Assembly (NCBI GenBank): GCA_041595255.1
Contig: JBFHKR010000001.1
Coordinates: 1,140 to 65,139, forward strand
Direction of reading: 5' to 3'
From: Chlorobiota bacterium
GTDB taxonomy: Bacteria; Bacteroidota; Ignavibacteria; Kapaibacteriales; UBA2268
Length of the DNA: 64,000 bases
Shown here: in pieces, positions 1 through 64,000 of the stretch
Layout: every line of letters starts with the position of its first letter
Numbering within the stretch: position 1 is the first letter of the stretch
Program-made: the position numbers and the translations under genes
Notes under the pieces: generated by a model
The model's database searches: none
What the model saw: the letters and a program-made list of their open reading frames with translations, nothing else
Told to the model about the DNA's origin: nothing

Positions 1-26
1 GACTTCTTCAATTAAACCTGTGAACA

Positions 27-2183
27 TTATAACTTCTCAATAAATTCAAAATCTATTTGTGATTTACCAATATTAATTTTTGCGATTTTTACTCTAAGTC
101 TAGTGCCAATCGTAAATTCTGTTTTAGTTCTTTTACCAACGAATTTCAGATTTTTTTCGTCAAAACGGTAATAATCATTTCCTAAATCTTTAACATGTAG
201 TAAACCTTCTACATTTAACTCGTCTAATATAAGAAATAATCCGAAATTAATAACACCAGTTACAGTACCATTGTATTCGTTACCAACTTTGTTACGAACC
301 ATTATCACTGCAGCCAGTTTGTTGCTAGCTCTTTCTGCTTCCATAGATTTTCGTTCAGTAAGTGAGATATGGTCTGAAACTGATTTAGTAAAAGGTTTTA
401 AGTAATCGATTCTAGATTTGGATGCTTTACCCTTTGATTTCATATATTCTTTTAACAATCTATGAACAACTAGATCTGCATATCTTCTGATAGGAGATGT
501 AAAGTGGGTATAATCTTCAAATCCTAGTCCAAAGTGACCATAATTCTTTTGAGAATAAATAGCTTTAGCCATAGACCTAATTAATACCTGATTAATAACA
601 GGGGAGTTCGGAGTATCCTCAAATCTATTTAAAATATTGTTTATATCTTTAGCTCTTACTTCACTTACTTTTTTGAACTTATTGCCAGTCAAATGACCGA
701 TAAACTGAAATGCTTCATTAACAATAGCTCTGTCAGGATCTTCGTGAATTCTATATATAAAAGGAAGAGTTTCCTTATTACCAGCTTTTTTACTTAACTC
801 TTTTACAAATAATGTAACAGAACGATTCGCTAAAAGCATGAACTCTTCTATCATTTGAGTAGATTTCGTTGCACTCTTTATATTACTTTTTATTGGTATT
901 CTATCTTCATTTAGCTCAAAACGTAACTCTGAACTAGAGAAATTAATCCCACCATTTTCAAATCTCTTATGCCTTAACTTTTGAGAAATTTCAGCTAATG
1001 TTTGCATTAGCTCCGAATTCTCGTCCTTGCCACCATTTATTGCGTCTAGAGCTTCTTCATAGCTATATCTTTTTTTACTATTGATAAGAGTCTCATGTAA
1101 TTCATAGTGAATTAATTCATAATTACTATCCAATGTCATAAAGACAGAAAAAGCATTTCTATCTATGTTCGGCTTGAGTGAGCATATATCGTTCGATAGC
1201 ACCTCTGGTAGCATAGGCACAACTCTATCAACTAGATATGTACTATTACCCCTTTCTCGTGCTTCAATGTCTATCTCTGAGTTCTCAGGAACATAAAAGC
1301 TTACGTCTGCTATATGCACTCCTAGAACTATATTATTATTTTCATCATATTCTAAAGAGATTGCATCATCAAAATCCTTAGCATCAGCTGGATCAACGGT
1401 GATGATAAACTTATCTCTTATATCTTTTCGTCCCTTGCTAATTTTAGTTTCACTCGGGTCTTTTATTTTGTTAGCTTCTTTTTGAACTTTATCAGGAAAT
1501 ACTTCATTTAGTTCATATTCATCTACTATTCTATCGAAAGCCGACCTTAAATCTTCTATATTTTCGTTCACTACTTTTACCTTTACTTTTGGTGGCTTTT
1601 TCGGATTACTCCAATTTGTTAAGACTCCTTTAGCTTTCTTACCTTCCAACAAACCTAAATCATCATGCCATTCTATTAAAAAATCGTATCTATACTTATC
1701 AGGATTTGTTTTTAGATAGTACTCACCACCACTAAATTCTACTGTTCCTTCTATCTCATTATTCTTTCTTTCTACTATATCAACTACTACACCGTAATTC
1801 TTACCTTTCTTTATATCAAGCAATTTGACCAATACTTTATCACCATCTAGAGCAGTATAACTATGCTCATTGTCAACATAAAAAATACTGTTTTCTGAAT
1901 CTATAACTACAACTACAGAATGACCTCTTTTGTAATTATAATATCCTTCGTAGACATCAGTCGAATTATCAAATAGCTTATATTTTCCTTTGCTATTTTT
2001 AGATACAAGTTTATTTTCTGATAGTTCAACTAATATTTCTTCTATGTCGGAAGATTCAATTCCATTTGACTTAGCGTCTAATTCTTTTAATATTTGACTG
2101 ATATTTAGAGGTTTCGGGGTATCTGACAATACTAATAATAATTGATCGGTGAGTTGTTCTTTATTCATTTTAAGAGTAAACAC
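27..2183 (-). CDS. rnr: Ribonuclease R (RNB-family 3'-5' exoribonuclease with C-terminal S1 domain)
   Basis: 718 aa. RNB catalytic core motifs are present (HFTSPIRRYADLVVHRLL), with cold-shock/S1 regions and a C-terminal S1-like tail. Confidence 0.88.
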   Translation of the reverse strand: MFTLKMNKEQLTDQLLLVLSDTPKPLNISQILKELDAKSNGIESSDIEEILVELSENKLVSKNSKGKYKLFDNSTDVYEGYYNYKRGHSVVVVIDSENSIFYVDNEHSYTALDGDKVLVKLLDIKKGKNYGVVVDIVERKNNEIEGTVEFSGGEYYLKTNPDKYRYDFLIEWHDDLGLLEGKKAKGVLTNWSNPKKPPKVKVKVVNENIEDLRSAFDRIVDEYELNEVFPDKVQKEANKIKDPSETKISKGRKDIRDKFIITVDPADAKDFDDAISLEYDENNNIVLGVHIADVSFYVPENSEIDIEARERGNSTYLVDRVVPMLPEVLSNDICSLKPNIDRNAFSVFMTLDSNYELIHYELHETLINSKKRYSYEEALDAINGGKDENSELMQTLAEISQKLRHKRFENGGINFSSSELRFELNEDRIPIKSNIKSATKSTQMIEEFMLLANRSVTLFVKELSKKAGNKETLPFIYRIHEDPDRAIVNEAFQFIGHLTGNKFKKVSEVRAKDINNILNRFEDTPNSPVINQVLIRSMAKAIYSQKNYGHFGLGFEDYTHFTSPIRRYADLVVHRLLKEYMKSKGKASKSRIDYLKPFTKSVSDHISLTERKSMEAERASNKLAAVIMVRNKVGNEYNGTVTGVINFGLFLILDELNVEGLLHVKDLGNDYYRFDEKNLKFVGKRTKTEFTIGTRLRVKIAKINIGKSQIDFEFIEKL

Positions 2184-4251
2184 TTACTGTGTTAGTTTTT
2201 TCTTTTGATACATTAAGTGCATCATTAACATATTTGATAGAGTTTTTATAAGTTGAATTACTATCTAATTCACAAATTCCAACGCTAACTGTTATATTAT
2301 AACGTTTATCTGCCAAATAAAGTGATTCACTTGCAATCTTATTTCTTATACGTTCAGCCCATAGCTTTGCGGACTGCGCCTTTTTACCAGGAAGAATTAC
2401 AATTAGGTTATTGTCTAATATACCTTTTATATCTAATTTATCTAATGTCGAATCAAGTGAATTATTTATAAACTTTAGTATAGTATCGTTTATTCTTTCA
2501 TCTTGGTCATCTATAGATTTGTATTTATCAAAACATATAGATACAATTGAGCTACAATAATCAAATGAAGTAATTCTAGTTATTTCTTTTTCAATTTCTT
2601 TTTCAATTGATTTTTCAGTTAATAAGCCACTTTCTGGATCTTTGTCAAAACCAGTTTCAATCATTTCTATTAAATGATTGTTTTCAATAATTTTAGATGC
2701 CTTACTTACTAGCGCTTTAATAAAGTTTCGTTCGCTTTTATCTAGGTTAGAACCATCTTTACCTTCTACTGCGATTGCTCCGTAAGTATCTATCTCTGTG
2801 GAAAGTGGGATTATATAAAAGTATCCTGAACTCATATCTTCACCAACATTGATTCTAATTAAATCACTATCAGGTTCTAATAAATAAATATCTTCTTCTG
2901 TATCAACACACTCTGAAAGAATCGAGTTATCATTGTTAAATACGAATCCTTTTTCGAAATCAGCATTTTCAGTTTTAGCTACAGATTCTATCACATAATT
3001 AGTTCGTGAATCATCCAATAATATTGAATAAACATTTCTTGTGTTGAATAAATTATCTAAAATACTCACTAATTCATTGTAAATAGAAATATTACTATTA
3101 ACTTTTACTGTATCTTCTAGTTTATTAAATGCTTTAAGATATTTCGAATCCTGAGCAAGATCATATTTATCTGAGTAGCTTCTTATAAGACCAGAAATTA
3201 GCTTTGCGAAATGACTTAAAAAATTAACCATTACAGCATCGTATGCATCAGAATGCTTTGAATCCGCAGTTAGAACACCAATTACATTTTTATCATAAAT
3301 TACAGGAATCCCAATAAATGAATTTGTCCCAGAGTTTGAAGTATAATACGGTAATAAGTCAAGTTCTGCAGCAGGATTGATATCAGTAAGTATCTCAGGT
3401 TTCATACTTCTTGCTATCTGACTAACTATATCATTACCTGCCACGAATTTCGATTTTCTGTTAATTACAGTCTTACTTTCTGTAGCAAATGAGTTTAGTA
3501 TTATTTCATTTTTATGTTCATTGTAAAAGAAATATGCAGCTGTTCTTGTATTGCTTACAGATCTGATTGCCATTAATATTCTATTAATAAAAAACTCAAA
3601 CTCTTTATCTGGTTGTTCTTTCAAGATAGGCATTTCTTCCAAAAGACCTTGAGTTGGTATATTTATTTCGCGTTTTCTAAATCTATTTGGACTATTAAAG
3701 TTACTAACCTCTTTAATGTTGGATTTTATAGTTTCGTTCTTCTCTATCTCTCCGATTTCTTCTTTATTTTCAGATTCAACATTTTCGTCTGTAACTACAT
3801 TCTGATGAATTGGTGTAGCTTTTTGTTCGATTTCTTTTTCTTTTTTTACAATTCTAAAACCTTCTTCTTCACCCATAGTATTTTTTAGAGGTTTCTTTGA
3901 TAATTCTGGAGTGCTATTAATCTCATTTTCAGTTTTAGTTTCTTTTTCTTCAATGTCTCCACTATAATTTTCAATAACTTGTCTTACAGCTTCAGGACTT
4001 TTCTTTACTGTAATCTTGAAATTAGGGGGAGGGTTTGATTTGAATTTCGTTTCAACAGATGATGACATTCTTGTAGTTAGTTTCATCAATAAAACGACAA
4101 CTCCTAGTATAGAGATACTAACACCTATTAGCTTAATCGCGATTTCAGAAATAAAAAATGAAATGATTATCCCTATTAATACCATGCTGATAGGCATAAT
4201 ATCACTAGGGATAAATAAAGATTTGAATTCGTTGAATTTGTTATTTGACAT
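2170..4251 (-). CDS. Membrane-anchored GAF-GAF sensor protein with C-terminal degenerate GGDEF domain
   Basis: 693 aa. N-terminal TM helices and an E/K-rich linker are followed by two GAF-like regions. A GGDEF-like start DPESGLL is present, but the GG(D/E)EF signature is replaced by GILDN. The ORF overlaps the rnr start by 14 nt. Confidence 0.55.
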   Translation of the reverse strand: MSNNKFNEFKSLFIPSDIMPISMVLIGIIISFFISEIAIKLIGVSISILGVVVLLMKLTTRMSSSVETKFKSNPPPNFKITVKKSPEAVRQVIENYSGDIEEKETKTENEINSTPELSKKPLKNTMGEEEGFRIVKKEKEIEQKATPIHQNVVTDENVESENKEEIGEIEKNETIKSNIKEVSNFNSPNRFRKREINIPTQGLLEEMPILKEQPDKEFEFFINRILMAIRSVSNTRTAAYFFYNEHKNEIILNSFATESKTVINRKSKFVAGNDIVSQIARSMKPEILTDINPAAELDLLPYYTSNSGTNSFIGIPVIYDKNVIGVLTADSKHSDAYDAVMVNFLSHFAKLISGLIRSYSDKYDLAQDSKYLKAFNKLEDTVKVNSNISIYNELVSILDNLFNTRNVYSILLDDSRTNYVIESVAKTENADFEKGFVFNNDNSILSECVDTEEDIYLLEPDSDLIRINVGEDMSSGYFYIIPLSTEIDTYGAIAVEGKDGSNLDKSERNFIKALVSKASKIIENNHLIEMIETGFDKDPESGLLTEKSIEKEIEKEITRITSFDYCSSIVSICFDKYKSIDDQDERINDTILKFINNSLDSTLDKLDIKGILDNNLIVILPGKKAQSAKLWAERIRNKIASESLYLADKRYNITVSVGICELDSNSTYKNSIKYVNDALNVSKEKTNTVSVYS

Positions 4252-4342
4252 TGATTATTCTATTTAAAACTATATAAATTGAACAATGCCAAATATATAA
4301 GATTTGTATTACTGTTTCAAATAATACTTGTAAACATATAGT

Positions 4343-5317
4343 CTAATATTGGAATTTTCCTATCAAATCCCAAGTGTATGTAGTCTCAACTACTTGATTA
4401 AACTTAAGGTTACCAATTTTACCTGTTAAAAGAGCTTTTAGATTAGCTCTTGAATATTTTACATTTCCTCCGGTGTGCAAATCTGTATTCATTTCACCAG
4501 TTGCTACTGCAGAAGTTATAGTACAATTTCTATCTAAATCTGGTAATATTACGTTTTCTATAGGATTTTTTAGTGAAAGACTATCCATTTTAGTAGAAAT
4601 ATGATACTCATTATTAGAGTAACCATTAAACGTGTTCACTAACTCTCCGCTTACAGGAACATTGCAGACAAAAAATTGTGATTCACTTTTCCATGAAGTA
4701 TCTTTAGTAACTTCGAATGGTGGATATATTCCTTTAGGTACATCAAATGAGAATCTTAATCTTTCATTTGAAAGAGAATAGAGTATTTGACCTCTTTTAA
4801 TCTCATCGTGTGTTTTGGCATATTGCATTCTTTCATTTTCAAGTTTTTCTCCATCTATTTTCGCAACATCTCCATACGAAGAATAAAGCATATTAAATGT
4901 CTGTCCGTATTGAACATAAGATGTGAAAAAATCCATAAAATTTAATGGCAATTCCATTTCGTAATCAGTAGAAATATAATATACTTTTTTGTTATCTGAG
5001 TTTAGTCTATACTCCACGGAATCAGTTTTTATTTCCACCAATAAAAACCCATTTTCATCTATTGGACTTGGAACAAATACATTGTACCAATGTGTGACTG
5101 TCTTATCATATTCATTAACTGTACTATCTTCAAAAACTCTTTTTACTTTTGTGTTTTCAGTAACCCTATAAATATGATAAACTAACTGACTAAGTTTAAA
5201 AGAAACATCATATTTTGGTACTTCTTCCACAGATTCACTCCCAGTAACGGTGGCATCTTGACTATAAGTAATAGATCCAATTGATAAAAAAAGTATGAAT
5301 AATGTAATAAGTTTCAT
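4343..5317 (-). CDS. Hypothetical secreted protein (signal peptide)
   Basis: 324 aa. N-terminal signal peptide MKLITLFILFLSIGSITYSQ. No recognisable domain. Confidence 0.4.
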   Translation of the reverse strand: MKLITLFILFLSIGSITYSQDATVTGSESVEEVPKYDVSFKLSQLVYHIYRVTENTKVKRVFEDSTVNEYDKTVTHWYNVFVPSPIDENGFLLVEIKTDSVEYRLNSDNKKVYYISTDYEMELPLNFMDFFTSYVQYGQTFNMLYSSYGDVAKIDGEKLENERMQYAKTHDEIKRGQILYSLSNERLRFSFDVPKGIYPPFEVTKDTSWKSESQFFVCNVPVSGELVNTFNGYSNNEYHISTKMDSLSLKNPIENVILPDLDRNCTITSAVATGEMNTDLHTGGNVKYSRANLKALLTGKIGNLKFNQVVETTYTWDLIGKFQY

Positions 5318-5420
5318 GTTTGAACCAATAATTTTAAGTTGAAATATTTAGTTTGAATACTTACTTACGGTTTACGTAAAAAAGTATAATTAAGTTTCTA
5401 TAAAAATAGTAGATGGGGTA

Positions 5421-5450
5421 TAAAAAAAGCCCTCTTAAGCAAAGAGGGCA
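5421..5450 (-). terminator. Rho-independent terminator downstream of ndk
   Basis: GC stem gccctctt..aagagggc followed by a T-run on the minus strand (A-run 5422-5428 on plus). Confidence 0.7.
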
Positions 5451-5462
5451 GAACTTCGAAAA

Positions 5463-5891
5463 TTATTGATTGATATTGACAATATCAGATCTCGAAAAGA
5501 AGAAATTAGTTTCAATCGATGCATTTTCGTCAGAATCAGAACCATGTATTGCATTAGCTTCAATACCAGCACCATACAATTTCCTGATTGTGCCCTCTTC
5601 AGCTTCTGCTGGGTTAGTAGCACCAATTAGTTTTCTAAAATCATCTACAGCATTTTCTTTTTCTAATGCTATAGGAACTACAGGACCACTAGTCATATAG
5701 TCTATTAATTCACCATAAAATGGTCTTTCTTTATGAACTTCATAAAAAGCACCTGCTTGTGCTCTTGTTAATCTGATTAATCTTAAACCATTTATTTTAA
5801 ATCCAGCTTGAGTTATTTTAGCTACTATTTCACCTATAACATTTTTAGCTACTGCATCTGGTTTTATGATTGCTATTGTTTTGTTTGACAT
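5463..5891 (-). CDS. ndk: Nucleoside diphosphate kinase
   Basis: 142 aa. NDK motifs are present, including the active-site His context NAIHGSDS. Confidence 0.95.
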   Translation of the reverse strand: MSNKTIAIIKPDAVAKNVIGEIVAKITQAGFKINGLRLIRLTRAQAGAFYEVHKERPFYGELIDYMTSGPVVPIALEKENAVDDFRKLIGATNPAEAEEGTIRKLYGAGIEANAIHGSDSDENASIETNFFFSRSDIVNINQ

Positions 5892-5933
5892 TATTTGCCT
5901 TTTCTAATTAATAAAACACTAAATATATAAAAA

Positions 5934-6833
5934 TTATAATCCTAAAGCTTTTTTAGCAGTTGTTCCAAGAGTACCTGGTGTATCTACAACAAAAATACCT
6001 GCATCTTTCATAGCAGCTATTTTATCTTCTGCAGAGCCCTTACCACCAGCAACTATAGCACCAGCATGTCCCATTCTTCTACCTGGGGGAGCTGTTCTAC
6101 CTGCTATAAATCCTACTACTGGTTTTTTAACAAATTCTTTGATATAAGCAGCTGCTTCTTCTTCAGCATTTCCTCCGATTTCACCAATCATAACTATACA
6201 CTCTGTTTCAGGGTCTTCATTGAATAATTTGATTGCATCTATAAACTGAGTCCCAATGATTGGATCCCCACCGATACCGATACATGTTGATTGTCCAAGT
6301 CCTTCATCAGTTAATTGTTTTACAGCTTCGTAAGTTAGAGTACCACTTCTAGAAACTAAACCAACTTTACCTCTTGAATGTATAAATCCAGGCATGATAC
6401 CAATTTTAGCTTCACCAGGAGTAATAACTCCAGGACAGTTTGGTCCAATCAATCTTGAATCAGAATTCAATAATGCAGCTTTAACTGTTATCATATCTTT
6501 TACAGGAATACCTTCTGTGATACATATAATCAAAGGTATACCAGCTTCGATAGCTTCCAGTATTGCATCTGCAGCAAATGGAGGAGGTACAAAAATTACA
6601 GATGCGTTTGCACCAGTTTTTTCGACCGCTTCTTTTGCTGTATTAAATACGGCTACTTCTTTTTCAAATTTATTTATTTCATTACCTTTGTAACTAGTCC
6701 CACCCTTACCTGGTGTAACCCCTGCTACTACGTTAGTACCGTATTCTATCATCTGCATAGTATGGAAAGTACCTTCAGTTCCAGTTATACCTTGTACCAA
6801 TAATTTTGTGTCTTTGTTTACTAAAACGCTCAT
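5934..6833 (-). CDS. sucD: Succinyl-CoA ligase (ADP-forming) alpha subunit
   Basis: 299 aa. CoA-binding N-terminus ([12 protein letters not shown]), catalytic His loop (GHAGAI) and a typical SucD C-terminus. No sucC is adjacent. Confidence 0.93.
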
Positions 6834-6921
6834 ATATATTATATTGTTAATTATTATTTTACTATTTCAATTTTCAAAGTTAAAGAAAAATATCAAGATT
6901 TCACTATTCTAATTATCCAAC

Positions 6922-9900
6922 GTGGAGAAAAACATCAATTTAAAGCTATTCATAATATTTTGTTACTTATTAATATTCATTTTTTCGGATGTCCAAAGAT
7001 TAGTTTCCCTAGAATATAATTTGAGGCGAATAGATGTAAGCAATGGGCTTTCACAGAATTCTGTCAATACGATTTATGAAGATAAATTCGGACTAATTTG
7101 GATTGGAACTAACGATGGTCTAAATAGATTAGAAGGCGACAAAATAGAAATTTTCTACAGCGATGATAATCTAAATTGTTCACTTAAAAGTGATAAAATA
7201 CTAGATATGAAAGAAGATAATAGATTCCGACTTTGGTTAGCAACACCAGGTATTGGTGTTTCTTATTATAATTACAAAAGAAATTGTTTTGATTATTTGG
7301 ATATTACTTACAAAAAAAATCAAGAATTAGTACAATCCATAGAAATAGATACTTTACGAAATACTTTATGGGTTGCTACAGATGGTGGGGGAATCTTCAG
7401 CTATAATTATTTAACAAATCGTAAAATAGACTATCACAATAATCTTAGTAAAGATATAATTTCCACTGAATTCAAAGCTATTAAGAAAATAGGAGAATTT
7501 ATCTATGCCGGTAATTCGAAAGGACAATTAATTGAAATTAATTTATCTAAAAATGCAAAAAGAATATTTAATATAACTAATTCTAAGATTATGAATATTG
7601 AAAAACAATCCAATAAGCTCTTTATAACAACTGAAAGCGATGGTTATTTTCTTTTTGATCCTATCTCAAATAATAGTTATAAAGAGATTATTAATAAGTC
7701 TACTGATATAGATTCTAATTATACTTTAATAAAATCTTGTCACAGAGTAAATGATTATGAATTTGTAATAGCCTCAATAGAAGGTATATCTTACTTAAAA
7801 ATAGAAAATAATAAAATAAATATTATAAAAAGCTTAAACGATAGATCAGCAAATTTAGATTACAGCTCATTTCTAAGTGTTTTTATCGATTCTAAAGGTA
7901 CTCAGTGGTATGGCTCAAATGGATTTGGCTTGTTTTATAATAATGATTATTTCAATTCATTTAGAATTACTAAAAAGGGGATAGGTCAATTATCATTTAA
8001 TTCAGTTAGAAGTATTAGACAAATTGATGAAAAGCTGTGGATTGGTGGTTACGGCGGTTTAAATAAATATGATTCTAAGAATAAAAAGATGAATTATGTA
8101 CCGTATACAAAATATAAATCCAATTCTAAAAGCTGGGAGTCAAGTATAAATGCCGAGAGCATATATTGCTTTTTGCAAGATCCTGAAAATTCAGATATAG
8201 TATGGATAGGTACTGAAGACAATGGGCTATATAAGTATTCTAAGTCAAAGGACAAATATCAGTTTGTTAGGTTTAATCAGACTTACGACAAAATGACTAA
8301 AATGAATGCGATTTATTCAATTAATGTTTATAAAAAGAATCTAATATTAGGTACACGAAATGGTATAATTGCTTTCGAACCAGAATCTGAAACATATAGC
8401 AGAATCGAGTCAATAAATAATGAAATAGGAAAAGACGTGCTACATGTCAAGAATATATTTGTAAATGGGGATCTACTTTATTGTGTATTTGATGGACTTG
8501 GAGTTTATATTTATTCCTTTGAAACAGCCAAGATAAAAAAGCTATCAGACTATTTCCCTATTATTGATATTAGTATCTTTAAGAGTTCCAACTCAATAAG
8601 TCAGTTTGATGAGAATTTAATTTTATGTACTAAAGAAAAGGGATTTTATTTACTGAATCTTAAAGATAGTACATTTGTTAATTATTATACAGGTAATGGC
8701 TTAAATAATAATTGTGTATATCAAGTAATAGATGATGGTAGTAATAATCTTTGGATTTCTACTAATAAAGGACTTTCTAAGGTTGACATTGTCTCAAATA
8801 TTATTACCAATTTCGATAACAATATATTTAAATTGAACTCAGAATATAATTTAAATGCAGCATATAAATTAAATGATACCTCTCTTTACTTTGGAGGTAC
8901 TGACGGTATTGTGAATTTTAATCCTAAATTAATTTCAAATTTCGAATTTAACCCGAAACTAATTGTAAAGTCTGTTGAATTGAATTATAAAGATAGTATT
9001 TATTTTTATTATTTTTTAACGGATGATACGATTAATGTTTCTTTCGTAGATGATTTAGTAGAAGTTGAGTTAATGACTGACGAATATTTATTTAACAAAG
9101 GATTGAGATTTGAATATAGATGGAATAAATCTGATTGGGTTTTAGGCACAGGTACTAAAATAAGACTGACAAATCTAGTGTCTGGGTTGAATAGAATTGA
9201 AATAAGAGTCTATGATAATAGCGGAAAAATCAATCAAAACTTAACTTTTTATATCAATCTAAATGAAAGTATTATTAATACAACCTCAATTCTAGTAATG
9301 TTAATTATTTTAATTATCATTATTGGATATTTTATTTACAAAAAGTTTATAAGATATAGCAAAGTAAAGATAAAAGAGTTGACAGGACAAAATGATATCC
9401 TTTTAAATCAAATTACAAAGAAGGATTACTATAATAATCTAATTGAGAACAATATTCCTAATGTCATTTGGAAAACAGATAAGGATTTTAATTTCGAATA
9501 TGTTACTCCAAATATATATAATTACTATGGATTAAAAAAAGAAGATGGACTTAATAATCTTAATAACATATATATACAAGATGATATTATTGAACTAAAA
9601 GAAGAAATAAACAGACTAAAACATTTTAGAAAAAAAATAGAAAGAAAACTATTTCATAAAAGCCCGTTCAAAACTATTGCTGAATATTCGGAAGTTCAAA
9701 TCACGATAAATGTGAATAGCAAAGGAGATTTTGAAGGTTTGATTGGGGTTGTAAAAGATAATAAAGAACAACAAAAGGCTAGATTACAAATCATCGAACG
9801 AGAAGAACTATTTAGTACATTGGTAAGCACTATATTAGAGCCAGTATTGATTACGAATTGGAGTGGTGATATATTATTTGCAAATAATGAAGCAAAGAAT

Positions 9901-11265
9901 GTATTTGAAATAAATCAAAATAGTATATCTGAAAATAATTTATTCGAATATTTGGAAGATCCATTAAATCATGAATTGCGAAAAGACAGCTATTTAGTCA
10001 AAAATGGAGAGTCATTTGAGAAAAAACAATATGTTTTAAATGTAAATAACAGACAAAAAACTATTGAAGGAAGTGGTACTCAACTTACTTATTATGGTAA
10101 AACTGTGTTTTTACTTACATTCAGAGATGTTACTCAAAAAATAGAATTAATCAAAGAATTGACAATCGCAAAGATAGAAGCTGAAAGAAGTTCTGAACTT
10201 AAAACTATGTACTTGTCTAATCTTACTCATGAACTTAAAACACCTATCAACGCGATATCAGGATTTACTGATATAATCATGTCTAAAAACCAAGATAGTG
10301 CAAATAGAAGCTATTTGGATTCTATAAAATCAAGTGCTAATCTATTGCTTCAATTGATTAACGATTTATTATTTTACACAAAAGCAGAGACAGGAAGATT
10401 AGAGTTAAGACCTGTACCAACTAACATTAAAACATTATTCTTAGAAATCGAGAATATATTTAACCTAGAGCTAAAAAGAAAAGGACTAAAGTTATCTAAA
10501 CTTATAAATACAAATGGTATTGAGCATTTACTAAATATAGACCAATTAAAGTTCAAACAAATATTAATTAATCTACTTAACAATTCTATAAAATACACAG
10601 AGAGTGGTAAAATAAAGGTAAGTATAACCCTTAGTACTGTCAGTAAATCCCAAGTCGATTTGTTACTAGTAGTTGAAGATACTGGAAAGGGTATACCAAA
10701 ATCCAGATTAAAAGAAATATTCTCAGCTTTTAAGCAAGTAAACATATCAGATGAGAGTGTTGGCTTTGGATTGGGATTAGCAATAGTAAAAAGAATATTA
10801 GATTCAATGAATGGTACAATAGTTGTTGAGTCAGAATTGGATAAGGGTAGTAAATTTATAGTCCAAATCAAAAATATAAACTTAGTAATAAATAAGGCAT
10901 CATCTTCTAAAAATTCTGAGAAAGCTAAAAGTAATCTAATTGAAAAATTAATTACTAGAGATGACAAATTGAGTATTTACTCGTACGAAATACTAGATGA
11001 AATTAGATTGATGATTAATGGTAGGTTTACAAGTAAGCTAAAAAATATTAATACTAACTTTCTATTAAAAGATATAAGTGAGTTTGCAGAACAATTGCAC
11101 AAGGTAGCAGAAGAGAAAGGAATAGATTTTTTAAAGTTTTATGCTGATGAACTAAAAAGTGCGGCTAAATCAATCGAAGTAGAAAAAATTAATTATTTAC
11201 TCGAAAATTTTTATAAATTAGTTGAACTAATTAATAGATTAATGGAAAAACGGAATGGAAACTAG
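6922..11265 (+). CDS. Sensor histidine kinase with periplasmic two-component-regulator beta-propeller repeats and Y_Y_Y domain, cytoplasmic PAS, HisKA and HATPase_c
   Basis: 1447 aa. Signal/TM N-terminus, repeated propeller-like segments (LWIGT, WIGG), a TM helix (ILVMLIILIIIIGYFIY), H-box LSNLTHELKTPINAI and G-boxes (GFGLGLAIVKRI). A ~140 aa C-terminal extension of unknown function follows. Confidence 0.85.
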   Translation: MEKNINLKLFIIFCYLLIFIFSDVQRLVSLEYNLRRIDVSNGLSQNSVNTIYEDKFGLIWIGTNDGLNRLEGDKIEIFYSDDNLNCSLKSDKILDMKEDNRFRLWLATPGIGVSYYNYKRNCFDYLDITYKKNQELVQSIEIDTLRNTLWVATDGGGIFSYNYLTNRKIDYHNNLSKDIISTEFKAIKKIGEFIYAGNSKGQLIEINLSKNAKRIFNITNSKIMNIEKQSNKLFITTESDGYFLFDPISNNSYKEIINKSTDIDSNYTLIKSCHRVNDYEFVIASIEGISYLKIENNKINIIKSLNDRSANLDYSSFLSVFIDSKGTQWYGSNGFGLFYNNDYFNSFRITKKGIGQLSFNSVRSIRQIDEKLWIGGYGGLNKYDSKNKKMNYVPYTKYKSNSKSWESSINAESIYCFLQDPENSDIVWIGTEDNGLYKYSKSKDKYQFVRFNQTYDKMTKMNAIYSINVYKKNLILGTRNGIIAFEPESETYSRIESINNEIGKDVLHVKNIFVNGDLLYCVFDGLGVYIYSFETAKIKKLSDYFPIIDISIFKSSNSISQFDENLILCTKEKGFYLLNLKDSTFVNYYTGNGLNNNCVYQVIDDGSNNLWISTNKGLSKVDIVSNIITNFDNNIFKLNSEYNLNAAYKLNDTSLYFGGTDGIVNFNPKLISNFEFNPKLIVKSVELNYKDSIYFYYFLTDDTINVSFVDDLVEVELMTDEYLFNKGLRFEYRWNKSDWVLGTGTKIRLTNLVSGLNRIEIRVYDNSGKINQNLTFYINLNESIINTTSILVMLIILIIIIGYFIYKKFIRYSKVKIKELTGQNDILLNQITKKDYYNNLIENNIPNVIWKTDKDFNFEYVTPNIYNYYGLKKEDGLNNLNNIYIQDDIIELKEEINRLKHFRKKIERKLFHKSPFKTIAEYSEVQITINVNSKGDFEGLIGVVKDNKEQQKARLQIIEREELFSTLVSTILEPVLITNWSGDILFANNEAKNVFEINQNSISENNLFEYLEDPLNHELRKDSYLVKNGESFEKKQYVLNVNNRQKTIEGSGTQLTYYGKTVFLLTFRDVTQKIELIKELTIAKIEAERSSELKTMYLSNLTHELKTPINAISGFTDIIMSKNQDSANRSYLDSIKSSANLLLQLINDLLFYTKAETGRLELRPVPTNIKTLFLEIENIFNLELKRKGLKLSKLINTNGIEHLLNIDQLKFKQILINLLNNSIKYTESGKIKVSITLSTVSKSQVDLLLVVEDTGKGIPKSRLKEIFSAFKQVNISDESVGFGLGLAIVKRILDSMNGTIVVESELDKGSKFIVQIKNINLVINKASSSKNSEKAKSNLIEKLITRDDKLSIYSYEILDEIRLMINGRFTSKLKNINTNFLLKDISEFAEQLHKVAEEKGIDFLKFYADELKSAAKSIEVEKINYLLENFYKLVELINRLMEKRNGN

Positions 11266-12361
11266 CAAAGGTAAAATACTAATTGTTGATGATAACCCAA
11301 CAAATATACAAGTAGTTGGGAATATATTAACTGAAAAAGGATTTGATATTGCTTTTGCTCAATCTGGTGAAAAAGCAATTGAACAAGTACTCCATACCGA
11401 TTATGATCTAATTCTATTAGATATAATGATGCCTGAAAAAGACGGGTTTGAGATTTGTGAAAGTCTGAAAGCAAACCCGCAAACAAAAGAAATACCAATA
11501 GTTTATCTAACTGCAAAGTCTGATATTGATTCTATTATTAGAGGTCTTCGAAATGGAGGTATTGATTATATTAGTAAACCATTTATCAAAGAAGAGCTGA
11601 TAGTAAGGGTTGAAAATCAAATAAAAATGAAGAAAATTCAAGATGAGCTAGTATTTGCTAATCGTTCGAAAGATAAATTCTTTTCAATAATTGCACATGA
11701 TTTGAAAAGTCCTATTAGTGCATTTAAAAATATTACAGATGTACTTGTTCGAGACTATGAAGATTTTGATAGGGAAGATATATATGATTTTGTTAAGAAA
11801 CTCAATGAATCAGCAGGTAATGTTTATAAATTATTAGATGATTTATTAGAATGGTCTCGTAATCAAAATAATAAAATAACATTTGATCCTAGCTTAATAT
11901 TACTTTCCAAATTATCTGAAAATATTATTGATTTACTCGGTAATAACATAGAAAGAAAAGAGTTAGAAGTTGTAAATAAGATTGATGAAGATATCAAAGT
12001 TTATGCTGATTTGAATATGATTAATACTGTCTTAAGAAACCTAATTTCTAATGCTATCAAATTTACTCAAATCGGTGGTAAAATTGAAGTTGGCTGTTCT
12101 GATTATGATGAAGATAGTATGATAGTCTGGGTCAAAGATAATGGTGTTGGGATGCAGCAATCAGATATTGAAAAATTATTCAAAATAGAAATACATCATA
12201 CTACTCATGGTACAGACGAAGAGGTAGGTACTGGACTCGGGCTAATCCTTTGTCAGGACTTTATACTAAAGCATAATGGTAAAATATGGGTAGAAAGTGT
12301 ATATGGAGAAGGATCAACTTTCTTTTTTACAATTCCTAAAGTTGATGTAAATAATCTATAA
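11255..12361 (+). CDS. Hybrid response regulator - histidine kinase (REC-HisKA-HATPase_c)
   Basis: 368 aa. REC motifs (ILIVDDNP, phospho-acceptor D in LILLDIMMP) then H-box IIAHDLKSPISA and G2 box GTGLGL. The start overlaps the upstream kinase by 11 nt. Confidence 0.85.
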   Translation: METSKGKILIVDDNPTNIQVVGNILTEKGFDIAFAQSGEKAIEQVLHTDYDLILLDIMMPEKDGFEICESLKANPQTKEIPIVYLTAKSDIDSIIRGLRNGGIDYISKPFIKEELIVRVENQIKMKKIQDELVFANRSKDKFFSIIAHDLKSPISAFKNITDVLVRDYEDFDREDIYDFVKKLNESAGNVYKLLDDLLEWSRNQNNKITFDPSLILLSKLSENIIDLLGNNIERKELEVVNKIDEDIKVYADLNMINTVLRNLISNAIKFTQIGGKIEVGCSDYDEDSMIVWVKDNGVGMQQSDIEKLFKIEIHHTTHGTDEEVGTGLGLILCQDFILKHNGKIWVESVYGEGSTFFFTIPKVDVNNL

Positions 12362-12436
12362 TCATTTTATTCAAATGATTTTTATTCATAATTTTGTAAA
12401 ATTTATAATTACAAAAACAAAAGTTGGTGTTATTTT

Positions 12437-12952
12437 ATGAAAATTGGTTTGATATATGGTACAAATACTGGTGTAACTGAAATAGTTGCAGAGAAGTTAG
12501 ATGAAGAATTAAGAGAGAACGGTGTGAATGTTGAATTACACGACATTGCAAGTGTTGATTTTGATATTATAGATAATTATGATACTTTGATTATAGCCGT
12601 TCCTACATGGAATGACGGAGAACTTCAAGATGATTGGGATGAGGTTTTTGACCAATGGAAAAACTACAACTTCGAAGGAAAGAAAGTAGGTTTTGTTGGT
12701 ACAGGAGACCAAGAGGCTTATCATGAGAATTATTTAGATGCGATTGGTAAAATGGCAGCGCCAGTAAGAAATTCTGGTGGAGAAATATTTGGAAGAACTT
12801 CTACAAAAGGATTCCAACATACAAAATCTGTTGGTGACGATGGAGATGGATATTTCTGTGGTTTAGCTATTGATGAAGACAATGAACCAGAATTGACTGA
12901 TGAAAGAATTGCAAACTGGGTTTCTCAAATAAAAGTAGAATTAAATATTTAA
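12437..12952 (+). CDS. fldA: Flavodoxin (long-chain)
   Basis: 171 aa. FMN-binding N-terminus MKIGLIYGTNTGVTE and typical flavodoxin length. Confidence 0.88.
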   Translation: MKIGLIYGTNTGVTEIVAEKLDEELRENGVNVELHDIASVDFDIIDNYDTLIIAVPTWNDGELQDDWDEVFDQWKNYNFEGKKVGFVGTGDQEAYHENYLDAIGKMAAPVRNSGGEIFGRTSTKGFQHTKSVGDDGDGYFCGLAIDEDNEPELTDERIANWVSQIKVELNI

Positions 12953-12995
12953 TCTACTAAAAGTCTAAATGTAAAAATTAAAGTGGTTGTTGTGG

Positions 12996-13589
12996 CTAAT
13001 CTTCTTTTAGTCCTCGACCACTTTTATTTATTTTACCATCTGTATTTAATTTCTTAAGAATAGAATCTAAAATACCGTTTACAAACATTTTACTTTTGTC
13101 AGTACTATACTTTTTCGAAATCTCAATTGCTTCATTTATACTTACTTTGGGAGGTATCTCATCGAAGAAAACAAGTTCACATATTGCTGATTGTACTAAG
13201 TACCTATCGATTTTAGCTATTCTATCAATTTCCCAGTTTTGAGCAAATTCTTCAAGAAGTTCGTTCAGATAAGATTCTTTATTAACTATCGTATTAGCAA
13301 GGTTTTTACCAAATTCTATATCCTCGTCACGCCAAATAATTGGAATATCAGACTCCATTTCGAGAATTTCTTCAGGTCTTAAAAATTTCCCATCTACATT
13401 CTTTTGTTCATCTTCTTCATCCCCAAAGTAAAAAACTCTGTAAAAGATGTGGTCAAACAATATATCAAGATCAGATTCACAACTATAATAAGACATAATT
13501 ATCTGTAGAACTTTTTCTCTTGCTAATCTTCTGTTTCCTTTCAAACTTCTTTTGTCGCTTAAAGGAAATACTTTATTTAATTCATTCAT
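12996..13589 (-). CDS. nusB: Transcription antitermination factor NusB
   Basis: 197 aa. NusB-like helices (RRLAREKVLQII...; ...AICELVFFDEIPPKVSINEAIEISKKY). It is longer than E. coli NusB, with an N-terminal extension and an insert. Confidence 0.7.
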   Translation of the reverse strand: MNELNKVFPLSDKRSLKGNRRLAREKVLQIIMSYYSCESDLDILFDHIFYRVFYFGDEEDEQKNVDGKFLRPEEILEMESDIPIIWRDEDIEFGKNLANTIVNKESYLNELLEEFAQNWEIDRIAKIDRYLVQSAICELVFFDEIPPKVSINEAIEISKKYSTDKSKMFVNGILDSILKKLNTDGKINKSGRGLKED

Positions 13590-13739
13590 AAAGAACTGTA
13601 AACTTATTAAAATTTGGTTTTGTTTTGAAACAGAACATAATACAAATCTTATAAATAATAAAGAAGAATATTATATAGAAAGAATATTTCATAGAAAATA
13701 TCTATTTTTGCTAATTCAATTTATTCAATTTTAGAGTTT

Positions 13740-14489
13740 ATGACCGAAAAAGAAACTATAAATAGGATTATAGAGATTTTATTAGTTTCTGACAATGTAA
13801 CCGTACTAACAGGTGCTGGTGTTTCGGCCGAAAGTGGTATTGCAACTTTTCGTGATCCTGATGGGTTGTGGTCAAAGTTTAATCCCAAAGAACTGGCAAG
13901 TATTGACGGATTTCTAAATAATCCTGAAAGAGTTTGGTCGTGGTATCAGTATAGAGTAAATATTATAAATAATACTAGACCTAATAAAGGTCATTACGCA
14001 TTGACTGAGTTACAAAATTTAATAACTGGATTTAACATCATAACTCAAAATGTTGATGGACTACATCAACAATCTGGTTCGAAAAATGTTATTGAATTAC
14101 ATGGTTCAATAGTTAGGAATAAGTGTTATGAGTGCAATAGATTACACGAAGATGTTATTATATATAATCAAAGGATTGTTAATTGCAATTATTGCAATGG
14201 TTTAATAAGACCTGACGTAGTTTGGTTTGGTGAGATGTTACCTGAAAAAGAAATTGAATTGGCTCAACAATTAGCAGAGAAATCAGATATATTTTTCTCT
14301 ATAGGTACGTCAGCTGAAGTATTTCCTGCTGCAGAATTACCTTTAGTTGCAAAAAGAGCTGGAGCAACTTTAATTGAAATAAATCCTGAAAGGACAATAC
14401 TTTCAGAATATGTAGACTTAAGATTAGAATTAACATCTGGGCTAGCAATGCCTATGATAATAGATGAATTTAAAAAGAGATTGGGATAA
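13740..14489 (+). CDS. cobB: NAD-dependent protein deacylase (Sir2 family)
   Basis: 249 aa. GAGVSAESGIATFRD NAD-binding motif, a Zn ribbon CxxC...CxxC (CYECNR...CNYCNG) and QNVDGLH. Confidence 0.9.
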   Translation: MTEKETINRIIEILLVSDNVTVLTGAGVSAESGIATFRDPDGLWSKFNPKELASIDGFLNNPERVWSWYQYRVNIINNTRPNKGHYALTELQNLITGFNIITQNVDGLHQQSGSKNVIELHGSIVRNKCYECNRLHEDVIIYNQRIVNCNYCNGLIRPDVVWFGEMLPEKEIELAQQLAEKSDIFFSIGTSAEVFPAAELPLVAKRAGATLIEINPERTILSEYVDLRLELTSGLAMPMIIDEFKKRLG

Positions 14490-14863
14490 TGATAATTGGA
14501 ATAGGAACAGATATAATAGAAATTAATAGAATAAGAAATACTTTAGAAAAATACGGGGAAAGATTTAAAAATAAATTGTTTACACAAATCGAAATAGACT
14601 ATTGTGAACAATATAAAAATAAAAAATACTCTCACTATGCAGCTCGTTTCGCTGCTAAAGAAGCATTCTCTAAAGCAATTGGGAAAGGATTCGCACGTGG
14701 TTTTAAATTTAAAGAAATTTATATTCAGAATTTGAAGACTGGTGAACCAACAGTTGTATTAGATGGTAGTTTAAAAGAGGAATATGGAGATAATATAATC
14801 AAAGTATCACTTTCACACACTGATAATAATGCTATTGCATATTTAACAATGGAATCAAAATAA
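14489..14863 (+). CDS. acpS: Holo-[acyl-carrier-protein] synthase
   Basis: 124 aa. MIIGIGTDIIEINRI N-terminus typical of AcpS. It overlaps the cobB stop. Confidence 0.88.
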   Translation: MIIGIGTDIIEINRIRNTLEKYGERFKNKLFTQIEIDYCEQYKNKKYSHYAARFAAKEAFSKAIGKGFARGFKFKEIYIQNLKTGEPTVVLDGSLKEEYGDNIIKVSLSHTDNNAIAYLTMESK

Positions 14864-15622
14864 ATGAAAGATAATTATATTTATGGTAAAAATGCTGTAC
14901 TACAAGGAATTGAAGCCGATAAAGTAGAAAAAATATTTTTAGCATTCGGAGCTCAAGGTGCATCTATAAACAAAATTTTTAAAGCTGCGAATCAAAATAA
15001 GATACCAATAACAAAGTATGATAGGAAGAGGTTTAGAGATTTAGAAAGACAAGTTTGTCCTGGTGATAATTTATCTCAGAGTGTAATCGCGATAACTAAG
15101 CAAGTAGAAACTTTGTCAATTGTAGATATTTTAGAGTTAGCTTATCAAAGTAGTGATAAACCTCTTATTGTTGCATTAGATGAAATCACCGACCCACAAA
15201 ATCTAGGAGCAATTGCAAGGTCAGCAGAGTGTGCAGGAGCTAGTGCTATAATATTAACCGAAAGAAACTCTGCACCAATAAATTCTTTTGCAGTTAAAGC
15301 ATCAGCAGGTGCACTTACAAAGATCCCAGTAGCTAGAGTTACTAACTTAGCTACAGAGTTGTCTAATCTAAAAGAACACGGTTTTTGGATTGTGGGTACA
15401 GAAGTTGATACAAACACTAAATATACTGACAATATTTATGATTCTCCTATTGTTCTAGTTATCGGGTCAGAGGGTAATGGAATGAGACCAAGAGTAAAAA
15501 AAGTTTGTGACCATCTAATAAATATACCAATGGTTGGTACAACACAATCTCTCAATGCATCAGTTTCAGCAGGTATTGTACTTTTCGAAATTCTTAGACA
15601 AAGAGATTTTAAAAAGATTTAG
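14864..15622 (+). CDS. rlmB: SpoU/TrmH-family RNA 2'-O-methyltransferase (RlmB-like)
   Basis: 252 aa. N-terminal substrate-binding region plus a SPOUT domain (LVIGSEGNGM, ...SLNASVSAGIVLFE). Confidence 0.8.
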   Translation: MKDNYIYGKNAVLQGIEADKVEKIFLAFGAQGASINKIFKAANQNKIPITKYDRKRFRDLERQVCPGDNLSQSVIAITKQVETLSIVDILELAYQSSDKPLIVALDEITDPQNLGAIARSAECAGASAIILTERNSAPINSFAVKASAGALTKIPVARVTNLATELSNLKEHGFWIVGTEVDTNTKYTDNIYDSPIVLVIGSEGNGMRPRVKKVCDHLINIPMVGTTQSLNASVSAGIVLFEILRQRDFKKI

Positions 15623-17111
15623 AGCTATTGTCAAGAGAATAATGATTTTCTAAATACTTTGAAAGTTTTACAAATGGTAAACCAATGATAAGGTAAATTA
15701 TGGCTACAATTATACCAGTACCAATATAATCGTAATATGTAGCTGATAATTCTAGATAGCGCTTAGTTAACTCAGCCATTGCTATAACAGATACTAAAGA
15801 AGTATCTTTTAGTAATGAAATAAAATCATTAGTTACAGGAGGTATAACAAGTCTAATTGCTTGAGGAATGATAATATGTTTTAATGCTTGTCTACGTGTC
15901 ATTCCTAATGAAACTGCGGCTTCCATTTGTCCACGAGGGACAGAAAAAAGTCCAGCTCTATAGTTCTCAGCTTCATATGCTGAGTAATTCAACCCTAAGC
16001 CTAATACCGCAGCAGAAAATGGATCCATATTAATACCAATGCTTGGTAGAGCATAGTATATAAAAAACAGTTGAATAAGTAGGGGAGTACCACGAATAAC
16101 TTCAATATAAGTAGTTGCTAGAAACGAAAGAGGTCGGGGAGCATATACTCTAGTTAGAGCTATTATAAGTCCTAACACGATAGCTAAAATCATTGATAGT
16201 ATTGACAATACAACTGTGGTTATAGCTGCTTCACCTAATATAGGTAAATATCCTATATATCTTTCTAAATAATCGTCAAATGCTAGTTCAGTTTTTCTTG
16301 ATTCTAGAAATGCTTCATATTTAACAGGTTTTATATTAGATGTAGATTTATCATCTAAATATAGTGCAACCATATAATTCCACATATCCCATTGTTCTAG
16401 AATTTCTCTAAGCTTACCAGATGTGATAAGTTTAGTAATAGCAGTGTTAACTCTTGTTTGAAGTAAAGTATCTTGTTTACGCATTACTATACCATAAACT
16501 ACTTCTCCAATAGGTTCACCTGTTAACTTCAATGCTGGATTCCACCCTGCATAATATTTTGCTACAGGCTCGTCGATTAAAACGGCATCTAGTCTGCTAT
16601 TTTTTAAATCTTCATAAGAACTAGCTTCACTATCATAAGTTTTTACGGTTATATTGCCGTGTTCTTTAAGAATTCTTTCAGCTAATGACCCTTTCAATGT
16701 ACCAACTTTTTTCTCTTCTAAGCCATTCAAATCTTGAATATCTTTCGAATCATATCTTACCACAATTTGCTGATATGTTATATAGTAGGGGATAGAGAAT
16801 GCTACTTCTTTTTTTCTATCTTCTGTGATTTCTAATCCATTAATTGCTAAATCATAATCATTTCTTTTTAATCCTGGTATTAATCCATCCCATTGATTTT
16901 GGAAATGTTTATTCTCAACTTCAAGTTCTTTAGAAATTGCATTGATAATATCTACTTCAAAACCGATTAATTTTGTAGGTATTCTTGGATCTTGAAAAAC
17001 GTATGGAGCACCACTTTCAGCATCAGCAGCCCAACGTAATACTTCTTTCTCTTGCGATGTTAAACCGAGAGTAAATAAAAGTATAAAAATGGAATGAAGT
17101 AAAAATTTCAT
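15609..17111 (-). CDS. ABC transporter, fused periplasmic amino-acid-binding domain and permease (polar amino acid family)
   Basis: 500 aa. Signal peptide, a SBP_bac_3-like domain, then a permease with the EAA-like loop (AAVSLGMTRRQALKHIIIPQA). Confidence 0.82.
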   Translation of the reverse strand: MKFLLHSIFILLFTLGLTSQEKEVLRWAADAESGAPYVFQDPRIPTKLIGFEVDIINAISKELEVENKHFQNQWDGLIPGLKRNDYDLAINGLEITEDRKKEVAFSIPYYITYQQIVVRYDSKDIQDLNGLEEKKVGTLKGSLAERILKEHGNITVKTYDSEASSYEDLKNSRLDAVLIDEPVAKYYAGWNPALKLTGEPIGEVVYGIVMRKQDTLLQTRVNTAITKLITSGKLREILEQWDMWNYMVALYLDDKSTSNIKPVKYEAFLESRKTELAFDDYLERYIGYLPILGEAAITTVVLSILSMILAIVLGLIIALTRVYAPRPLSFLATTYIEVIRGTPLLIQLFFIYYALPSIGINMDPFSAAVLGLGLNYSAYEAENYRAGLFSVPRGQMEAAVSLGMTRRQALKHIIIPQAIRLVIPPVTNDFISLLKDTSLVSVIAMAELTKRYLELSATYYDYIGTGIIVAIIYLIIGLPFVKLSKYLENHYSLDNSSKSF

Positions 17112-17114
17112 ATA

Positions 17115-17960
17115 CTATATAGCCAAGAGTTTAAGATAATCCCTAGTTCTACTATCTTTAGGATTTGAAAACATTTCTTCTGGAGGTGCCATTTCTATTA
17201 TTTCGCCTTTATCCATAAAGACAACTATATCAGAAGCATTCTTTGCGAAATTCATGGAGTGAGTAACTACTATTTGTGTCATCCCTTCTTTATTCAAATC
17301 GGTCATAACTTTTATAACTTCTTCAACTAATTCGGGGTCTAAAGCGGAAGTAGGTTCATCATAAAGCATGACTTTAGGATTCATTGCCAGAGCTCTAGCA
17401 ATTGCTACTCTTTGAGCCTGTCCTCCTGATAATTGATTAGGCATACGATCTATAAAATCTTCCATTCCAACTTTAGTTAGAAGTTTGATAGCATGTAATT
17501 TCGAATTTTCTATTTCTCTACCTTGTACTATTTTTGGTGCTATGATAATATTATCAAGTACATTATAGTTAGGAAACAAGTTCAAACCCTGAAACAACAT
17601 TCCAACTTTTGTTCTTAGTTTATGTGCTTTTAGTTTGAAATCTTGGTCAAGTTTGTTTTCTTCAATGGAGTTTATGAAAGGCATCCCTACTTTTCTACGG
17701 ATTTTACTTACATTATTTTCAAATTCTTTTCTATCTTTAGTTCTAGATAACTCCAAATCATCTATTTTGATTGTGCCTTCGTCTAGTATTTCCAAACAAT
17801 TCAAGCATCTCAATAGTGTAGTTTTACCACAGCCAGAACGACCTATGATAGAAATTAATTGACCTTTCTTTACATCCAAATCTATACCTCGGAGGATATG
17901 TGTGTCTCCAAAGTATTTATGTAGGTTTTTTATCTGAACTATATAGTTTTCGTTATTCAA
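17115..17960 (-). CDS. ABC transporter ATP-binding protein (polar amino acid family) with an internal ~30 aa insertion
   Basis: 281 aa. Walker A GRSGCGKTT, signature LSGGQAQRVAIARALA and Walker B VMLYDEPTSALD. The RRKVGMPF / RTKVGMLFQ motif before the Q-loop is duplicated. Confidence 0.88.
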   Translation of the reverse strand: MNNENYIVQIKNLHKYFGDTHILRGIDLDVKKGQLISIIGRSGCGKTTLLRCLNCLEILDEGTIKIDDLELSRTKDRKEFENNVSKIRRKVGMPFINSIEENKLDQDFKLKAHKLRTKVGMLFQGLNLFPNYNVLDNIIIAPKIVQGREIENSKLHAIKLLTKVGMEDFIDRMPNQLSGGQAQRVAIARALAMNPKVMLYDEPTSALDPELVEEVIKVMTDLNKEGMTQIVVTHSMNFAKNASDIVVFMDKGEIIEMAPPEEMFSNPKDSRTRDYLKLLAI

Positions 17961-18025
17961 TACAAATTATCATTTATTATTAATACAAGATATGAATAAT
18001 TATGTATTTTTCACAATAGATGTGT

Positions 18026-18051
18026 AAAAAAAAGACGTCCCAAGGGACGTC
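18026..18051 (-). terminator. Rho-independent terminator downstream of OmpA-like gene
   Basis: Perfect hairpin gacgtccc-aa-gggacgtc with an A-run on plus, read as a T-run on the minus strand. Confidence 0.7.
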
Positions 18052-18065
18052 TGAATTATTTTAAA

Positions 18066-18779
18066 TTACAAAGAAACAATCTTTATATAGGATCGACCTA
18101 TATATCTTTTACCTTTGGCAGCTTTTTCAACTGGTGGAGGATTTTCAGGGTCTGTTTGCTGATTTGGCTCTATTGATATTCTATCAACACTTACCCCAGA
18201 GCTAGCAAAAAAATCTTTTAATGATTGAGCTCTTTCTTTAGTTAACTTTTCATTAGCTGCCTTATCTTTATTATTATCAGGAAAACTAACAATTTGTACT
18301 TTTACATCTGGGTTTAATTTTAAAGTTTCTTGTAAATCATCCAATAGTATCTCACTACCTACTCTTAATTTCGATTTATTATATTCGAAAGGAGGAACTG
18401 ATAGAGGTAGTTTGACTCCAACTTCTTTTGGCATGATAAGAAAATCCTTAGATATCTCAGCATATTTATCAGTATTAGGAACATTAATAGAAAACTGTTG
18501 ATCCATGAATCCAGTTTTCTGTAATTTGATATCATAAGTTTCACCTGCCTTTAATCCAGTTATATAGTAATAACCATTTTCAGAAGCTCGGCTACGAGTA
18601 GCAGTTACACGTTTTCCATCTTTCATAACTAGTAATGCAGTTGTTTCAGGTTGTTTTGTAACTTGATTAAACACGTTACCAGTCAGTGAAACGACAGTTT
18701 TTATAAAACCTTGAGATTGTAAGTCATTGCTAAATAATAAAAAAGCAACGGTAGCTATTATTAGGTGTTTTAATTTCAT
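18066..18779 (-). CDS. OmpA-family protein with N-terminal carboxypeptidase-regulatory-like beta-sandwich
   Basis: 237 aa. Signal peptide, a CarbopepD_reg-like segment (YYYITGLKAGETYDIKL) and a C-terminal OmpA-like motif (NEKLTKERAQSLKDFFASSGV). Confidence 0.55.
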   Translation of the reverse strand: MKLKHLIIATVAFLLFSNDLQSQGFIKTVVSLTGNVFNQVTKQPETTALLVMKDGKRVTATRSRASENGYYYITGLKAGETYDIKLQKTGFMDQQFSINVPNTDKYAEISKDFLIMPKEVGVKLPLSVPPFEYNKSKLRVGSEILLDDLQETLKLNPDVKVQIVSFPDNNKDKAANEKLTKERAQSLKDFFASSGVSVDRISIEPNQQTDPENPPPVEKAAKGKRYIGRSYIKIVSL

Positions 18780-18791
18780 TTTTATTTCCTG

Positions 18792-19829
18792 TTACTTTTG
18801 TTTTTCTAAAAATCTTACAGTACCATCAACACATCCTAGTATTATAGTGGTTGCATCATAAACCAAATCTACAGACCAAATTTCTACTCCTGCGTTATGC
18901 TCCCATAATAATTTAGAATTATCCGAATTCCATAACTTTACTTTTTTGTCTAGACTCGCACTTACTAAAGTAGTATTGTCTTCAGCGAATGAAATATCTT
19001 GTACTAGTTCGTCATGAGCTTTCCAGCTATTTAATAATTTACCATCAGGCATAGACCAGATTTTTATTACTCCATCTTGGTCAGATGATGCCATTTTCTT
19101 TGAATCAAACGAGTATAAAACAGTTAGTACAGGTGCGTCATGTCCTAATAATGTCATAACAGGTTCCTTAGTTTCCAAATCCGTTGACCAAATCTTTATA
19201 GATTTGTCGTCACTACAAGAAGCAATATATTTACCATCATAACTGTAAGCAACGTTATTTGTTGGTTCTGAATGATCTCTAAGAGTTTTAATCTCTGTGC
19301 CCAGTCTATAATCCCACAATTTTACAGTTTTATCGAAACTAGTTGAAGCTATAAATGTACTACTATCATCTTGACTGAAGTAAACTCCTATAACTTGATC
19401 AGTATGACCTTTAAATATTTTTAGTTGTTTACCAGTTACTACATCCCATACTCTTACTGTATGATCACCAGAAGCAGAAGCTATCCACTTGTCGTTCCCA
19501 GAGAAAGAGAGATTATTTACTTGTCCCAAATGACCTTTCATTGTTACAAGTTCCTTTCCTTCTGGAATACTCCAAATCTTAATAGTTTCATCTAAACTAC
19601 AAGTTGCTACTTTTGAGTCTGCTTCATTTACGAATACACCCAGAACTTCATCATCATGTTTTCCCACTATTCTTTCTTTATATTTGAGTGAGTACAAGCT
19701 ACTGTATGACATAGCAAGTATTAGTAAACTAATAGTAATATTTTTCAACATTAAATTCCCTGTGTTCGTTTTCAAATTTTTCAAAAATAACAATTTTTTC
19801 TTAAAGCTATTACGTTCTAAGTAATTCAA
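18792..19829 (-). CDS. Membrane-anchored WD40 repeat (beta-propeller) protein
   Basis: 345 aa. N-terminal hydrophobic anchor, then about 7 WD repeats with GH...WD/WS spacing (GHxxxV...IKIWS, VRVWD, VKLWD). Confidence 0.85.
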   Translation of the reverse strand: MNYLERNSFKKKLLFLKNLKTNTGNLMLKNITISLLILAMSYSSLYSLKYKERIVGKHDDEVLGVFVNEADSKVATCSLDETIKIWSIPEGKELVTMKGHLGQVNNLSFSGNDKWIASASGDHTVRVWDVVTGKQLKIFKGHTDQVIGVYFSQDDSSTFIASTSFDKTVKLWDYRLGTEIKTLRDHSEPTNNVAYSYDGKYIASCSDDKSIKIWSTDLETKEPVMTLLGHDAPVLTVLYSFDSKKMASSDQDGVIKIWSMPDGKLLNSWKAHDELVQDISFAEDNTTLVSASLDKKVKLWNSDNSKLLWEHNAGVEIWSVDLVYDATTIILGCVDGTVRFLEKQK

Positions 19830-20187
19830 TAGTTTCTTCTAGCCTTTTCTTTATATTTTGTAAATCTGTCAAAGAAACTTGTTTTAAAACTTCTTTATAG
19901 CCTTTGCTTTTCTTATAAATATAGACTTTCTCTTCTATGTTATCTTCATTCAAATCTGTGTTTTTATTTATAAATGAAGAAGCTTGTTTCGTAGTTAATT
20001 TGTAAGTATATAATAGTTCTTTTAGGATTAACATCTTATCTACTAATGCTTTATCGAATCTACGATTACCACCTCTAGAACGTTTAGATTTCAAAAAAGT
20101 AACTTCACTCTCCCAATACCTAATAACATGTGGTTCGACTTTCAATAATTCACATACTTCAGATATTGACCAGTATAATTTTTTCAT
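19810..20187 (-). CDS. MerR-family transcriptional regulator
   Basis: 125 aa. N-terminal HTH resembling MerR (SISEVCELLKVEPHVIRYWE). It overlaps the downstream WD40 gene by 20 nt. Confidence 0.78.
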   Translation of the reverse strand: MKKLYWSISEVCELLKVEPHVIRYWESEVTFLKSKRSRGGNRRFDKALVDKMLILKELLYTYKLTTKQASSFINKNTDLNEDNIEEKVYIYKKSKGYKEVLKQVSLTDLQNIKKRLEETIELLRT

Positions 20188-20313
20188 ATCTCAATTATAG
20201 TAAAAAGTAAAAACAAAAATTAATATACTTTCGCTTAAAATAAAAATATTTTTTTTACTTCTGTTGTTTTAGTATATTTGTAATCGTTCAAAATTAACTT
20301 TTCTAAGGAAATT

Positions 20314-20619
20314 ATGGAAAAATATATAGTTAATCCTGTTCAAGTACGTATGAAAGAAACAGCAAAGGGATCAGTTTACCAAGCTATAGTAGCTATGGGC
20401 TTTCGTGCTAGACAGATAAATGATGATATCAAAATGGAATTAAATAGCCGAATGGCTGATGTTATTCCTACTGGTGATGATTCTGAAGTAATTAATCATG
20501 ATCAGTTGAATATCAGTCGTGAATTCGATAGAATTCCTAAACCCACTTTTTTAGCTATGAAAGAGACATTTGAAGATAAATTGAAATTTGGCGACCCCAA
20601 AGAACTTCAAAATTTATAA
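20314..20619 (+). CDS. Small conserved protein, possibly RNA polymerase omega-like
   Basis: 101 aa. The segment QAIVAMGFRARQIN resembles the RpoZ helix. The assignment is weak. Confidence 0.35.
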   Translation: MEKYIVNPVQVRMKETAKGSVYQAIVAMGFRARQINDDIKMELNSRMADVIPTGDDSEVINHDQLNISREFDRIPKPTFLAMKETFEDKLKFGDPKELQNL

Positions 20620-20634
20620 ATTCAATGAAATATT

Positions 20635-20672
20635 TAAAAAAAAGCTACTTATAAAATAAGTAGCTTTTTTTT
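20635..20672. terminator. Bidirectional rho-independent terminator between convergent genes
   Basis: Hairpin aagctacttat-aaaa-taagtagctt flanked by an A-run upstream and a T-run downstream. Confidence 0.75.
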
Positions 20673-21483
20673 ATTCTATAATTGCTTTGACTTCATTATA
20701 CATATCTTTTAACTTTTGGTTATAATTTCCTGTTGGAAATTTTTTATCATACAACATTATGATATTCTGTGCTTCTTCAATTCTTTTCATCTTTAGTAAG
20801 GATTCTACCTTTCCTAAATAAGAATCTTCGAAATATTGAGTATCATCATATTTATTTATAACGAAATCATAATAAACTAATGATGCTTTTGGATCATCAA
20901 GCTTTTTATACAATTCTGCAATAGAAAATTCTCTATGTGCCAATTTTTCTCTCATTTCTTTTATTTTGTTGTCAGCTTCCAATGATAAAGAATCATTTGG
21001 ATATGTGCCTTGGAACTCAATAAAAGACTCAATTGCCTTCAAAGTATATTCTTGATCTCTTTCATAAGGAGGAGATAGTTTATAATAACATTGAGCTCTC
21101 ATATATAGAGACTGCTTGTTATATTCAGAAGAGGGATAAATTCTTCGTAATGAGTTATAATTAAAAGCTGCTAATATATATTTTTCTCTTTTAAAGTCGA
21201 TTTCCGCCAAATAGAATTGTGCATCATCAGCATATTGGCTCGCAGGATATTGTAATTTAATAAGGTCAAACATTTTCTGAGCTTCAAGGTTATCGTCATC
21301 TGCAAAGTATTCTTTTCCTTTATGAAAAAGATTTTCAGCTGTCATATTCCTGGTATCTAGACCACCACTACAAGCGGCGAAAAATGTTATGCTTAATATT
21401 AAGATTAGTTTTTTCATATTTGCAATATACGTAAAGTTGTAAGTATAGTTATAAAAAAAGGTTGATGATTTAAATATCATCAA
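20671..21483 (-). CDS. bamD: Outer membrane protein assembly factor BamD-like TPR lipoprotein
   Basis: 270 aa. Lipoprotein signal (LSITFFAACSG) and TPR-like repeats over the whole length. The position next to a tRNA is typical. Confidence 0.65.
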   Translation of the reverse strand: MMIFKSSTFFYNYTYNFTYIANMKKLILILSITFFAACSGGLDTRNMTAENLFHKGKEYFADDDNLEAQKMFDLIKLQYPASQYADDAQFYLAEIDFKREKYILAAFNYNSLRRIYPSSEYNKQSLYMRAQCYYKLSPPYERDQEYTLKAIESFIEFQGTYPNDSLSLEADNKIKEMREKLAHREFSIAELYKKLDDPKASLVYYDFVINKYDDTQYFEDSYLGKVESLLKMKRIEEAQNIIMLYDKKFPTGNYNQKLKDMYNEVKAIIE

Positions 21484-21491
21484 CCTTTGAG

Positions 21492-21575
21492 TACCCAGAG
21501 GGGGACTTGAACCCCCACGATGTTGCCATCACAGGATTTTAAGTCCTGAGCGTCTACCAATTCCGCCATCCGGGC
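21492..21575 (-). tRNA. tRNA-Leu (anticodon TAA)
   Basis: The minus strand reads GCCCGGA-TGGCGGAATTGGTAGACGC...anticodon loop CTTAAAA...GGTTCAAGTCC. It has a long variable arm and discriminator A; CCA is not encoded. Confidence 0.85.
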
Positions 21576-21690
21576 ACATAATCGAGTAGCAAAACTAAAT
21601 AACTTTTTGATAAAACAAAAAACATTTTTAAAATTTTTTTTTGAAACTAAAATTTAGCATATTCGTTTCATAAATAAAAAGGAGTTTCAA

Positions 21691-22761
21691 ATGAAAACAA
21701 CATTACCTATATCGATCTTATTACTGCTCGGTTTGATGTCGTGTACATCGACTAGAACTAACAACTATTATAGCTATGATAAACCAGATGAACAAATTAT
21801 AATAGTAGACAAAAACAATTCACAAGGTGACTCTGGTAACAATACTGGATGGGTAAATCCATTATCAAATAAAAAAACAACAAAGAATGTTTATACATCT
21901 GATAATGGTTCTGATGTTACGGTTATTAATAATTACTATAATCAATCACCCTACTATCAACCTGTAGTAGTTCCTTGGTGGAATGATGTGTATTATACAG
22001 GTTTTTATGGTTATCCTTATTCTGGATTTGGATTCGGGTTTTCCTATAATTGGGGTCCAAGATATTTTGATTGGTATTCTCCATGGTACAGATTCCATCC
22101 TTCGTTTGGTTTTGGTTGGGGTTTCTATTACGACAATTTCTATTTTAATAGATTCAATAGCCATCATCATCATTACAATTACGGACACAATCACAGAAAT
22201 TACAACAGATCACGTAATTATGCTCAAAGAGATAATTATAACTATTATAGATCACCAAGTACAAATTCTGTAAACTCTAGAAGTGCAGTTTCGGGTTATA
22301 ATAGAAGCGCTAGTACAAGTAGCCTCTACAATCAGAGCAATAGTACAAGTTACAATAGAAGTACTGGAACTAATTCTAATTATAATAGGACATCTGTGAA
22401 TGAAAACTCGAATAATACTAGAAACTCAAATGGTTCTAATTATAATAGAAGCAATTCAAATTCTACGACTAATACTAATTCTTATAACAATAATACAAGG
22501 ACTAATACAACTAGAAGTTCTTCAAGAACCAATACTACCAATAATACAAATGTAAATAGAACAAATACAAACACAAGAAGTTCTGGTTATACCAGATCTA
22601 GTGGTACTTCAGGTTCCAGCAACACATCAGGAACTCGTTCAAGCGGATCAAGTTATAATAGATCTTCCGGAAGTAGTTCGAGTGGAAGTAGTGGTCGCTC
22701 TTCAGGTGGTAGTTCAGGTGGTAGTAGCGGATCAAGCAATTCTAGAGGTGGTAGAAGGTAA
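21691..22761 (+). CDS. Lipoprotein with extreme low-complexity tail (aromatic/Gly-rich then N/S/T/R-rich YNRS / RGG-like repeats)
   Basis: 356 aa. Good RBS (aaaggag), signal peptide with lipobox-like LGLMSC, an FGFGFSYNWGPRYFDWY...HHHH block, then about 200 aa of N/S/T/R/Y with recurring NYNRS, ending SSGGSSGGSSGSSNSRGGRR. The nucleotide sequence shows cryptic tataatagaag repeats. Confidence 0.6.
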   Translation: MKTTLPISILLLLGLMSCTSTRTNNYYSYDKPDEQIIIVDKNNSQGDSGNNTGWVNPLSNKKTTKNVYTSDNGSDVTVINNYYNQSPYYQPVVVPWWNDVYYTGFYGYPYSGFGFGFSYNWGPRYFDWYSPWYRFHPSFGFGWGFYYDNFYFNRFNSHHHHYNYGHNHRNYNRSRNYAQRDNYNYYRSPSTNSVNSRSAVSGYNRSASTSSLYNQSNSTSYNRSTGTNSNYNRTSVNENSNNTRNSNGSNYNRSNSNSTTNTNSYNNNTRTNTTRSSSRTNTTNNTNVNRTNTNTRSSGYTRSSGTSGSSNTSGTRSSGSSYNRSSGSSSSGSSGRSSGGSSGGSSGSSNSRGGRR

Positions 22762-22763
22762 TA

Positions 22764-24167
22764 ATGTATAAGATACCTATTTTAATTGCATTATTTTACA
22801 CTGTTGGATTGCATTCTCAGAATATAGATGGAACATTATTAGATGTTATAAGATATTCTTCAGATAACAAAATAGTAAATACCCGATCCGCAGGATTGGG
22901 TTTTTCTTATTTAGGAGTCCTTAATGATGTAGCAGCACTACATTATAATCCAGCTGGTTTAGCATTGAATAATAAAACAGAAGTTTCATTTGGGGCAAAC
23001 TACAAGGATAACTCAATTACCACAGATTATTTAGATAATTTTGTTAATTCCAATGTTAATGATATAAACTTAACTAATATTTCTATATCATCTCCTGTTA
23101 GAGCTAACTATCAAAATTTAGATTTATATTTTATAGGAGTTTCATATTCTAGTAGTTTACAGTTTAACCAACTTACTAGAGCTGATGGATTTAACTATTC
23201 AAATTCATATATAAACTATGAATCAAAACAAGAAAGGTTATGGACTGAAAATACGAAATTATCACAAAATAGTATAACTTTCATTAATGATAGTCTATAT
23301 CAAGAATACCAATTATCTGAGTCTGGAGGTAATCATGACTTAACTTTTGGACTTGCTAGCGAATATTTTGAAGGCTTAGCAATTGGTGGGAGTATCAATT
23401 TTTCATTTGGATCTTATAAGTATGTAAGATTCTTAGATGAATCAGATACAAAAGAAATCTATCAAGAAAAAACTACCGAACCTCCATATAGTGATATAGA
23501 TAAAGTGTATCATACATTAGAGTATAATCAAGATTATACTTCAATTAATTTCAACATAGGGTTAGTTTATACTTATGAGGATTATTATAGACTCAGCATC
23601 AATATTAATACACCTGCAAGTATGAGAATCGAGGAAAATTTTTATGAAGAAGCAGAAGTAATATTTGATGATCAAGCTAGGACAACTTATAATAATTTGG
23701 GAAATATTAATAGCAGTTACTTTGATGTATTGTTACCTTGGTCTTTTGCTATTGGTACTTCTTACAATTCTGATGAATTAACACTAGCTGCAGCATTTCA
23801 ATTCAAAAATTATCCGGATATCGAATTTTTAAGAACCCAATCTAATTATTTGATGGATTTGAATGATAAAATGTATGGCTTACTCGATGGTATAGTTAAA
23901 TTTGGTGTAGGTTTCGAATATCAAATACCTTATTCTATTATTCAACTAAGAAGTGGAATAACTTTACAGTCTTCCCCTTTTGATAATACGAGTTTAACCA
24001 AATTATATAGTGGGGGAGTGGGGCTATTTTTATTTGAAACACTTAGAGTAGATTTATTTGGGCAGTTATTCAATTCTGATAATGAAGTATTTATATACGA
24101 ATCGCAGATCGTAAAAACTAAAAACGATATCTATAAATGCGGGATTGGATTAACTTATAGATATTAA
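22764..24167 (+). CDS. FadL/OmpP1-like outer-membrane beta-barrel protein
   Basis: 467 aa. Signal peptide and a hatch-domain-like NPAG motif (ALHYNPAGLAL) near the N-terminus. The rest has an alternating beta-strand character. It starts 3 nt after the upstream lipoprotein gene. Confidence 0.5.
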   Translation: MYKIPILIALFYTVGLHSQNIDGTLLDVIRYSSDNKIVNTRSAGLGFSYLGVLNDVAALHYNPAGLALNNKTEVSFGANYKDNSITTDYLDNFVNSNVNDINLTNISISSPVRANYQNLDLYFIGVSYSSSLQFNQLTRADGFNYSNSYINYESKQERLWTENTKLSQNSITFINDSLYQEYQLSESGGNHDLTFGLASEYFEGLAIGGSINFSFGSYKYVRFLDESDTKEIYQEKTTEPPYSDIDKVYHTLEYNQDYTSINFNIGLVYTYEDYYRLSININTPASMRIEENFYEEAEVIFDDQARTTYNNLGNINSSYFDVLLPWSFAIGTSYNSDELTLAAAFQFKNYPDIEFLRTQSNYLMDLNDKMYGLLDGIVKFGVGFEYQIPYSIIQLRSGITLQSSPFDNTSLTKLYSGGVGLFLFETLRVDLFGQLFNSDNEVFIYESQIVKTKNDIYKCGIGLTYRY

Positions 24168-25510
24168 CGCATCATATAAATAGCTATATTGAAATAAATA
24201 AGTAAACCTGAGACATCGACTATAGTAGTAATAACTGGACCTGAAATTACAGCAGGATCTAATTTCATCTTGTGTAGTAGTATAGGTAACAAACTACCAA
24301 TTACATTAGACCATAGAATTAATATTATTAAAGATGTACTAATAACCCAAGCTAATTGCATTGCATTGTCAGATTCTAAATACCCCCGTATAAATGCTAC
24401 AACAGCTAATGAGACCCCTAAAAGTAATCCAACAACTAATTCTTTACGAAATACTCTTAACCAATCATTATATCTAATATCGTCAGTTGCAATTCCACGA
24501 ATTATCAGTGTAGCGGATTGAGTACCTGAATTTCCACCAGTACCTGTTAGTAGTGGAATAAATGCGACTAAAGAAACGAAAGCTACAGTAACATAATCAT
24601 AATGACTTATAACAGATGCAGTAATGAAATTAGCAAATACCATCGCTAATAACCATGGAACTCTTTTTCCATATAATTTCCAAATACTTGCACTTAGATA
24701 AGATTGATCTAAAGGATTGATACCGGATGTTCTTTGAAAATCTTCAGTTGTTTCTTCTTCTGAAACATCATATATATCATCAAAAGTAACGATCCCGACT
24801 ATGTAACCATTAGAATCAACAACTGGTAATGCTAACACGTCATATTTTTCAAGCATACGAACAGCTTCTTCCCGATCATCAAAAGCTGATAGCGACAAAA
24901 ATGTGTCATCCATCAATTCAGAAATTTTCATCTCCTCGTCTGCTAGAATCAAATTCTTAAGGAGTATATCATCTATTAATCTTCCATTATCATCTATAAC
25001 ATATACTCGATATATAGTTTCACTATCTTTCCCAAATTTGCGAATATGTTCAATTGATTGTCTAATCGTAAAATCAGGTTGAACAGTTACAAAATCCGGT
25101 GTCATAAGACGCCCAATGCTTTCTTCAGGATAACCTAGCAAATATCTTGCTTCCTTCAGATCCTCAGCAGAGAGCATATTCATTAATGATTTCGTTACTT
25201 TTGCAGGTAATTCTTCTAACAAAGCTGTTCTATCATCAGGTGACATATCTGCTAATAATCTTCGAGTCTCACCATCAGTTAATTCGTTTAGTAACTGATC
25301 CCTCTCTTCTGCTTCTATATGACTAAATACTTGAGTAGAAACTTCTCTTGGTAGAGCTCTGAATAATAGAACTTTATACTCTTTTTCTATTTCAAGAAGT
25401 AACTCTGCAATCTCAGCTGGTTCCCAACCTTCCAAACCAATTCGGAGGTCTTTCCACCTTCTTTGCTTTATTATATCTTCTATTTCTGGTCTGAGAAGTT
25501 CTTTTAACAT
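24164..25510 (-). CDS. mgtE: Magnesium transporter MgtE
   Basis: 448 aa. MgtE N-domain, tandem CBS domains and a C-terminal 5-TM MgtE domain (PLLTGTGGNSGTQSATLIIRG). Confidence 0.9.
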   Translation of the reverse strand: MLKELLRPEIEDIIKQRRWKDLRIGLEGWEPAEIAELLLEIEKEYKVLLFRALPREVSTQVFSHIEAEERDQLLNELTDGETRRLLADMSPDDRTALLEELPAKVTKSLMNMLSAEDLKEARYLLGYPEESIGRLMTPDFVTVQPDFTIRQSIEHIRKFGKDSETIYRVYVIDDNGRLIDDILLKNLILADEEMKISELMDDTFLSLSAFDDREEAVRMLEKYDVLALPVVDSNGYIVGIVTFDDIYDVSEEETTEDFQRTSGINPLDQSYLSASIWKLYGKRVPWLLAMVFANFITASVISHYDYVTVAFVSLVAFIPLLTGTGGNSGTQSATLIIRGIATDDIRYNDWLRVFRKELVVGLLLGVSLAVVAFIRGYLESDNAMQLAWVISTSLIILILWSNVIGSLLPILLHKMKLDPAVISGPVITTIVDVSGLLIYFNIAIYMMR

Positions 25511-25593
25511 TTACATATTTTCATTTTTGACATCTTACAAGTTAGTTACAATAGAAATAAATACAAATTTATTAAATTAAATCTTTATTTTAT

Positions 25594-25625
25594 TTTGCAA
25601 TAAAGTAATATTAGATGTATTTTTG
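25594..25625 (+). promoter_or_regulatory. Bacteroidetes-type sigma-A promoter (-33 TTTG / -7 TAnnTTTG) upstream of rpsT
   Basis: TTTG at 25594-25597 and TATTTTTG at 25618-25625 are separated by 20 nt. The rpsT start at 25665 is about 40 nt downstream. Confidence 0.4.
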
Positions 25626-25664
25626 AAGTCAAATATTTTGTAAATAATAAAATCATTTAAGATT

Positions 25665-25925
25665 ATGGCTAATCATCAATCATCTGTCAAAAGAATAAGA
25701 CAAACTAAAAAAAGAAATTTATACAATAGAGAGTATAAAAAGCAAGTAAAAGTAGCAGTTAGAGCAGTTAGGGAATCAACTGAATATGCTGCTGGTATGG
25801 ACAATCTTAGCAATGCTATCAAAGTAATTGATAGAGCTTCTGCGAAAGGTATCATTCATAAAAATAATGCTTCTAGAAGAAAATCTAGACTTTCTAAGTT
25901 TATCAAATCTTTGAAGAAAGACTAA
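25665..25925 (+). CDS. rpsT: 30S ribosomal protein S20
   Basis: 86 aa. MANHQSSVKRIRQTKKRNLYN is a canonical S20 N-terminus. Confidence 0.95.
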   Translation: MANHQSSVKRIRQTKKRNLYNREYKKQVKVAVRAVRESTEYAAGMDNLSNAIKVIDRASAKGIIHKNNASRRKSRLSKFIKSLKKD

Positions 25926-25945
25926 ACTAAGCAAAGAATTAAATT

Positions 25946-26019
25946 GCACCCGTAGCTCAACTGGATAGAGCATCTGACTACGGATCAGAAGGTTTGGAGT
26001 TCGAATCTCTTCGGGTGTA
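25946..26019 (+). tRNA. tRNA-Arg (anticodon ACG)
   Basis: GCACCCGTAGCTCAACTGGATAGAGC, anticodon loop CTACGGA, T-arm GGTTCGAATCT. CCA is not encoded. Confidence 0.9.
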
Positions 26020-26034
26020 CTACCCCCTTTTTTT

Positions 26035-26068
26035 AAAACATCTTAATTAATATTAAGATGTTTTTTTA
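26035..26068 (+). terminator. Rho-independent terminator after rpsT-tRNA-Arg
   Basis: Hairpin aaaacatcttaat-taa-tattaagatgtttt followed by a T-run. Confidence 0.7.
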
Positions 26069-26147
26069 TTTTATACCAATTATCCGTACTTTAGTACATA
26101 TCTATCATATTAGATTTATTTCATAAATTAGAAAATGATAATTTATT

Positions 26148-28511
26148 ATGACCTTAGTGTTTCTAATTATATCTATTTGTCTTGCAGTTGCATTACTACT
26201 AGTAGTAGTTAGATTACGTACATTATCAAGAGAAAAAAGTTTGATGAAAGAAAGATTTGACTATTTACAACGATTGTCAAATACTGGATATTTCGATGGT
26301 TATTTTTCTGATGAAAAAGTATGGTGGTCTGAAGAGTTAAATAAACTAATAGGACTAAAACCTGAAGAATATATTACCACTAAACAAGCCGCGTTAGATT
26401 TGATTTTTGAAAAAGATAGACCTACTTATAAAAGTCAATTAGAGAATTTAATACAAACTAAAGAACCTTTGGCAACTGAATATAGAGGTATAAAAAAGGA
26501 TACAGGAGAACTTAGACATTATAGAACAAATGTAGAATTGATAACTGATGATGTTGGTAATCCAATTGGGTTGAGAGGTACAGTCCAAGATAATACTGAT
26601 AAAAAAGAAATACAAAAAGCTTTGAACGAAAGTGAGATCAAACAAGCAAATGTAATGTCAAATATTGATGATTTAGTATTTGTAGTAAATAATGAAGGTG
26701 TTTTTACGGATTTCTATAATTCATCAAGTAAAGATGAACTTTATGCTACTCCAGAACAATTTCTTAATAAACATCATTCTGAAGTATTGCCTGAAAGTAT
26801 TTCTAAAAGTTTCGACTCAACTATAAATATGATAAAATTAGACGGAAAGTCACGACAATTTGATTATTCTTTAGAAATAAATGGAGAAACTAAATGGAAT
26901 AATGTTAAAGTATCTGTATTCAAAGGTAATGATGGTCAAAAAGAAGGTTATATAGTTGTAGCTAGAGATTTTACATCCCGTAAACAGATTGAAGAAAAAT
27001 TAGTAGAAAGCGAAAAAAGATTTAGAAAAATGACAGAATTACTACCTGTCGCGGTTTTAGAAGTTGATTTAGATGGAAGTATAAAATATGCTAACAGTAA
27101 AGCAATTGAGTGGTTTGGTTATGAAAAAGATGAATTTATAGAAAATCTAAAAACTTACGATTTAGTTGTCCCAGATCAAAGAAACTTAATAAAAGAAAAC
27201 CTCCGGAATAGAATTCAGAACCCTAATCTAGGTCCGATAGAATATACTGGTATGAAAAAAAATGGTGATTCATTCGATGTTCTATTGTTTGCAAGTGCTA
27301 TTAGAAAAGGAGAAGATTTGATTGGATTTAGGGGAGTACTAATGGATATATCGGAGAGAAAAAAGCATTTATCAGAACTTCAAAAAATCTCTAAGCTTGA
27401 ATCATTAGGAATATTGGCGGGTGGAATCGCTCATAATTTCAAAAATATATTAGCTGCTATAACCTTGTCAGTTGATGTCATAAAAATGAGTCCTGTATCT
27501 ATTGAAAAACAATTAAATCGAATCTCTGCAAGTTTGGAGCAAGCTAATGCTTTAGCAACAAGGTTTCAGACTTTTACAAAGTCAAATGAACCCACTTTAG
27601 AATCAATAGATATCAATGAAATTATTGAGAACTCAGTAGAAATTGCATTAGCTGGAACGTCAAACAAAATCGTATTAAATTTAGAAAAAGATATATTTCC
27701 TATAGAAGCCGATAGTAAACAATTAAATGAGGTAATTCTAAACCTACTTATAAACGCCAACCAAGCGATGTTAAAAGGTGGTACGATTGAAGTATCAACT
27801 AGTAATGTGTATTTGTCAGACAAGCAGGTACAATCATTAGCTGAAGGTGATTATATAAAGATTGATATAAAGGATGAAGGTATAGGTATCGAAAAGGAAG
27901 TAATAGAGGAAATATTCACTCCATTTTATACTACAAAAAAGGATGGTCAAGGACTTGGATTACCAACAGTTTTTTTTATTATTAAAAATCATAAGGGTGC
28001 TATAACTGTAGAATCCGAAGTCGGTAAAGGTACATTATTTTCAATTTATTTGAAAAAACAAAAAGAAGGAATCGAGAAAGAAATAGTCTCTATGAAAAAA
28101 AATATTAATCATAAGTTTAGAAAAATTAGGGTCTTTCTAGTAGATGATGATATAAATATTACAAATACAATGTCGGATGTCTCTGAAATAATAACTGATC
28201 TAGAAATATCAACTTTCAATAATCCTATTTTAGCGATTGATTACTTCAAAAAAACACACCAGAATAATCCTTTCGATATCGCAATATTAGATATGACATT
28301 AGTTGGTTATGATATAGATGGACTAGATGTTTTAAAAGAAATCAGGTCAATAGATCCTAATATAAAAGCCTTAGTATTCAGTGGACATTCATCAAAGCCA
28401 GTTGTATCACACTACCAAGAATTTGGATTCGATGGTAGATTAGAAAAACCTTGTAATTTCGAACATTTATTAGAAACAATACTAGAAGCATTAAATAAAA
28501 AAAACGTTTAA
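26148..28511 (+). CDS. PAS-domain hybrid sensor histidine kinase with C-terminal receiver
   Basis: 787 aa. N-terminal TM, multiple PAS/PAC segments, an H-box region (GIAHNFKNIL), HATPase_c (GLGLPTVFFIIKNHKG...GKGTLFSIYL) and a REC domain (VFLVDDD...DIAILDMTL). Confidence 0.85.
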   Translation: MTLVFLIISICLAVALLLVVVRLRTLSREKSLMKERFDYLQRLSNTGYFDGYFSDEKVWWSEELNKLIGLKPEEYITTKQAALDLIFEKDRPTYKSQLENLIQTKEPLATEYRGIKKDTGELRHYRTNVELITDDVGNPIGLRGTVQDNTDKKEIQKALNESEIKQANVMSNIDDLVFVVNNEGVFTDFYNSSSKDELYATPEQFLNKHHSEVLPESISKSFDSTINMIKLDGKSRQFDYSLEINGETKWNNVKVSVFKGNDGQKEGYIVVARDFTSRKQIEEKLVESEKRFRKMTELLPVAVLEVDLDGSIKYANSKAIEWFGYEKDEFIENLKTYDLVVPDQRNLIKENLRNRIQNPNLGPIEYTGMKKNGDSFDVLLFASAIRKGEDLIGFRGVLMDISERKKHLSELQKISKLESLGILAGGIAHNFKNILAAITLSVDVIKMSPVSIEKQLNRISASLEQANALATRFQTFTKSNEPTLESIDINEIIENSVEIALAGTSNKIVLNLEKDIFPIEADSKQLNEVILNLLINANQAMLKGGTIEVSTSNVYLSDKQVQSLAEGDYIKIDIKDEGIGIEKEVIEEIFTPFYTTKKDGQGLGLPTVFFIIKNHKGAITVESEVGKGTLFSIYLKKQKEGIEKEIVSMKKNINHKFRKIRVFLVDDDINITNTMSDVSEIITDLEISTFNNPILAIDYFKKTHQNNPFDIAILDMTLVGYDIDGLDVLKEIRSIDPNIKALVFSGHSSKPVVSHYQEFGFDGRLEKPCNFEHLLETILEALNKKNV

Positions 28512-28557
28512 TAGAGCTAACTATCAAACGCTTTTAAACTTTAATTCCAATTTTTTT

Positions 28558-30636
28558 TTACATCCCTAATGTATTGAATATAAACTTCCATTGTAAGTAT
28601 GTATTCTCCACTTGTTTATCTATTGATTGACCACTACCATGACCTGAATCGAAATCGACGAAAAGAAAGATATTATTCTTTTGTCCTTGATTGTTTTGCA
28701 ATGCAGCAGCGAATTTTTTTGCATGCAGTGGATCTACTCTAGTATCATTTTCACCAGCTTTAACTAAAGTAATGGGGTAGTTGACTCCCTCTTGTATATT
28801 ATGATAAGGTGAATACTGTCTTATAAACTCAAAATCCTCTGCTTTATCAGGGTCACCATATTCTGGTATCCAATATCTAGCGATTAAGAATTTATGGTAT
28901 CTCAACATATCCAATAAAGGAACCGCAACTACTACTGATTTGAACAAATCAGGTCTTTGAACTAAACATGCTCCAGTTAATAAGCCTCCATTAGAACCAC
29001 CTAAAATACTTAATTTATCAGAATTAGTATATTTCTCTGAAATTAGATACTCTGCAGCGGAAATAAAGTCATTAAAAACGTTTTGTTTTCGCTCTAACAT
29101 CCCGTCTTTGTGCCAACTTTCACCGTATTCACTTCCTCCACGTAAACATGCTACAGCATAGATACCACCTCGATTGATAAAAGAGGCTTTATCACCTAAG
29201 AAAGAAGGACTCATTGAAATGTTGAACCCACCATACCCATATAATAAAGTAGGATTATTTCCATCAAGTTCTATATCCTTTCTGTGGGAAATAAATAATG
29301 GTATCATTGTTCCATCCAATGATTTATATTTAACCATTTTTGAAACTATGTTTTCTGTATTAATGGGTAATTTATCTTGATAATAAAATTCCCATTCCAA
29401 AGTTTTTCCATCCAATTTATAAAGTTTGGCAGGACTTGTAAATGTTGATAAACTTACGAATACTGTATTCAAATCCTCATTATAACTCATTCCCGATATA
29501 TCTCCGAATTCAGGAGTATTTATTTCCTTTATAAAATTACCATCGAAATCGTAAGCTGCTAAATGACTAAGCACATCTTTCTTATACATAATTAATACAT
29601 AGTCTGATGTAAAAGTGAAACCTTCTAATACTGTTTCTTTCTCTGGGTAGAATTCGTACCAATTTTCGAATTCTGGTGTATTAACATCAGTTACATATAT
29701 TTTAAAATTGGGAGCATTGTAGTTAGATTGAAAAAATATTTTGCCATCATGGAAATCTGGAAAAGCAGTGAATTCTTTGGAACTGAATATTGTTTTGGGA
29801 TCACTATTATCACCTTGTTTTCTCATTTTTAATGTATTTGAGTAAAAATCACCCTGACTAAAGAAAGTTAATCCACCATGTTTCGTATCCCATACACTAG
29901 CAACATCCTTTGCATCATTAGGTTCTGCTAGCAAAATATCATTTTCTCTACTCGAGCCTAATCTGTGTTTATAAACTTGAATAGGTTTCTGTTGATCAAT
30001 CATTTCCCTTGTTTGAACAGTAATATATGCAAATTTTTCGTCCTTTGCGAATGAGAATGATCTTAGTCCTGTTATATCCTCGCCAATTTTCTTACCCGTT
30101 TTCGAATCTAATAATCTGTAAGTGTCAATTTCATCGCCTTTGTATTGTGTTCCTACAGAAATTATATTTCCATCCTCGGTAAAATCTAAACCTGATAGTG
30201 ATGTATTTCCAGTTGAATCTAAATCAATGGGGGAGAAGAGCCTTATTTCCTTTCCGTCAATTATAGTATAAAGAGTATTATGCTGTTCCCCTTTTTTTCT
30301 AGAATAAAAGAATTCTCTTTTCCCTCTAAAAAAAGGAGCACTTCTATAATCTCTATCATTTAAAGCTTTGATTTCATCCTTTAAACCTTCAATATCTTTA
30401 CCATTATTAAGGATGTAATCGACTGTAGATTTATGTTGTTTTTCTGACCACGCTCTTACTTCCGGATTAGATTTATCTTCTAACCATCTGTAATCATCCT
30501 TTATGATTTCACCATGTAAGGTATCAAACACCGTAGTTTTTTTTGTTAAGGGAGGTTGAAATTCTGTCATTTCATTTCCTTTTAGATTAGTTAAAGCTAT
30601 AGCAAAAAGCAAAGTAGCTATTTTAAATTTTGACAT
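28558..30636 (-). CDS. Prolyl oligopeptidase family (S9A) serine peptidase, secreted
   Basis: 692 aa. Signal peptide, an N-terminal beta-propeller region and a C-terminal alpha/beta hydrolase with GGSNGGLL (nucleophile Ser) and the D/H triad context. Confidence 0.85.
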   Translation of the reverse strand: MSKFKIATLLFAIALTNLKGNEMTEFQPPLTKKTTVFDTLHGEIIKDDYRWLEDKSNPEVRAWSEKQHKSTVDYILNNGKDIEGLKDEIKALNDRDYRSAPFFRGKREFFYSRKKGEQHNTLYTIIDGKEIRLFSPIDLDSTGNTSLSGLDFTEDGNIISVGTQYKGDEIDTYRLLDSKTGKKIGEDITGLRSFSFAKDEKFAYITVQTREMIDQQKPIQVYKHRLGSSRENDILLAEPNDAKDVASVWDTKHGGLTFFSQGDFYSNTLKMRKQGDNSDPKTIFSSKEFTAFPDFHDGKIFFQSNYNAPNFKIYVTDVNTPEFENWYEFYPEKETVLEGFTFTSDYVLIMYKKDVLSHLAAYDFDGNFIKEINTPEFGDISGMSYNEDLNTVFVSLSTFTSPAKLYKLDGKTLEWEFYYQDKLPINTENIVSKMVKYKSLDGTMIPLFISHRKDIELDGNNPTLLYGYGGFNISMSPSFLGDKASFINRGGIYAVACLRGGSEYGESWHKDGMLERKQNVFNDFISAAEYLISEKYTNSDKLSILGGSNGGLLTGACLVQRPDLFKSVVVAVPLLDMLRYHKFLIARYWIPEYGDPDKAEDFEFIRQYSPYHNIQEGVNYPITLVKAGENDTRVDPLHAKKFAAALQNNQGQKNNIFLFVDFDSGHGSGQSIDKQVENTYLQWKFIFNTLGM

Positions 30637-30665
30637 AATGTAACTCTAATATTAATAATTAAATT

Positions 30666-33050
30666 TTATAGTAATTCTAAAACTGTAACACCTTCTCCAC
30701 CTTCAGCTAAGGTACCATTTCTGAATGATTTAATAGATGTTTGCATTTTCAAATATTCATGTATTGCTTGTCTTAGTGCTCCTGTACCTTTACCATGTAA
30801 AATTGTTAGAAATGGCAGTCCAGCGATTACGGCATCATTTAGAAAGCTATCAACTATTGCTAATGCCTCATTAACTCTTTCTCCCCTTACATCTACCCGT
30901 GTTTCTGCACCCATCTTAAAAAATTTACTCGAGTCATTATTAGCATTATTAATTTCTTTTTTTACTTTTCCACTTACTATTACTAATTTATTTAGCTCTG
31001 TCCTAAATTTTAATCCATTGAATTCTACAACCGCATGTTTTTCATCTTCTACTAATTCTATAACAATACCAGGAGTATCATAAGTATCAATTCTAACTAT
31101 GTCTCCTTTCTCTATTTTACCTTCTGATTTTATGCTTTTTTCTTCTTTTTTATGAGGTTGTGATAGCTTTTGTTTTAATTCTTCTTTCTTTATCTCAAAC
31201 TCTTTTTTTACTTCACCTAGCTTTCTTTTACCTTCTTGTATTTCTCTAATCGTATTTTCTACTAACTTATTAGCCTCAATTAATATTATATTTGCTTCTT
31301 GTTGGGCTTTTAGTTTATAATCAGATTTATTCTTTCTTACTTCTTCAACTAATTTTTCATATTCATTTTGTTTAGATTCGGCTTTTCTTAAACTATTCTC
31401 AGCTTCTAGTTTCATCTTCTCAGCTTGTTTTCTATAATTAACAATTTCAGATATACTTCTGTCAATTTCAGAATCTTTAGTATCTAAGTAACTTTCTGCT
31501 CTTGTAAGTATTAATTTTGATAACCCTATACTTTCTGCTAAGTTGAAAGCATAACTATTACCTGGGACACCTGCTAAAAAGTTATAAGTAGGTTTTAGAT
31601 TTTCTTCATCAAACTCAAGTGAAGCATTTTCAATATTTTCTTTGTTCAAAGCATAAGTTTTAAGTGAAGATTGGTGTGTAGTAACTATGAACTTAAGATT
31701 GTAGTTAAGAGTTGTATCCAATATACCAGAAGCCAATGCTGAACCTTCTTTGGGATCTGTACCCGAACATATCTCATCTACTAGCATTAGGGCATCAGGA
31801 TCAGCAACGTCAAGAATATCTTTGATCCTCTTCATCTGTGAAGAAAATGTACTTAAATCCATTTCGATAGATTGGTGATCTCCGATGGAAGTAAATATAT
31901 CTCGCAATCCAGTTTTGCAGAAGCCAAATGTGTAAATTCCAGACATAGCCATTAATAAATTGAGACCAATATTTTTCAAAGCAACGGTTTTTCCTCCGGC
32001 ATTTGGTCCTGAAATCAGGTGGCCTTGTTTTATAGAGTCGAAACTAATAGATAATGGCATTACTTGCTTTTTATTTTTATTCTTCAAAAGTAATGGATGA
32101 TAAATATTTTTTAATTCTATTTCATTACTTTCAACTATTATAGGTTTCATACCATCATATTTACGAGCATACTTTGCTTTGGCATTTATCAGATCTAATC
32201 TAGTTATTACTTCATTAGTTTCAATTAGAATTTCTGATTCTTGTCCGATTTCTTGAGTTATTTCACTTAAAATTCGAAATATTTCCTTCTTTTCTTCATT
32301 TCTAAGTATCGAAAGACTATTGTTCATGTCAATGATTTCAGATGGTTCTAAAAATACTGTACTTCCAGTATTTGATAAACCATGAATAATTCCTGGAATT
32401 TGGTTTTTAAACTCTGTTTTAACAGGAATTACAAATCTTTCTTCTCTTAAAGTATAAAAATCATCTTGAAGCAAATCGTCTTGAAAGGTCTTTTTAAGAA
32501 TTGATTGCAGTTTATTTCTTAATCTATCGGAAGTTGAAAGAATATTCCTTCTTATAGATTGCAATTGTTTTGATGCAGTATCTTTGATTTCACCATTGTC
32601 ACTAATAGCATCATCAATGTGTTTTTCGATGAATTGGTTATAGTGTATTAGTTCTTTTAAGCTACTTAGACTTACTAAAGACTCACTTTTGATTAAAATA
32701 TAATTATAAACTAATCTAAATACTCTAAGGTTATCTTTTATCCTCAATAATTCAAACTCATCTAAAATAGCATTACTGATTTGTGCCTTTTTTAAAGAGG
32801 AATCTATTTCTCTTAGTCCTGATAAAGGTAATTCTTCTCCATTCTGGAATATATTAATGACATCTTCAGTCAAATCTAATTCATTCTTTAAATCTTGTAA
32901 ATTACTAAATGGCTTTATGTTAAGCGTCAGATTCGAAGCTTTTTTTGAATTACAAAGCTTTGAAATTTCTTCTAATACCGTACCGAACTCAAGTTCTTTT
33001 TCTGTCTCTATTAAAAGTCTGTTTCTTAAAAGGTCTAACTCTTTACTCAT
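30666..33050 (-). CDS. mutS2: Endonuclease MutS2 (MutS domain V ATPase + C-terminal Smr domain)
   Basis: 794 aa. Walker A GPNAGGKT, the MutS ABC-ATPase domain, coiled-coil region and an Smr-domain tail (LHGKGTGALRQAIHEYL). Confidence 0.9.
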   Translation of the reverse strand: MSKELDLLRNRLLIETEKELEFGTVLEEISKLCNSKKASNLTLNIKPFSNLQDLKNELDLTEDVINIFQNGEELPLSGLREIDSSLKKAQISNAILDEFELLRIKDNLRVFRLVYNYILIKSESLVSLSSLKELIHYNQFIEKHIDDAISDNGEIKDTASKQLQSIRRNILSTSDRLRNKLQSILKKTFQDDLLQDDFYTLREERFVIPVKTEFKNQIPGIIHGLSNTGSTVFLEPSEIIDMNNSLSILRNEEKKEIFRILSEITQEIGQESEILIETNEVITRLDLINAKAKYARKYDGMKPIIVESNEIELKNIYHPLLLKNKNKKQVMPLSISFDSIKQGHLISGPNAGGKTVALKNIGLNLLMAMSGIYTFGFCKTGLRDIFTSIGDHQSIEMDLSTFSSQMKRIKDILDVADPDALMLVDEICSGTDPKEGSALASGILDTTLNYNLKFIVTTHQSSLKTYALNKENIENASLEFDEENLKPTYNFLAGVPGNSYAFNLAESIGLSKLILTRAESYLDTKDSEIDRSISEIVNYRKQAEKMKLEAENSLRKAESKQNEYEKLVEEVRKNKSDYKLKAQQEANIILIEANKLVENTIREIQEGKRKLGEVKKEFEIKKEELKQKLSQPHKKEEKSIKSEGKIEKGDIVRIDTYDTPGIVIELVEDEKHAVVEFNGLKFRTELNKLVIVSGKVKKEINNANNDSSKFFKMGAETRVDVRGERVNEALAIVDSFLNDAVIAGLPFLTILHGKGTGALRQAIHEYLKMQTSIKSFRNGTLAEGGEGVTVLELL

Positions 33051-33502
33051 TAACTATTACTCAATAATTTTCTTACAATCTGTTGAACCATATTTCCATC
33101 TGCTTTGCCACTGACTTCTTGCATAGTTGCACCCATGACTTTACCCATGTCTGATATTTCTTTAGCATCAATTTTTTTAATTATGGATACAATCAAATTA
33201 TTTAATTCTTCTTCTGTTAATTGGGCTGGCATAAATTCTTGAATTATTTCTAATTCCAACTTTTCTTTTTCTGCAAGCTCTGTTCTTCCAGCTTGCAAAT
33301 ACATAGAAATTGAATCCTTTCTATTTTTAGCCGCTTTATTAAGCATTTTAGTAACTTCATCATCATTTAATACTTTACCACTTCCGCTTTTCTGAAATTC
33401 TAAAATCATAGATTTAAGAGAACGCAATGTTTCTAATCTAAGTTTTTGTCCTTCTTTAAGGGCTCTATTCATTTCTGATGTTATTTTCTCTTCGAAATTC
33501 AT
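33050..33502 (-). CDS. GatB/YqeY domain-containing protein
   Basis: 150 aa. The YqeY-family pattern is present throughout (MNRALKEGQKLRLETLRSLKS...). Confidence 0.85.
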   Translation of the reverse strand: MNFEEKITSEMNRALKEGQKLRLETLRSLKSMILEFQKSGSGKVLNDDEVTKMLNKAAKNRKDSISMYLQAGRTELAEKEKLELEIIQEFMPAQLTEEELNNLIVSIIKKIDAKEISDMGKVMGATMQEVSGKADGNMVQQIVRKLLSNS

Positions 33503-33671
33503 CTCTCACTCCATTTCTTATATCATTTTCAGCATTTTATTAATGCTTATTTATTAAAATAGTATATTGTTTATTAGTTTTGGTAAACTTTTAAATAATA
33601 ATATACGAGTAATTCTATTCATTATTTATAACGAATGAACTACTCTTATCAATAACAACTTTGAGAATAAT

Positions 33672-35921
33672 ATGTTAACTAAAATAATTAAGTCTGACTA
33701 TTTTTTAGCTGTTCTGATATCGCTTATTACAACTTCCGTTTTCTTTTGGGCGAATATTGTTGGAGACGCTTTTTTTTGGGAAGATATTGTTGAATATGTT
33801 TATCCTTTTCAAAACTTTGCTGCTACATCAGAAGGAATTCCTTTTTGGAACCCTTATACTTTTAGTGGGATGCCATTCTTTGCTGATATTCAAACGGGTT
33901 TTTACTACCCCCTAAATAGATTACTTGATTTATTCGTTTCAAATGATAGATTACCATTTGCAGCATTGCAACTAGTTATTATTCTACATTTCGCACTATC
34001 ACAATTTAATACTTTTTATTTATCACGAAAGCTTGGTATTTCTAAATATGGTAGTGTGTTAGCTGGTATAGGGTATAGTTTTTCAATGTTGATGATTTGT
34101 CATACTATACACCCTATGATTATCTACCAGTTAGCTTGGTTGCCTTTAGTTATAGGTGTTTTATATTTTGCTTTTGATAAAGGGAAAATATATTTAGGTG
34201 TTTTAAGTGGACTTATTTTAGGTTTATCAATTTTAGCTGGACACCCTCAGACTATTTTATACGAATTTATTTTTATTGGTCTATTCGCAATTGGTTTTCT
34301 AGTGAAATCATTCAAAACGAAAGAACTTAATACTACTAAATTAATTGTATCTACTATTCTGACTTTTATAATTGCGTATGGATTATTCACAGTACAGTTA
34401 TTACCAGCTCAAGAACTTGCAGAATTGTCGCAAAGAGCTGAGATAAACTATGAAAAAGCTACTGAAGGATCGTTGCATTTCAAACAAGCATTAACAACAG
34501 TTGTACCAAATCTATTTGGTACGGTTAGTGGGGATGATTTAAGAAGTGCCTCTTTCTATTTACCTTTTGAAGGAGTACAAGGTATTCATTACTATTGGGA
34601 AACCAGTTTTTATTTTGGAGCATTAATATTTGCTCTTGGACTATTTTCAGTTATAGTAGGCTACAAGGACATCAAAATAATTATATTTGCTTTAATTTCT
34701 ATTTTTGGTTTTTTATTCTCTTTAGGCTCGAATTCCTTTTTCTTTGATATATTTTATAATCTTCCATACATAAATACATTTCGTATGCCAGCAAGGATGA
34801 TGTTTTTTGTCACATTGAGTTTTAGTTTATTGGCGGGTATAGGTTTTGATATACTTCTAGATAAATCTAAAAAATATACTAAAGAGTTAGTTTTCGCATT
34901 CGCTATTCCTATTATTATGTCAATATTAGTAATGACAGGCTCATTTTATGACGGTTTTAATACTCCTGAACTACTTAGAGATGGAATAAATTCGAGAGCG
35001 TTAGGTACTATTACAATTCTAATATTAGGTTTAGGCATTGCATATTTTACTTCAAATAAGTTTCTTAAAGCCGCAATATCAGGTCCTCTTCTAATTTTCA
35101 TATTATTTTTTGATCTATTTTCAGTTGGAGGTGGTTTTAATAGCAACCCACAGAATCCAATAGAAGACCAGATACCAAATGGTTATAGGATGCCTCAAGA
35201 GTTTAAAAAGGCATTTGTACCCAGTCTACCCGAAGATATATTTAGAGTCAATATGAGACTTTATCAACCAGTGAGATATATGGCAATGAAGCGTAATCAA
35301 GGAATGGTTGATAAAATAATGCTGATTGAAGGTTACAATCCATTGTTACTTCAAAGAGTAAATCCACCTATGCCTAATATTGATTTAAATATGGATATAC
35401 TTAATGTACGATATTCAGTCGGTATAGATAGGAATTTAAATGCTCCTAGATTCTACGAAAATATTGATAGATTTGGAAATGCATGGTTCGTAAATAAAGT
35501 TATAGTCACTGACTCTTCCAATATAAAAAGTATAATGGAATCCGGTGAATATGATTTAAAGAAAACTGCACTTTTCGAGAAGAAAATTGATTTTGAATCA
35601 ATAGAAGAAGAGCCATTATCAGAAATCAAGTGTATTAGTTATGAAAATAATCGATTGGAGTACAAAATCAGCAATTCTACTGATGGATTATTAATTCTAA
35701 GTGAGATATATTACCCATCATGGAAAGCTAAAGTCAACAAAAAAGATTCAGAAGTACATTTGGTTAATTATTGCTTTAGAGCAATTAAGTTGAAGAAAGG
35801 AGAAAATCATGTTGTTGTTGAATATGATTCTGATACTTACAATACTGGATTTATTATTTCTTTAATTACTCTTTTTCTTTCCTTAGTTTCAATAATTATT
35901 CTAAGAAAATATGAGATATAG
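33672..35921 (+). CDS. YfhO-like polytopic membrane protein (possible glycosyltransferase-family membrane protein)
   Basis: 749 aa. More than 12 predicted TM helices sit in the N-terminal two-thirds, followed by a soluble C-terminal domain and a final TM. This architecture is typical of YfhO/DUF proteins. Confidence 0.5.
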   Translation: MLTKIIKSDYFLAVLISLITTSVFFWANIVGDAFFWEDIVEYVYPFQNFAATSEGIPFWNPYTFSGMPFFADIQTGFYYPLNRLLDLFVSNDRLPFAALQLVIILHFALSQFNTFYLSRKLGISKYGSVLAGIGYSFSMLMICHTIHPMIIYQLAWLPLVIGVLYFAFDKGKIYLGVLSGLILGLSILAGHPQTILYEFIFIGLFAIGFLVKSFKTKELNTTKLIVSTILTFIIAYGLFTVQLLPAQELAELSQRAEINYEKATEGSLHFKQALTTVVPNLFGTVSGDDLRSASFYLPFEGVQGIHYYWETSFYFGALIFALGLFSVIVGYKDIKIIIFALISIFGFLFSLGSNSFFFDIFYNLPYINTFRMPARMMFFVTLSFSLLAGIGFDILLDKSKKYTKELVFAFAIPIIMSILVMTGSFYDGFNTPELLRDGINSRALGTITILILGLGIAYFTSNKFLKAAISGPLLIFILFFDLFSVGGGFNSNPQNPIEDQIPNGYRMPQEFKKAFVPSLPEDIFRVNMRLYQPVRYMAMKRNQGMVDKIMLIEGYNPLLLQRVNPPMPNIDLNMDILNVRYSVGIDRNLNAPRFYENIDRFGNAWFVNKVIVTDSSNIKSIMESGEYDLKKTALFEKKIDFESIEEEPLSEIKCISYENNRLEYKISNSTDGLLILSEIYYPSWKAKVNKKDSEVHLVNYCFRAIKLKKGENHVVVEYDSDTYNTGFIISLITLFLSLVSIIILRKYEI

Positions 35922-37806
35922 TATTATTATATTAATTATCCTTTTATCATTACATAATTTGAATGCTGATGAAGCAACTGATAAACTGGAGAAATTATAT
36001 AAACAAGAAAATTTATCCAAAGAAAAAAAGGTAGAGTTATTATTCAGGCTTTTAGTCGAGTATAGAAATGTACTTCCTATGAAAGGCATTGATTATGCAA
36101 AAATAGGACTTGATATAATAGATAAAGACCCCAAATTAGATAGTTTATATAGATTTAAATTTATAAATGGAATTGGTGATTCATTTCGGTACATAAGTAG
36201 AAATGAAGAAGCTATTGATTTTTATTTCAAAGCTTTAAGAATAGCTGAAAAATCAAAAAAAGAAAGAGATAGAGCTATAGCACTAAACAATATAGGTCTT
36301 ATATATAACAATATAAAAGACTATAAACTTGCCTTAGACTATATCAAACAATCTTTCCGTATATTTAAACAATACAATGAAAAGCCATTAATTATTCAGT
36401 CTTATAACAATTTAGCTTCTATATATTGGAATGATAAACAAATAGATAGTGCACTTAAATACTATAATCTGGCTTTTGAGGTAAGTAAAGAAATTAATGA
36501 TTTGGTTGGACTCTTGCATAGTTACAATAATTTAGGTGTTGTATATCTAGGTAAAGGTGATAATTATACAGCTTTAGAGTTTTTCTATAGATCACTAGAA
36601 ATAAGTCAAGATCTAAAAGATAGAAAAGGTGAAGCTGAAACTTTGAATAATTTAGGACAAGTATTTATTAGTCTTGAAAAATATAATACTGCGGCTTCAA
36701 ATATCGAAGATGCTTTATCAATAGCTCAAGAATTAAATGCCAAAGCAATTATTGCGGATAGTTATTTTTATCTTTCTAAGTTATATGAAAATACTTCTGA
36801 TTATAAAGCAGCATTAAGTTATAGTAAGCTTTTTAACTCCACTAAAGATAGTATATACAATGTAGAACAAAATAGAAGAATCCAAAAGCTACATGAAGAA
36901 TATATGCTACAAAAGAAAGATACAGAAATCCAAATACTTAAGAAAGATAAAGAGTTAACTCAGGTTCTGATTATTGGAGCTGTATCATTAACTATTTTGT
37001 TGATATTTATAGCTATACTTCTTTTTTCTAAATATAGATCCAAGCGAAAGACGAATCAAATACTTACTGAGTTAAACAAACAATTAAATGACAGCAATAG
37101 TCAACTGCATGAGATAAATTTAACTAAAGATAAAATCTTCACAATAATAGCTCATGATTTGAAAAACCCTTTAAGTGGTTTCAAAAACATAACTTCTGTT
37201 TTAGTTGATTATTATAATGATATGAGCCAAGAAGAAATTAAAGATTCTCTTGCTACAATCAAAGATGCCTCAAATAACCTAATGTTATTGTTAGAAAATC
37301 TATTAACCTGGGCTAAATTACAGAAAAATGAGATTGAGATTTATCCAGAGAAGTTTGCTATTAATTATTTAGTTAAAAAATATATAGATCATTATACACC
37401 TAAAGCTAAAAGCAAAAATATTGATATTGTTTATAACAATGGACAAGAAGTATATGCTTATGGGGACCCAAATTTATTATCCATAGTAATTAAAAACTTG
37501 GTTTCAAATGCAATAAAGTATTCGAAAGTAGATAGTAAAGTTGTTATAGATGTTCAAAATATAGATTCAAAGGCAAATTTTACAATATCTGATAAAGGAA
37601 TTGGAATTGATAAAGTTATGCTACAAGATATATTTGAAATAGGGAATGGTAAAGATTCTCGGTTTGGTACGGAAGGGGAGAGGGGGACTGGTATTGGTCT
37701 TATCTTAAGCAAGTCTTTCATCGAGATGAATGAAGGGGAAATATGGATTGAATCACAAGAAGGAGAAGGGACTACTGTTTCTTTTAGCATACCAGCCAAA
37801 CATTGA
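35911..37806 (+). CDS. TPR-repeat sensor histidine kinase
   Basis: 631 aa. Signal peptide, about 7 TPR repeats (NNLG..Y motif recurring), a TM, H-box IIAHDLKNPLSG and G-boxes (GTGIGLILSK). The start overlaps the yfhO-like stop. Confidence 0.85.
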   Translation: MRYSIIILIILLSLHNLNADEATDKLEKLYKQENLSKEKKVELLFRLLVEYRNVLPMKGIDYAKIGLDIIDKDPKLDSLYRFKFINGIGDSFRYISRNEEAIDFYFKALRIAEKSKKERDRAIALNNIGLIYNNIKDYKLALDYIKQSFRIFKQYNEKPLIIQSYNNLASIYWNDKQIDSALKYYNLAFEVSKEINDLVGLLHSYNNLGVVYLGKGDNYTALEFFYRSLEISQDLKDRKGEAETLNNLGQVFISLEKYNTAASNIEDALSIAQELNAKAIIADSYFYLSKLYENTSDYKAALSYSKLFNSTKDSIYNVEQNRRIQKLHEEYMLQKKDTEIQILKKDKELTQVLIIGAVSLTILLIFIAILLFSKYRSKRKTNQILTELNKQLNDSNSQLHEINLTKDKIFTIIAHDLKNPLSGFKNITSVLVDYYNDMSQEEIKDSLATIKDASNNLMLLLENLLTWAKLQKNEIEIYPEKFAINYLVKKYIDHYTPKAKSKNIDIVYNNGQEVYAYGDPNLLSIVIKNLVSNAIKYSKVDSKVVIDVQNIDSKANFTISDKGIGIDKVMLQDIFEIGNGKDSRFGTEGERGTGIGLILSKSFIEMNEGEIWIESQEGEGTTVSFSIPAKH

Positions 37807-37823
37807 AAAAAAAAGCACAAACT

Positions 37824-37857
37824 AAAAAAGCCGGTCAAGCCGGCTTTTTTTATTTTT
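37824..37857. terminator. Bidirectional rho-independent terminator (convergent TPR-HK and rpsP)
   Basis: Hairpin aaaaaagccgg-tcaa-gccggctttttt with flanking A- and T-runs. Confidence 0.8.
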
Positions 37858-37877
37858 GGCAATTAATATGCTAAATA

Positions 37878-38327
37878 TTATTCAGCAGTATCAGTTGATT
37901 CTTCAGTAGATGCTGCTTCAGGAGCAGACTCAACAACTTCAATAACTTCTTCAACAGCTGGTTTTGCTTTTTTAGCTTTTCTAGCTTTTTTCAATCTATC
38001 GTGTCTAGCTAGTGCATTTTCTTTATGTTTAGTTACTTGTTCAGAAATCTGATCTTCATCTAAACCTTTGAAAAGTAATGCTCTCTTAAGCAAAACACCT
38101 TCGTGACTAAATATATTTTTAACAGTTAAAGTAGGTTGCGCACCTTCATTTAACCAATAAATAGCCCTATTATCATCCAATTTAACAGTGTTTGGACTTG
38201 TATTTGGATCATAATATCCAAGTCTTTCGATGTATGCACCATCTCTTTTTCTTCTGCTATCAACAGCTACAACATCATATACGGGGTAACCTTTACGCCC
38301 TTTTCTTCTTAGTCTTAATTTTACCAT
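37878..38327 (-). CDS. rpsP: 30S ribosomal protein S16 (with Lys/Ala/Glu-rich C-terminal extension)
   Basis: 149 aa. MVKLRLRRKGRKGYPVYDVVAVDSRRKRDG is a canonical S16 N-terminus. A long charged tail follows. Confidence 0.95.
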   Translation of the reverse strand: MVKLRLRRKGRKGYPVYDVVAVDSRRKRDGAYIERLGYYDPNTSPNTVKLDDNRAIYWLNEGAQPTLTVKNIFSHEGVLLKRALLFKGLDEDQISEQVTKHKENALARHDRLKKARKAKKAKPAVEEVIEVVESAPEAASTEESTDTAE

Positions 38328-38371
38328 TTTTGTAATATTACCTGATTATTTACTGCAATTTAATTTCAAAT

Positions 38372-39712
38372 TTATTTAATACCAAATTTTCCTAAACCTA
38401 AACCACCTAACATTCTAGATTTTTTACCCCTAGATATGTTTTTTAGCATCTTACCCATATCATCAAATTGCTTTAAAAGTCGGTTGACATCTTGTACATT
38501 TGTCCCACTTCCCTTAGCAATACGCATTCTACGGGAACCATTTATAATTTTCGGATTGGTTCTTTCTTTCTTTGTCATTGATTGGATGATAGCTTCAACT
38601 TTTTTGAAAGCACCATCATCTATATTTACATTTCTAAGTTGTTTATCCATACCTGGTATCATACCAAGCAAATCTTTTAAAGAACCCATCTTTTGGATAG
38701 CTCTTAATTGACTTAGGAAATCATCAAACGTAAATTCATTTTTTCTAATTTTTTCTTCCAACTGCTCAGCTTCAGCTTTATCTATTTGTGCTTCAGCTTT
38801 TTCAACTAAAGTTAGTATGTCACCCATACCTAATATTCTAGAAGCTATTCTTTCTGGGTGAAATGGTTCTAAATCATCAACAGTTTCACCTACACCAACA
38901 AATTTAATTGGTTTTCCAACAACATGTAGAACTGATAAAGCAGCTCCACCTCTTGTATCACCATCTAATTTAGTTAGTACTACACCCGTTAACTCTAGTT
39001 TATCATGAAATGCTTTTGCAGTAGTTACAGCATCTTGACCTATCATTGCGTCACAGACAAACAAAGTTTCAATAGGATCTATAGCTTTACTAATGTTTTG
39101 GACTTCATCCATCATCTTTTCATCTACTGTCAAACGTCCAGCAGTATCGACGATAATTGTGTCTCTTCCAAACTTTCTAGCATACTCTAAGGCATTCTTA
39201 GCTATAGCGATAGGATCAGTACTACCTTCTTCTGTGAAAACAGGAATCTTTACTTGTTCACCTAAAGTTTTCAACTGGTCGATAGCTGCAGGTCTATATA
39301 CGTCACAAGCAACTAACAGTGGTTGACGTCCTTTCTTACGCAGATTTTTAGCAAGTTTACCACAGAAAGTTGTTTTACCTGAACCTTGAAGTCCAGCAAC
39401 TAATATAATTGTAGGTTTTCCTGATGCGATTCTAAGTTCAGATCGCTTATTTCCCATTAATTCAACTAATTCATCGTTTACTATTTTTACTATTAGTTGA
39501 TCTGGTCTTAAAGTTCCTTTTACTTCGCTTCCAATAGCTTTTTCTTTTACACTATCTACGAATTTTTTAACGACATCAATATGAACATCTGCTTCTAGCA
39601 ATGCTCTACGAATTTCACGAAGTGCCTCAGAAATATTATCTTCGGTTATCTTGTTTTGACCGCGAAATTTCTTTAATGTTAGTTCTAACTTTTCTTGTAA
39701 ACTATCAAACAT
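38372..39712 (-). CDS. ffh: Signal recognition particle protein Ffh
   Basis: 446 aa. N and G domains are present (GLQGSGKTT, DTAGR), followed by the Met-rich M domain. Confidence 0.95.
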   Translation of the reverse strand: MFDSLQEKLELTLKKFRGQNKITEDNISEALREIRRALLEADVHIDVVKKFVDSVKEKAIGSEVKGTLRPDQLIVKIVNDELVELMGNKRSELRIASGKPTIILVAGLQGSGKTTFCGKLAKNLRKKGRQPLLVACDVYRPAAIDQLKTLGEQVKIPVFTEEGSTDPIAIAKNALEYARKFGRDTIIVDTAGRLTVDEKMMDEVQNISKAIDPIETLFVCDAMIGQDAVTTAKAFHDKLELTGVVLTKLDGDTRGGAALSVLHVVGKPIKFVGVGETVDDLEPFHPERIASRILGMGDILTLVEKAEAQIDKAEAEQLEEKIRKNEFTFDDFLSQLRAIQKMGSLKDLLGMIPGMDKQLRNVNIDDGAFKKVEAIIQSMTKKERTNPKIINGSRRMRIAKGSGTNVQDVNRLLKQFDDMGKMLKNISRGKKSRMLGGLGLGKFGIK

Positions 39713-39963
39713 ACTTATTTCTATTTTTCGATTTTATAAGATTACAAAAATAATATAACTTTGTGACTTGTGCAAGATGTCATTTCACTGTTTTTTATGG
39801 ATTTATTAAATTATGACTATATTTTTGATTGGAATGATAACTTCAGTTGTACTATTAGTACCGGCTTTGTATTTTTTTATAGAGAAAAAATATAAGTTAA
39901 TGACCGTTGTTTTAATTGTTAACTTACTTGTTACTGCTACACTTATTTATATTTCGCAATTAT

Positions 39964-41415
39964 TTAGAAGTTAGAATCATCATCAGACATACTTGGGCTT
40001 TCAGGCATTTCTTCATAACCATAACTTAAATTCTCAAACCTAGCATAATTTTTCTGAAATGCTATTCTTACAGTACCAATTGGTCCATTTCTTTGTTTAC
40101 CAATTATTAGTTCTGCAGTACCCTCTGTAGGAGTTTTGTCTTCGTATTCCATTTGTCCATATACTTCAGCCCTTTGTACAAATAATATAACATCAGCATC
40201 TTGTTCGATTGATCCTGATTCCCTCAAATCTGATAACATAGGTGAACGGCTTTTACCTGGTCGACTTTCTATTGAACGATTTAGCTGTGCTAATGCTATA
40301 ACAGGAATTTCTAATTCCTTTGCGATTTGCTTCAAAGTCATTGAAATTATTGAGATTTCTCTTTCTCTTGATTCCATACCTGAAGCTCTTATCAGTTGTA
40401 GATAATCGACAAATACAGCATCTATATTATGTTCTGCTTTTAGTCTACGACATTTTGCTCTTAGTTCCATAATCTCAATCATTGAGCTGTCATCAAAGTA
40501 AATTTTAGCATCGTTTAGTTTTCCTAAAGAGTCTATTATTTTTTGATTTTCGTGTGAATTTATCTTACCTGTTCTTATTTTCTGTTGGTTGATCTTAGCT
40601 TCAGCAGAAAGTAACCTTATTATCAGCTGAGTAGATGCCATCTCAAGTGAGAAAAATGCAATTGATTTTTTATATTCTACAGCTAAGTTTCTTGCTATTG
40701 ACAATGCTAATGCAGTTTTACCCATAGATGGTCGGGCTGCAATAATTATTAGTTCTGACTTTTGCAATCCACCTAAATATTTGTCTAAATCGACTAATCC
40801 TGTTGGCACACCCGTTAGTCCAGATTCGGATCTTACTCTCATTTGCTCTATTTGACGATAAGTCTCTTTGGTAAGTTCCCTCATTCCTTGATAATTCTTT
40901 GTCATTCGTTTTTCAGCTATTCTGAAAATCTCTGATTCAGCTTTGTCAATTTCAGTCAATATATCCTTACTATCATCATAAGCATTATTTATTACCTCAC
41001 CACTAGATTGTATTAGATCACGTCGTAATTGTTTTTCTAAGACTATTAGAGAATATTGTTCTACATTTGCAGCAGTTGCAACTTCCTTGTTAATTTTTGC
41101 TAAATAACCTCTACCACCAACATTATCTAGATTACCTGTTCTGGTTAAATGTTCAGATAATGTAATTATATCTACAGTTTCATTCTTTTCAGATAAGGCA
41201 ATAATTGATTCATAAATAAGTTTATGCTTTTGTGAATAAAATGAATCAGCAGATAAAAGCTCTGTGGCCTTTGATATTGCTTGCTTATTTAACATCATCG
41301 CACCAAGTACAGCTACTTCTGCTTCCATAGAATTTGGCGGCACTCTATTGCCAACAATAGGGCTAATTGAAGCTTCTTTTCTGTTTTCGTAATTTATTCT
41401 TTTGGCAGTTGACAT
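39964..41415 (-). CDS. dnaB: Replicative DNA helicase DnaB
   Basis: 483 aa. N-terminal DnaB domain, then Walker A (ARPSMGKTA) and the RecA-like H2-H4 motifs. No intein is present. Confidence 0.95.
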   Translation of the reverse strand: MSTAKRINYENRKEASISPIVGNRVPPNSMEAEVAVLGAMMLNKQAISKATELLSADSFYSQKHKLIYESIIALSEKNETVDIITLSEHLTRTGNLDNVGGRGYLAKINKEVATAANVEQYSLIVLEKQLRRDLIQSSGEVINNAYDDSKDILTEIDKAESEIFRIAEKRMTKNYQGMRELTKETYRQIEQMRVRSESGLTGVPTGLVDLDKYLGGLQKSELIIIAARPSMGKTALALSIARNLAVEYKKSIAFFSLEMASTQLIIRLLSAEAKINQQKIRTGKINSHENQKIIDSLGKLNDAKIYFDDSSMIEIMELRAKCRRLKAEHNIDAVFVDYLQLIRASGMESREREISIISMTLKQIAKELEIPVIALAQLNRSIESRPGKSRSPMLSDLRESGSIEQDADVILFVQRAEVYGQMEYEDKTPTEGTAELIIGKQRNGPIGTVRIAFQKNYARFENLSYGYEEMPESPSMSDDDSNF

Positions 41416-41536
41416 AATTTAATCTAATATTGAAATATTTTAGATTACATAATTAACATAAAAAAGATTATTATTATATTATGTTATCAACAAAAACGGT
41501 TATAGTTATTAATAATTATTCAACATTGAGGATATA

Positions 41537-42640
41537 ATGAAGAAAATCCTAGTTATTGACGATGCAGAATTTATTTTAGAAAGTACTTCAGCACTATTAG
41601 AATTTGAAGGCTACGAAGTATTAACTGCAGAGAATGGTAGTATAGGAGTAAAAAAGGCGAAAGAGTTCAAACCTGATTTAATTCTATGTGATATCTCAAT
41701 GCCTGTTATGGATGGGTTTGAAGTGCTTGATAATATAAGGTCTGATAATATAACTCATAGGATTCCTTTCATTTTTTTAACTGCTTTCAATGAAAAATCA
41801 AATATGCGTGAAGGCATGACAAAAGGTGCTGATGATTACCTTGTAAAACCTTATTCAAGAGATGAAATAGTTTCTGCTATCAATGCGCAATGGAAAAAAT
41901 ATAATGTTTTTGAAAAGCATGTAAAAAGTAAAGTTGAACAAGTAGGTAAAAGTGTTACATATGCATTACCTCATGAGTTTAGAACTGCTATAAACGAGAT
42001 AAAAGGAAATGCTGGGATAATTTATCAAGAATCGGAATCATTAAGCACTGATGAAATAAAGATGCTTTCACACGATATTGTACAGTCAGTGTCAAGGTTA
42101 TCTAAAATTACAGAAAACTACTTACTTTACATTAGATTGAATAATATTGAAGATAATGAAGAACTATTAGATGAAATCAAATTGTATAAAACGGAAGAAC
42201 CATTTGCAGTAGCTTATGATATAGTAAACAATACTGCAGCTAAATACGATAGGTTTGATGATTTCATTGTGAAAGATGAAACAATGGGTATTAGTATAAA
42301 TATGTCCTCTGAAAATTTTTATGTAATTATGAACGAACTAAGTGATAATGCATTCAAATTTTCAAATAAAGGTGATAAAGTAATAATGTCGTCTAAGATT
42401 TCTGATGAAAATCTGATAGTTGAACTTAGCGATGAAGGTATAGGAATCGAAGATAATCAAATTTCAAATATAGCTGCTCTTAATCAATTTAACAGAGAAA
42501 AAAATGAACAACAAGGTGTTGGTTTAGGTTTAATTATTGCAAAGAAAATGATTGAATTACATAATGGGAACTTTAATATATTTAGTAATGGTGTTGATAA
42601 AGGAACCAAAATAATATTGTCATTTCCAATTACTCAATAA
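41537..42640 (+). CDS. Hybrid response regulator - histidine kinase (REC + H-box + HATPase-like)
   Basis: 367 aa. REC domain (ILVIDDAEF, DLILCDISMP), an H-box-like LPHEFRTAINEI and C-terminal G-boxes (DEGIGI, GVGLGL). Confidence 0.72.
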   Translation: MKKILVIDDAEFILESTSALLEFEGYEVLTAENGSIGVKKAKEFKPDLILCDISMPVMDGFEVLDNIRSDNITHRIPFIFLTAFNEKSNMREGMTKGADDYLVKPYSRDEIVSAINAQWKKYNVFEKHVKSKVEQVGKSVTYALPHEFRTAINEIKGNAGIIYQESESLSTDEIKMLSHDIVQSVSRLSKITENYLLYIRLNNIEDNEELLDEIKLYKTEEPFAVAYDIVNNTAAKYDRFDDFIVKDETMGISINMSSENFYVIMNELSDNAFKFSNKGDKVIMSSKISDENLIVELSDEGIGIEDNQISNIAALNQFNREKNEQQGVGLGLIIAKKMIELHNGNFNIFSNGVDKGTKIILSFPITQ

Positions 42641-43356
42641 TTAAGTCCAATTCGTAAATCCAAAAACACACCACCAAAATTTGTAATAGGGTCTTCTACT
42701 TCTGCTTTTAAACTTTGTAGGCCGTTGCCTCCAAAAGGAATTGAAAGATATCTTATTTGAAATACTGAAAGAGATTTTTTCTTATTTCCAAAATCTGCCC
42801 CTATAGAAATATTAATATTTGGTCTAGTATAGTACTCACCATAACTGAAAGCATTGAAAAAACTTTTATCATAAGGAGTTGATATAACAAAAGCAAATCC
42901 AGTTCCTAGAGTGATAAAAGGTTTGAAAGTACTTATAATTTGATCATTAAAAGGAAAATATTGTATACCAAAAGAGAATGGTATTGAAAATAATCTATTT
43001 ATTTTGTGAGGTATAAATAACTCACCCGTAGTTTGATTAAATTTTTCAAGCTCATCGGATTTGCGGATTCCAGTTATAAAAAAATCTGAAACGAAAACAA
43101 ATTCTTCATTGATTTCTGCTCTCCAAAACATACCACCACCAAATCCATAAGTGGAAAAGATTAAGTCAAATCCAGTTGCTGTTGTCTTTGAATCATTAAT
43201 CTCACTTAATGTTAATAGAGGAGAGGATGGTTCAAAAATAATAACACTGTCTTTATCAAATTTACCATTGTCACCACCAGTAACTTGAGCATTTAATTTG
43301 ATATGAAAACATGAAATTATCATGAAAATTATAGAAAATAGAAGTTTTTTGCTCAT
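42634..43356 (-). CDS. Small outer-membrane beta-barrel protein (porin/OmpW-like), hypothetical
   Basis: 240 aa. Signal peptide, alternating amphipathic strands and a C-terminal aromatic end (RIGLNY). Confidence 0.45.
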   Translation of the reverse strand: MSKKLLFSIIFMIISCFHIKLNAQVTGGDNGKFDKDSVIIFEPSSPLLTLSEINDSKTTATGFDLIFSTYGFGGGMFWRAEINEEFVFVSDFFITGIRKSDELEKFNQTTGELFIPHKINRLFSIPFSFGIQYFPFNDQIISTFKPFITLGTGFAFVISTPYDKSFFNAFSYGEYYTRPNINISIGADFGNKKKSLSVFQIRYLSIPFGGNGLQSLKAEVEDPITNFGGVFLDLRIGLNY

Positions 43357-43466
43357 CTTTTACATCAATAGTTTAGAAACAATTTATTTTTCATTAATTT
43401 AGCATCTTACTCTAAAACGTTTTTTCAAAAAAAATCATTTAGATACATAGAACATAATTACAATTT

Positions 43467-44303
43467 ATGGAATTATCAAAGCTCGTAAATATATTTGAGC
43501 TGGAATTCCCTCCTAAAACAGCGTGGAGTGATGACAGCATTGGTTTACAAATTAGTAGTAGTAAATCATGGATAAAAAACGTTTATTTAACACTAGAGCT
43601 TAATGAAGATTCTATAAATGAAGCTTTATCTTGCTCTTCTGATTTGATAGTTACTTTTCATCCACTTATATTTAAGCCACTTTCCTCTATAACAACAGAT
43701 AATAGAGTTGGTAATTTGGTAGCTAAATTAATTAAAAATGATATTGCTTTATACGCGATACATACTAATTTTGATTCACATCCATTAGGTACTAGTTATG
43801 AACTATGTAAGCAACTAGGGTTAAACAAATCTGATATGCTCGTACCGGATATGAATATTGATAATTACGGTATGGGTATAATAGTTGATTTGAATGATTC
43901 TATGAAAGTAGATGATTTGATTAGTAGAATTACACAAGTGTGTCATTCTCCAATAAGATTTAATAAGAGTTCTAAAGAAGATATAAAAAGAATAGCTATA
44001 GTTGGTGGAAGCGGAAGTAGCTATATTTATGATGCTTATTACAAGAAATGTGATGCATTTATAACTGCCGATTTAAAATATCATGATTTCCATAGTATGG
44101 ATGGTAAAATGATACTAATAGATCCAGGACATTATGAAATGGAACAATTTGTTCCAAATGCTATGAAAAATATATTAAAAGATAAATTAGGGGAAGATAT
44201 AAACCTAACAACAGGGAGTGTATTGACAAATCCTGTGAATTATCATCCTCAATCAAATTATAAAGAATTACAAAAAAAATATTTAAATAATTATAAAGGT
44301 TAA
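43467..44303 (+). CDS. Nif3-family dinuclear metal centre protein (YqfO/GTP cyclohydrolase 1 type 2 homologue)
   Basis: 278 aa. NIF3-type conserved His/Glu motifs are present (VTFHPLIFKP, AIHTNFD, IDPGHYEME). Confidence 0.85.
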   Translation: MELSKLVNIFELEFPPKTAWSDDSIGLQISSSKSWIKNVYLTLELNEDSINEALSCSSDLIVTFHPLIFKPLSSITTDNRVGNLVAKLIKNDIALYAIHTNFDSHPLGTSYELCKQLGLNKSDMLVPDMNIDNYGMGIIVDLNDSMKVDDLISRITQVCHSPIRFNKSSKEDIKRIAIVGGSGSSYIYDAYYKKCDAFITADLKYHDFHSMDGKMILIDPGHYEMEQFVPNAMKNILKDKLGEDINLTTGSVLTNPVNYHPQSNYKELQKKYLNNYKG

Positions 44304-44311
44304 TAACAGTA

Positions 44312-45052
44312 ATGGAAGAATCTAAATCACAATTGCTTGCCTATTTGGCACTTATAGATAGAAATCTTGATGAATTAGAAGAAGAATTTGGTGATTTACC
44401 ACAGAAAGTTGCTGATCAAGAGAAGAAGAACACTGCTCTTAAAGCTACTGTCAAGGAAACTGAACAAATATTAGAAGAAGTCAAAGAATTTTGTTCTGTT
44501 ACTAAAGTAACTCTAGAAGACTTAAAAATAAAAGAAGAGAAATTATCTCAACAGCAATTTCAAGTAAGAAATAACAAAGAATTTGACGCAATCACTAGTG
44601 AAATTAAACATGTGAAGGAAGAGTCAAAAATGTTAACTGAAAAGTTGAGACAAGAGACAATCAAACAACAAAATCTAGAAAGAATACTAGATGAGCAAAA
44701 GGCAGACCTCATTAGTTCTAAAGAGGAATTAAAAAATACAAAGAAAGAACTAGTAGAAGTTCAAGAAGAACAAGATGAAGAAAAGGCCGAATATTTAGAA
44801 AGAAGAGAAAAGATAGTTAGTAAAATAGATGTAGCTTCTCTTGCAAAATATGATAGAGTAAGGGAGTATCACAGCGATGCTGCTGTAAGAGTAAAGAAAA
44901 ACTCTTGTTCTGGATGTTTTAGTTCTATTCCCCCTCAGTTAATAGTAGAAATGAGAAGCGATGAAGATGTTTTATTTACTTGTGAGAATTGTGCTCGGAT
45001 ATTAATTCCTGAAGAAATTGAAGTAAATGAAGCAGATGTAGAAACGATATAA
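44312..45052 (+). CDS. C4-type zinc-ribbon/coiled-coil protein (COG1579 family, classical Nif3 neighbour)
   Basis: 246 aa. Long coiled coil plus a C-terminal CxxC...CxxC (CSGC...CENC). The Nif3 pairing is conserved. Confidence 0.75.
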   Translation: MEESKSQLLAYLALIDRNLDELEEEFGDLPQKVADQEKKNTALKATVKETEQILEEVKEFCSVTKVTLEDLKIKEEKLSQQQFQVRNNKEFDAITSEIKHVKEESKMLTEKLRQETIKQQNLERILDEQKADLISSKEELKNTKKELVEVQEEQDEEKAEYLERREKIVSKIDVASLAKYDRVREYHSDAAVRVKKNSCSGCFSSIPPQLIVEMRSDEDVLFTCENCARILIPEEIEVNEADVETI

Positions 45053-45063
45053 TTCATTAAAAA

Positions 45064-45440
45064 CTAAAATACGGGTAATCGCTATAATATTTTATAGAGG
45101 AAAGTCCGAACTCCATAGAACAGTACACTTCCTAACGGGAAGAGCTACTTGTAAAAGTAGTATGGAAAGTGCAACAGAAAGTAAACCGCTCACTTAGGTG
45201 GGTAAGGGTGAAAGGGTGGGGTAAGAGCCCACCGCAATTTGGGTGACTAAATTGGCATGGTAAACCCTGTACGGAGCAAGGTTAAATAAGAGTATGATTT
45301 CAAGCTGTTCGTTTGAGTTGTCTTTTGGGACATGCATACTTGGGTAAACCGCAAGAGATACTTGGTGACAAGTGTCCTAGATAAATGATTACCTCCTCGG
45401 ATTAATATCGAGAAGACAGGATTCGGCTTATAGTATTTTA
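45064..45440 (+). ncRNA. rnpB: RNase P RNA, bacterial type A
   Basis: P4 GAGGAAAGTCCGAACTCC; conserved AGGGTGAAAGGGTGGGGTAAGAGCCCACC; 3' P4 strand ACAGGATTCGGCTTAT. The P1 stem is aaaatac/gtatttt. Length is about 375 nt. Confidence 0.9.
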
Positions 45441-45490
45441 GTTAATTTTTTATTATATTGACATTTATTAAACTAAACAATCTTTTAATT

Positions 45491-45793
45491 ATGCAACTAC
45501 CAAATGACCCGTTTGTATTAGAACTTCTACCAGAATTTATAGAAGATTGGTTAACAAAACTTGATACTGAATATATTGAGTATAGAACTAATAAAGATTT
45601 AGAATCTATGTATAGATTAGCCCATACTATGAAAGGTTCGTCTTATCAGTTTGGTTTTGCTGAACTTGGTGATATTGGTATAGATATGATGGCTCAAGTC
45701 AAAAGCAATGATTGGGAAGGTTTAGAACAAAATAAAGAGAAATTTCGTACTATTCTACTAGAAATCCAAGATTATTTATCACAAAATTCTTAA
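45491..45793 (+). CDS. Histidine phosphotransfer (Hpt) domain protein
   Basis: About 100 aa from ATG 45491. The track ORF uses TTG at 45458. The Hpt signature HTMKGSS (HxxKG) is present in a four-helix-like context. Confidence 0.6.
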   Translation: MQLPNDPFVLELLPEFIEDWLTKLDTEYIEYRTNKDLESMYRLAHTMKGSSYQFGFAELGDIGIDMMAQVKSNDWEGLEQNKEKFRTILLEIQDYLSQNS

Positions 45794-45799
45794 AAAAAT

Positions 45800-46282
45800 A
45801 TGAAAAAGATTCTACTAATTTTTTGTTTATTATTCTTCTCTTCGGTATTATACTCACAAACTAGAGTTGCTGTATTACCATTTCAGAATATGGATGGGAA
45901 TATTGATTATAATATACTTTGTTATGACCTACAAGAGTCTCTTACTGCTGCACTAATCGAAGCAGATGATAGTGGGGAAGAGTACTATATTGTGCCTGCA
46001 GATTCAGTTGAGATTGTCCTTTCTGAACTTAATTTGGACCCTTCTAATCCACAATACAAATCTGATTTATGGAAAGCTGTACAATTATTAAATATTAAAA
46101 AAGTTGTACTTGGAACGTTTAACAAACAAAGTGATAAGTTTCTAATGAATACCTACATCTATGATGTTAAAATGAGAATGGCATATCCTAATAATCAAGC
46201 AAAAGATATATTTAAAACTCATGAACAAATATTAGAAGCTATTCCAGAAATAGTGGAAGCAATAAAACCTGGATTAAAATAA
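45800..46282 (+). CDS. Hypothetical secreted protein (VAVLPFxN-type N-terminal motif)
   Basis: 160 aa. Signal peptide. The RVAVLPFQN motif is seen in LpoB/CsgG-like and TolB-N-like periplasmic domains. Confidence 0.4.
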
Positions 46283-47296
46283 TCCATTTTCATTTTCGGA
46301 ATTTTTTGTTTTATTAAAGTATTTATAAGTACTTGAAGTAACCTTTCTACCTTTTGGGGTAATTTGAAGAAAACCTTGTTGTATAAGAAAAGGTTCATAT
46401 ACTTCTTCTATAGTACCCGGTTCTTCTCCTACCGCAGCTGATAAGGTATTCAAACCTACAGGTCCACCATTATACTTTTCAATTATTGTCAGAAGTATCC
46501 TTTTATCCATATCATCCAGACCTAATTTATCTACTTCTAATGCTTCTAAAGTCATGTTTGCAATAAATTGACTTATTACACCATCACCTTTGATTTGAGC
46601 AAAATCTCGACTCCTTCGTAATAATCTATTAGCAATCCTAGGGGTTCCTCTAGAACGAGAAGCTATTTCAGTAGCGCCTTGTTCGTCAATATCAGTATTT
46701 AGTATATCTGCAGATCTTCTAACTACATTTATCAAATCAGCAGTATTATAATAATCTAATCTAAATAATAACCCAAATCTTGAACGAAGTGGAGCCGTTA
46801 ATAATCCTGCTCTAGTTGTAGCACCAATTAAAGTAAAATTAGGAATTTTTATTTGGATTGTTCTAGCTGATGGACCACTATCAATCATTATGTCCAAAGT
46901 ATAATCCTCCATAGCTGAATAGAGATATTCTTCAACTACAGTAGATAACCTATGAATTTCATCAATAAATAGAACGTCACCTTCTTCTAAGTTAGTTAAA
47001 ATACCAGCTAAATCACCAGGTTTCTCTAATACAGGTCCAGATGTTGTTTTTATTTGGCTTCCCATCTCATTTGCTATTATATAACTTAAAGTTGTTTTTC
47101 CAAGACCTGGAGGCCCCATTAGCAATACATGATCAAGTGACTCCTTTCTCTTTCTAGCAGCCTCTATAAATATTTTAAGGTTACTAACAAGATTCTTTTG
47201 ACCAGTAAATTCACTAAAAGCTTTTGGTCGTAAAGCAAATTCATTAGCTTCATTATTATTTGAATCAGGATTTAATATATTTTCTATATCATTCAT
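46274..47296 (-). CDS. ruvB: Holliday junction branch-migration ATPase RuvB
   Basis: 340 aa. Walker [10 protein letters not shown], Walker B DEIHRL, sensor and winged-helix C-terminus. Confidence 0.95.
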
Positions 47297-48284
47297 TTAA
47301 ACTTCTGAAAATGTGAATAGGACAATTCCTTTTGTTAATATCTAAGCACTTACCATCACATGCTTTAGCGTAAACTCTTGGCACAGCGTTAGGATTAATT
47401 TCAATTATTTCTTTAGATATTTTTTTCTCCAAACTGTCCTTGTATTCCATACTTTCATCAAATGGTAATATTATATCAAGTTCTATAAAAATATCTTTTC
47501 CTGATTGCCTTGTATGTATTGCTTTGAATTCACAAATATTAGTATGATTTTTTGTTACAACGCTTAGGAATCTCATTTGAACTTCATCTGGTATAGTTCT
47601 ATCAAGTAATTGATTCAATGCATCTTTTGAGCCTTTCAATGGAACAACTAAAGCAAATATTGTTAAGGTAATAGCAACCCCAGAGTCAACCATTAAACCA
47701 ATGTATCGTAAACCGAAGTGTTGTAAGCCTAAACCTACTAACAAATTTATTAGTACAAATAATTCAATATAACTATCATATTTCCATAGACTAGCATCAT
47801 ACTCTAGTATTGGCATTCCATACTTTTTTGATGATTTCTTTTGAATCCTATATACTAATCTCATTAATAAAAATGATATTGAGGAAAATACCATTAGTAT
47901 AAAATAATTACTTTCACCTACATCAGTTTTACCAAAATTTGTTACTGCTTCTATACTAGTATAGCCCAATACGAGTAATAATAAAATCGAAGATGCTAAT
48001 ATTGAAATACTCTCATATTTTCCATAACCATAGTTAAAAATATAATCAGGATTACGTACACTCATATTAACAGCATTTAGAAATAAAAATGAGTTAAGTA
48101 TATCGAGTGCAGAAATTATTCCATTAGTCTTAACGGCCAAAGAATCTTCTACTACTCCTAAAATAATCCCAAATATTGAAATAAATATAGTAAGTAATAG
48201 TGATATTCGAGTAGTAAAAACAGGGGAGTCAGTTCTAAACCAACTTTTTATTCTCGTATTTAAATTAAAGTGTTGCCTTTCCAT
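47289..48284 (-). CDS. Cation diffusion facilitator (CDF) family metal efflux transporter
   Basis: 331 aa. Six TM helices with His/Asp metal-site residues (HxxxD-like in TM2/TM5) and a cytoplasmic C-terminal domain. It overlaps ruvB by 8 nt. Confidence 0.75.
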
Positions 48285-48297
48285 TGGGCAAATATAG

Positions 48298-48759
48298 TTA
48301 ATTAAGGACTACTTCTGATTCAGAAATGTAAATTTCTCTAATATTTTCAGAATTTTCATCAGGGATGATCTTTACTATAAAAGCAGGTTTGGTTAAATGG
48401 GTCTCTGCTTTTTCTGCCCATTCGATTAATTTAATAGAATTTTCTTCATACAAACACTCGTCAAAACCAATTTCATTTAATTCTTTGTTTTGTTCTATTC
48501 TATATAAATCTATGTGATAAATAGGAACTTCGTGATTTTTATATTCTCCTATATATTTATTCATAATAGTAAAAGTAGGAGAAGTAACCAAATCTTCAAC
48601 ATTGAAAAATTGGCAAATACCTTTGATAAACTCTGTTTTACCAGAGCCCAAATCACCATAAAGAAACACTATATCACCAAGGTTCAGCCCTTTTGCAAAC
48701 TTACTTCCAAGCTCTATTGTTTCTTCTTCGCTAGTTGTTGTGTATTTTGTTTCAAGCAT
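48298..48759 (-). CDS. tsaE: tRNA threonylcarbamoyladenosine biosynthesis protein TsaE
   Basis: 153 aa. P-loop GDLGSGKTEF, a SPTFT motif and the HxDLYR motif. Confidence 0.85.
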   Translation of the reverse strand: MLETKYTTTSEEETIELGSKFAKGLNLGDIVFLYGDLGSGKTEFIKGICQFFNVEDLVTSPTFTIMNKYIGEYKNHEVPIYHIDLYRIEQNKELNEIGFDECLYEENSIKLIEWAEKAETHLTKPAFIVKIIPDENSENIREIYISESEVVLN

Positions 48760-48796
48760 AACAACAAAATTAACAAAGAATATTCAAATTAAAAAA

Positions 48797-50371
48797 TTAT
48801 CTACTTTTTAGTTTTATTACAGGTATTATCATTTCTTCCATAGAAATACCTCCATGCTGAAAACTATCTCTGTACTTATTCAAATAATGATGATAATCAG
48901 TAGGATATACGAAGTAATAATCTTCCTTGGCTATTATGTTATTAACAGTTATTCCGGCTTTCGGAACTTTGATATCTTCAGGGTTACTTATTTGCATAGC
49001 CGTTTTCGGGTCTGCTTTTACATTTTTACCAAATTTATACCTAAGTGATGTTGAAGTATCTTTATCCCCTAAGACTTTTACACCTCTAAGACATCTAATT
49101 GAACCATGATCCGTAGTTATTATTATTTTTGCATCTTTTACATTAGATAGTTGTTTCAACATACCAAGAAAACTTGAATGTCTAAACCATGAACTAGTTA
49201 GAGACCTATAAGCCGATTCGTCCGGTGCTATTTCTTTAAGAATTGCATAATCAGACCTTGAGTGTGCAATCATATCTACTGCATTTAATACTATAGCAGT
49301 CAAATCATTATTGGCAAACTTTAATATATCTTTTTCAACCCTTTTACCGTAGTCAGTGTCAAAAATCTTTATATATACTGGGTCATTTTTTAGTTTAATT
49401 CTTCTTCTTTGAAGCCAAGATTGCATCAGCTCCTTTTCAAATTTGTTTTGCGTATGTTCTTCACTGTTAACTTCAACTTGCCAATACTGTGGATAATATT
49501 TCTTTATATCAGAAGGGAAAAGTCCTGCAAATAAAGAGTTTCTACAATATGGCGTTGCAGTAGGTAATATAGAGCAATAAAAATTAGTATCAAAAGTATA
49601 ATATTGTCTTAGAACTTCCTCAAATAATAACCATTGATCATATCTCATACAATCTACAACGAATAAAAATGTGGGTCCATCTTTCTCAATTTCTTCCCAT
49701 AAATATGCATCTAAAATATCTGGAGAGAATAAAGGCAGATCTTCCTTTTCTTCACTATTTATCCAAGACACATAATTATCTTCAACAAATCTTGAGAATG
49801 CTGTATTAGAATCACTCCACTGGTCGTTTAAAGTTTCTTTTAGTCCAGAATCAGGATGTTTATCTAATTCGAATGACCATTGAACTAATTTCTTATATAT
49901 ATCTACCCAGTCATTCCAAACCATAGGTCCCATAAGTTGTCTACTAACTTGTGAAAATCCTCTCATATAATCTTGTGTGAATTTCTCAGTCTCTATTCTT
50001 TCAGTCTCTAAGAATTTTTTACATGCTAATAGTATTTGAGCAGGGTTTACTGGTTTAGTAAGGTAGTCATCTATCTTTAGACCAATAGCTTCTTCCATTA
50101 CACTTTCAGCTTCATTCTTGGTAACCATTACGACTGCAGATGCAGCACTTAGTCTTTTAAGTTCAGGCAAAGTATCCAATCCTGACATCCCAACCATATT
50201 CTCATCTAAAAAAATCAAGTCATAGTGTTTAGATTTTACTAACTCAATGGCATCTTCTCCATTAGTTGCTTTATCAACATCATAACCTCTTTTTTCAAGT
50301 AAGATTATATGTGGTTTTAGTACTTCTATTTCATCATCTATCCAGAGGATATTGCCTTTACTTGTCATCAA
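48797..50371 (-). CDS. porX: PorX-like response regulator (REC + PglZ/alkaline-phosphatase-like effector domain)
   Basis: 524 aa. N-terminal REC (NILWIDDEIEVLKPHIILLEKRGY, DLIFLDENM), then a large PglZ-like domain. Length and architecture match the PorX family of Bacteroidota. Confidence 0.78.
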   Translation of the reverse strand: MMTSKGNILWIDDEIEVLKPHIILLEKRGYDVDKATNGEDAIELVKSKHYDLIFLDENMVGMSGLDTLPELKRLSAASAVVMVTKNEAESVMEEAIGLKIDDYLTKPVNPAQILLACKKFLETERIETEKFTQDYMRGFSQVSRQLMGPMVWNDWVDIYKKLVQWSFELDKHPDSGLKETLNDQWSDSNTAFSRFVEDNYVSWINSEEKEDLPLFSPDILDAYLWEEIEKDGPTFLFVVDCMRYDQWLLFEEVLRQYYTFDTNFYCSILPTATPYCRNSLFAGLFPSDIKKYYPQYWQVEVNSEEHTQNKFEKELMQSWLQRRRIKLKNDPVYIKIFDTDYGKRVEKDILKFANNDLTAIVLNAVDMIAHSRSDYAILKEIAPDESAYRSLTSSWFRHSSFLGMLKQLSNVKDAKIIITTDHGSIRCLRGVKVLGDKDTSTSLRYKFGKNVKADPKTAMQISNPEDIKVPKAGITVNNIIAKEDYYFVYPTDYHHYLNKYRDSFQHGGISMEEMIIPVIKLKSR

Positions 50372-50573
50372 TTCTCCATTTTTTGCATTTTAATTATCTT
50401 AAATTATGCTTTATTTCTGTAATCTATATTCTATCTTACGAATATTTTAAATAAATGCTACACTTTAGCATAACTTTTATATGAAATACATTATTATATT
50501 AAAATAATCGCTTCAATTTTTTGAAATTAAAACCGTCTATAGTTAAAGTATTAGTAACGTATTTAGTGTAGTT

Positions 50574-51884
50574 ATGAATTTTGATAATTTTACAATTAAG
50601 TCACAAGAAGCAATTAATACAGCTTCACAAATCGCAAAAAGCTTTAATAATCAAGCTATTGAACCTGCACATCTTTTTGCTGCTCTTGTTCAAGATAATG
50701 AAGGAATTGTTTCTAGTATAATTGGACGTATTACAAGTCAAATAGATATTATTAAAATAAAAATTACCAATTTAATTGAGAAGTATCCGAAAGTTACTAA
50801 TATTGAAACTGAGAATTTTATTTCTAATGATTTGAGAAAAGTATTTTCTATATCAGAATCAGAAGCTAAAGTTCTAAAAGATGAATTTATCAGTTCTGAA
50901 CATCTATTTCTTGGAATTATAGAGACAAATAATTCAGTTTCTGAACTACTAAAAAATTATAATATAAATAAACAAGAAGTATATAAAATTATGAAAGATA
51001 TAAGAGGAACACATTCTGCTTCGGATAAAAATGCAGAAGACAGATATGACTCATTAAATAAGTACGGTCGTAATTTAAATCAAGAGGCTCAGAAAGGTAA
51101 AATAGACCCTGTTATAGGCAGAGATAGTGAAATTAGAAGAGTTTTACAAGTGTTAGCAAGAAGAACTAAAAATAATCCATTACTAATAGGTGAACCAGGT
51201 GTAGGGAAGACTGCAATAGTAGAGGGAATAGCACAAAGAATAGTAGCGGGAGATGTACCTGATGGACTAAAAGATAAAACTTTAATTTCTCTTGATATGG
51301 GAACATTAGTTGCTGGTACAAGTTATAGAGGTCAGTTTGAGGAAAGATTAAAAGCGATTATTAAAGAAGTAACTGATTCAAATGGGGAAATTTTTCTATT
51401 TATAGATGAAATACACACTTTAATTGGAGCTGGAGCCACATCTGGGAGTATGGATGCCGCGAATATACTAAAACCTGCTTTGGCTAGGGGAGAGTTGAGA
51501 TTGATAGGTGCAACAACTTTAGATGAATATCAAAAACACATAGAAAAAGACGCAGCATTAGAAAGAAGATTCCAACAAGTATTAGTAGATGAACCAACAG
51601 TTGAAGATACAATCTCGATACTTAGAGGTTTAAAAGAGAAATATGAAGTACATCATGGGGTGAAAATAACAGATAAAGCAATAGTATCAGCAGCAGAGCT
51701 TTCTAATAGATATATAACCGAAAGATTTCTACCTGATAAGGCCATTGATCTTATAGATGAAGCTGCAGCAAGATTAAGAATTGACATGGATTCAATGCCA
51801 CAGGAGTTGGATGAGATAGAACGAAAAATTCGCCAATTAGAAATAGAAAAGCAAGCTTTACTTAATGAACTAAAAAATAATTAA
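50574..51884 (+). CDS. clpB: ClpB-like AAA+ chaperone, C-terminally truncated (N-domain + NBD1 only; possible pseudogene/fragment)
   Basis: 436 aa. Clp N repeats, Walker [10 protein letters not shown], Walker B FIDEIHTL, then the first M-domain helix ([26 protein letters not shown]) and a stop. The rest of the M-domain and NBD2 (about 420 aa in full ClpB) are absent, and no other frame continues. Confidence 0.7.
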
Positions 51885-51953
51885 ATAAATTATTTTTATT
51901 GTCATTTATTATTCTATACTTTAGAGTAATATAAAAAATGATTGCAATAAAAA

Positions 51954-53831
51954 TTGTTTCGATATCTTCTATTATTTATCATAATAACATACTCAGCTAA
52001 ATCTCAAGCTATATTTGAACCTATTTATTTTGTTCAAGATAGTAGCTATATAATTACTGGAACTAATAAATTTCAGAACATTTATAACTTTAGTGATGAA
52101 ATATTTGTAACTCAAAATGGCGAATATGGCCGTTTCTATGTATTGCAAAACTATTATGGTCAAGGCACTCCTCTTGCTAATAGTAGCTCATTCCAAGAAA
52201 CTCAAAAATTAAGACTTAACTATGAATATGAAGTTACCTCTGATTTATTCTTTGTAAATAAGAATAACTGGTTTATTTCTTCAAACACATTAAACTTTGG
52301 TCAAAACAAACTTGAAAGATTAAATTTTCTTTTAGGTAGTAAATATTCATTTCTTCAAAACTCCTTTATGGAGGGAGGGTATGGGAAAGAACGCAATACA
52401 ACTGTAGGTATAGAAACAATAGGTGACTATTATTATGCTAACTATTCAGTAAGTAATCTAGAATTAGAAGATCTTTATATAAATAGTCAAGGGTTTGCAG
52501 ATATAGTAAATTTAGATGATGGTAGAGTGAATAAAGATATAAACTTTAGATTAAGTGCTTTAAAGTCCTTTGATGAAAGAAGTTCAATATTCTTTGATAT
52601 AGGATTATTGAATCGTAATAGAGATAATCCAGAAATAAATCCAGGCTTAGTGGATATACCCATAAGACGGAGACAATCTGATAAAATACAGATGAGTACC
52701 AGTTTAAATTTCTATTTATCTGATAAAATTTCTAATATTATTTCGATAGGATTAAATAATGAACTTATTTCGAACAATTATCTTTCTAGCTATAATTCCA
52801 TCAATGAATCTAATTTTAAACGTGAAGTTGATATTTATAACTTTGATATATCAAATACACTAAACTACAGAGCTATTGACTTCAATCTATTTTCATATAT
52901 AAATTATAATAGAACAAATGAAGATTACTCTGCTTTAAATATTTTAAACCTTCCAGCTAATCAATTCGAAATATATAGAAATGACCAAAACAGGCAAGAT
53001 AGAGTTGAATCATATTTTAATATGAAATTAAATAGTTTTATAAACCTTTCCAACAAAGATTCACTAAGTATAGGCACTGACTATAGGTTGCTTAGATATG
53101 ATACACCATCTGATAAAAATAATGATGACAGGGATGAGTTATCATTAGCAGGAGATATAGAGTATATTAGAAGAGTTTCTAATATACTTTCAATTGGTAT
53201 TCGCAATGAATTTAGATTCTTTCATTATGTGTATTTAAAATCACAGAGAAGTTCTTCGAATAATTGGAATAGAATTATTAAAATGGCTCCAACTATTATT
53301 ATTAAGTCTAATTATTTCTACTATAAACCTATATTAGGAATAAATGCCAATTATACAACTTATGATTTTGAAAATATAGTTACTGGAATAAATAGTTTTA
53401 GTTTTCGAGAAGTTTCATATCTAGATTCAATACAAATAAAGCTTGCTAATCAAACTTTCTTTGAAACTAAAAATGAAATGAGATATTCTGAAAGAGGGAT
53501 ACTTTACTGGAATGTATTTGCAGAGCAACCTCAAAGATCTAATTTTGAGTTATTTTTGAGAGGAATTTTTATTAAAAGAACTGAATATTATATTGTTGGA
53601 TGTGGATTAAGGTATTTTAAAAGAAAAGATATTCGCATAAGTGAGTTTATTTCACAAAATAATGTTATTTTAAACGACTTTGAATCATTAGCTCCAGAAT
53701 TGATTTTAGAATATATATTCGATTCGGGTAATTCTTTCAAATTAGATTTTTGGTACGAATTTCAATCTATAAATTTGATTAAAAAGAACGAATTGGTGAA
53801 TTTTTATTTATCTACAAATATAAAGTTATGA
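51954..53831 (+). CDS. Large secreted/outer-membrane beta-barrel-like protein, hypothetical
   Basis: 625 aa from a TTG start. Signal peptide (cleavage near SQA). Tyr/Asn-rich alternating-strand composition over the whole length. No recognisable motif. Confidence 0.45.
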   Translation: MFRYLLLFIIITYSAKSQAIFEPIYFVQDSSYIITGTNKFQNIYNFSDEIFVTQNGEYGRFYVLQNYYGQGTPLANSSSFQETQKLRLNYEYEVTSDLFFVNKNNWFISSNTLNFGQNKLERLNFLLGSKYSFLQNSFMEGGYGKERNTTVGIETIGDYYYANYSVSNLELEDLYINSQGFADIVNLDDGRVNKDINFRLSALKSFDERSSIFFDIGLLNRNRDNPEINPGLVDIPIRRRQSDKIQMSTSLNFYLSDKISNIISIGLNNELISNNYLSSYNSINESNFKREVDIYNFDISNTLNYRAIDFNLFSYINYNRTNEDYSALNILNLPANQFEIYRNDQNRQDRVESYFNMKLNSFINLSNKDSLSIGTDYRLLRYDTPSDKNNDDRDELSLAGDIEYIRRVSNILSIGIRNEFRFFHYVYLKSQRSSSNNWNRIIKMAPTIIIKSNYFYYKPILGINANYTTYDFENIVTGINSFSFREVSYLDSIQIKLANQTFFETKNEMRYSERGILYWNVFAEQPQRSNFELFLRGIFIKRTEYYIVGCGLRYFKRKDIRISEFISQNNVILNDFESLAPELILEYIFDSGNSFKLDFWYEFQSINLIKKNELVNFYLSTNIKL

Positions 53832-54232
53832 CGAAAGAACTATTAATATCTACCGACAACAATACTTTGGTAAAAGCTGAAGAATTCTTGAATGATTTTA
53901 GATCTGAGTATCTTATAGAGCTAGATAACAGTTTTATGAATATATTGATAGCATTTACTGAAGCAGTTAATAATGCTATATACCACGGCAATAAGAAAGA
54001 TGAAAGTAAAAAAGTTCTGATTAAGTTAGAAAAGAATTCTAAGTATTTCGTTATTTATGTTCGCGATGAAGGAAATGGTTTTATTGAATCTGAAGTACCA
54101 GACCCAACATTACCCGAAAATCTGCTAAAACAATCAGGTAGAGGTGTATTTTTGATTCGTAAATTAACAGATGAAGTGGATATTATAAGTACTAGTGGTG
54201 GGACTGAGGTCAAGATGGGGTTTAGACTATGA
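53828..54232 (+). CDS. RsbW/SpoIIAB-like anti-sigma-factor-type serine kinase (GHKL HATPase_c_2)
   Basis: 134 aa. N-box EAVNNAIYHGN, G1 box VRDEGNGF and G2-like SGRGVFLI. ATGA overlap with the upstream gene and ATGA-type overlap with the downstream gene. Confidence 0.7.
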   Translation: MTKELLISTDNNTLVKAEEFLNDFRSEYLIELDNSFMNILIAFTEAVNNAIYHGNKKDESKKVLIKLEKNSKYFVIYVRDEGNGFIESEVPDPTLPENLLKQSGRGVFLIRKLTDEVDIISTSGGTEVKMGFRL

Positions 54233-56331
54233 AATATGATAACAAAAGTGATATGTTGAGTCAACTTAAAAATATATTATCTCAAAGAGATAAATTTAAA
54301 ATAATTAATATAAATGGAGAGTTTCTAACAGGTAAAACTTCTGCAATACAAGAATTAATAACAGATATAGAATTTATAAATCAATATAATGTATATACTT
54401 ATGTAAATGACTGGGAAAAGTACAATTATTTATTCGATATCACCTCTGATTTCTTTGAGAATTCTAATCTACAACACCCTGAATTTACTTTCAATGAATC
54501 AAAATATTTTGTAAATAGTTTCTTTGATACATTAAGCACTTTAAATATATCAAATAAGGATTTATTCAATGAAGTGAATGAATATTTATTAATTGAGAAT
54601 AATTTAGAGCTTAATGAATCATTAAAAAAGAAAATAGAAGTTAGTGTAAAAAACGATCTGAAAAAAAATTTACTATTGTATTATTATGAGATAAGTATAG
54701 AATGCTTAATAGCAGATTTACTTAACAATTTCTTTCCATTGAATAATCAGATTGAGTCACTATCAGATTATTTATTATCTAGAGAACCAATTAAAATAAT
54801 GCTAATATTTGATGATGCCCAATCTATTTCTTCGAAAATTGAAAAATGGTTCGAAGAATTCTTCTCATATTTGACAGCAAAAAGATTGGGTGATTTATTA
54901 CTTTATGACTACAAAGGTAAGGACTCTCAAATTAAGTTAGGGGAGTTTTTTACTATCGACTTGCTTTATATAAGTAGAAACAAATCAATAAAGATAGTTG
55001 GTAATGACATAAAAACAGATTATTTAGAATTGACTTATCCGAAGAATAAAGAATATATTGCAGATAATTCCGAATTGCCACCAGATTTAGATATTGATGG
55101 TTTACCAATACTTGGGATTCCTTTGTTGGCTGAATATTATGTACAAATTGAGGAAGATAAAGACAATGCTACAGCCGTTTATGCTGTTAATCATCTTCTC
55201 AAGTATATTCCTGCAGAATTTCAAAGGTTGATAATATTCTCCTCAATATTTGAAGAATTTACACTTAAAGAAATAAACCTATTTGAAGAAATAAAAATAA
55301 ATGAAAATGATTTTAATAATCTGTTACCAAATTTAGATTTTATTACTAATTCAGATTATGGATTTAAAATTAATTCGAAAGAAAAAACTTTACTTTTCGC
55401 AGTTTATCAACTGATTTTTAATGATATAGATTCAATGCAATTAATAAATATTAGTAAAGCTTTGAAATCTAATTTTCCAAATTTTTCATATACTGAATTC
55501 GAATTAATAAGAGAATTAGCATATTTTAAAAATTTTGATAAGACCTTCATGTTAGAACATTATTTTGATAATGATAAAAATCTAACACAGTTACTAGAAA
55601 TTAGGAATGATTTCTTTATTAAAGATAAGTCTTTCTATTCCTTAAAAACAGAATATTCTCAAATATTAATGCAATATAATACTATAAGAGATAGTAATAT
55701 TCGAAATGAGAAATTAAGTAGTATAGAAAATATATTTTTAAAATATAAAGATGAGATTGAAAAAAGAAACAAAGTATTGCAAGAAGATGTAATAAATGTA
55801 GGAAATGAAATAAAAGAGTTTCGTAAAGATAAAGAACAAATGGTAACTAAATCTGAAAGTTTAGGAAAAACCAGTATTTCTTTGCGTAATGAGATAAATG
55901 AAATAGATAACGATCTTAAACCATTTATCCATCAGAATTCAAAACAAAAAAGCACGATAAACTTTATAGCATTGATAATATCTGTAGCAATTATATTCAA
56001 TTCAGATAGGATTGCTGAATTGATATTCGGAAATTCATCAGACTTTGATTATATTATTGTTATAACTTTTATTTTACTTTTAGTTCTGTATGGGAATGGA
56101 TTACTCAGGTATTTCAGAGTAAAGTTTAAATCAGAAGAGCTACATGCTCTAAAACAAAGTAAGAGTAATAAAGAAAAAGAATATGAGAAAATTACGAGTG
56201 AATTAGAAATACTTAATGCAGACATAAGAGCAAAGGAATCTAAAATAGAGGATTTAAATCGACATATAGAAAGGATGAATATTCAGATTTTTGAAAATAA
56301 ACAAAAGTTAGAAAGAAGTACTTTAAACTAA
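54229..56331 (+). CDS. Membrane-anchored P-loop NTPase with coiled-coil regions, hypothetical
   Basis: 700 aa. Walker A KIININGEFLTGKTS (GxxxxGKT) and Walker B-like IKIMLIFDDAQ. A long helical middle region is followed by a coiled coil, two TM helices (INFIALIISVAIIF, YIIVITFILLLVLYGNGLL) and a C-terminal coiled coil. Confidence 0.5.
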   Translation: MKYDNKSDMLSQLKNILSQRDKFKIININGEFLTGKTSAIQELITDIEFINQYNVYTYVNDWEKYNYLFDITSDFFENSNLQHPEFTFNESKYFVNSFFDTLSTLNISNKDLFNEVNEYLLIENNLELNESLKKKIEVSVKNDLKKNLLLYYYEISIECLIADLLNNFFPLNNQIESLSDYLLSREPIKIMLIFDDAQSISSKIEKWFEEFFSYLTAKRLGDLLLYDYKGKDSQIKLGEFFTIDLLYISRNKSIKIVGNDIKTDYLELTYPKNKEYIADNSELPPDLDIDGLPILGIPLLAEYYVQIEEDKDNATAVYAVNHLLKYIPAEFQRLIIFSSIFEEFTLKEINLFEEIKINENDFNNLLPNLDFITNSDYGFKINSKEKTLLFAVYQLIFNDIDSMQLINISKALKSNFPNFSYTEFELIRELAYFKNFDKTFMLEHYFDNDKNLTQLLEIRNDFFIKDKSFYSLKTEYSQILMQYNTIRDSNIRNEKLSSIENIFLKYKDEIEKRNKVLQEDVINVGNEIKEFRKDKEQMVTKSESLGKTSISLRNEINEIDNDLKPFIHQNSKQKSTINFIALIISVAIIFNSDRIAELIFGNSSDFDYIIVITFILLLVLYGNGLLRYFRVKFKSEELHALKQSKSNKEKEYEKITSELEILNADIRAKESKIEDLNRHIERMNIQIFENKQKLERSTLN

Positions 56332-56969
56332 GGGTACAATCTTTCTATTTCCCATTTATTAGACTTTAACTTATATTGAATTCTATCATGCAAACGGCTT
56401 TCTCTACCTTGCCAAAATTCGAATGATATTGGTTTTATCAAATATCCACCCCAATGTATAGGTCGTGGAGGATTGTCAGGGAATTTTGCTTTTAATTCAA
56501 TTATCTTCGATTCGATTTCACTTTTAGAATTAAGTGGAGAGCTTTGATCCGATGCAATTGCACCAATCCTACTTTCATAAGGTCTTGAATAAAAATATTT
56601 ATCAGATTCTTCTGGAGATAATTTCTCAACATAGCCATTAATTCTTACTTGTCTTTCTAATTTATCCCAATAGAATAGCATAGAAGCATTAGGGTTTTCA
56701 GATAATTCTTTTCCTTTCTCACTCAAATAATTAGTAAAAAATTGAAATCCGTTTTCATCAAATGATTTAAGTAACACGATTCTAGAAGAAGGCATCATAT
56801 CTATTCCACAAGTTGATAAATTAAATGCAGTTGGATCATAGAATAAATTAGACTTTATTGCAATTTCAAACCAGTCTTTGAACTGGTAAAATGGGGAAGA
56901 GTGGACATCACTTAAATCTAAAGAAAATTTCGTATATTCTTGTCTTATCTCAGATAAATTCTCAATCAT
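56328..56969 (-). CDS. pdxH: Pyridoxamine 5'-phosphate oxidase
   Basis: C-terminal signature IEFWQGRESRLHDRIQYK, FMN-binding core and EIRQEYTK near the N-terminus. The start is taken at the internal Met, MIENLSE. The track ORF extends to 57041 and overlaps the next gene. Confidence 0.85.
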   Translation of the reverse strand: MIENLSEIRQEYTKFSLDLSDVHSSPFYQFKDWFEIAIKSNLFYDPTAFNLSTCGIDMMPSSRIVLLKSFDENGFQFFTNYLSEKGKELSENPNASMLFYWDKLERQVRINGYVEKLSPEESDKYFYSRPYESRIGAIASDQSSPLNSKSEIESKIIELKAKFPDNPPRPIHWGGYLIKPISFEFWQGRESRLHDRIQYKLKSNKWEIERLYP

Positions 56970-58383
56970 AGCTAAAATACTCTGATAATTTGAAGTCGTA
57001 TCCCTTCGGTTCAAAAAGTCCTGTTGTATCGTCTGAAACATAATCTCCTATTACTTTACCATCTATTATATTTTTAATAGCTTGTATTAAATAGTCAACT
57101 TCTTCAAATGTATTGTATATACCAAAACTAACTCGAATTGCTCCGGGTAAATCTACTTTACGTTTGCAAATAATATCATTTTTCAACTTTTGGGCAGTGT
57201 TTTCGTCTATATTCATTAGTTTAGCTATATAAGGATGGGTGCAAAAACAACCAGTTCGCACTCCAATTCCGTATTCATGCGCTAAAATTGAGCCTACATA
57301 ATTATAGTGCATATCTTTTAGATTGAATGCTATAACTCCTAATTTATCCTCGAGAGTGTCAAAATCTGTTTCTACAAGTAAATCTATTTCTGGAATTTCA
57401 TCAAATTTCTTCAAAATGTACTTTGTTAACTCTAATTCATGTTCTGCAACATAATCCATACCATAATCATCTAATTGCTTACATGCTGCAGCCATTGCAA
57501 TTCCACCTATAGTATTAGGAGAACCTGCTTCTTCTTTGAATGGAAGTGCTGCCCATACAGTTTCTAAATGGGTAACATATGCAGCCATACCTCCTCCTAC
57601 AAATTCGGGGTCACCTTCTTCGCATAAATCCCTAGGGCAAAGCAAAACACCAGAACCATATGGCGCATATAATTTATGAGAAGACATTACTAAAAAATCA
57701 ATATGTTGTGGATCGTCACATGGTTTCATATCTATTTTTCTATGAGGTGCAAGCTGAGCCGCATCTAAACAAAACTTAGCACCTACAGAATGGGCTATCT
57801 CTGCTACTTCGTGATACGGATTTACGAATCCTGATACATTAGAAGCACCTGTAAGTGTAATTAGTTTTATTCTTTTACCATATTGTTTGATTTTGTTATT
57901 TAGATCATTCATATCCAAATAACCTTTATCATCAACTGCAATATAGTCAACAAAATTATTTCTTCTCCAAGGTAAATCATTAGAATGATGTTCCATGCCA
58001 GATGACAATATGACATCACCTGGATTCAAACATATTCTATAACTCAACTTGTTAATCGCTTCAGTTGTGTTCTTAACAAATATTGTAATATATTGTTCTG
58101 GATCTGCATTTACAAACTTCGATACTATATCATGTGCTTGATCAAAAGCTTCAGTAGAAATAAAGGATTTTATGCCTTGACCTCTGTGAATTGCAGAATA
58201 ATAATCAATTGCTTCATTAACTTTATTTCTCACTGAAAGGAATGAAGGAGTGCTTGCCGCATTATCAAAAAAAGTATATTGACGCATAGTGCCATCTAAT
58301 AATCTCACTTTCTTATCTAAGCCAGCAATATTTTTCCTTATTTCATCAGTTTTATTACTAATTAACTCTTTTGTGCTAAGCAT
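56962..58383 (-). CDS. Class V aminotransferase-fold PLP enzyme, cysteine desulfurase-like
   Basis: 473 aa. PLP-Lys context SSHKLYAPYGSGVLL, the fold-type I N-terminal region and a conserved Cys near the C-terminus (GCFCTHP). Confidence 0.72.
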   Translation of the reverse strand: MLSTKELISNKTDEIRKNIAGLDKKVRLLDGTMRQYTFFDNAASTPSFLSVRNKVNEAIDYYSAIHRGQGIKSFISTEAFDQAHDIVSKFVNADPEQYITIFVKNTTEAINKLSYRICLNPGDVILSSGMEHHSNDLPWRRNNFVDYIAVDDKGYLDMNDLNNKIKQYGKRIKLITLTGASNVSGFVNPYHEVAEIAHSVGAKFCLDAAQLAPHRKIDMKPCDDPQHIDFLVMSSHKLYAPYGSGVLLCPRDLCEEGDPEFVGGGMAAYVTHLETVWAALPFKEEAGSPNTIGGIAMAAACKQLDDYGMDYVAEHELELTKYILKKFDEIPEIDLLVETDFDTLEDKLGVIAFNLKDMHYNYVGSILAHEYGIGVRTGCFCTHPYIAKLMNIDENTAQKLKNDIICKRKVDLPGAIRVSFGIYNTFEEVDYLIQAIKNIIDGKVIGDYVSDDTTGLFEPKGYDFKLSEYFSYD

Positions 58384-58394
58384 AAGTACCTCAT

Positions 58395-58417
58395 AAAAAA
58401 GGGCAATATTATTGCCC
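58395..58417 (-). terminator. Rho-independent terminator downstream of gcvH
   Basis: Hairpin gggcaata-tt-attgccc preceded by an A-run on plus, read as a T-run on the minus strand. Confidence 0.6.
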
Positions 58418-58429
58418 TATAAATTAAAT

Positions 58430-58807
58430 TTAGTGTCCTATTGATTCTTTATATGAACTAGCGTCCATTAATTCATCTAATTCATTTGAATCAGATAATT
58501 CTATTTTTACTATCCATCCATCTCCGTAAGCGTCATTATTAACAACTTCAGGATTGTCATTAAGACTAGTATTTATTTCGGTTATAGTTCCAGATATAGG
58601 CGAGTACATATCTGCAACAGTTTTTACTGCTTCAATCGTACCTATTGTATCTCCTTTTGAAACAGTTCCATCCATTTCTATATCAATGTAAACAACATCG
58701 CCTAACTCACTTGCAGCGTGATCTGTTACACCAACAGTTGCTATATTTCCTTCTACTCTGACCCACTCGTGATCATCAGTATATTTCAAATCTTCTGGGA
58801 AGTTCAT
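58430..58807 (-). CDS. gcvH: Glycine cleavage system protein H
   Basis: About 125 aa from MNFPEDLKYTDDHEWVRVEG. Lipoyl-lysine context GTIEAVKTVADMYSPISG. Confidence 0.9.
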   Translation of the reverse strand: MNFPEDLKYTDDHEWVRVEGNIATVGVTDHAASELGDVVYIDIEMDGTVSKGDTIGTIEAVKTVADMYSPISGTITEINTSLNDNPEVVNNDAYGDGWIVKIELSDSNELDELMDASSYKESIGH

Positions 58808-58878
58808 CTTTTCTCCTTTTAATAAAAATTGGTTCCACAAATATAAAGAATTTACTAAAATTTTCTTACCTTAATATA

Positions 58879-59130
58879 TTGATTTGTTCAAAACACCAAA
58901 AAGTTCTTATGATTTCAAAATTTGTCGAACACCCCAATGATTTAGGAGAGTCTTATTTTACTCATTTCAGTAAGGCATGTAGTTTCGGTTTTAAAATGTT
59001 GAAATTATCATTTATTTGTTTTTCTCATGCTGTTTTGCCTTGGACTTTCGAAAAGAAAGCTTCTGAAGAGATTATTGATATGGCAGAAGAAATGGAAGAA
59101 AGACGTGAGTTAGCTGAATGTGAAGATTAA
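58879..59130 (+). CDS. Small hypothetical protein
   Basis: 83 aa. A lone plus-strand ORF between minus-strand genes, followed by a hairpin. No recognisable domain. Confidence 0.3.
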   Translation: MICSKHQKVLMISKFVEHPNDLGESYFTHFSKACSFGFKMLKLSFICFSHAVLPWTFEKKASEEIIDMAEEMEERRELAECED

Positions 59131-59223
59131 TTCCAATAGCACTCTATTTATATTCTCAATTATTAGTTTGCGGATTTGTTTATTAGATAATTCAAAACGA
59201 TAATCAAGAATTAATATAAATAA

Positions 59224-59257
59224 ATAAAAAAAGCCGAATCTTATAAAAATCCGGCTT
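59224..59257. terminator. Hairpin terminator between small ORF and accC (usable in both directions)
   Basis: Stem aagccg/cggctt with a 15-nt loop. An A-run lies upstream and a T-run downstream. Confidence 0.45.
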
Positions 59258-59284
59258 AATCATTTTTTAAAGAGTTTTTTCTTT

Positions 59285-60634
59285 TTAGTCTCTCAGTTCC
59301 ATCCAATTGTGACGTTCTAAATATTTCGTGTCTATATTACCAGAAATGAAATCTTCATTGTCCATCATCCATCTGTGGAAAGGAATAGTAGTTTTAATAC
59401 CCTCTATCACCATTTCGTCCAATGCTCTTCTCATTTTTGCAATTGCTTCATCTCTAGTTGGTGCAAAAGTGATAAGTTTTGCAATCATTGAATCATAGAA
59501 TGGAGGTACTTTATATCCCTGATAAACATGTGAATCAACTCTAATCCCTCTTCCACCAGGGAAATGCAAACTTGTTATTTCACCAGGAGTAGGTCTAAAT
59601 CCATTCTCGGGATCTTCTGCATTAATTCGACATTCTATACTATGATAAACTGGTTTCTTCTCTTTTAATGTTAGTTTCGATCCGCCAGCAACTCTAATTT
59701 GTTCTTGTATCAAATCTATAGCAAGTGACTCTTCAGTAACTGGGTGTTCTACTTGAATTCGGGTATTCATTTCCATAAAGAAGAAGTTCATATCTTTGTC
59801 AACTAAATACTCAATAGTACCAGGTCCCACATAGTTAACTGCTTTTCCACCTTCCACTGAAACTTTACCCATTTCATCTCTAAGCTTTTGACTAAGAACT
59901 GGGGAAGGTACCTCTTCAATTAGTTTTTGGTGTCTTCTTTGGATTGAACATTCACGTTCATTCAAATGAATTACATTACCAAATTTATCACCCATAATTT
60001 GAATCTCAATATGTCGAGATCCAATAACAAGTTTTTCTAAGTATAAATCTGGGTCATTGAAAGAAACAGCAGCTTCGTTTGACGCTGTTTTATATGCATT
60101 CTCAAAGTCACTCTCTTTTTCAACTATTCTCATCCCTTTACCACCGCCACCTGAAACAGCTTTCAATAAAACTGGATATCCGATACGAGCGGCAACTTTT
60201 TTCCCGTCTTCAATGCTTTTTAATATACCATCACTACCTGGTACAACGGGAACACCAGCAGCTTTCATAGTATCTTTTGCAACTGATTTATTACCCATTT
60301 TAGAAATAGCTTCTGCACTTGGGCCAACAAATGTGATTCCGTGTTCATTACATATATTTACAAAGTCAGCTTTTTCAGAAAGAAAACCATATCCGGGATG
60401 AATCGCATCGGCGTTAGTTACTTCTGCCGCAGCTATTATCGAAGGTATATGTAAATAGCTTTCTTTACTAGAAGCAGGTCCTATACAAACAGCTTCGTCA
60501 GCAAACTTAGTATGCAAAGAAAATCTATCTGCCTCAGAATAAACAGCTACTGTTTGTATTCCCATCTCTTTACAAGCTCGGATGATTCTCAGTGCTATTT
60601 CACCACGATTGGCAATTAGTAATTTTTTTATCAT
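59285..60634 (-). CDS. accC: Biotin carboxylase (acetyl-CoA carboxylase subunit)
   Basis: 449 aa. [21 protein letters not shown]-terminus, an ATP-grasp domain and [14 protein letters not shown]. Confidence 0.95.
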
Positions 60635-60640
60635 TATATA

Positions 60641-61144
60641 TTAGTTTGGTTTTATGTGAAATAAAACTTGATTGTACTCTACTGCTTCAGTATCATTTGT
60701 TAATATTTTTACTATTTCACCATCAATGTCAGATTCTATTTCATTCATTAATTTCATTGCTTCAACTATGCAAAGAGTTTGTCCTTTCTTTACTTTCTGA
60801 CCAACTTTGACGAAGTCATCAGAATCAGGTGAAGGTGCTCCATAGTAAGTACCTACCATTGGTGCCTTTATTTCATGCAATCCTGAAGCTACATCAACCT
60901 TTGGTTCTGAAGTAGATGTTTGTGGTTGAGGTATAGGAGCAGTTTGCACTTGCTGTGGTTGTGGTTGATAGTTTTGATTCGATGGTAATGCACCAGTAAG
61001 ATTAAAAATTGGAGCATTTCCACTAACCTTATCTTCTTTATTTTTAGAAATCTTGAGTTTTATTCCTTTCTCTTCTATTTCCAAATCTTCTGCAGTACTA
61101 TCATCAAAGATTTTTAATAATTTCTTTAAGTATTGCAAATCCAT
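60641..61144 (-). CDS. accB: Biotin carboxyl carrier protein
   Basis: 167 aa. Pro/Gln-rich linker and a biotinyl-lysine motif [10 protein letters not shown]. Confidence 0.92.
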
Positions 61145-61180
61145 AATTTCCCTTCGGATAAGTTTTTAAAATTAAAACAT

Positions 61181-61219
61181 AAAAAAAGCGTGTCTTTGCA
61201 TTTTACGAAAAACACGCTT
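61181..61219 (-). terminator. Rho-independent terminator downstream of efp
   Basis: Stem aagcgtgt/acacgctt followed by a T-run on the minus strand. Confidence 0.6.
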
Positions 61220-61240
61220 AATAAAAAAGTATTTTCTTTA

Positions 61241-61801
61241 TTATTTTACCCTTTCTATATATGAGTCAGTAGTTGTATCTACTTTTATCATATCATCTTG
61301 ATTGACAAATAAAGGAACTTGAATCTCTGCGCCTGTTTCTAAAGTTGCTGGCTTAAGAGTATTACTTGTTGAATCGCCTTTAAAACCCGGTTCTGTCATA
61401 GTAACTTTCAAACTAACGTGCTGAGGTATTTCAGCAGAAAGTACTGTGTCTCCTTCAAAAGCAAGTTGACAAATTTCACTTTCTTTCAAATATTTGATTT
61501 GATCACCAAGCATTCTCTTGTCTAAAGGAATCTGTTCATAAGTTTCATTACTCATAAAAACATAATTATCGCCTTCTATATATAAAAACTGGTAAGGTCT
61601 TTTTTCTATTCTTACCATTTCTATACTTGATCCAGAATTATATGTGTGCTCTTTTTGTTTGCCTGAGTCTATATCTCTCATTTTAACTTTATAGAAAGCA
61701 CCACCTTTACCTGGCTTACGGAATTCTACATCAGTTATTAGACAAATGTTGCCTTCATAACGCATATATCCGCCTTTGTATAAGTCTGTAGTATCTGCCA
61801 C
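61241..61801 (-). CDS. efp: Elongation factor P
   Basis: 186 aa. Three-domain EF-P with a KPGKGGAF loop (the modified Lys context). Confidence 0.95.
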   Translation of the reverse strand: MADTTDLYKGGYMRYEGNICLITDVEFRKPGKGGAFYKVKMRDIDSGKQKEHTYNSGSSIEMVRIEKRPYQFLYIEGDNYVFMSNETYEQIPLDKRMLGDQIKYLKESEICQLAFEGDTVLSAEIPQHVSLKVTMTEPGFKGDSTSNTLKPATLETGAEIQVPLFVNQDDMIKVDTTTDSYIERVK

Positions 61802-61830
61802 ATTACACCTTTAATATAAATTGTTTTTTG

Positions 61831-61901
61831 AGGTGCCGAACGGACTCGAACCGCCGTACGAGGTTTTGCAGACCTCTGCCTAACCACTCGGCCACGGCAC
61901 C
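61831..61901 (-). tRNA. tRNA-Cys (anticodon GCA)
   Basis: The minus strand reads GGTGCCGTGGCCGAGTGGTTAGGC...anticodon loop CTGCAAA...GGTTCGAGTCC...CGGCACC. Discriminator U73, as expected for Cys. Confidence 0.9.
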
Positions 61902-61969
61902 TTAATATAATAAGATTACAAAATTAATTCTTAATTCTGAATATTGCAAAAACTGTTTACAAATATATG

Positions 61970-62653
61970 CTATTTTAACATATCTGGACGAAGATTTTTA
62001 GTTTTTTCTTTTGCAGCTTTTTCTTGCCATTCTCTTACTAATTTATGATTTCCACTTGTCAATATATCTGGTACTTTCATCCCTTCATAGTTTGCAGGTC
62101 GAGTATATTGAGGAGGTTCTAATAATCCGTCCATATGCGAATCTGATAATGCACTTTCACTATCACCTAGAGCTCCAGGGATTAGTCGAGTAACAGCATC
62201 TGCAATAACTAATGAAGGTAGCTCTCCTCCTGATAACACAAAATCACCAATTGATATTTCTCTTGTTATTAGCCTATCTCTAATTCTCTGATCTATACCC
62301 TTATATCGTCCTGATAAAATTATTATATTCTTTTTTAACGATAATTCTTTCGCTATACTTTGATTAAATAATTCTCCTTCAGGTGTAACAAAAATTATCT
62401 CATCATATTTTCTTTCATCTTTGAGTTTATTTATACAGTCGAAGATTGGTTGGCATTTAATTAACATACCAGCACCACCACCATAAGGTGTATCGTCTAT
62501 GTGTCCAAATTTATTATCCGAATAATCATGTAGATTATGGATATTAAACTCTACTAACCCCCTTTCTTTTGCAATTCTAATTATACCTGTGTTCAGTACC
62601 GAACTAAAAGAATCAGGTAGAGCTGATAAAAAATCAATTCTTAAAGCACACAT
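61970..62653 (-). CDS. trmD: tRNA (guanine37-N1)-methyltransferase
   Basis: 227 aa. SPOUT knot motifs are present (GRYKGIDQR, LSIGDFVLSGGE). Confidence 0.95.
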   Translation of the reverse strand: MCALRIDFLSALPDSFSSVLNTGIIRIAKERGLVEFNIHNLHDYSDNKFGHIDDTPYGGGAGMLIKCQPIFDCINKLKDERKYDEIIFVTPEGELFNQSIAKELSLKKNIIILSGRYKGIDQRIRDRLITREISIGDFVLSGGELPSLVIADAVTRLIPGALGDSESALSDSHMDGLLEPPQYTRPANYEGMKVPDILTSGNHKLVREWQEKAAKEKTKNLRPDMLK

Positions 62654-62655
62654 AA

Positions 62656-63174
62656 TTACATTTCCAAATCCATTAATCCATCCATTAATTCTATACGAAT
62701 TTCTTTCTTTTCAATATCGACTGATTTAATTACATCATCAATTACAGGCAATGGAATTTCAGCTTTATCTGTTCTCATCACCCATACATCATTTGCTGGA
62801 AGTTCCATTATATCAACTATTTCACCAAGTAATTCATTAGTTTGTATATTGTAAACTTTACAACCTGCTAATTCGTGGTCAATGTAAGTATTCTTTTTCC
62901 TATTAATATCTGTTTTTAATACAAAAAGTCCATGTTCCCTAAGAGAATTAGCTTCAATATCGCTTGCTATTTCTTTTAATTTTAAATTTGCATTCTTTTG
63001 ATATCTCTTAAACTGTATTAATCTGAATTTCTTAGAAAATTGTTCAGAATAACCTATTTTGACATCAATATTATCACTTACACTTTCTATTGCTTTTGGT
63101 ATATCTATGACTATCATTTCACCTTTATAGCCTTTAGTTTTAACTATAACACCAACTAATATATATTCGCTCAT
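62656..63174 (-). CDS. rimM: 16S rRNA processing protein RimM
   Basis: 172 aa. RimM N-domain (VGVIVKTKGYKGE) plus a PRC barrel. It sits immediately upstream of trmD. Confidence 0.85.
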   Translation of the reverse strand: MSEYILVGVIVKTKGYKGEMIVIDIPKAIESVSDNIDVKIGYSEQFSKKFRLIQFKRYQKNANLKLKEIASDIEANSLREHGLFVLKTDINRKKNTYIDHELAGCKVYNIQTNELLGEIVDIMELPANDVWVMRTDKAEIPLPVIDDVIKSVDIEKKEIRIELMDGLMDLEM

Positions 63175-63611
63175 TTTTCCATCTCTATTGTTACTGGTCC
63201 ATTGTTTACTAATGATACTTTCATGTCTGCACCAAAGATTCCAGTTTCAATCTTTAAATTTGAATTTGTTTTCAACTTATTCACAAAGTTATTAAATAAT
63301 GGTTCAGAAATATCAGGTTTCGCCGCATTTATAAAACTAGGTCTGAATCCTTTTTTACAATCAGCATAAAGTGTAAAGTTTGGAACTACTAAAATAGCTC
63401 CATTTATATCAGTCACTGATAAGTTCATTTTATTATTTTCATCATTAAAAATACGTAGATTAATAAGTTTATTAACTAACCAATCTATTTCAACTTCTCC
63501 ATCATTTTCTTTTGCACCAAAAAGTACAAGAATTCCATCTCCAATTTCTCCTACTATCTTGTTCTCTACTGTTACACTTGCTTCTGAGACTCTTTGTATG
63601 ATTAATTTCAT
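63171..63611 (-). CDS. dtd: D-aminoacyl-tRNA deacylase
   Basis: 146 aa. MKLIIQRVSEASV N-terminus and the SQFTL-like/NxGPVT motif (VNNGPVTIE). Confidence 0.9.
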   Translation of the reverse strand: MKLIIQRVSEASVTVENKIVGEIGDGILVLFGAKENDGEVEIDWLVNKLINLRIFNDENNKMNLSVTDINGAILVVPNFTLYADCKKGFRPSFINAAKPDISEPLFNNFVNKLKTNSNLKIETGIFGADMKVSLVNNGPVTIEMEK

Positions 63612-64000
63612 CTAATTAAACTCTTCTTTGTATTTGCTTTTTCTACCTGAAACAAACGAACTAGCCTTATTGAAAAACGATTCTCTATTATCTTCATATT
63701 TGGGGGTAAGTGATTCTGAACCTGGTATTTCTTCAATGTGTAAAGTAGTAGTAGGAAAAGCGAATCGAACATTCAATTCTTTAGCAAGACGAATTGCTTC
63801 TAACATAAACTCTTGACGTGCTTTTAATTCTTGAGACCAATTTTCAACTTCAAAAAATATATAAACTAAAATATTTAAAGAACTAGGCCCAAAATCATTC
63901 AAACTAATTTCATAAGGGTCATTTTTAGTTTTAGGATGTTCTCTCACTATTGCTCTTAATCCGGTTATATATGCGTCAATCAAATCAGGTGGAGTATCAT
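63612..64000 (-). CDS. Mechanosensitive-channel (MscS family) C-terminal portion, partial (5' end beyond window)
   Basis: The region resembles the MscS cytoplasmic beta/alpha-beta C-terminal domain (…LNVRFAFPTTTLHIEE). The reading frame is open to the window edge. Confidence 0.45.
   Translation of the reverse strand, partial: DTPPDLIDAYITGLRAIVREHPKTKNDPYEISLNDFGPSSLNILVYIFFEVENWSQELKARQEFMLEAIRLAKELNVRFAFPTTTLHIEEIPGSESLTPKYEDNRESFFNKASSFVSGRKSKYKEEFN

Follow-up and report, generated by a model that had tools for sequence, protein, structure and literature searches.

Three open reading frames (ORFs) lie on the forward strand of the window, the 64,000-nucleotide stretch of DNA analysed here, at positions 51954-53831, 53828-54232 and 54229-56331, and encode proteins of 625, 134 and 700 amino acids. 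A gene for the N-terminal half of ClpB and a short spacer precede them. The features of the locus are as follows.

50574-51884, + strand: ClpB N-half gene, 436 aa, with N-domain, NBD1 and first M-domain helix
51885-51953, + strand: intergenic spacer, 69 nt, with the block ...TATTCTATACTTTAGAGTAATA... conserved among close relatives
51954-53831, + strand: predicted outer-membrane beta-barrel protein, 625 aa, TTG start
51954-52010, + strand: barrel signal peptide, aa 1-19
53828-54232, + strand: RsbW/SpoIIAB-type GHKL protein (HATPase_c_2), 134 aa, cytoplasmic
53960-53992, + strand: kinase N-box EAVNNAIYHGN, E45-N55
54065-54082, + strand: kinase G1 DEGNGF, D80-F85
54134-54145, + strand: kinase G2 SGRG, S103-G106
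54229-56331, + strand: STAND/Cdc6-like P-loop NTPase, 700 aa, inner-membrane-anchored
54316-54339, + strand: NTPase Walker A GEFLTGKT, aa 30-37
54796-54816, + strand: NTPase Walker B IMLIFDD, aa 190-196
NTPase aa 492-566: first coiled coil, a long helix in the AF2 model
55957-56106, + strand: NTPase transmembrane (TM) hairpin, aa 577-626, with hydrophobic segments 577-595 and 608-626
NTPase aa 630-695: C-terminal coiled coil, within a second long helix (606-695)

Both junctions within the trio are ATGA stop/start overlaps, one between barrel and kinase at 53828-53831 (...AAGTTATGACG...) and the other between kinase and NTPase at 54229-54232 (...GACTATGAAAT...). The three ORF calls and two overlaps of the original prediction were therefore correct, and its characterization of the products as a secreted beta-barrel protein, an RsbW-like GHKL protein with N-box, G1 and G2, and a P-loop head with a TM hairpin and two coiled coils also held up, as set out below.

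The first protein has a signal-peptide-like N-terminus, MFRYLLLFIIITYSAKSQA, and its AF2 model (pLDDT 89.6) is all-beta, with approximately 28 strands from residue 32 to residue 624. On the basis of this model we predict, with high confidence, a plug-less outer-membrane beta-barrel of about 28 strands. The top structural matches were the very large barrels LptD and MtrB (26 strands) and TonB-dependent transporters (22 strands), at an identity of at most 11% and a TM-score of at most 0.44. In common with them, the protein has a signal peptide, a barrel of similar size made entirely of beta-strands and a hydrophobic beta-signal at its C-terminus, but it differs in its strand number and in having no N-terminal plug, TonB box or beta-jellyroll. 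Pfam matched none of Plug, TonB_dep_Rec and OstA in this protein, and no cytochrome or LptE-like partner gene was found near its gene. We rejected a TonB-dependent transporter as its identity, given the missing Plug and TonB_dep_Rec matches, strands that begin as early as residue 32 and a count of approximately 28 rather than 22.

The second protein matches Pfam HATPase_c_2 (PF13581) over residues 12-130 of 134 (E 6.5e-23; 81.6 bits against a cut-off of 27.4). It is a single GHKL domain in the size class of RsbW/SpoIIAB-type kinases (approximately 135-160 aa), carries the N-box, G1 and G2 motifs, and has no signal peptide or TM segment. Because the residues of these ATP-binding motifs are at least 95% conserved among 68 orthologues, the protein is probably an active kinase. 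Its best named matches are SpoIIAB (NCBIfam E 9.3e-13; 48.3 bits against a cut-off of 135) and RsbW (1.1e-10; 41.2 bits against 145), and it falls short of both equivalog cut-offs; in the PDB, it matched RsbW (6m36) at 4.9e-6 and SpoIIAB at 1e-4. The kinase thus resembles RsbW and SpoIIAB in size, domain content and motifs, but it departs from their modules in its surroundings: its constant neighbour is an outer-membrane barrel, and the locus holds no STAS, PP2C or sigma factor gene.

The third protein has the arrangement of a STAND ATPase, in which a P-loop nucleotide-binding domain with Walker A and Walker B is followed by helical and winged-helix domains. Its best Pfam match, NB-ARC, is below threshold (E 0.019; 14.7 bits against 23.5), no STAND threshold was reached, and any single STAND-class Pfam family was matched, weakly, by at most 16 of 60 family members. 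Downstream of residue 490 the AF2 model continues as coiled coil, TM hairpin and coiled coil. The protein differs from STAND/Cdc6-ORC-type ATPases (NB-ARC, NACHT and archaeal ATPase_2) in having neither a repeat sensor (TPR, WD40 or LRR) nor an effector domain, as no Pfam match to either was found in it or in its family members. KAP NTPases carry TM helices inserted inside the P-loop domain. The NTPase is likewise a P-loop protein with two transmembrane helices, but its hairpin lies approximately 380 residues past Walker B, behind the helical domain and a coiled coil. We rejected KAP membership because the two hydrophobic segments are so far beyond Walker B; PF07693 was matched by 6 of 60 family members (best E 1.3e-9) and not by the window protein. 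The 700-aa window protein itself reaches no Pfam threshold. Its fold resembles that of STAND proteins, which work as switches in signalling, and is in favour of a role in signalling. As the NTPase head is N-terminal to the hairpin and the kinase lacks a signal peptide and TM segment, both are cytoplasmic and could meet. Direct contact between a kinase in the cytoplasm and a barrel in the outer membrane is impossible, which speaks against a signalling model and leaves their tight pairing without a mechanistic explanation.

The ATGA overlaps by themselves are weak evidence of linkage, because abutting or overlapping same-strand genes are frequent in this genome (for example, RuvB/CDF and RimM/Dtd) and because in other lineages the kinase gene overlaps an unrelated M28 peptidase gene by 4 or 1 bp (approximately 18 loci). 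The evidence for linkage of the three genes is instead the conservation of their order across species, which we examined in 82 species-level loci, all fetched through the barrel, so that NTPase counts cover barrel-bearing loci. The kinase gene lies directly 3' of the barrel gene in 72 of the 82; three of the ten absences are contig ends, leaving 72 of 79 assessable loci. The gap between the two genes is 9 bp or less in 54 of 61 called pairs, and their adjacency is kept at barrel identities of 25-33% while the surroundings are reshuffled, with flanks that range from UvrD to ClpB-N to HrcA. An NTPase gene follows the kinase in 17 of the 82 barrel-bearing loci, which fall into two deeply diverged clades, one of them the window's, with approximately 20% NTPase identity between them. 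Eight of these 17 are distant (19-27% NTPase identity) and keep the Walker A motif, the Walker B Asp, R250, the coiled coils and the TM hairpin; the second acidic Walker B residue is N or G in distant members. In relatives at 54% and 40% NTPase identity, the order PglZ-RR (reverse strand), ClpB-N, barrel, kinase, NTPase, pdxH (reverse strand) is identical. Elsewhere the position after the kinase is taken, depending on lineage, by an M28 peptidase, CcmB, a histidine kinase or an opposite-strand gene, and the variable flanks are housekeeping genes (UvrD, TrpS/TyrS, M28 peptidase, riboflavin synthase and CcmB). What is conserved as a unit is the barrel-kinase pair, with the NTPase as an accessory third gene. 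The idea that the triad is conserved as a unit therefore stood with regard to gene order, but the core proved to be two genes. As most barrel-kinase loci lack the NTPase and have unrelated third genes, often with a 4-bp overlap, the NTPase may be dispensable or loosely linked. The three genes form an operon of the chromosome that is inherited vertically, is specific to Kapabacteria and close relatives, and is not an insertion. Neither the barrel nor the NTPase has a significant match in Pfam, NCBIfam or PADLOC, and our literature search found no description of a barrel-kinase-NTPase locus, in agreement with the view that this is not a described module.

Classical partner-switching genes were sought in several ways. 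Among the window ORFs, which were read individually and, where ambiguous, searched with Pfam, there is no STAS protein, PP2C phosphatase or sigma factor, as had been noted from the sequence at the outset. Nor did we find sigma, STAS or PP2C genes within 10 kb on either side of the 82 loci or among the recurrent neighbours of 73 loci, and the STAS antagonist and/or target sigma gene that would be expected next door to an RsbW/SpoIIAB-type kinase is absent. A jackhmmer search of 1.5 Mb of loci plus the window with STAS probes found no STAS-like ORF, which is a weak negative. These absences count against partner switching, as does the shortfall of the kinase at the equivalog cut-offs; what points to partner switching is the family membership of the kinase.

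Our best inference is that the operon encodes a partner-switching or anti-sigma module that is linked to the envelope and has its partners at other sites in the genome. The fuller reading, a vertically inherited Kapabacteria operon with a barrel-kinase core, joined by the NTPase in two clades, that links the envelope to transcription, is one we favour tentatively and to which we give somewhat less than an even chance. The analysis establishes how the genes are arranged, their folds, the conserved motifs and gene order, and that neither partner genes nor mobile-element genes lie close by. All the functional steps are ones we infer: the operon would couple the envelope to transcription through partner switching; the kinase would be synthesized in step with the barrel, and would hold or phosphorylate a partner encoded elsewhere, which would be a group-3 sigma factor or else an antagonist of the STAS type; and the membrane-anchored STAND ATPase would act at the inner membrane as a scaffold, or as a switch driven by nucleotide, that relays an envelope signal to the kinase, in the input role that PP2C phosphatases have in classical systems.

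It is also possible, albeit unlikely, that the barrel-kinase module is associated with the flagellum, alongside the FlbD/SwrD family of motor accessory proteins. On this view, the barrel would be part of the flagellar basal body at the outer membrane or a partner to it, the kinase would control the flagellar sigma factor in the manner of RsbW, and the membrane-anchored coiled-coil NTPase would be a placement or assembly factor. In 22 of the 82 loci, the gene immediately ahead of the barrel gene, and often overlapping its start, is a true FlbD gene (PF06289; E 2.9e-22 and 2.3e-18, above the cut-off), and in one locus (L087) the pair is downstream of fliK-flgD-flgE. In the flagellar operons of Bacillus and spirochaetes, flbD follows flgE, and anti-sigma factors of the RsbW/SpoIIAB type act on group-3 sigma factors, the group to which FliA belongs. 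Flagellar and chemotaxis genes reported in Kapabacteria MAGs (PMC7509429, PMC6338057) also favour this association. However, the FlbD gene is absent from the 64-kb window, as judged by tblastn, and from the locus throughout the window's clade; the barrel-kinase pair is kept in 60 of 82 loci without FlbD; and no locus other than L087 has hook or rod genes near the module. The unsettled role of SwrD/FlbD itself (PMC13232269) further counts against it.

A second alternative is that the genes share no function and stay neighbours because the genome, which is small and AT-rich, is tightly packed, the barrel being a housekeeping outer-membrane protein of the class, the kinase an orphan regulator and the NTPase a lineage-specific membrane protein. 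Overlaps and gaps of 0-4 bp are indeed frequent between unrelated window genes, and both the joining of the kinase to the M28 peptidase and the lineage-dependent gene in third position fit such packing. We nevertheless consider it improbable: barrel-kinase adjacency in 72 of 79 loci, kept at 25-30% identity amid reshuffled flanks, is the usual signature of functional coupling, and in two clades the NTPase still follows the kinase despite its divergence between them.

A bolder version of the envelope-to-transcription reading, which we regard as speculative and quite unlikely, would make the barrel-kinase pair, together with the inner-membrane STAND ATPase in the loci that have one, a trans-envelope signalling device of Kapabacteria not recognized before. 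In such a device, the giant plug-less barrel would report the state of the envelope, the membrane-anchored STAND switch would replace the usual STAS/PP2C input, and the RsbW-type kinase would deliver the output to a sigma factor; the conserved NBD1-only ClpB and the FlbD/SwrD ring protein might be further components. If true, partner switching would thereby gain a new architecture. Dma proteins offer a comparison; they are single polypeptides of the ECF anti-sigma type. In this case from Bacteroidota, anchoring in the outer membrane is reported to be coupled to anti-sigma function (PMC10927553). In the present operon, by contrast, barrel and anti-sigma-like protein are two polypeptides, the second of them a GHKL kinase of the cytoplasm, and the likeness is an analogy only.

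The gene upstream of the operon covers positions 1-427 of 853 of the NCBIfam ClpB model (E 6.5e-196), with the Pfam domains Clp_N, AAA and AAA_lid_9, and lacks the NBD2, complete M-domain and length of approximately 850 aa that go with NBD1 in a full ClpB. The original prediction had taken it for a clpB truncated by an inserted cassette. In 18 of the 82 species-level loci, including genomes without the NTPase (L005, L025 and L044), the module is preceded on its own strand by a ClpB N-half gene of 435-447 aa that has intact Walker motifs and 62-93% identity. Neither the window nor the 10 kb on either side of any related locus contains an NBD2-type ClpB ORF. Because the half-length gene is itself conserved across loci, it is not an insertion scar.

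That an anti-phage or other mobile cassette, comprising a membrane NTPase, a GHKL ATPase and an outer-membrane component, was inserted into clpB is very unlikely, and the suggestion of an anti-phage module is hardly tenable: STAND/KAP-like NTPases and GHKL ATPases do occur in known defence systems, some NTPase family members weakly match KAP_NTPase and BrxC/BrxD, ClpB is half length and the G+C content of the three-gene region is slightly below that of its flanks (0.24-0.27 versus 0.29-0.34), but the best PADLOC hits (E 0.024 and 0.13) fall on restriction-modification models that bear no relation to these proteins, one for a type I specificity subunit and the other for a type II nicking endonuclease, with no PADLOC match for the kinase, which is a 134-aa RsbW-type protein and not a MORC or topoisomerase-type GHKL; the cassette borders in the window have no integrase, transposase, tRNA or repeat; the conserved ClpB N-half has no C-half downstream; and throughout the clade, at NTPase identities as low as 40%, the locus is found at one site, bordered by PglZ-RR/ClpB-N and by pdxH. 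The related loci elsewhere have housekeeping flanks.

The TATTCTATACTTTAGAGTAATA block of the spacer recurs in the corresponding upstream sequence of L001 and L008-L011, and the spacer may be a candidate promoter for the three genes. A sigma-70 scan picked out TTGTCA-17-TAGAGT, a kind of match that is no commoner here than in shuffled sequence. The ClpB N-half gene may belong to the same transcription unit as the three-gene operon.

The three genes form a real, conserved and undescribed operon that is confined to one bacterial class and combines one known protein family with two that have no annotation. Literature searches found neither the gene trio nor the barrel-kinase pair described, and no paper joining Kapabacteria, anti-sigma kinases and an outer-membrane protein. 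With no new mechanism demonstrated, we do not regard the operon as new in category.

Genes of the operon and its immediate flanks
50574-51884, forward strand: ClpB N-half gene, 436 aa, upstream of the barrel gene
51954-53831, forward strand: barrel gene, 625 aa, TTG start
53828-54232, forward strand: kinase gene, 134 aa
54229-56331, forward strand: NTPase gene, 700 aa
56328-57041, reverse strand: pdxH, convergent neighbour on the 3' side of the NTPase gene

The three ORFs lie where the original prediction had placed them, and the barrel/kinase and kinase/NTPase junctions are both ATGA stop/start overlaps. The NTPase gene ends four bases inside pdxH, and 69 nt separate the ClpB N-half gene from the barrel gene. 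Overlapping or abutting neighbours are common in this genome, also between unrelated genes, so the overlaps alone are weak evidence of coupling. The G+C content of the cassette (0.24-0.27) is slightly below that of its flanks (0.29-0.34). Three weak terminator-like sites were found, none of them between the genes; promoter matches were no commoner than in shuffled sequence, with nothing above chance, and a scan of 50000-57500 against Rfam returned no family. A 69-aa antisense ORF (54055-54264) had no support and was treated as a chance ORF.

To count neighbourhoods, we searched six-frame translations of 82 non-redundant species-level loci, fetched through the barrel, with HMMs built from orthologues. 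Among relatives that bear a name, the nearest are MAGs designated Candidatus Kapaibacterium and 'Ignavibacteriae HGW-4'. The kinase gene lies directly 3' of the barrel gene in 72 of the 82 loci, and contig ends account for three of the ten absences. Among 61 called pairs, 54 have a gap of at most 9 bp, and 19 of these overlap by 4 bp. The NTPase gene follows the kinase in 17 loci, nine from the window's own clade and eight distant. The evolutionarily retained unit is barrel plus kinase, and the NTPase is an accessory third gene of two deep clades. The order PglZ response regulator (reverse strand), ClpB N-half, barrel, kinase, NTPase and pdxH (reverse strand) is unchanged down to 40% NTPase identity. 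In the eight distant NTPases, which are 19-27% identical to that of the window, Walker A, the Walker B Asp and R250 are retained, as are the coiled coils and the hairpin.

The variable surroundings are housekeeping genes (UvrD, a class I tRNA synthetase, M28 peptidase, riboflavin synthase, CcmB and HrcA). In a large sub-clade (L021, L023, L026, L031-L033, L037, L038, L040, L048, L052, L053, L058, L065, L068, L082 and L088), the gene after the kinase encodes an M28 peptidase with a PA domain (about 515-535 aa), in most cases with a 1- or 4-bp overlap with the kinase stop, and UvrD lies on the upstream side of the barrel. This peptidase may be a further recurrent partner, or its position may reflect no more than conserved synteny. 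A true gene of the FlbD/SwrD family of flagellar-motor accessory proteins (PF06289, E 2.9e-22) is found directly 5' of the barrel gene in 22 of the 82 loci, frequently with a start overlap; there is none in the window. These genes, for example those of L005 (7799-8023) and L006 (7715-7924), are distant from other flagellar genes, and in L006 and L055 the FlbD/SwrD gene is preceded by hrcA, the heat-shock repressor gene.

The first gene had been described as encoding a beta-barrel-like secreted protein, which agrees with its signal-peptide-like N-terminus (MFRYLLLFIIITYSAKSQA) and with an all-beta AlphaFold2 model. Between residue 32 and the C-terminus, this model, built on a 60-sequence alignment (pLDDT 89.6), shows about 28 long strands; its loops are short and it has no plug domain. 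At the C-terminus (…YLSTNIKL), hydrophobic residues alternate as in an outer-membrane beta-signal, and the final residue is L, F, I or W in all 60 homologues examined. The most conserved motifs, RYDTPS..DDRDEL, SQRS..NNWNR and ANYTxYDF, are predicted from strand parity to lie in extracellular loops. The barrel matched nothing in Pfam, NCBIfam or PADLOC; its family, which is far larger than that of the NTPase, has more than 850 proteins, with 384 relatives among 185,579 species genomes. The barrel belongs with none of the TonB-dependent transporters, LptD and MtrB: it lacks a plug, a jellyroll and a cytochrome partner.

RsbW-type kinases are textbook components of partner switching and are usually interpreted through their neighbours (STAS, PP2C and sigma genes). 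The middle gene product, predicted to be RsbW-like, is an unambiguous HATPase_c_2 protein (Pfam E 6.5e-23), with SpoIIAB and RsbW as its best named relatives. Its N-box, G1 and G2 residues are at least 95% conserved among 68 orthologues, and it has neither a signal peptide nor a hydrophobic segment. It is an anti-sigma-type GHKL kinase, cytoplasmic and probably active. It shares family membership with the canonical RsbW/SpoIIAB modules but departs from them in two features, adjacency to partners and equivalog score; we regard it as an RsbW-type orphan whose envelope context is unusual and conserved. Its top PDB sequence match is 'SenB' (9qih), which we could not trace in the literature; the papers retrieved under the name SenB deal with a selenium glycosyltransferase that is unrelated.

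The NTPase of the window matched no family in Pfam, NCBIfam or PADLOC. A PDB profile search matched its P-loop and coiled-coil stretches and nothing else, and an exhaustive profile search of 1.84 billion representatives recovered only its own family, with 86 cluster representatives, almost all of them full length (700-745 aa); a word-indexed search had found 25 proteins. The model (pLDDT 80.2) bears out the P-loop head, transmembrane hairpin and two coiled coils that had been predicted: an alpha/beta P-loop and a helical/winged-helix region form the head (residues 1-490); residues 492-566 make a long coiled coil and 577-626 a hydrophobic hairpin, beyond which another coiled coil runs to the C-terminus. 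When 60 family members were scanned singly, Pfam gave weak matches to AAA_22, NPHP3_N, AAA_16, nSTAND5, NACHT, KAP_NTPase and NB-ARC. From these STAND-class and AAA matches and the modelled architecture, we therefore assign the NTPase as a divergent STAND/Cdc6-like switch ATPase with an inner-membrane anchor and both ends in the cytoplasm. It resembles the STAND/Cdc6 switch ATPases in fold but has no sensor repeats and falls below every family threshold. Membership of the KAP NTPases is excluded by the hairpin, which is located outside the P-loop domain.

The operon presents a secreted giant barrel, a cytoplasmic kinase, a STAND-like ATPase tethered to the inner membrane and facing the cytoplasm, and a conserved gene order. 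On our preferred but tentative reading, it would use partner switching to couple transcription to the state of the envelope. The target of the kinase would be either a sigma factor or a STAS protein whose gene lies elsewhere, and the STAND ATPase, where present, would be a membrane-proximal switch feeding the kinase. A new trans-envelope partner-switching architecture with STAND input is decidedly unlikely. The partner-switching reading has three weak points. There is no STAS, PP2C or sigma gene in the window, an absence that the original prediction had noted, or among the recurrent neighbours of the related loci; the barrel and the kinase cannot touch; and most lineages have an unrelated gene in third position, packed just as tightly. 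That the genes are merely conserved neighbours with no shared function is improbable. It is also unlikely that the module is linked to the flagellum: Kapabacteria are reported to encode flagella (PMC7509429, PMC6338057), FlbD stands beside the barrel in those 22 loci and one locus, L087, lies beside fliK-flgD-flgE, but most loci have no FlbD gene and the hook genes (FlgE, FlgD and FliK) are near the module in L087 alone.

An anti-phage module, which the original prediction had offered as a possibility, or a mobile one is very unlikely and, as an account of this locus, scarcely credible: PADLOC gave no significant match, the context is syntenic at a fixed chromosomal position and the locus borders carry no mobile-element genes. 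Recent insertion into clpB, which the original prediction had read from the truncated gene, was rejected, as conservation extends to both the half gene and the order of the genes. The 50574-51884 ORF matches the ClpB model only over positions 1-427 of 853. It covers the N-domain, NBD1 and the M-domain as far as its first helix, and its Walker A (GEPGVGKT) and Walker B (FIDEIH) motifs are intact. It recurs on the same strand upstream of the module in 18 of the 82 loci, whether or not the genome has the NTPase, and overlaps the FlbD start in several. The half gene is under selection and no pseudogene, because a length of 435-447 aa and 62-93% identity are kept in these 18 loci. No ORF for a ClpB C-half or NBD2 was found downstream or within 10 kb of any related locus.

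A full-length Clp ATPase in L087 was rejected as a source of the C-half; it is ClpC-type and not an orthologue, and the matches to its C-half bear a UVR domain. These matches include C-terminal-half Clp ATPases of about 400-610 aa (UVR, AAA_2 and D2-small; P0233, P0292, P0307, P0347 and others) called on 34-280 kb contigs of Ignavibacteria/Kapabacteria-like metagenomes, which may be split Clp/Hsp100 genes of this group or gene-calling artefacts. A palindromic, GC-rich element of about 60 nt (…CCCCTCTTCGCAAGAGGGGGCCAGGGGGTGTTCTCC…), by appearance a REP-like intergenic repeat, is present in tandem at L087 5680-6000, filling the spacer between the ClpC-type gene and the barrel gene, and in the upstream region of L069. 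In the window, a PorX-like response regulator with receiver and PglZ domains (48797-50371, reverse strand) is divergent from the ClpB N-half gene, a pairing kept in 11 related loci, and an Hpt protein (45458-45793) is encoded about 3 kb from it.

Across a whole bacterial class, gene order ties an RsbW-type kinase to an outer-membrane barrel that has about 28 strands and is uncharacterised; in part of the class, a membrane-anchored STAND ATPase joins them. Should the three act together, they would provide a new envelope-to-transcription wiring in the Bacteroidota/FCB group and functions for two protein families that have no annotation. Even if they do not, the analysis corrects a tempting misreading, that of a defence cassette inserted into a broken clpB, and draws attention to a conserved half-length ClpB. 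Elsewhere in the window, a 356-aa ORF of extreme low complexity (21691-22761, forward strand), with runs of N, S, T, R, Y and G and S/G repeats at its end, lies just 5' of a gene for a FadL-like outer-membrane protein (22764-24167, PF03349).
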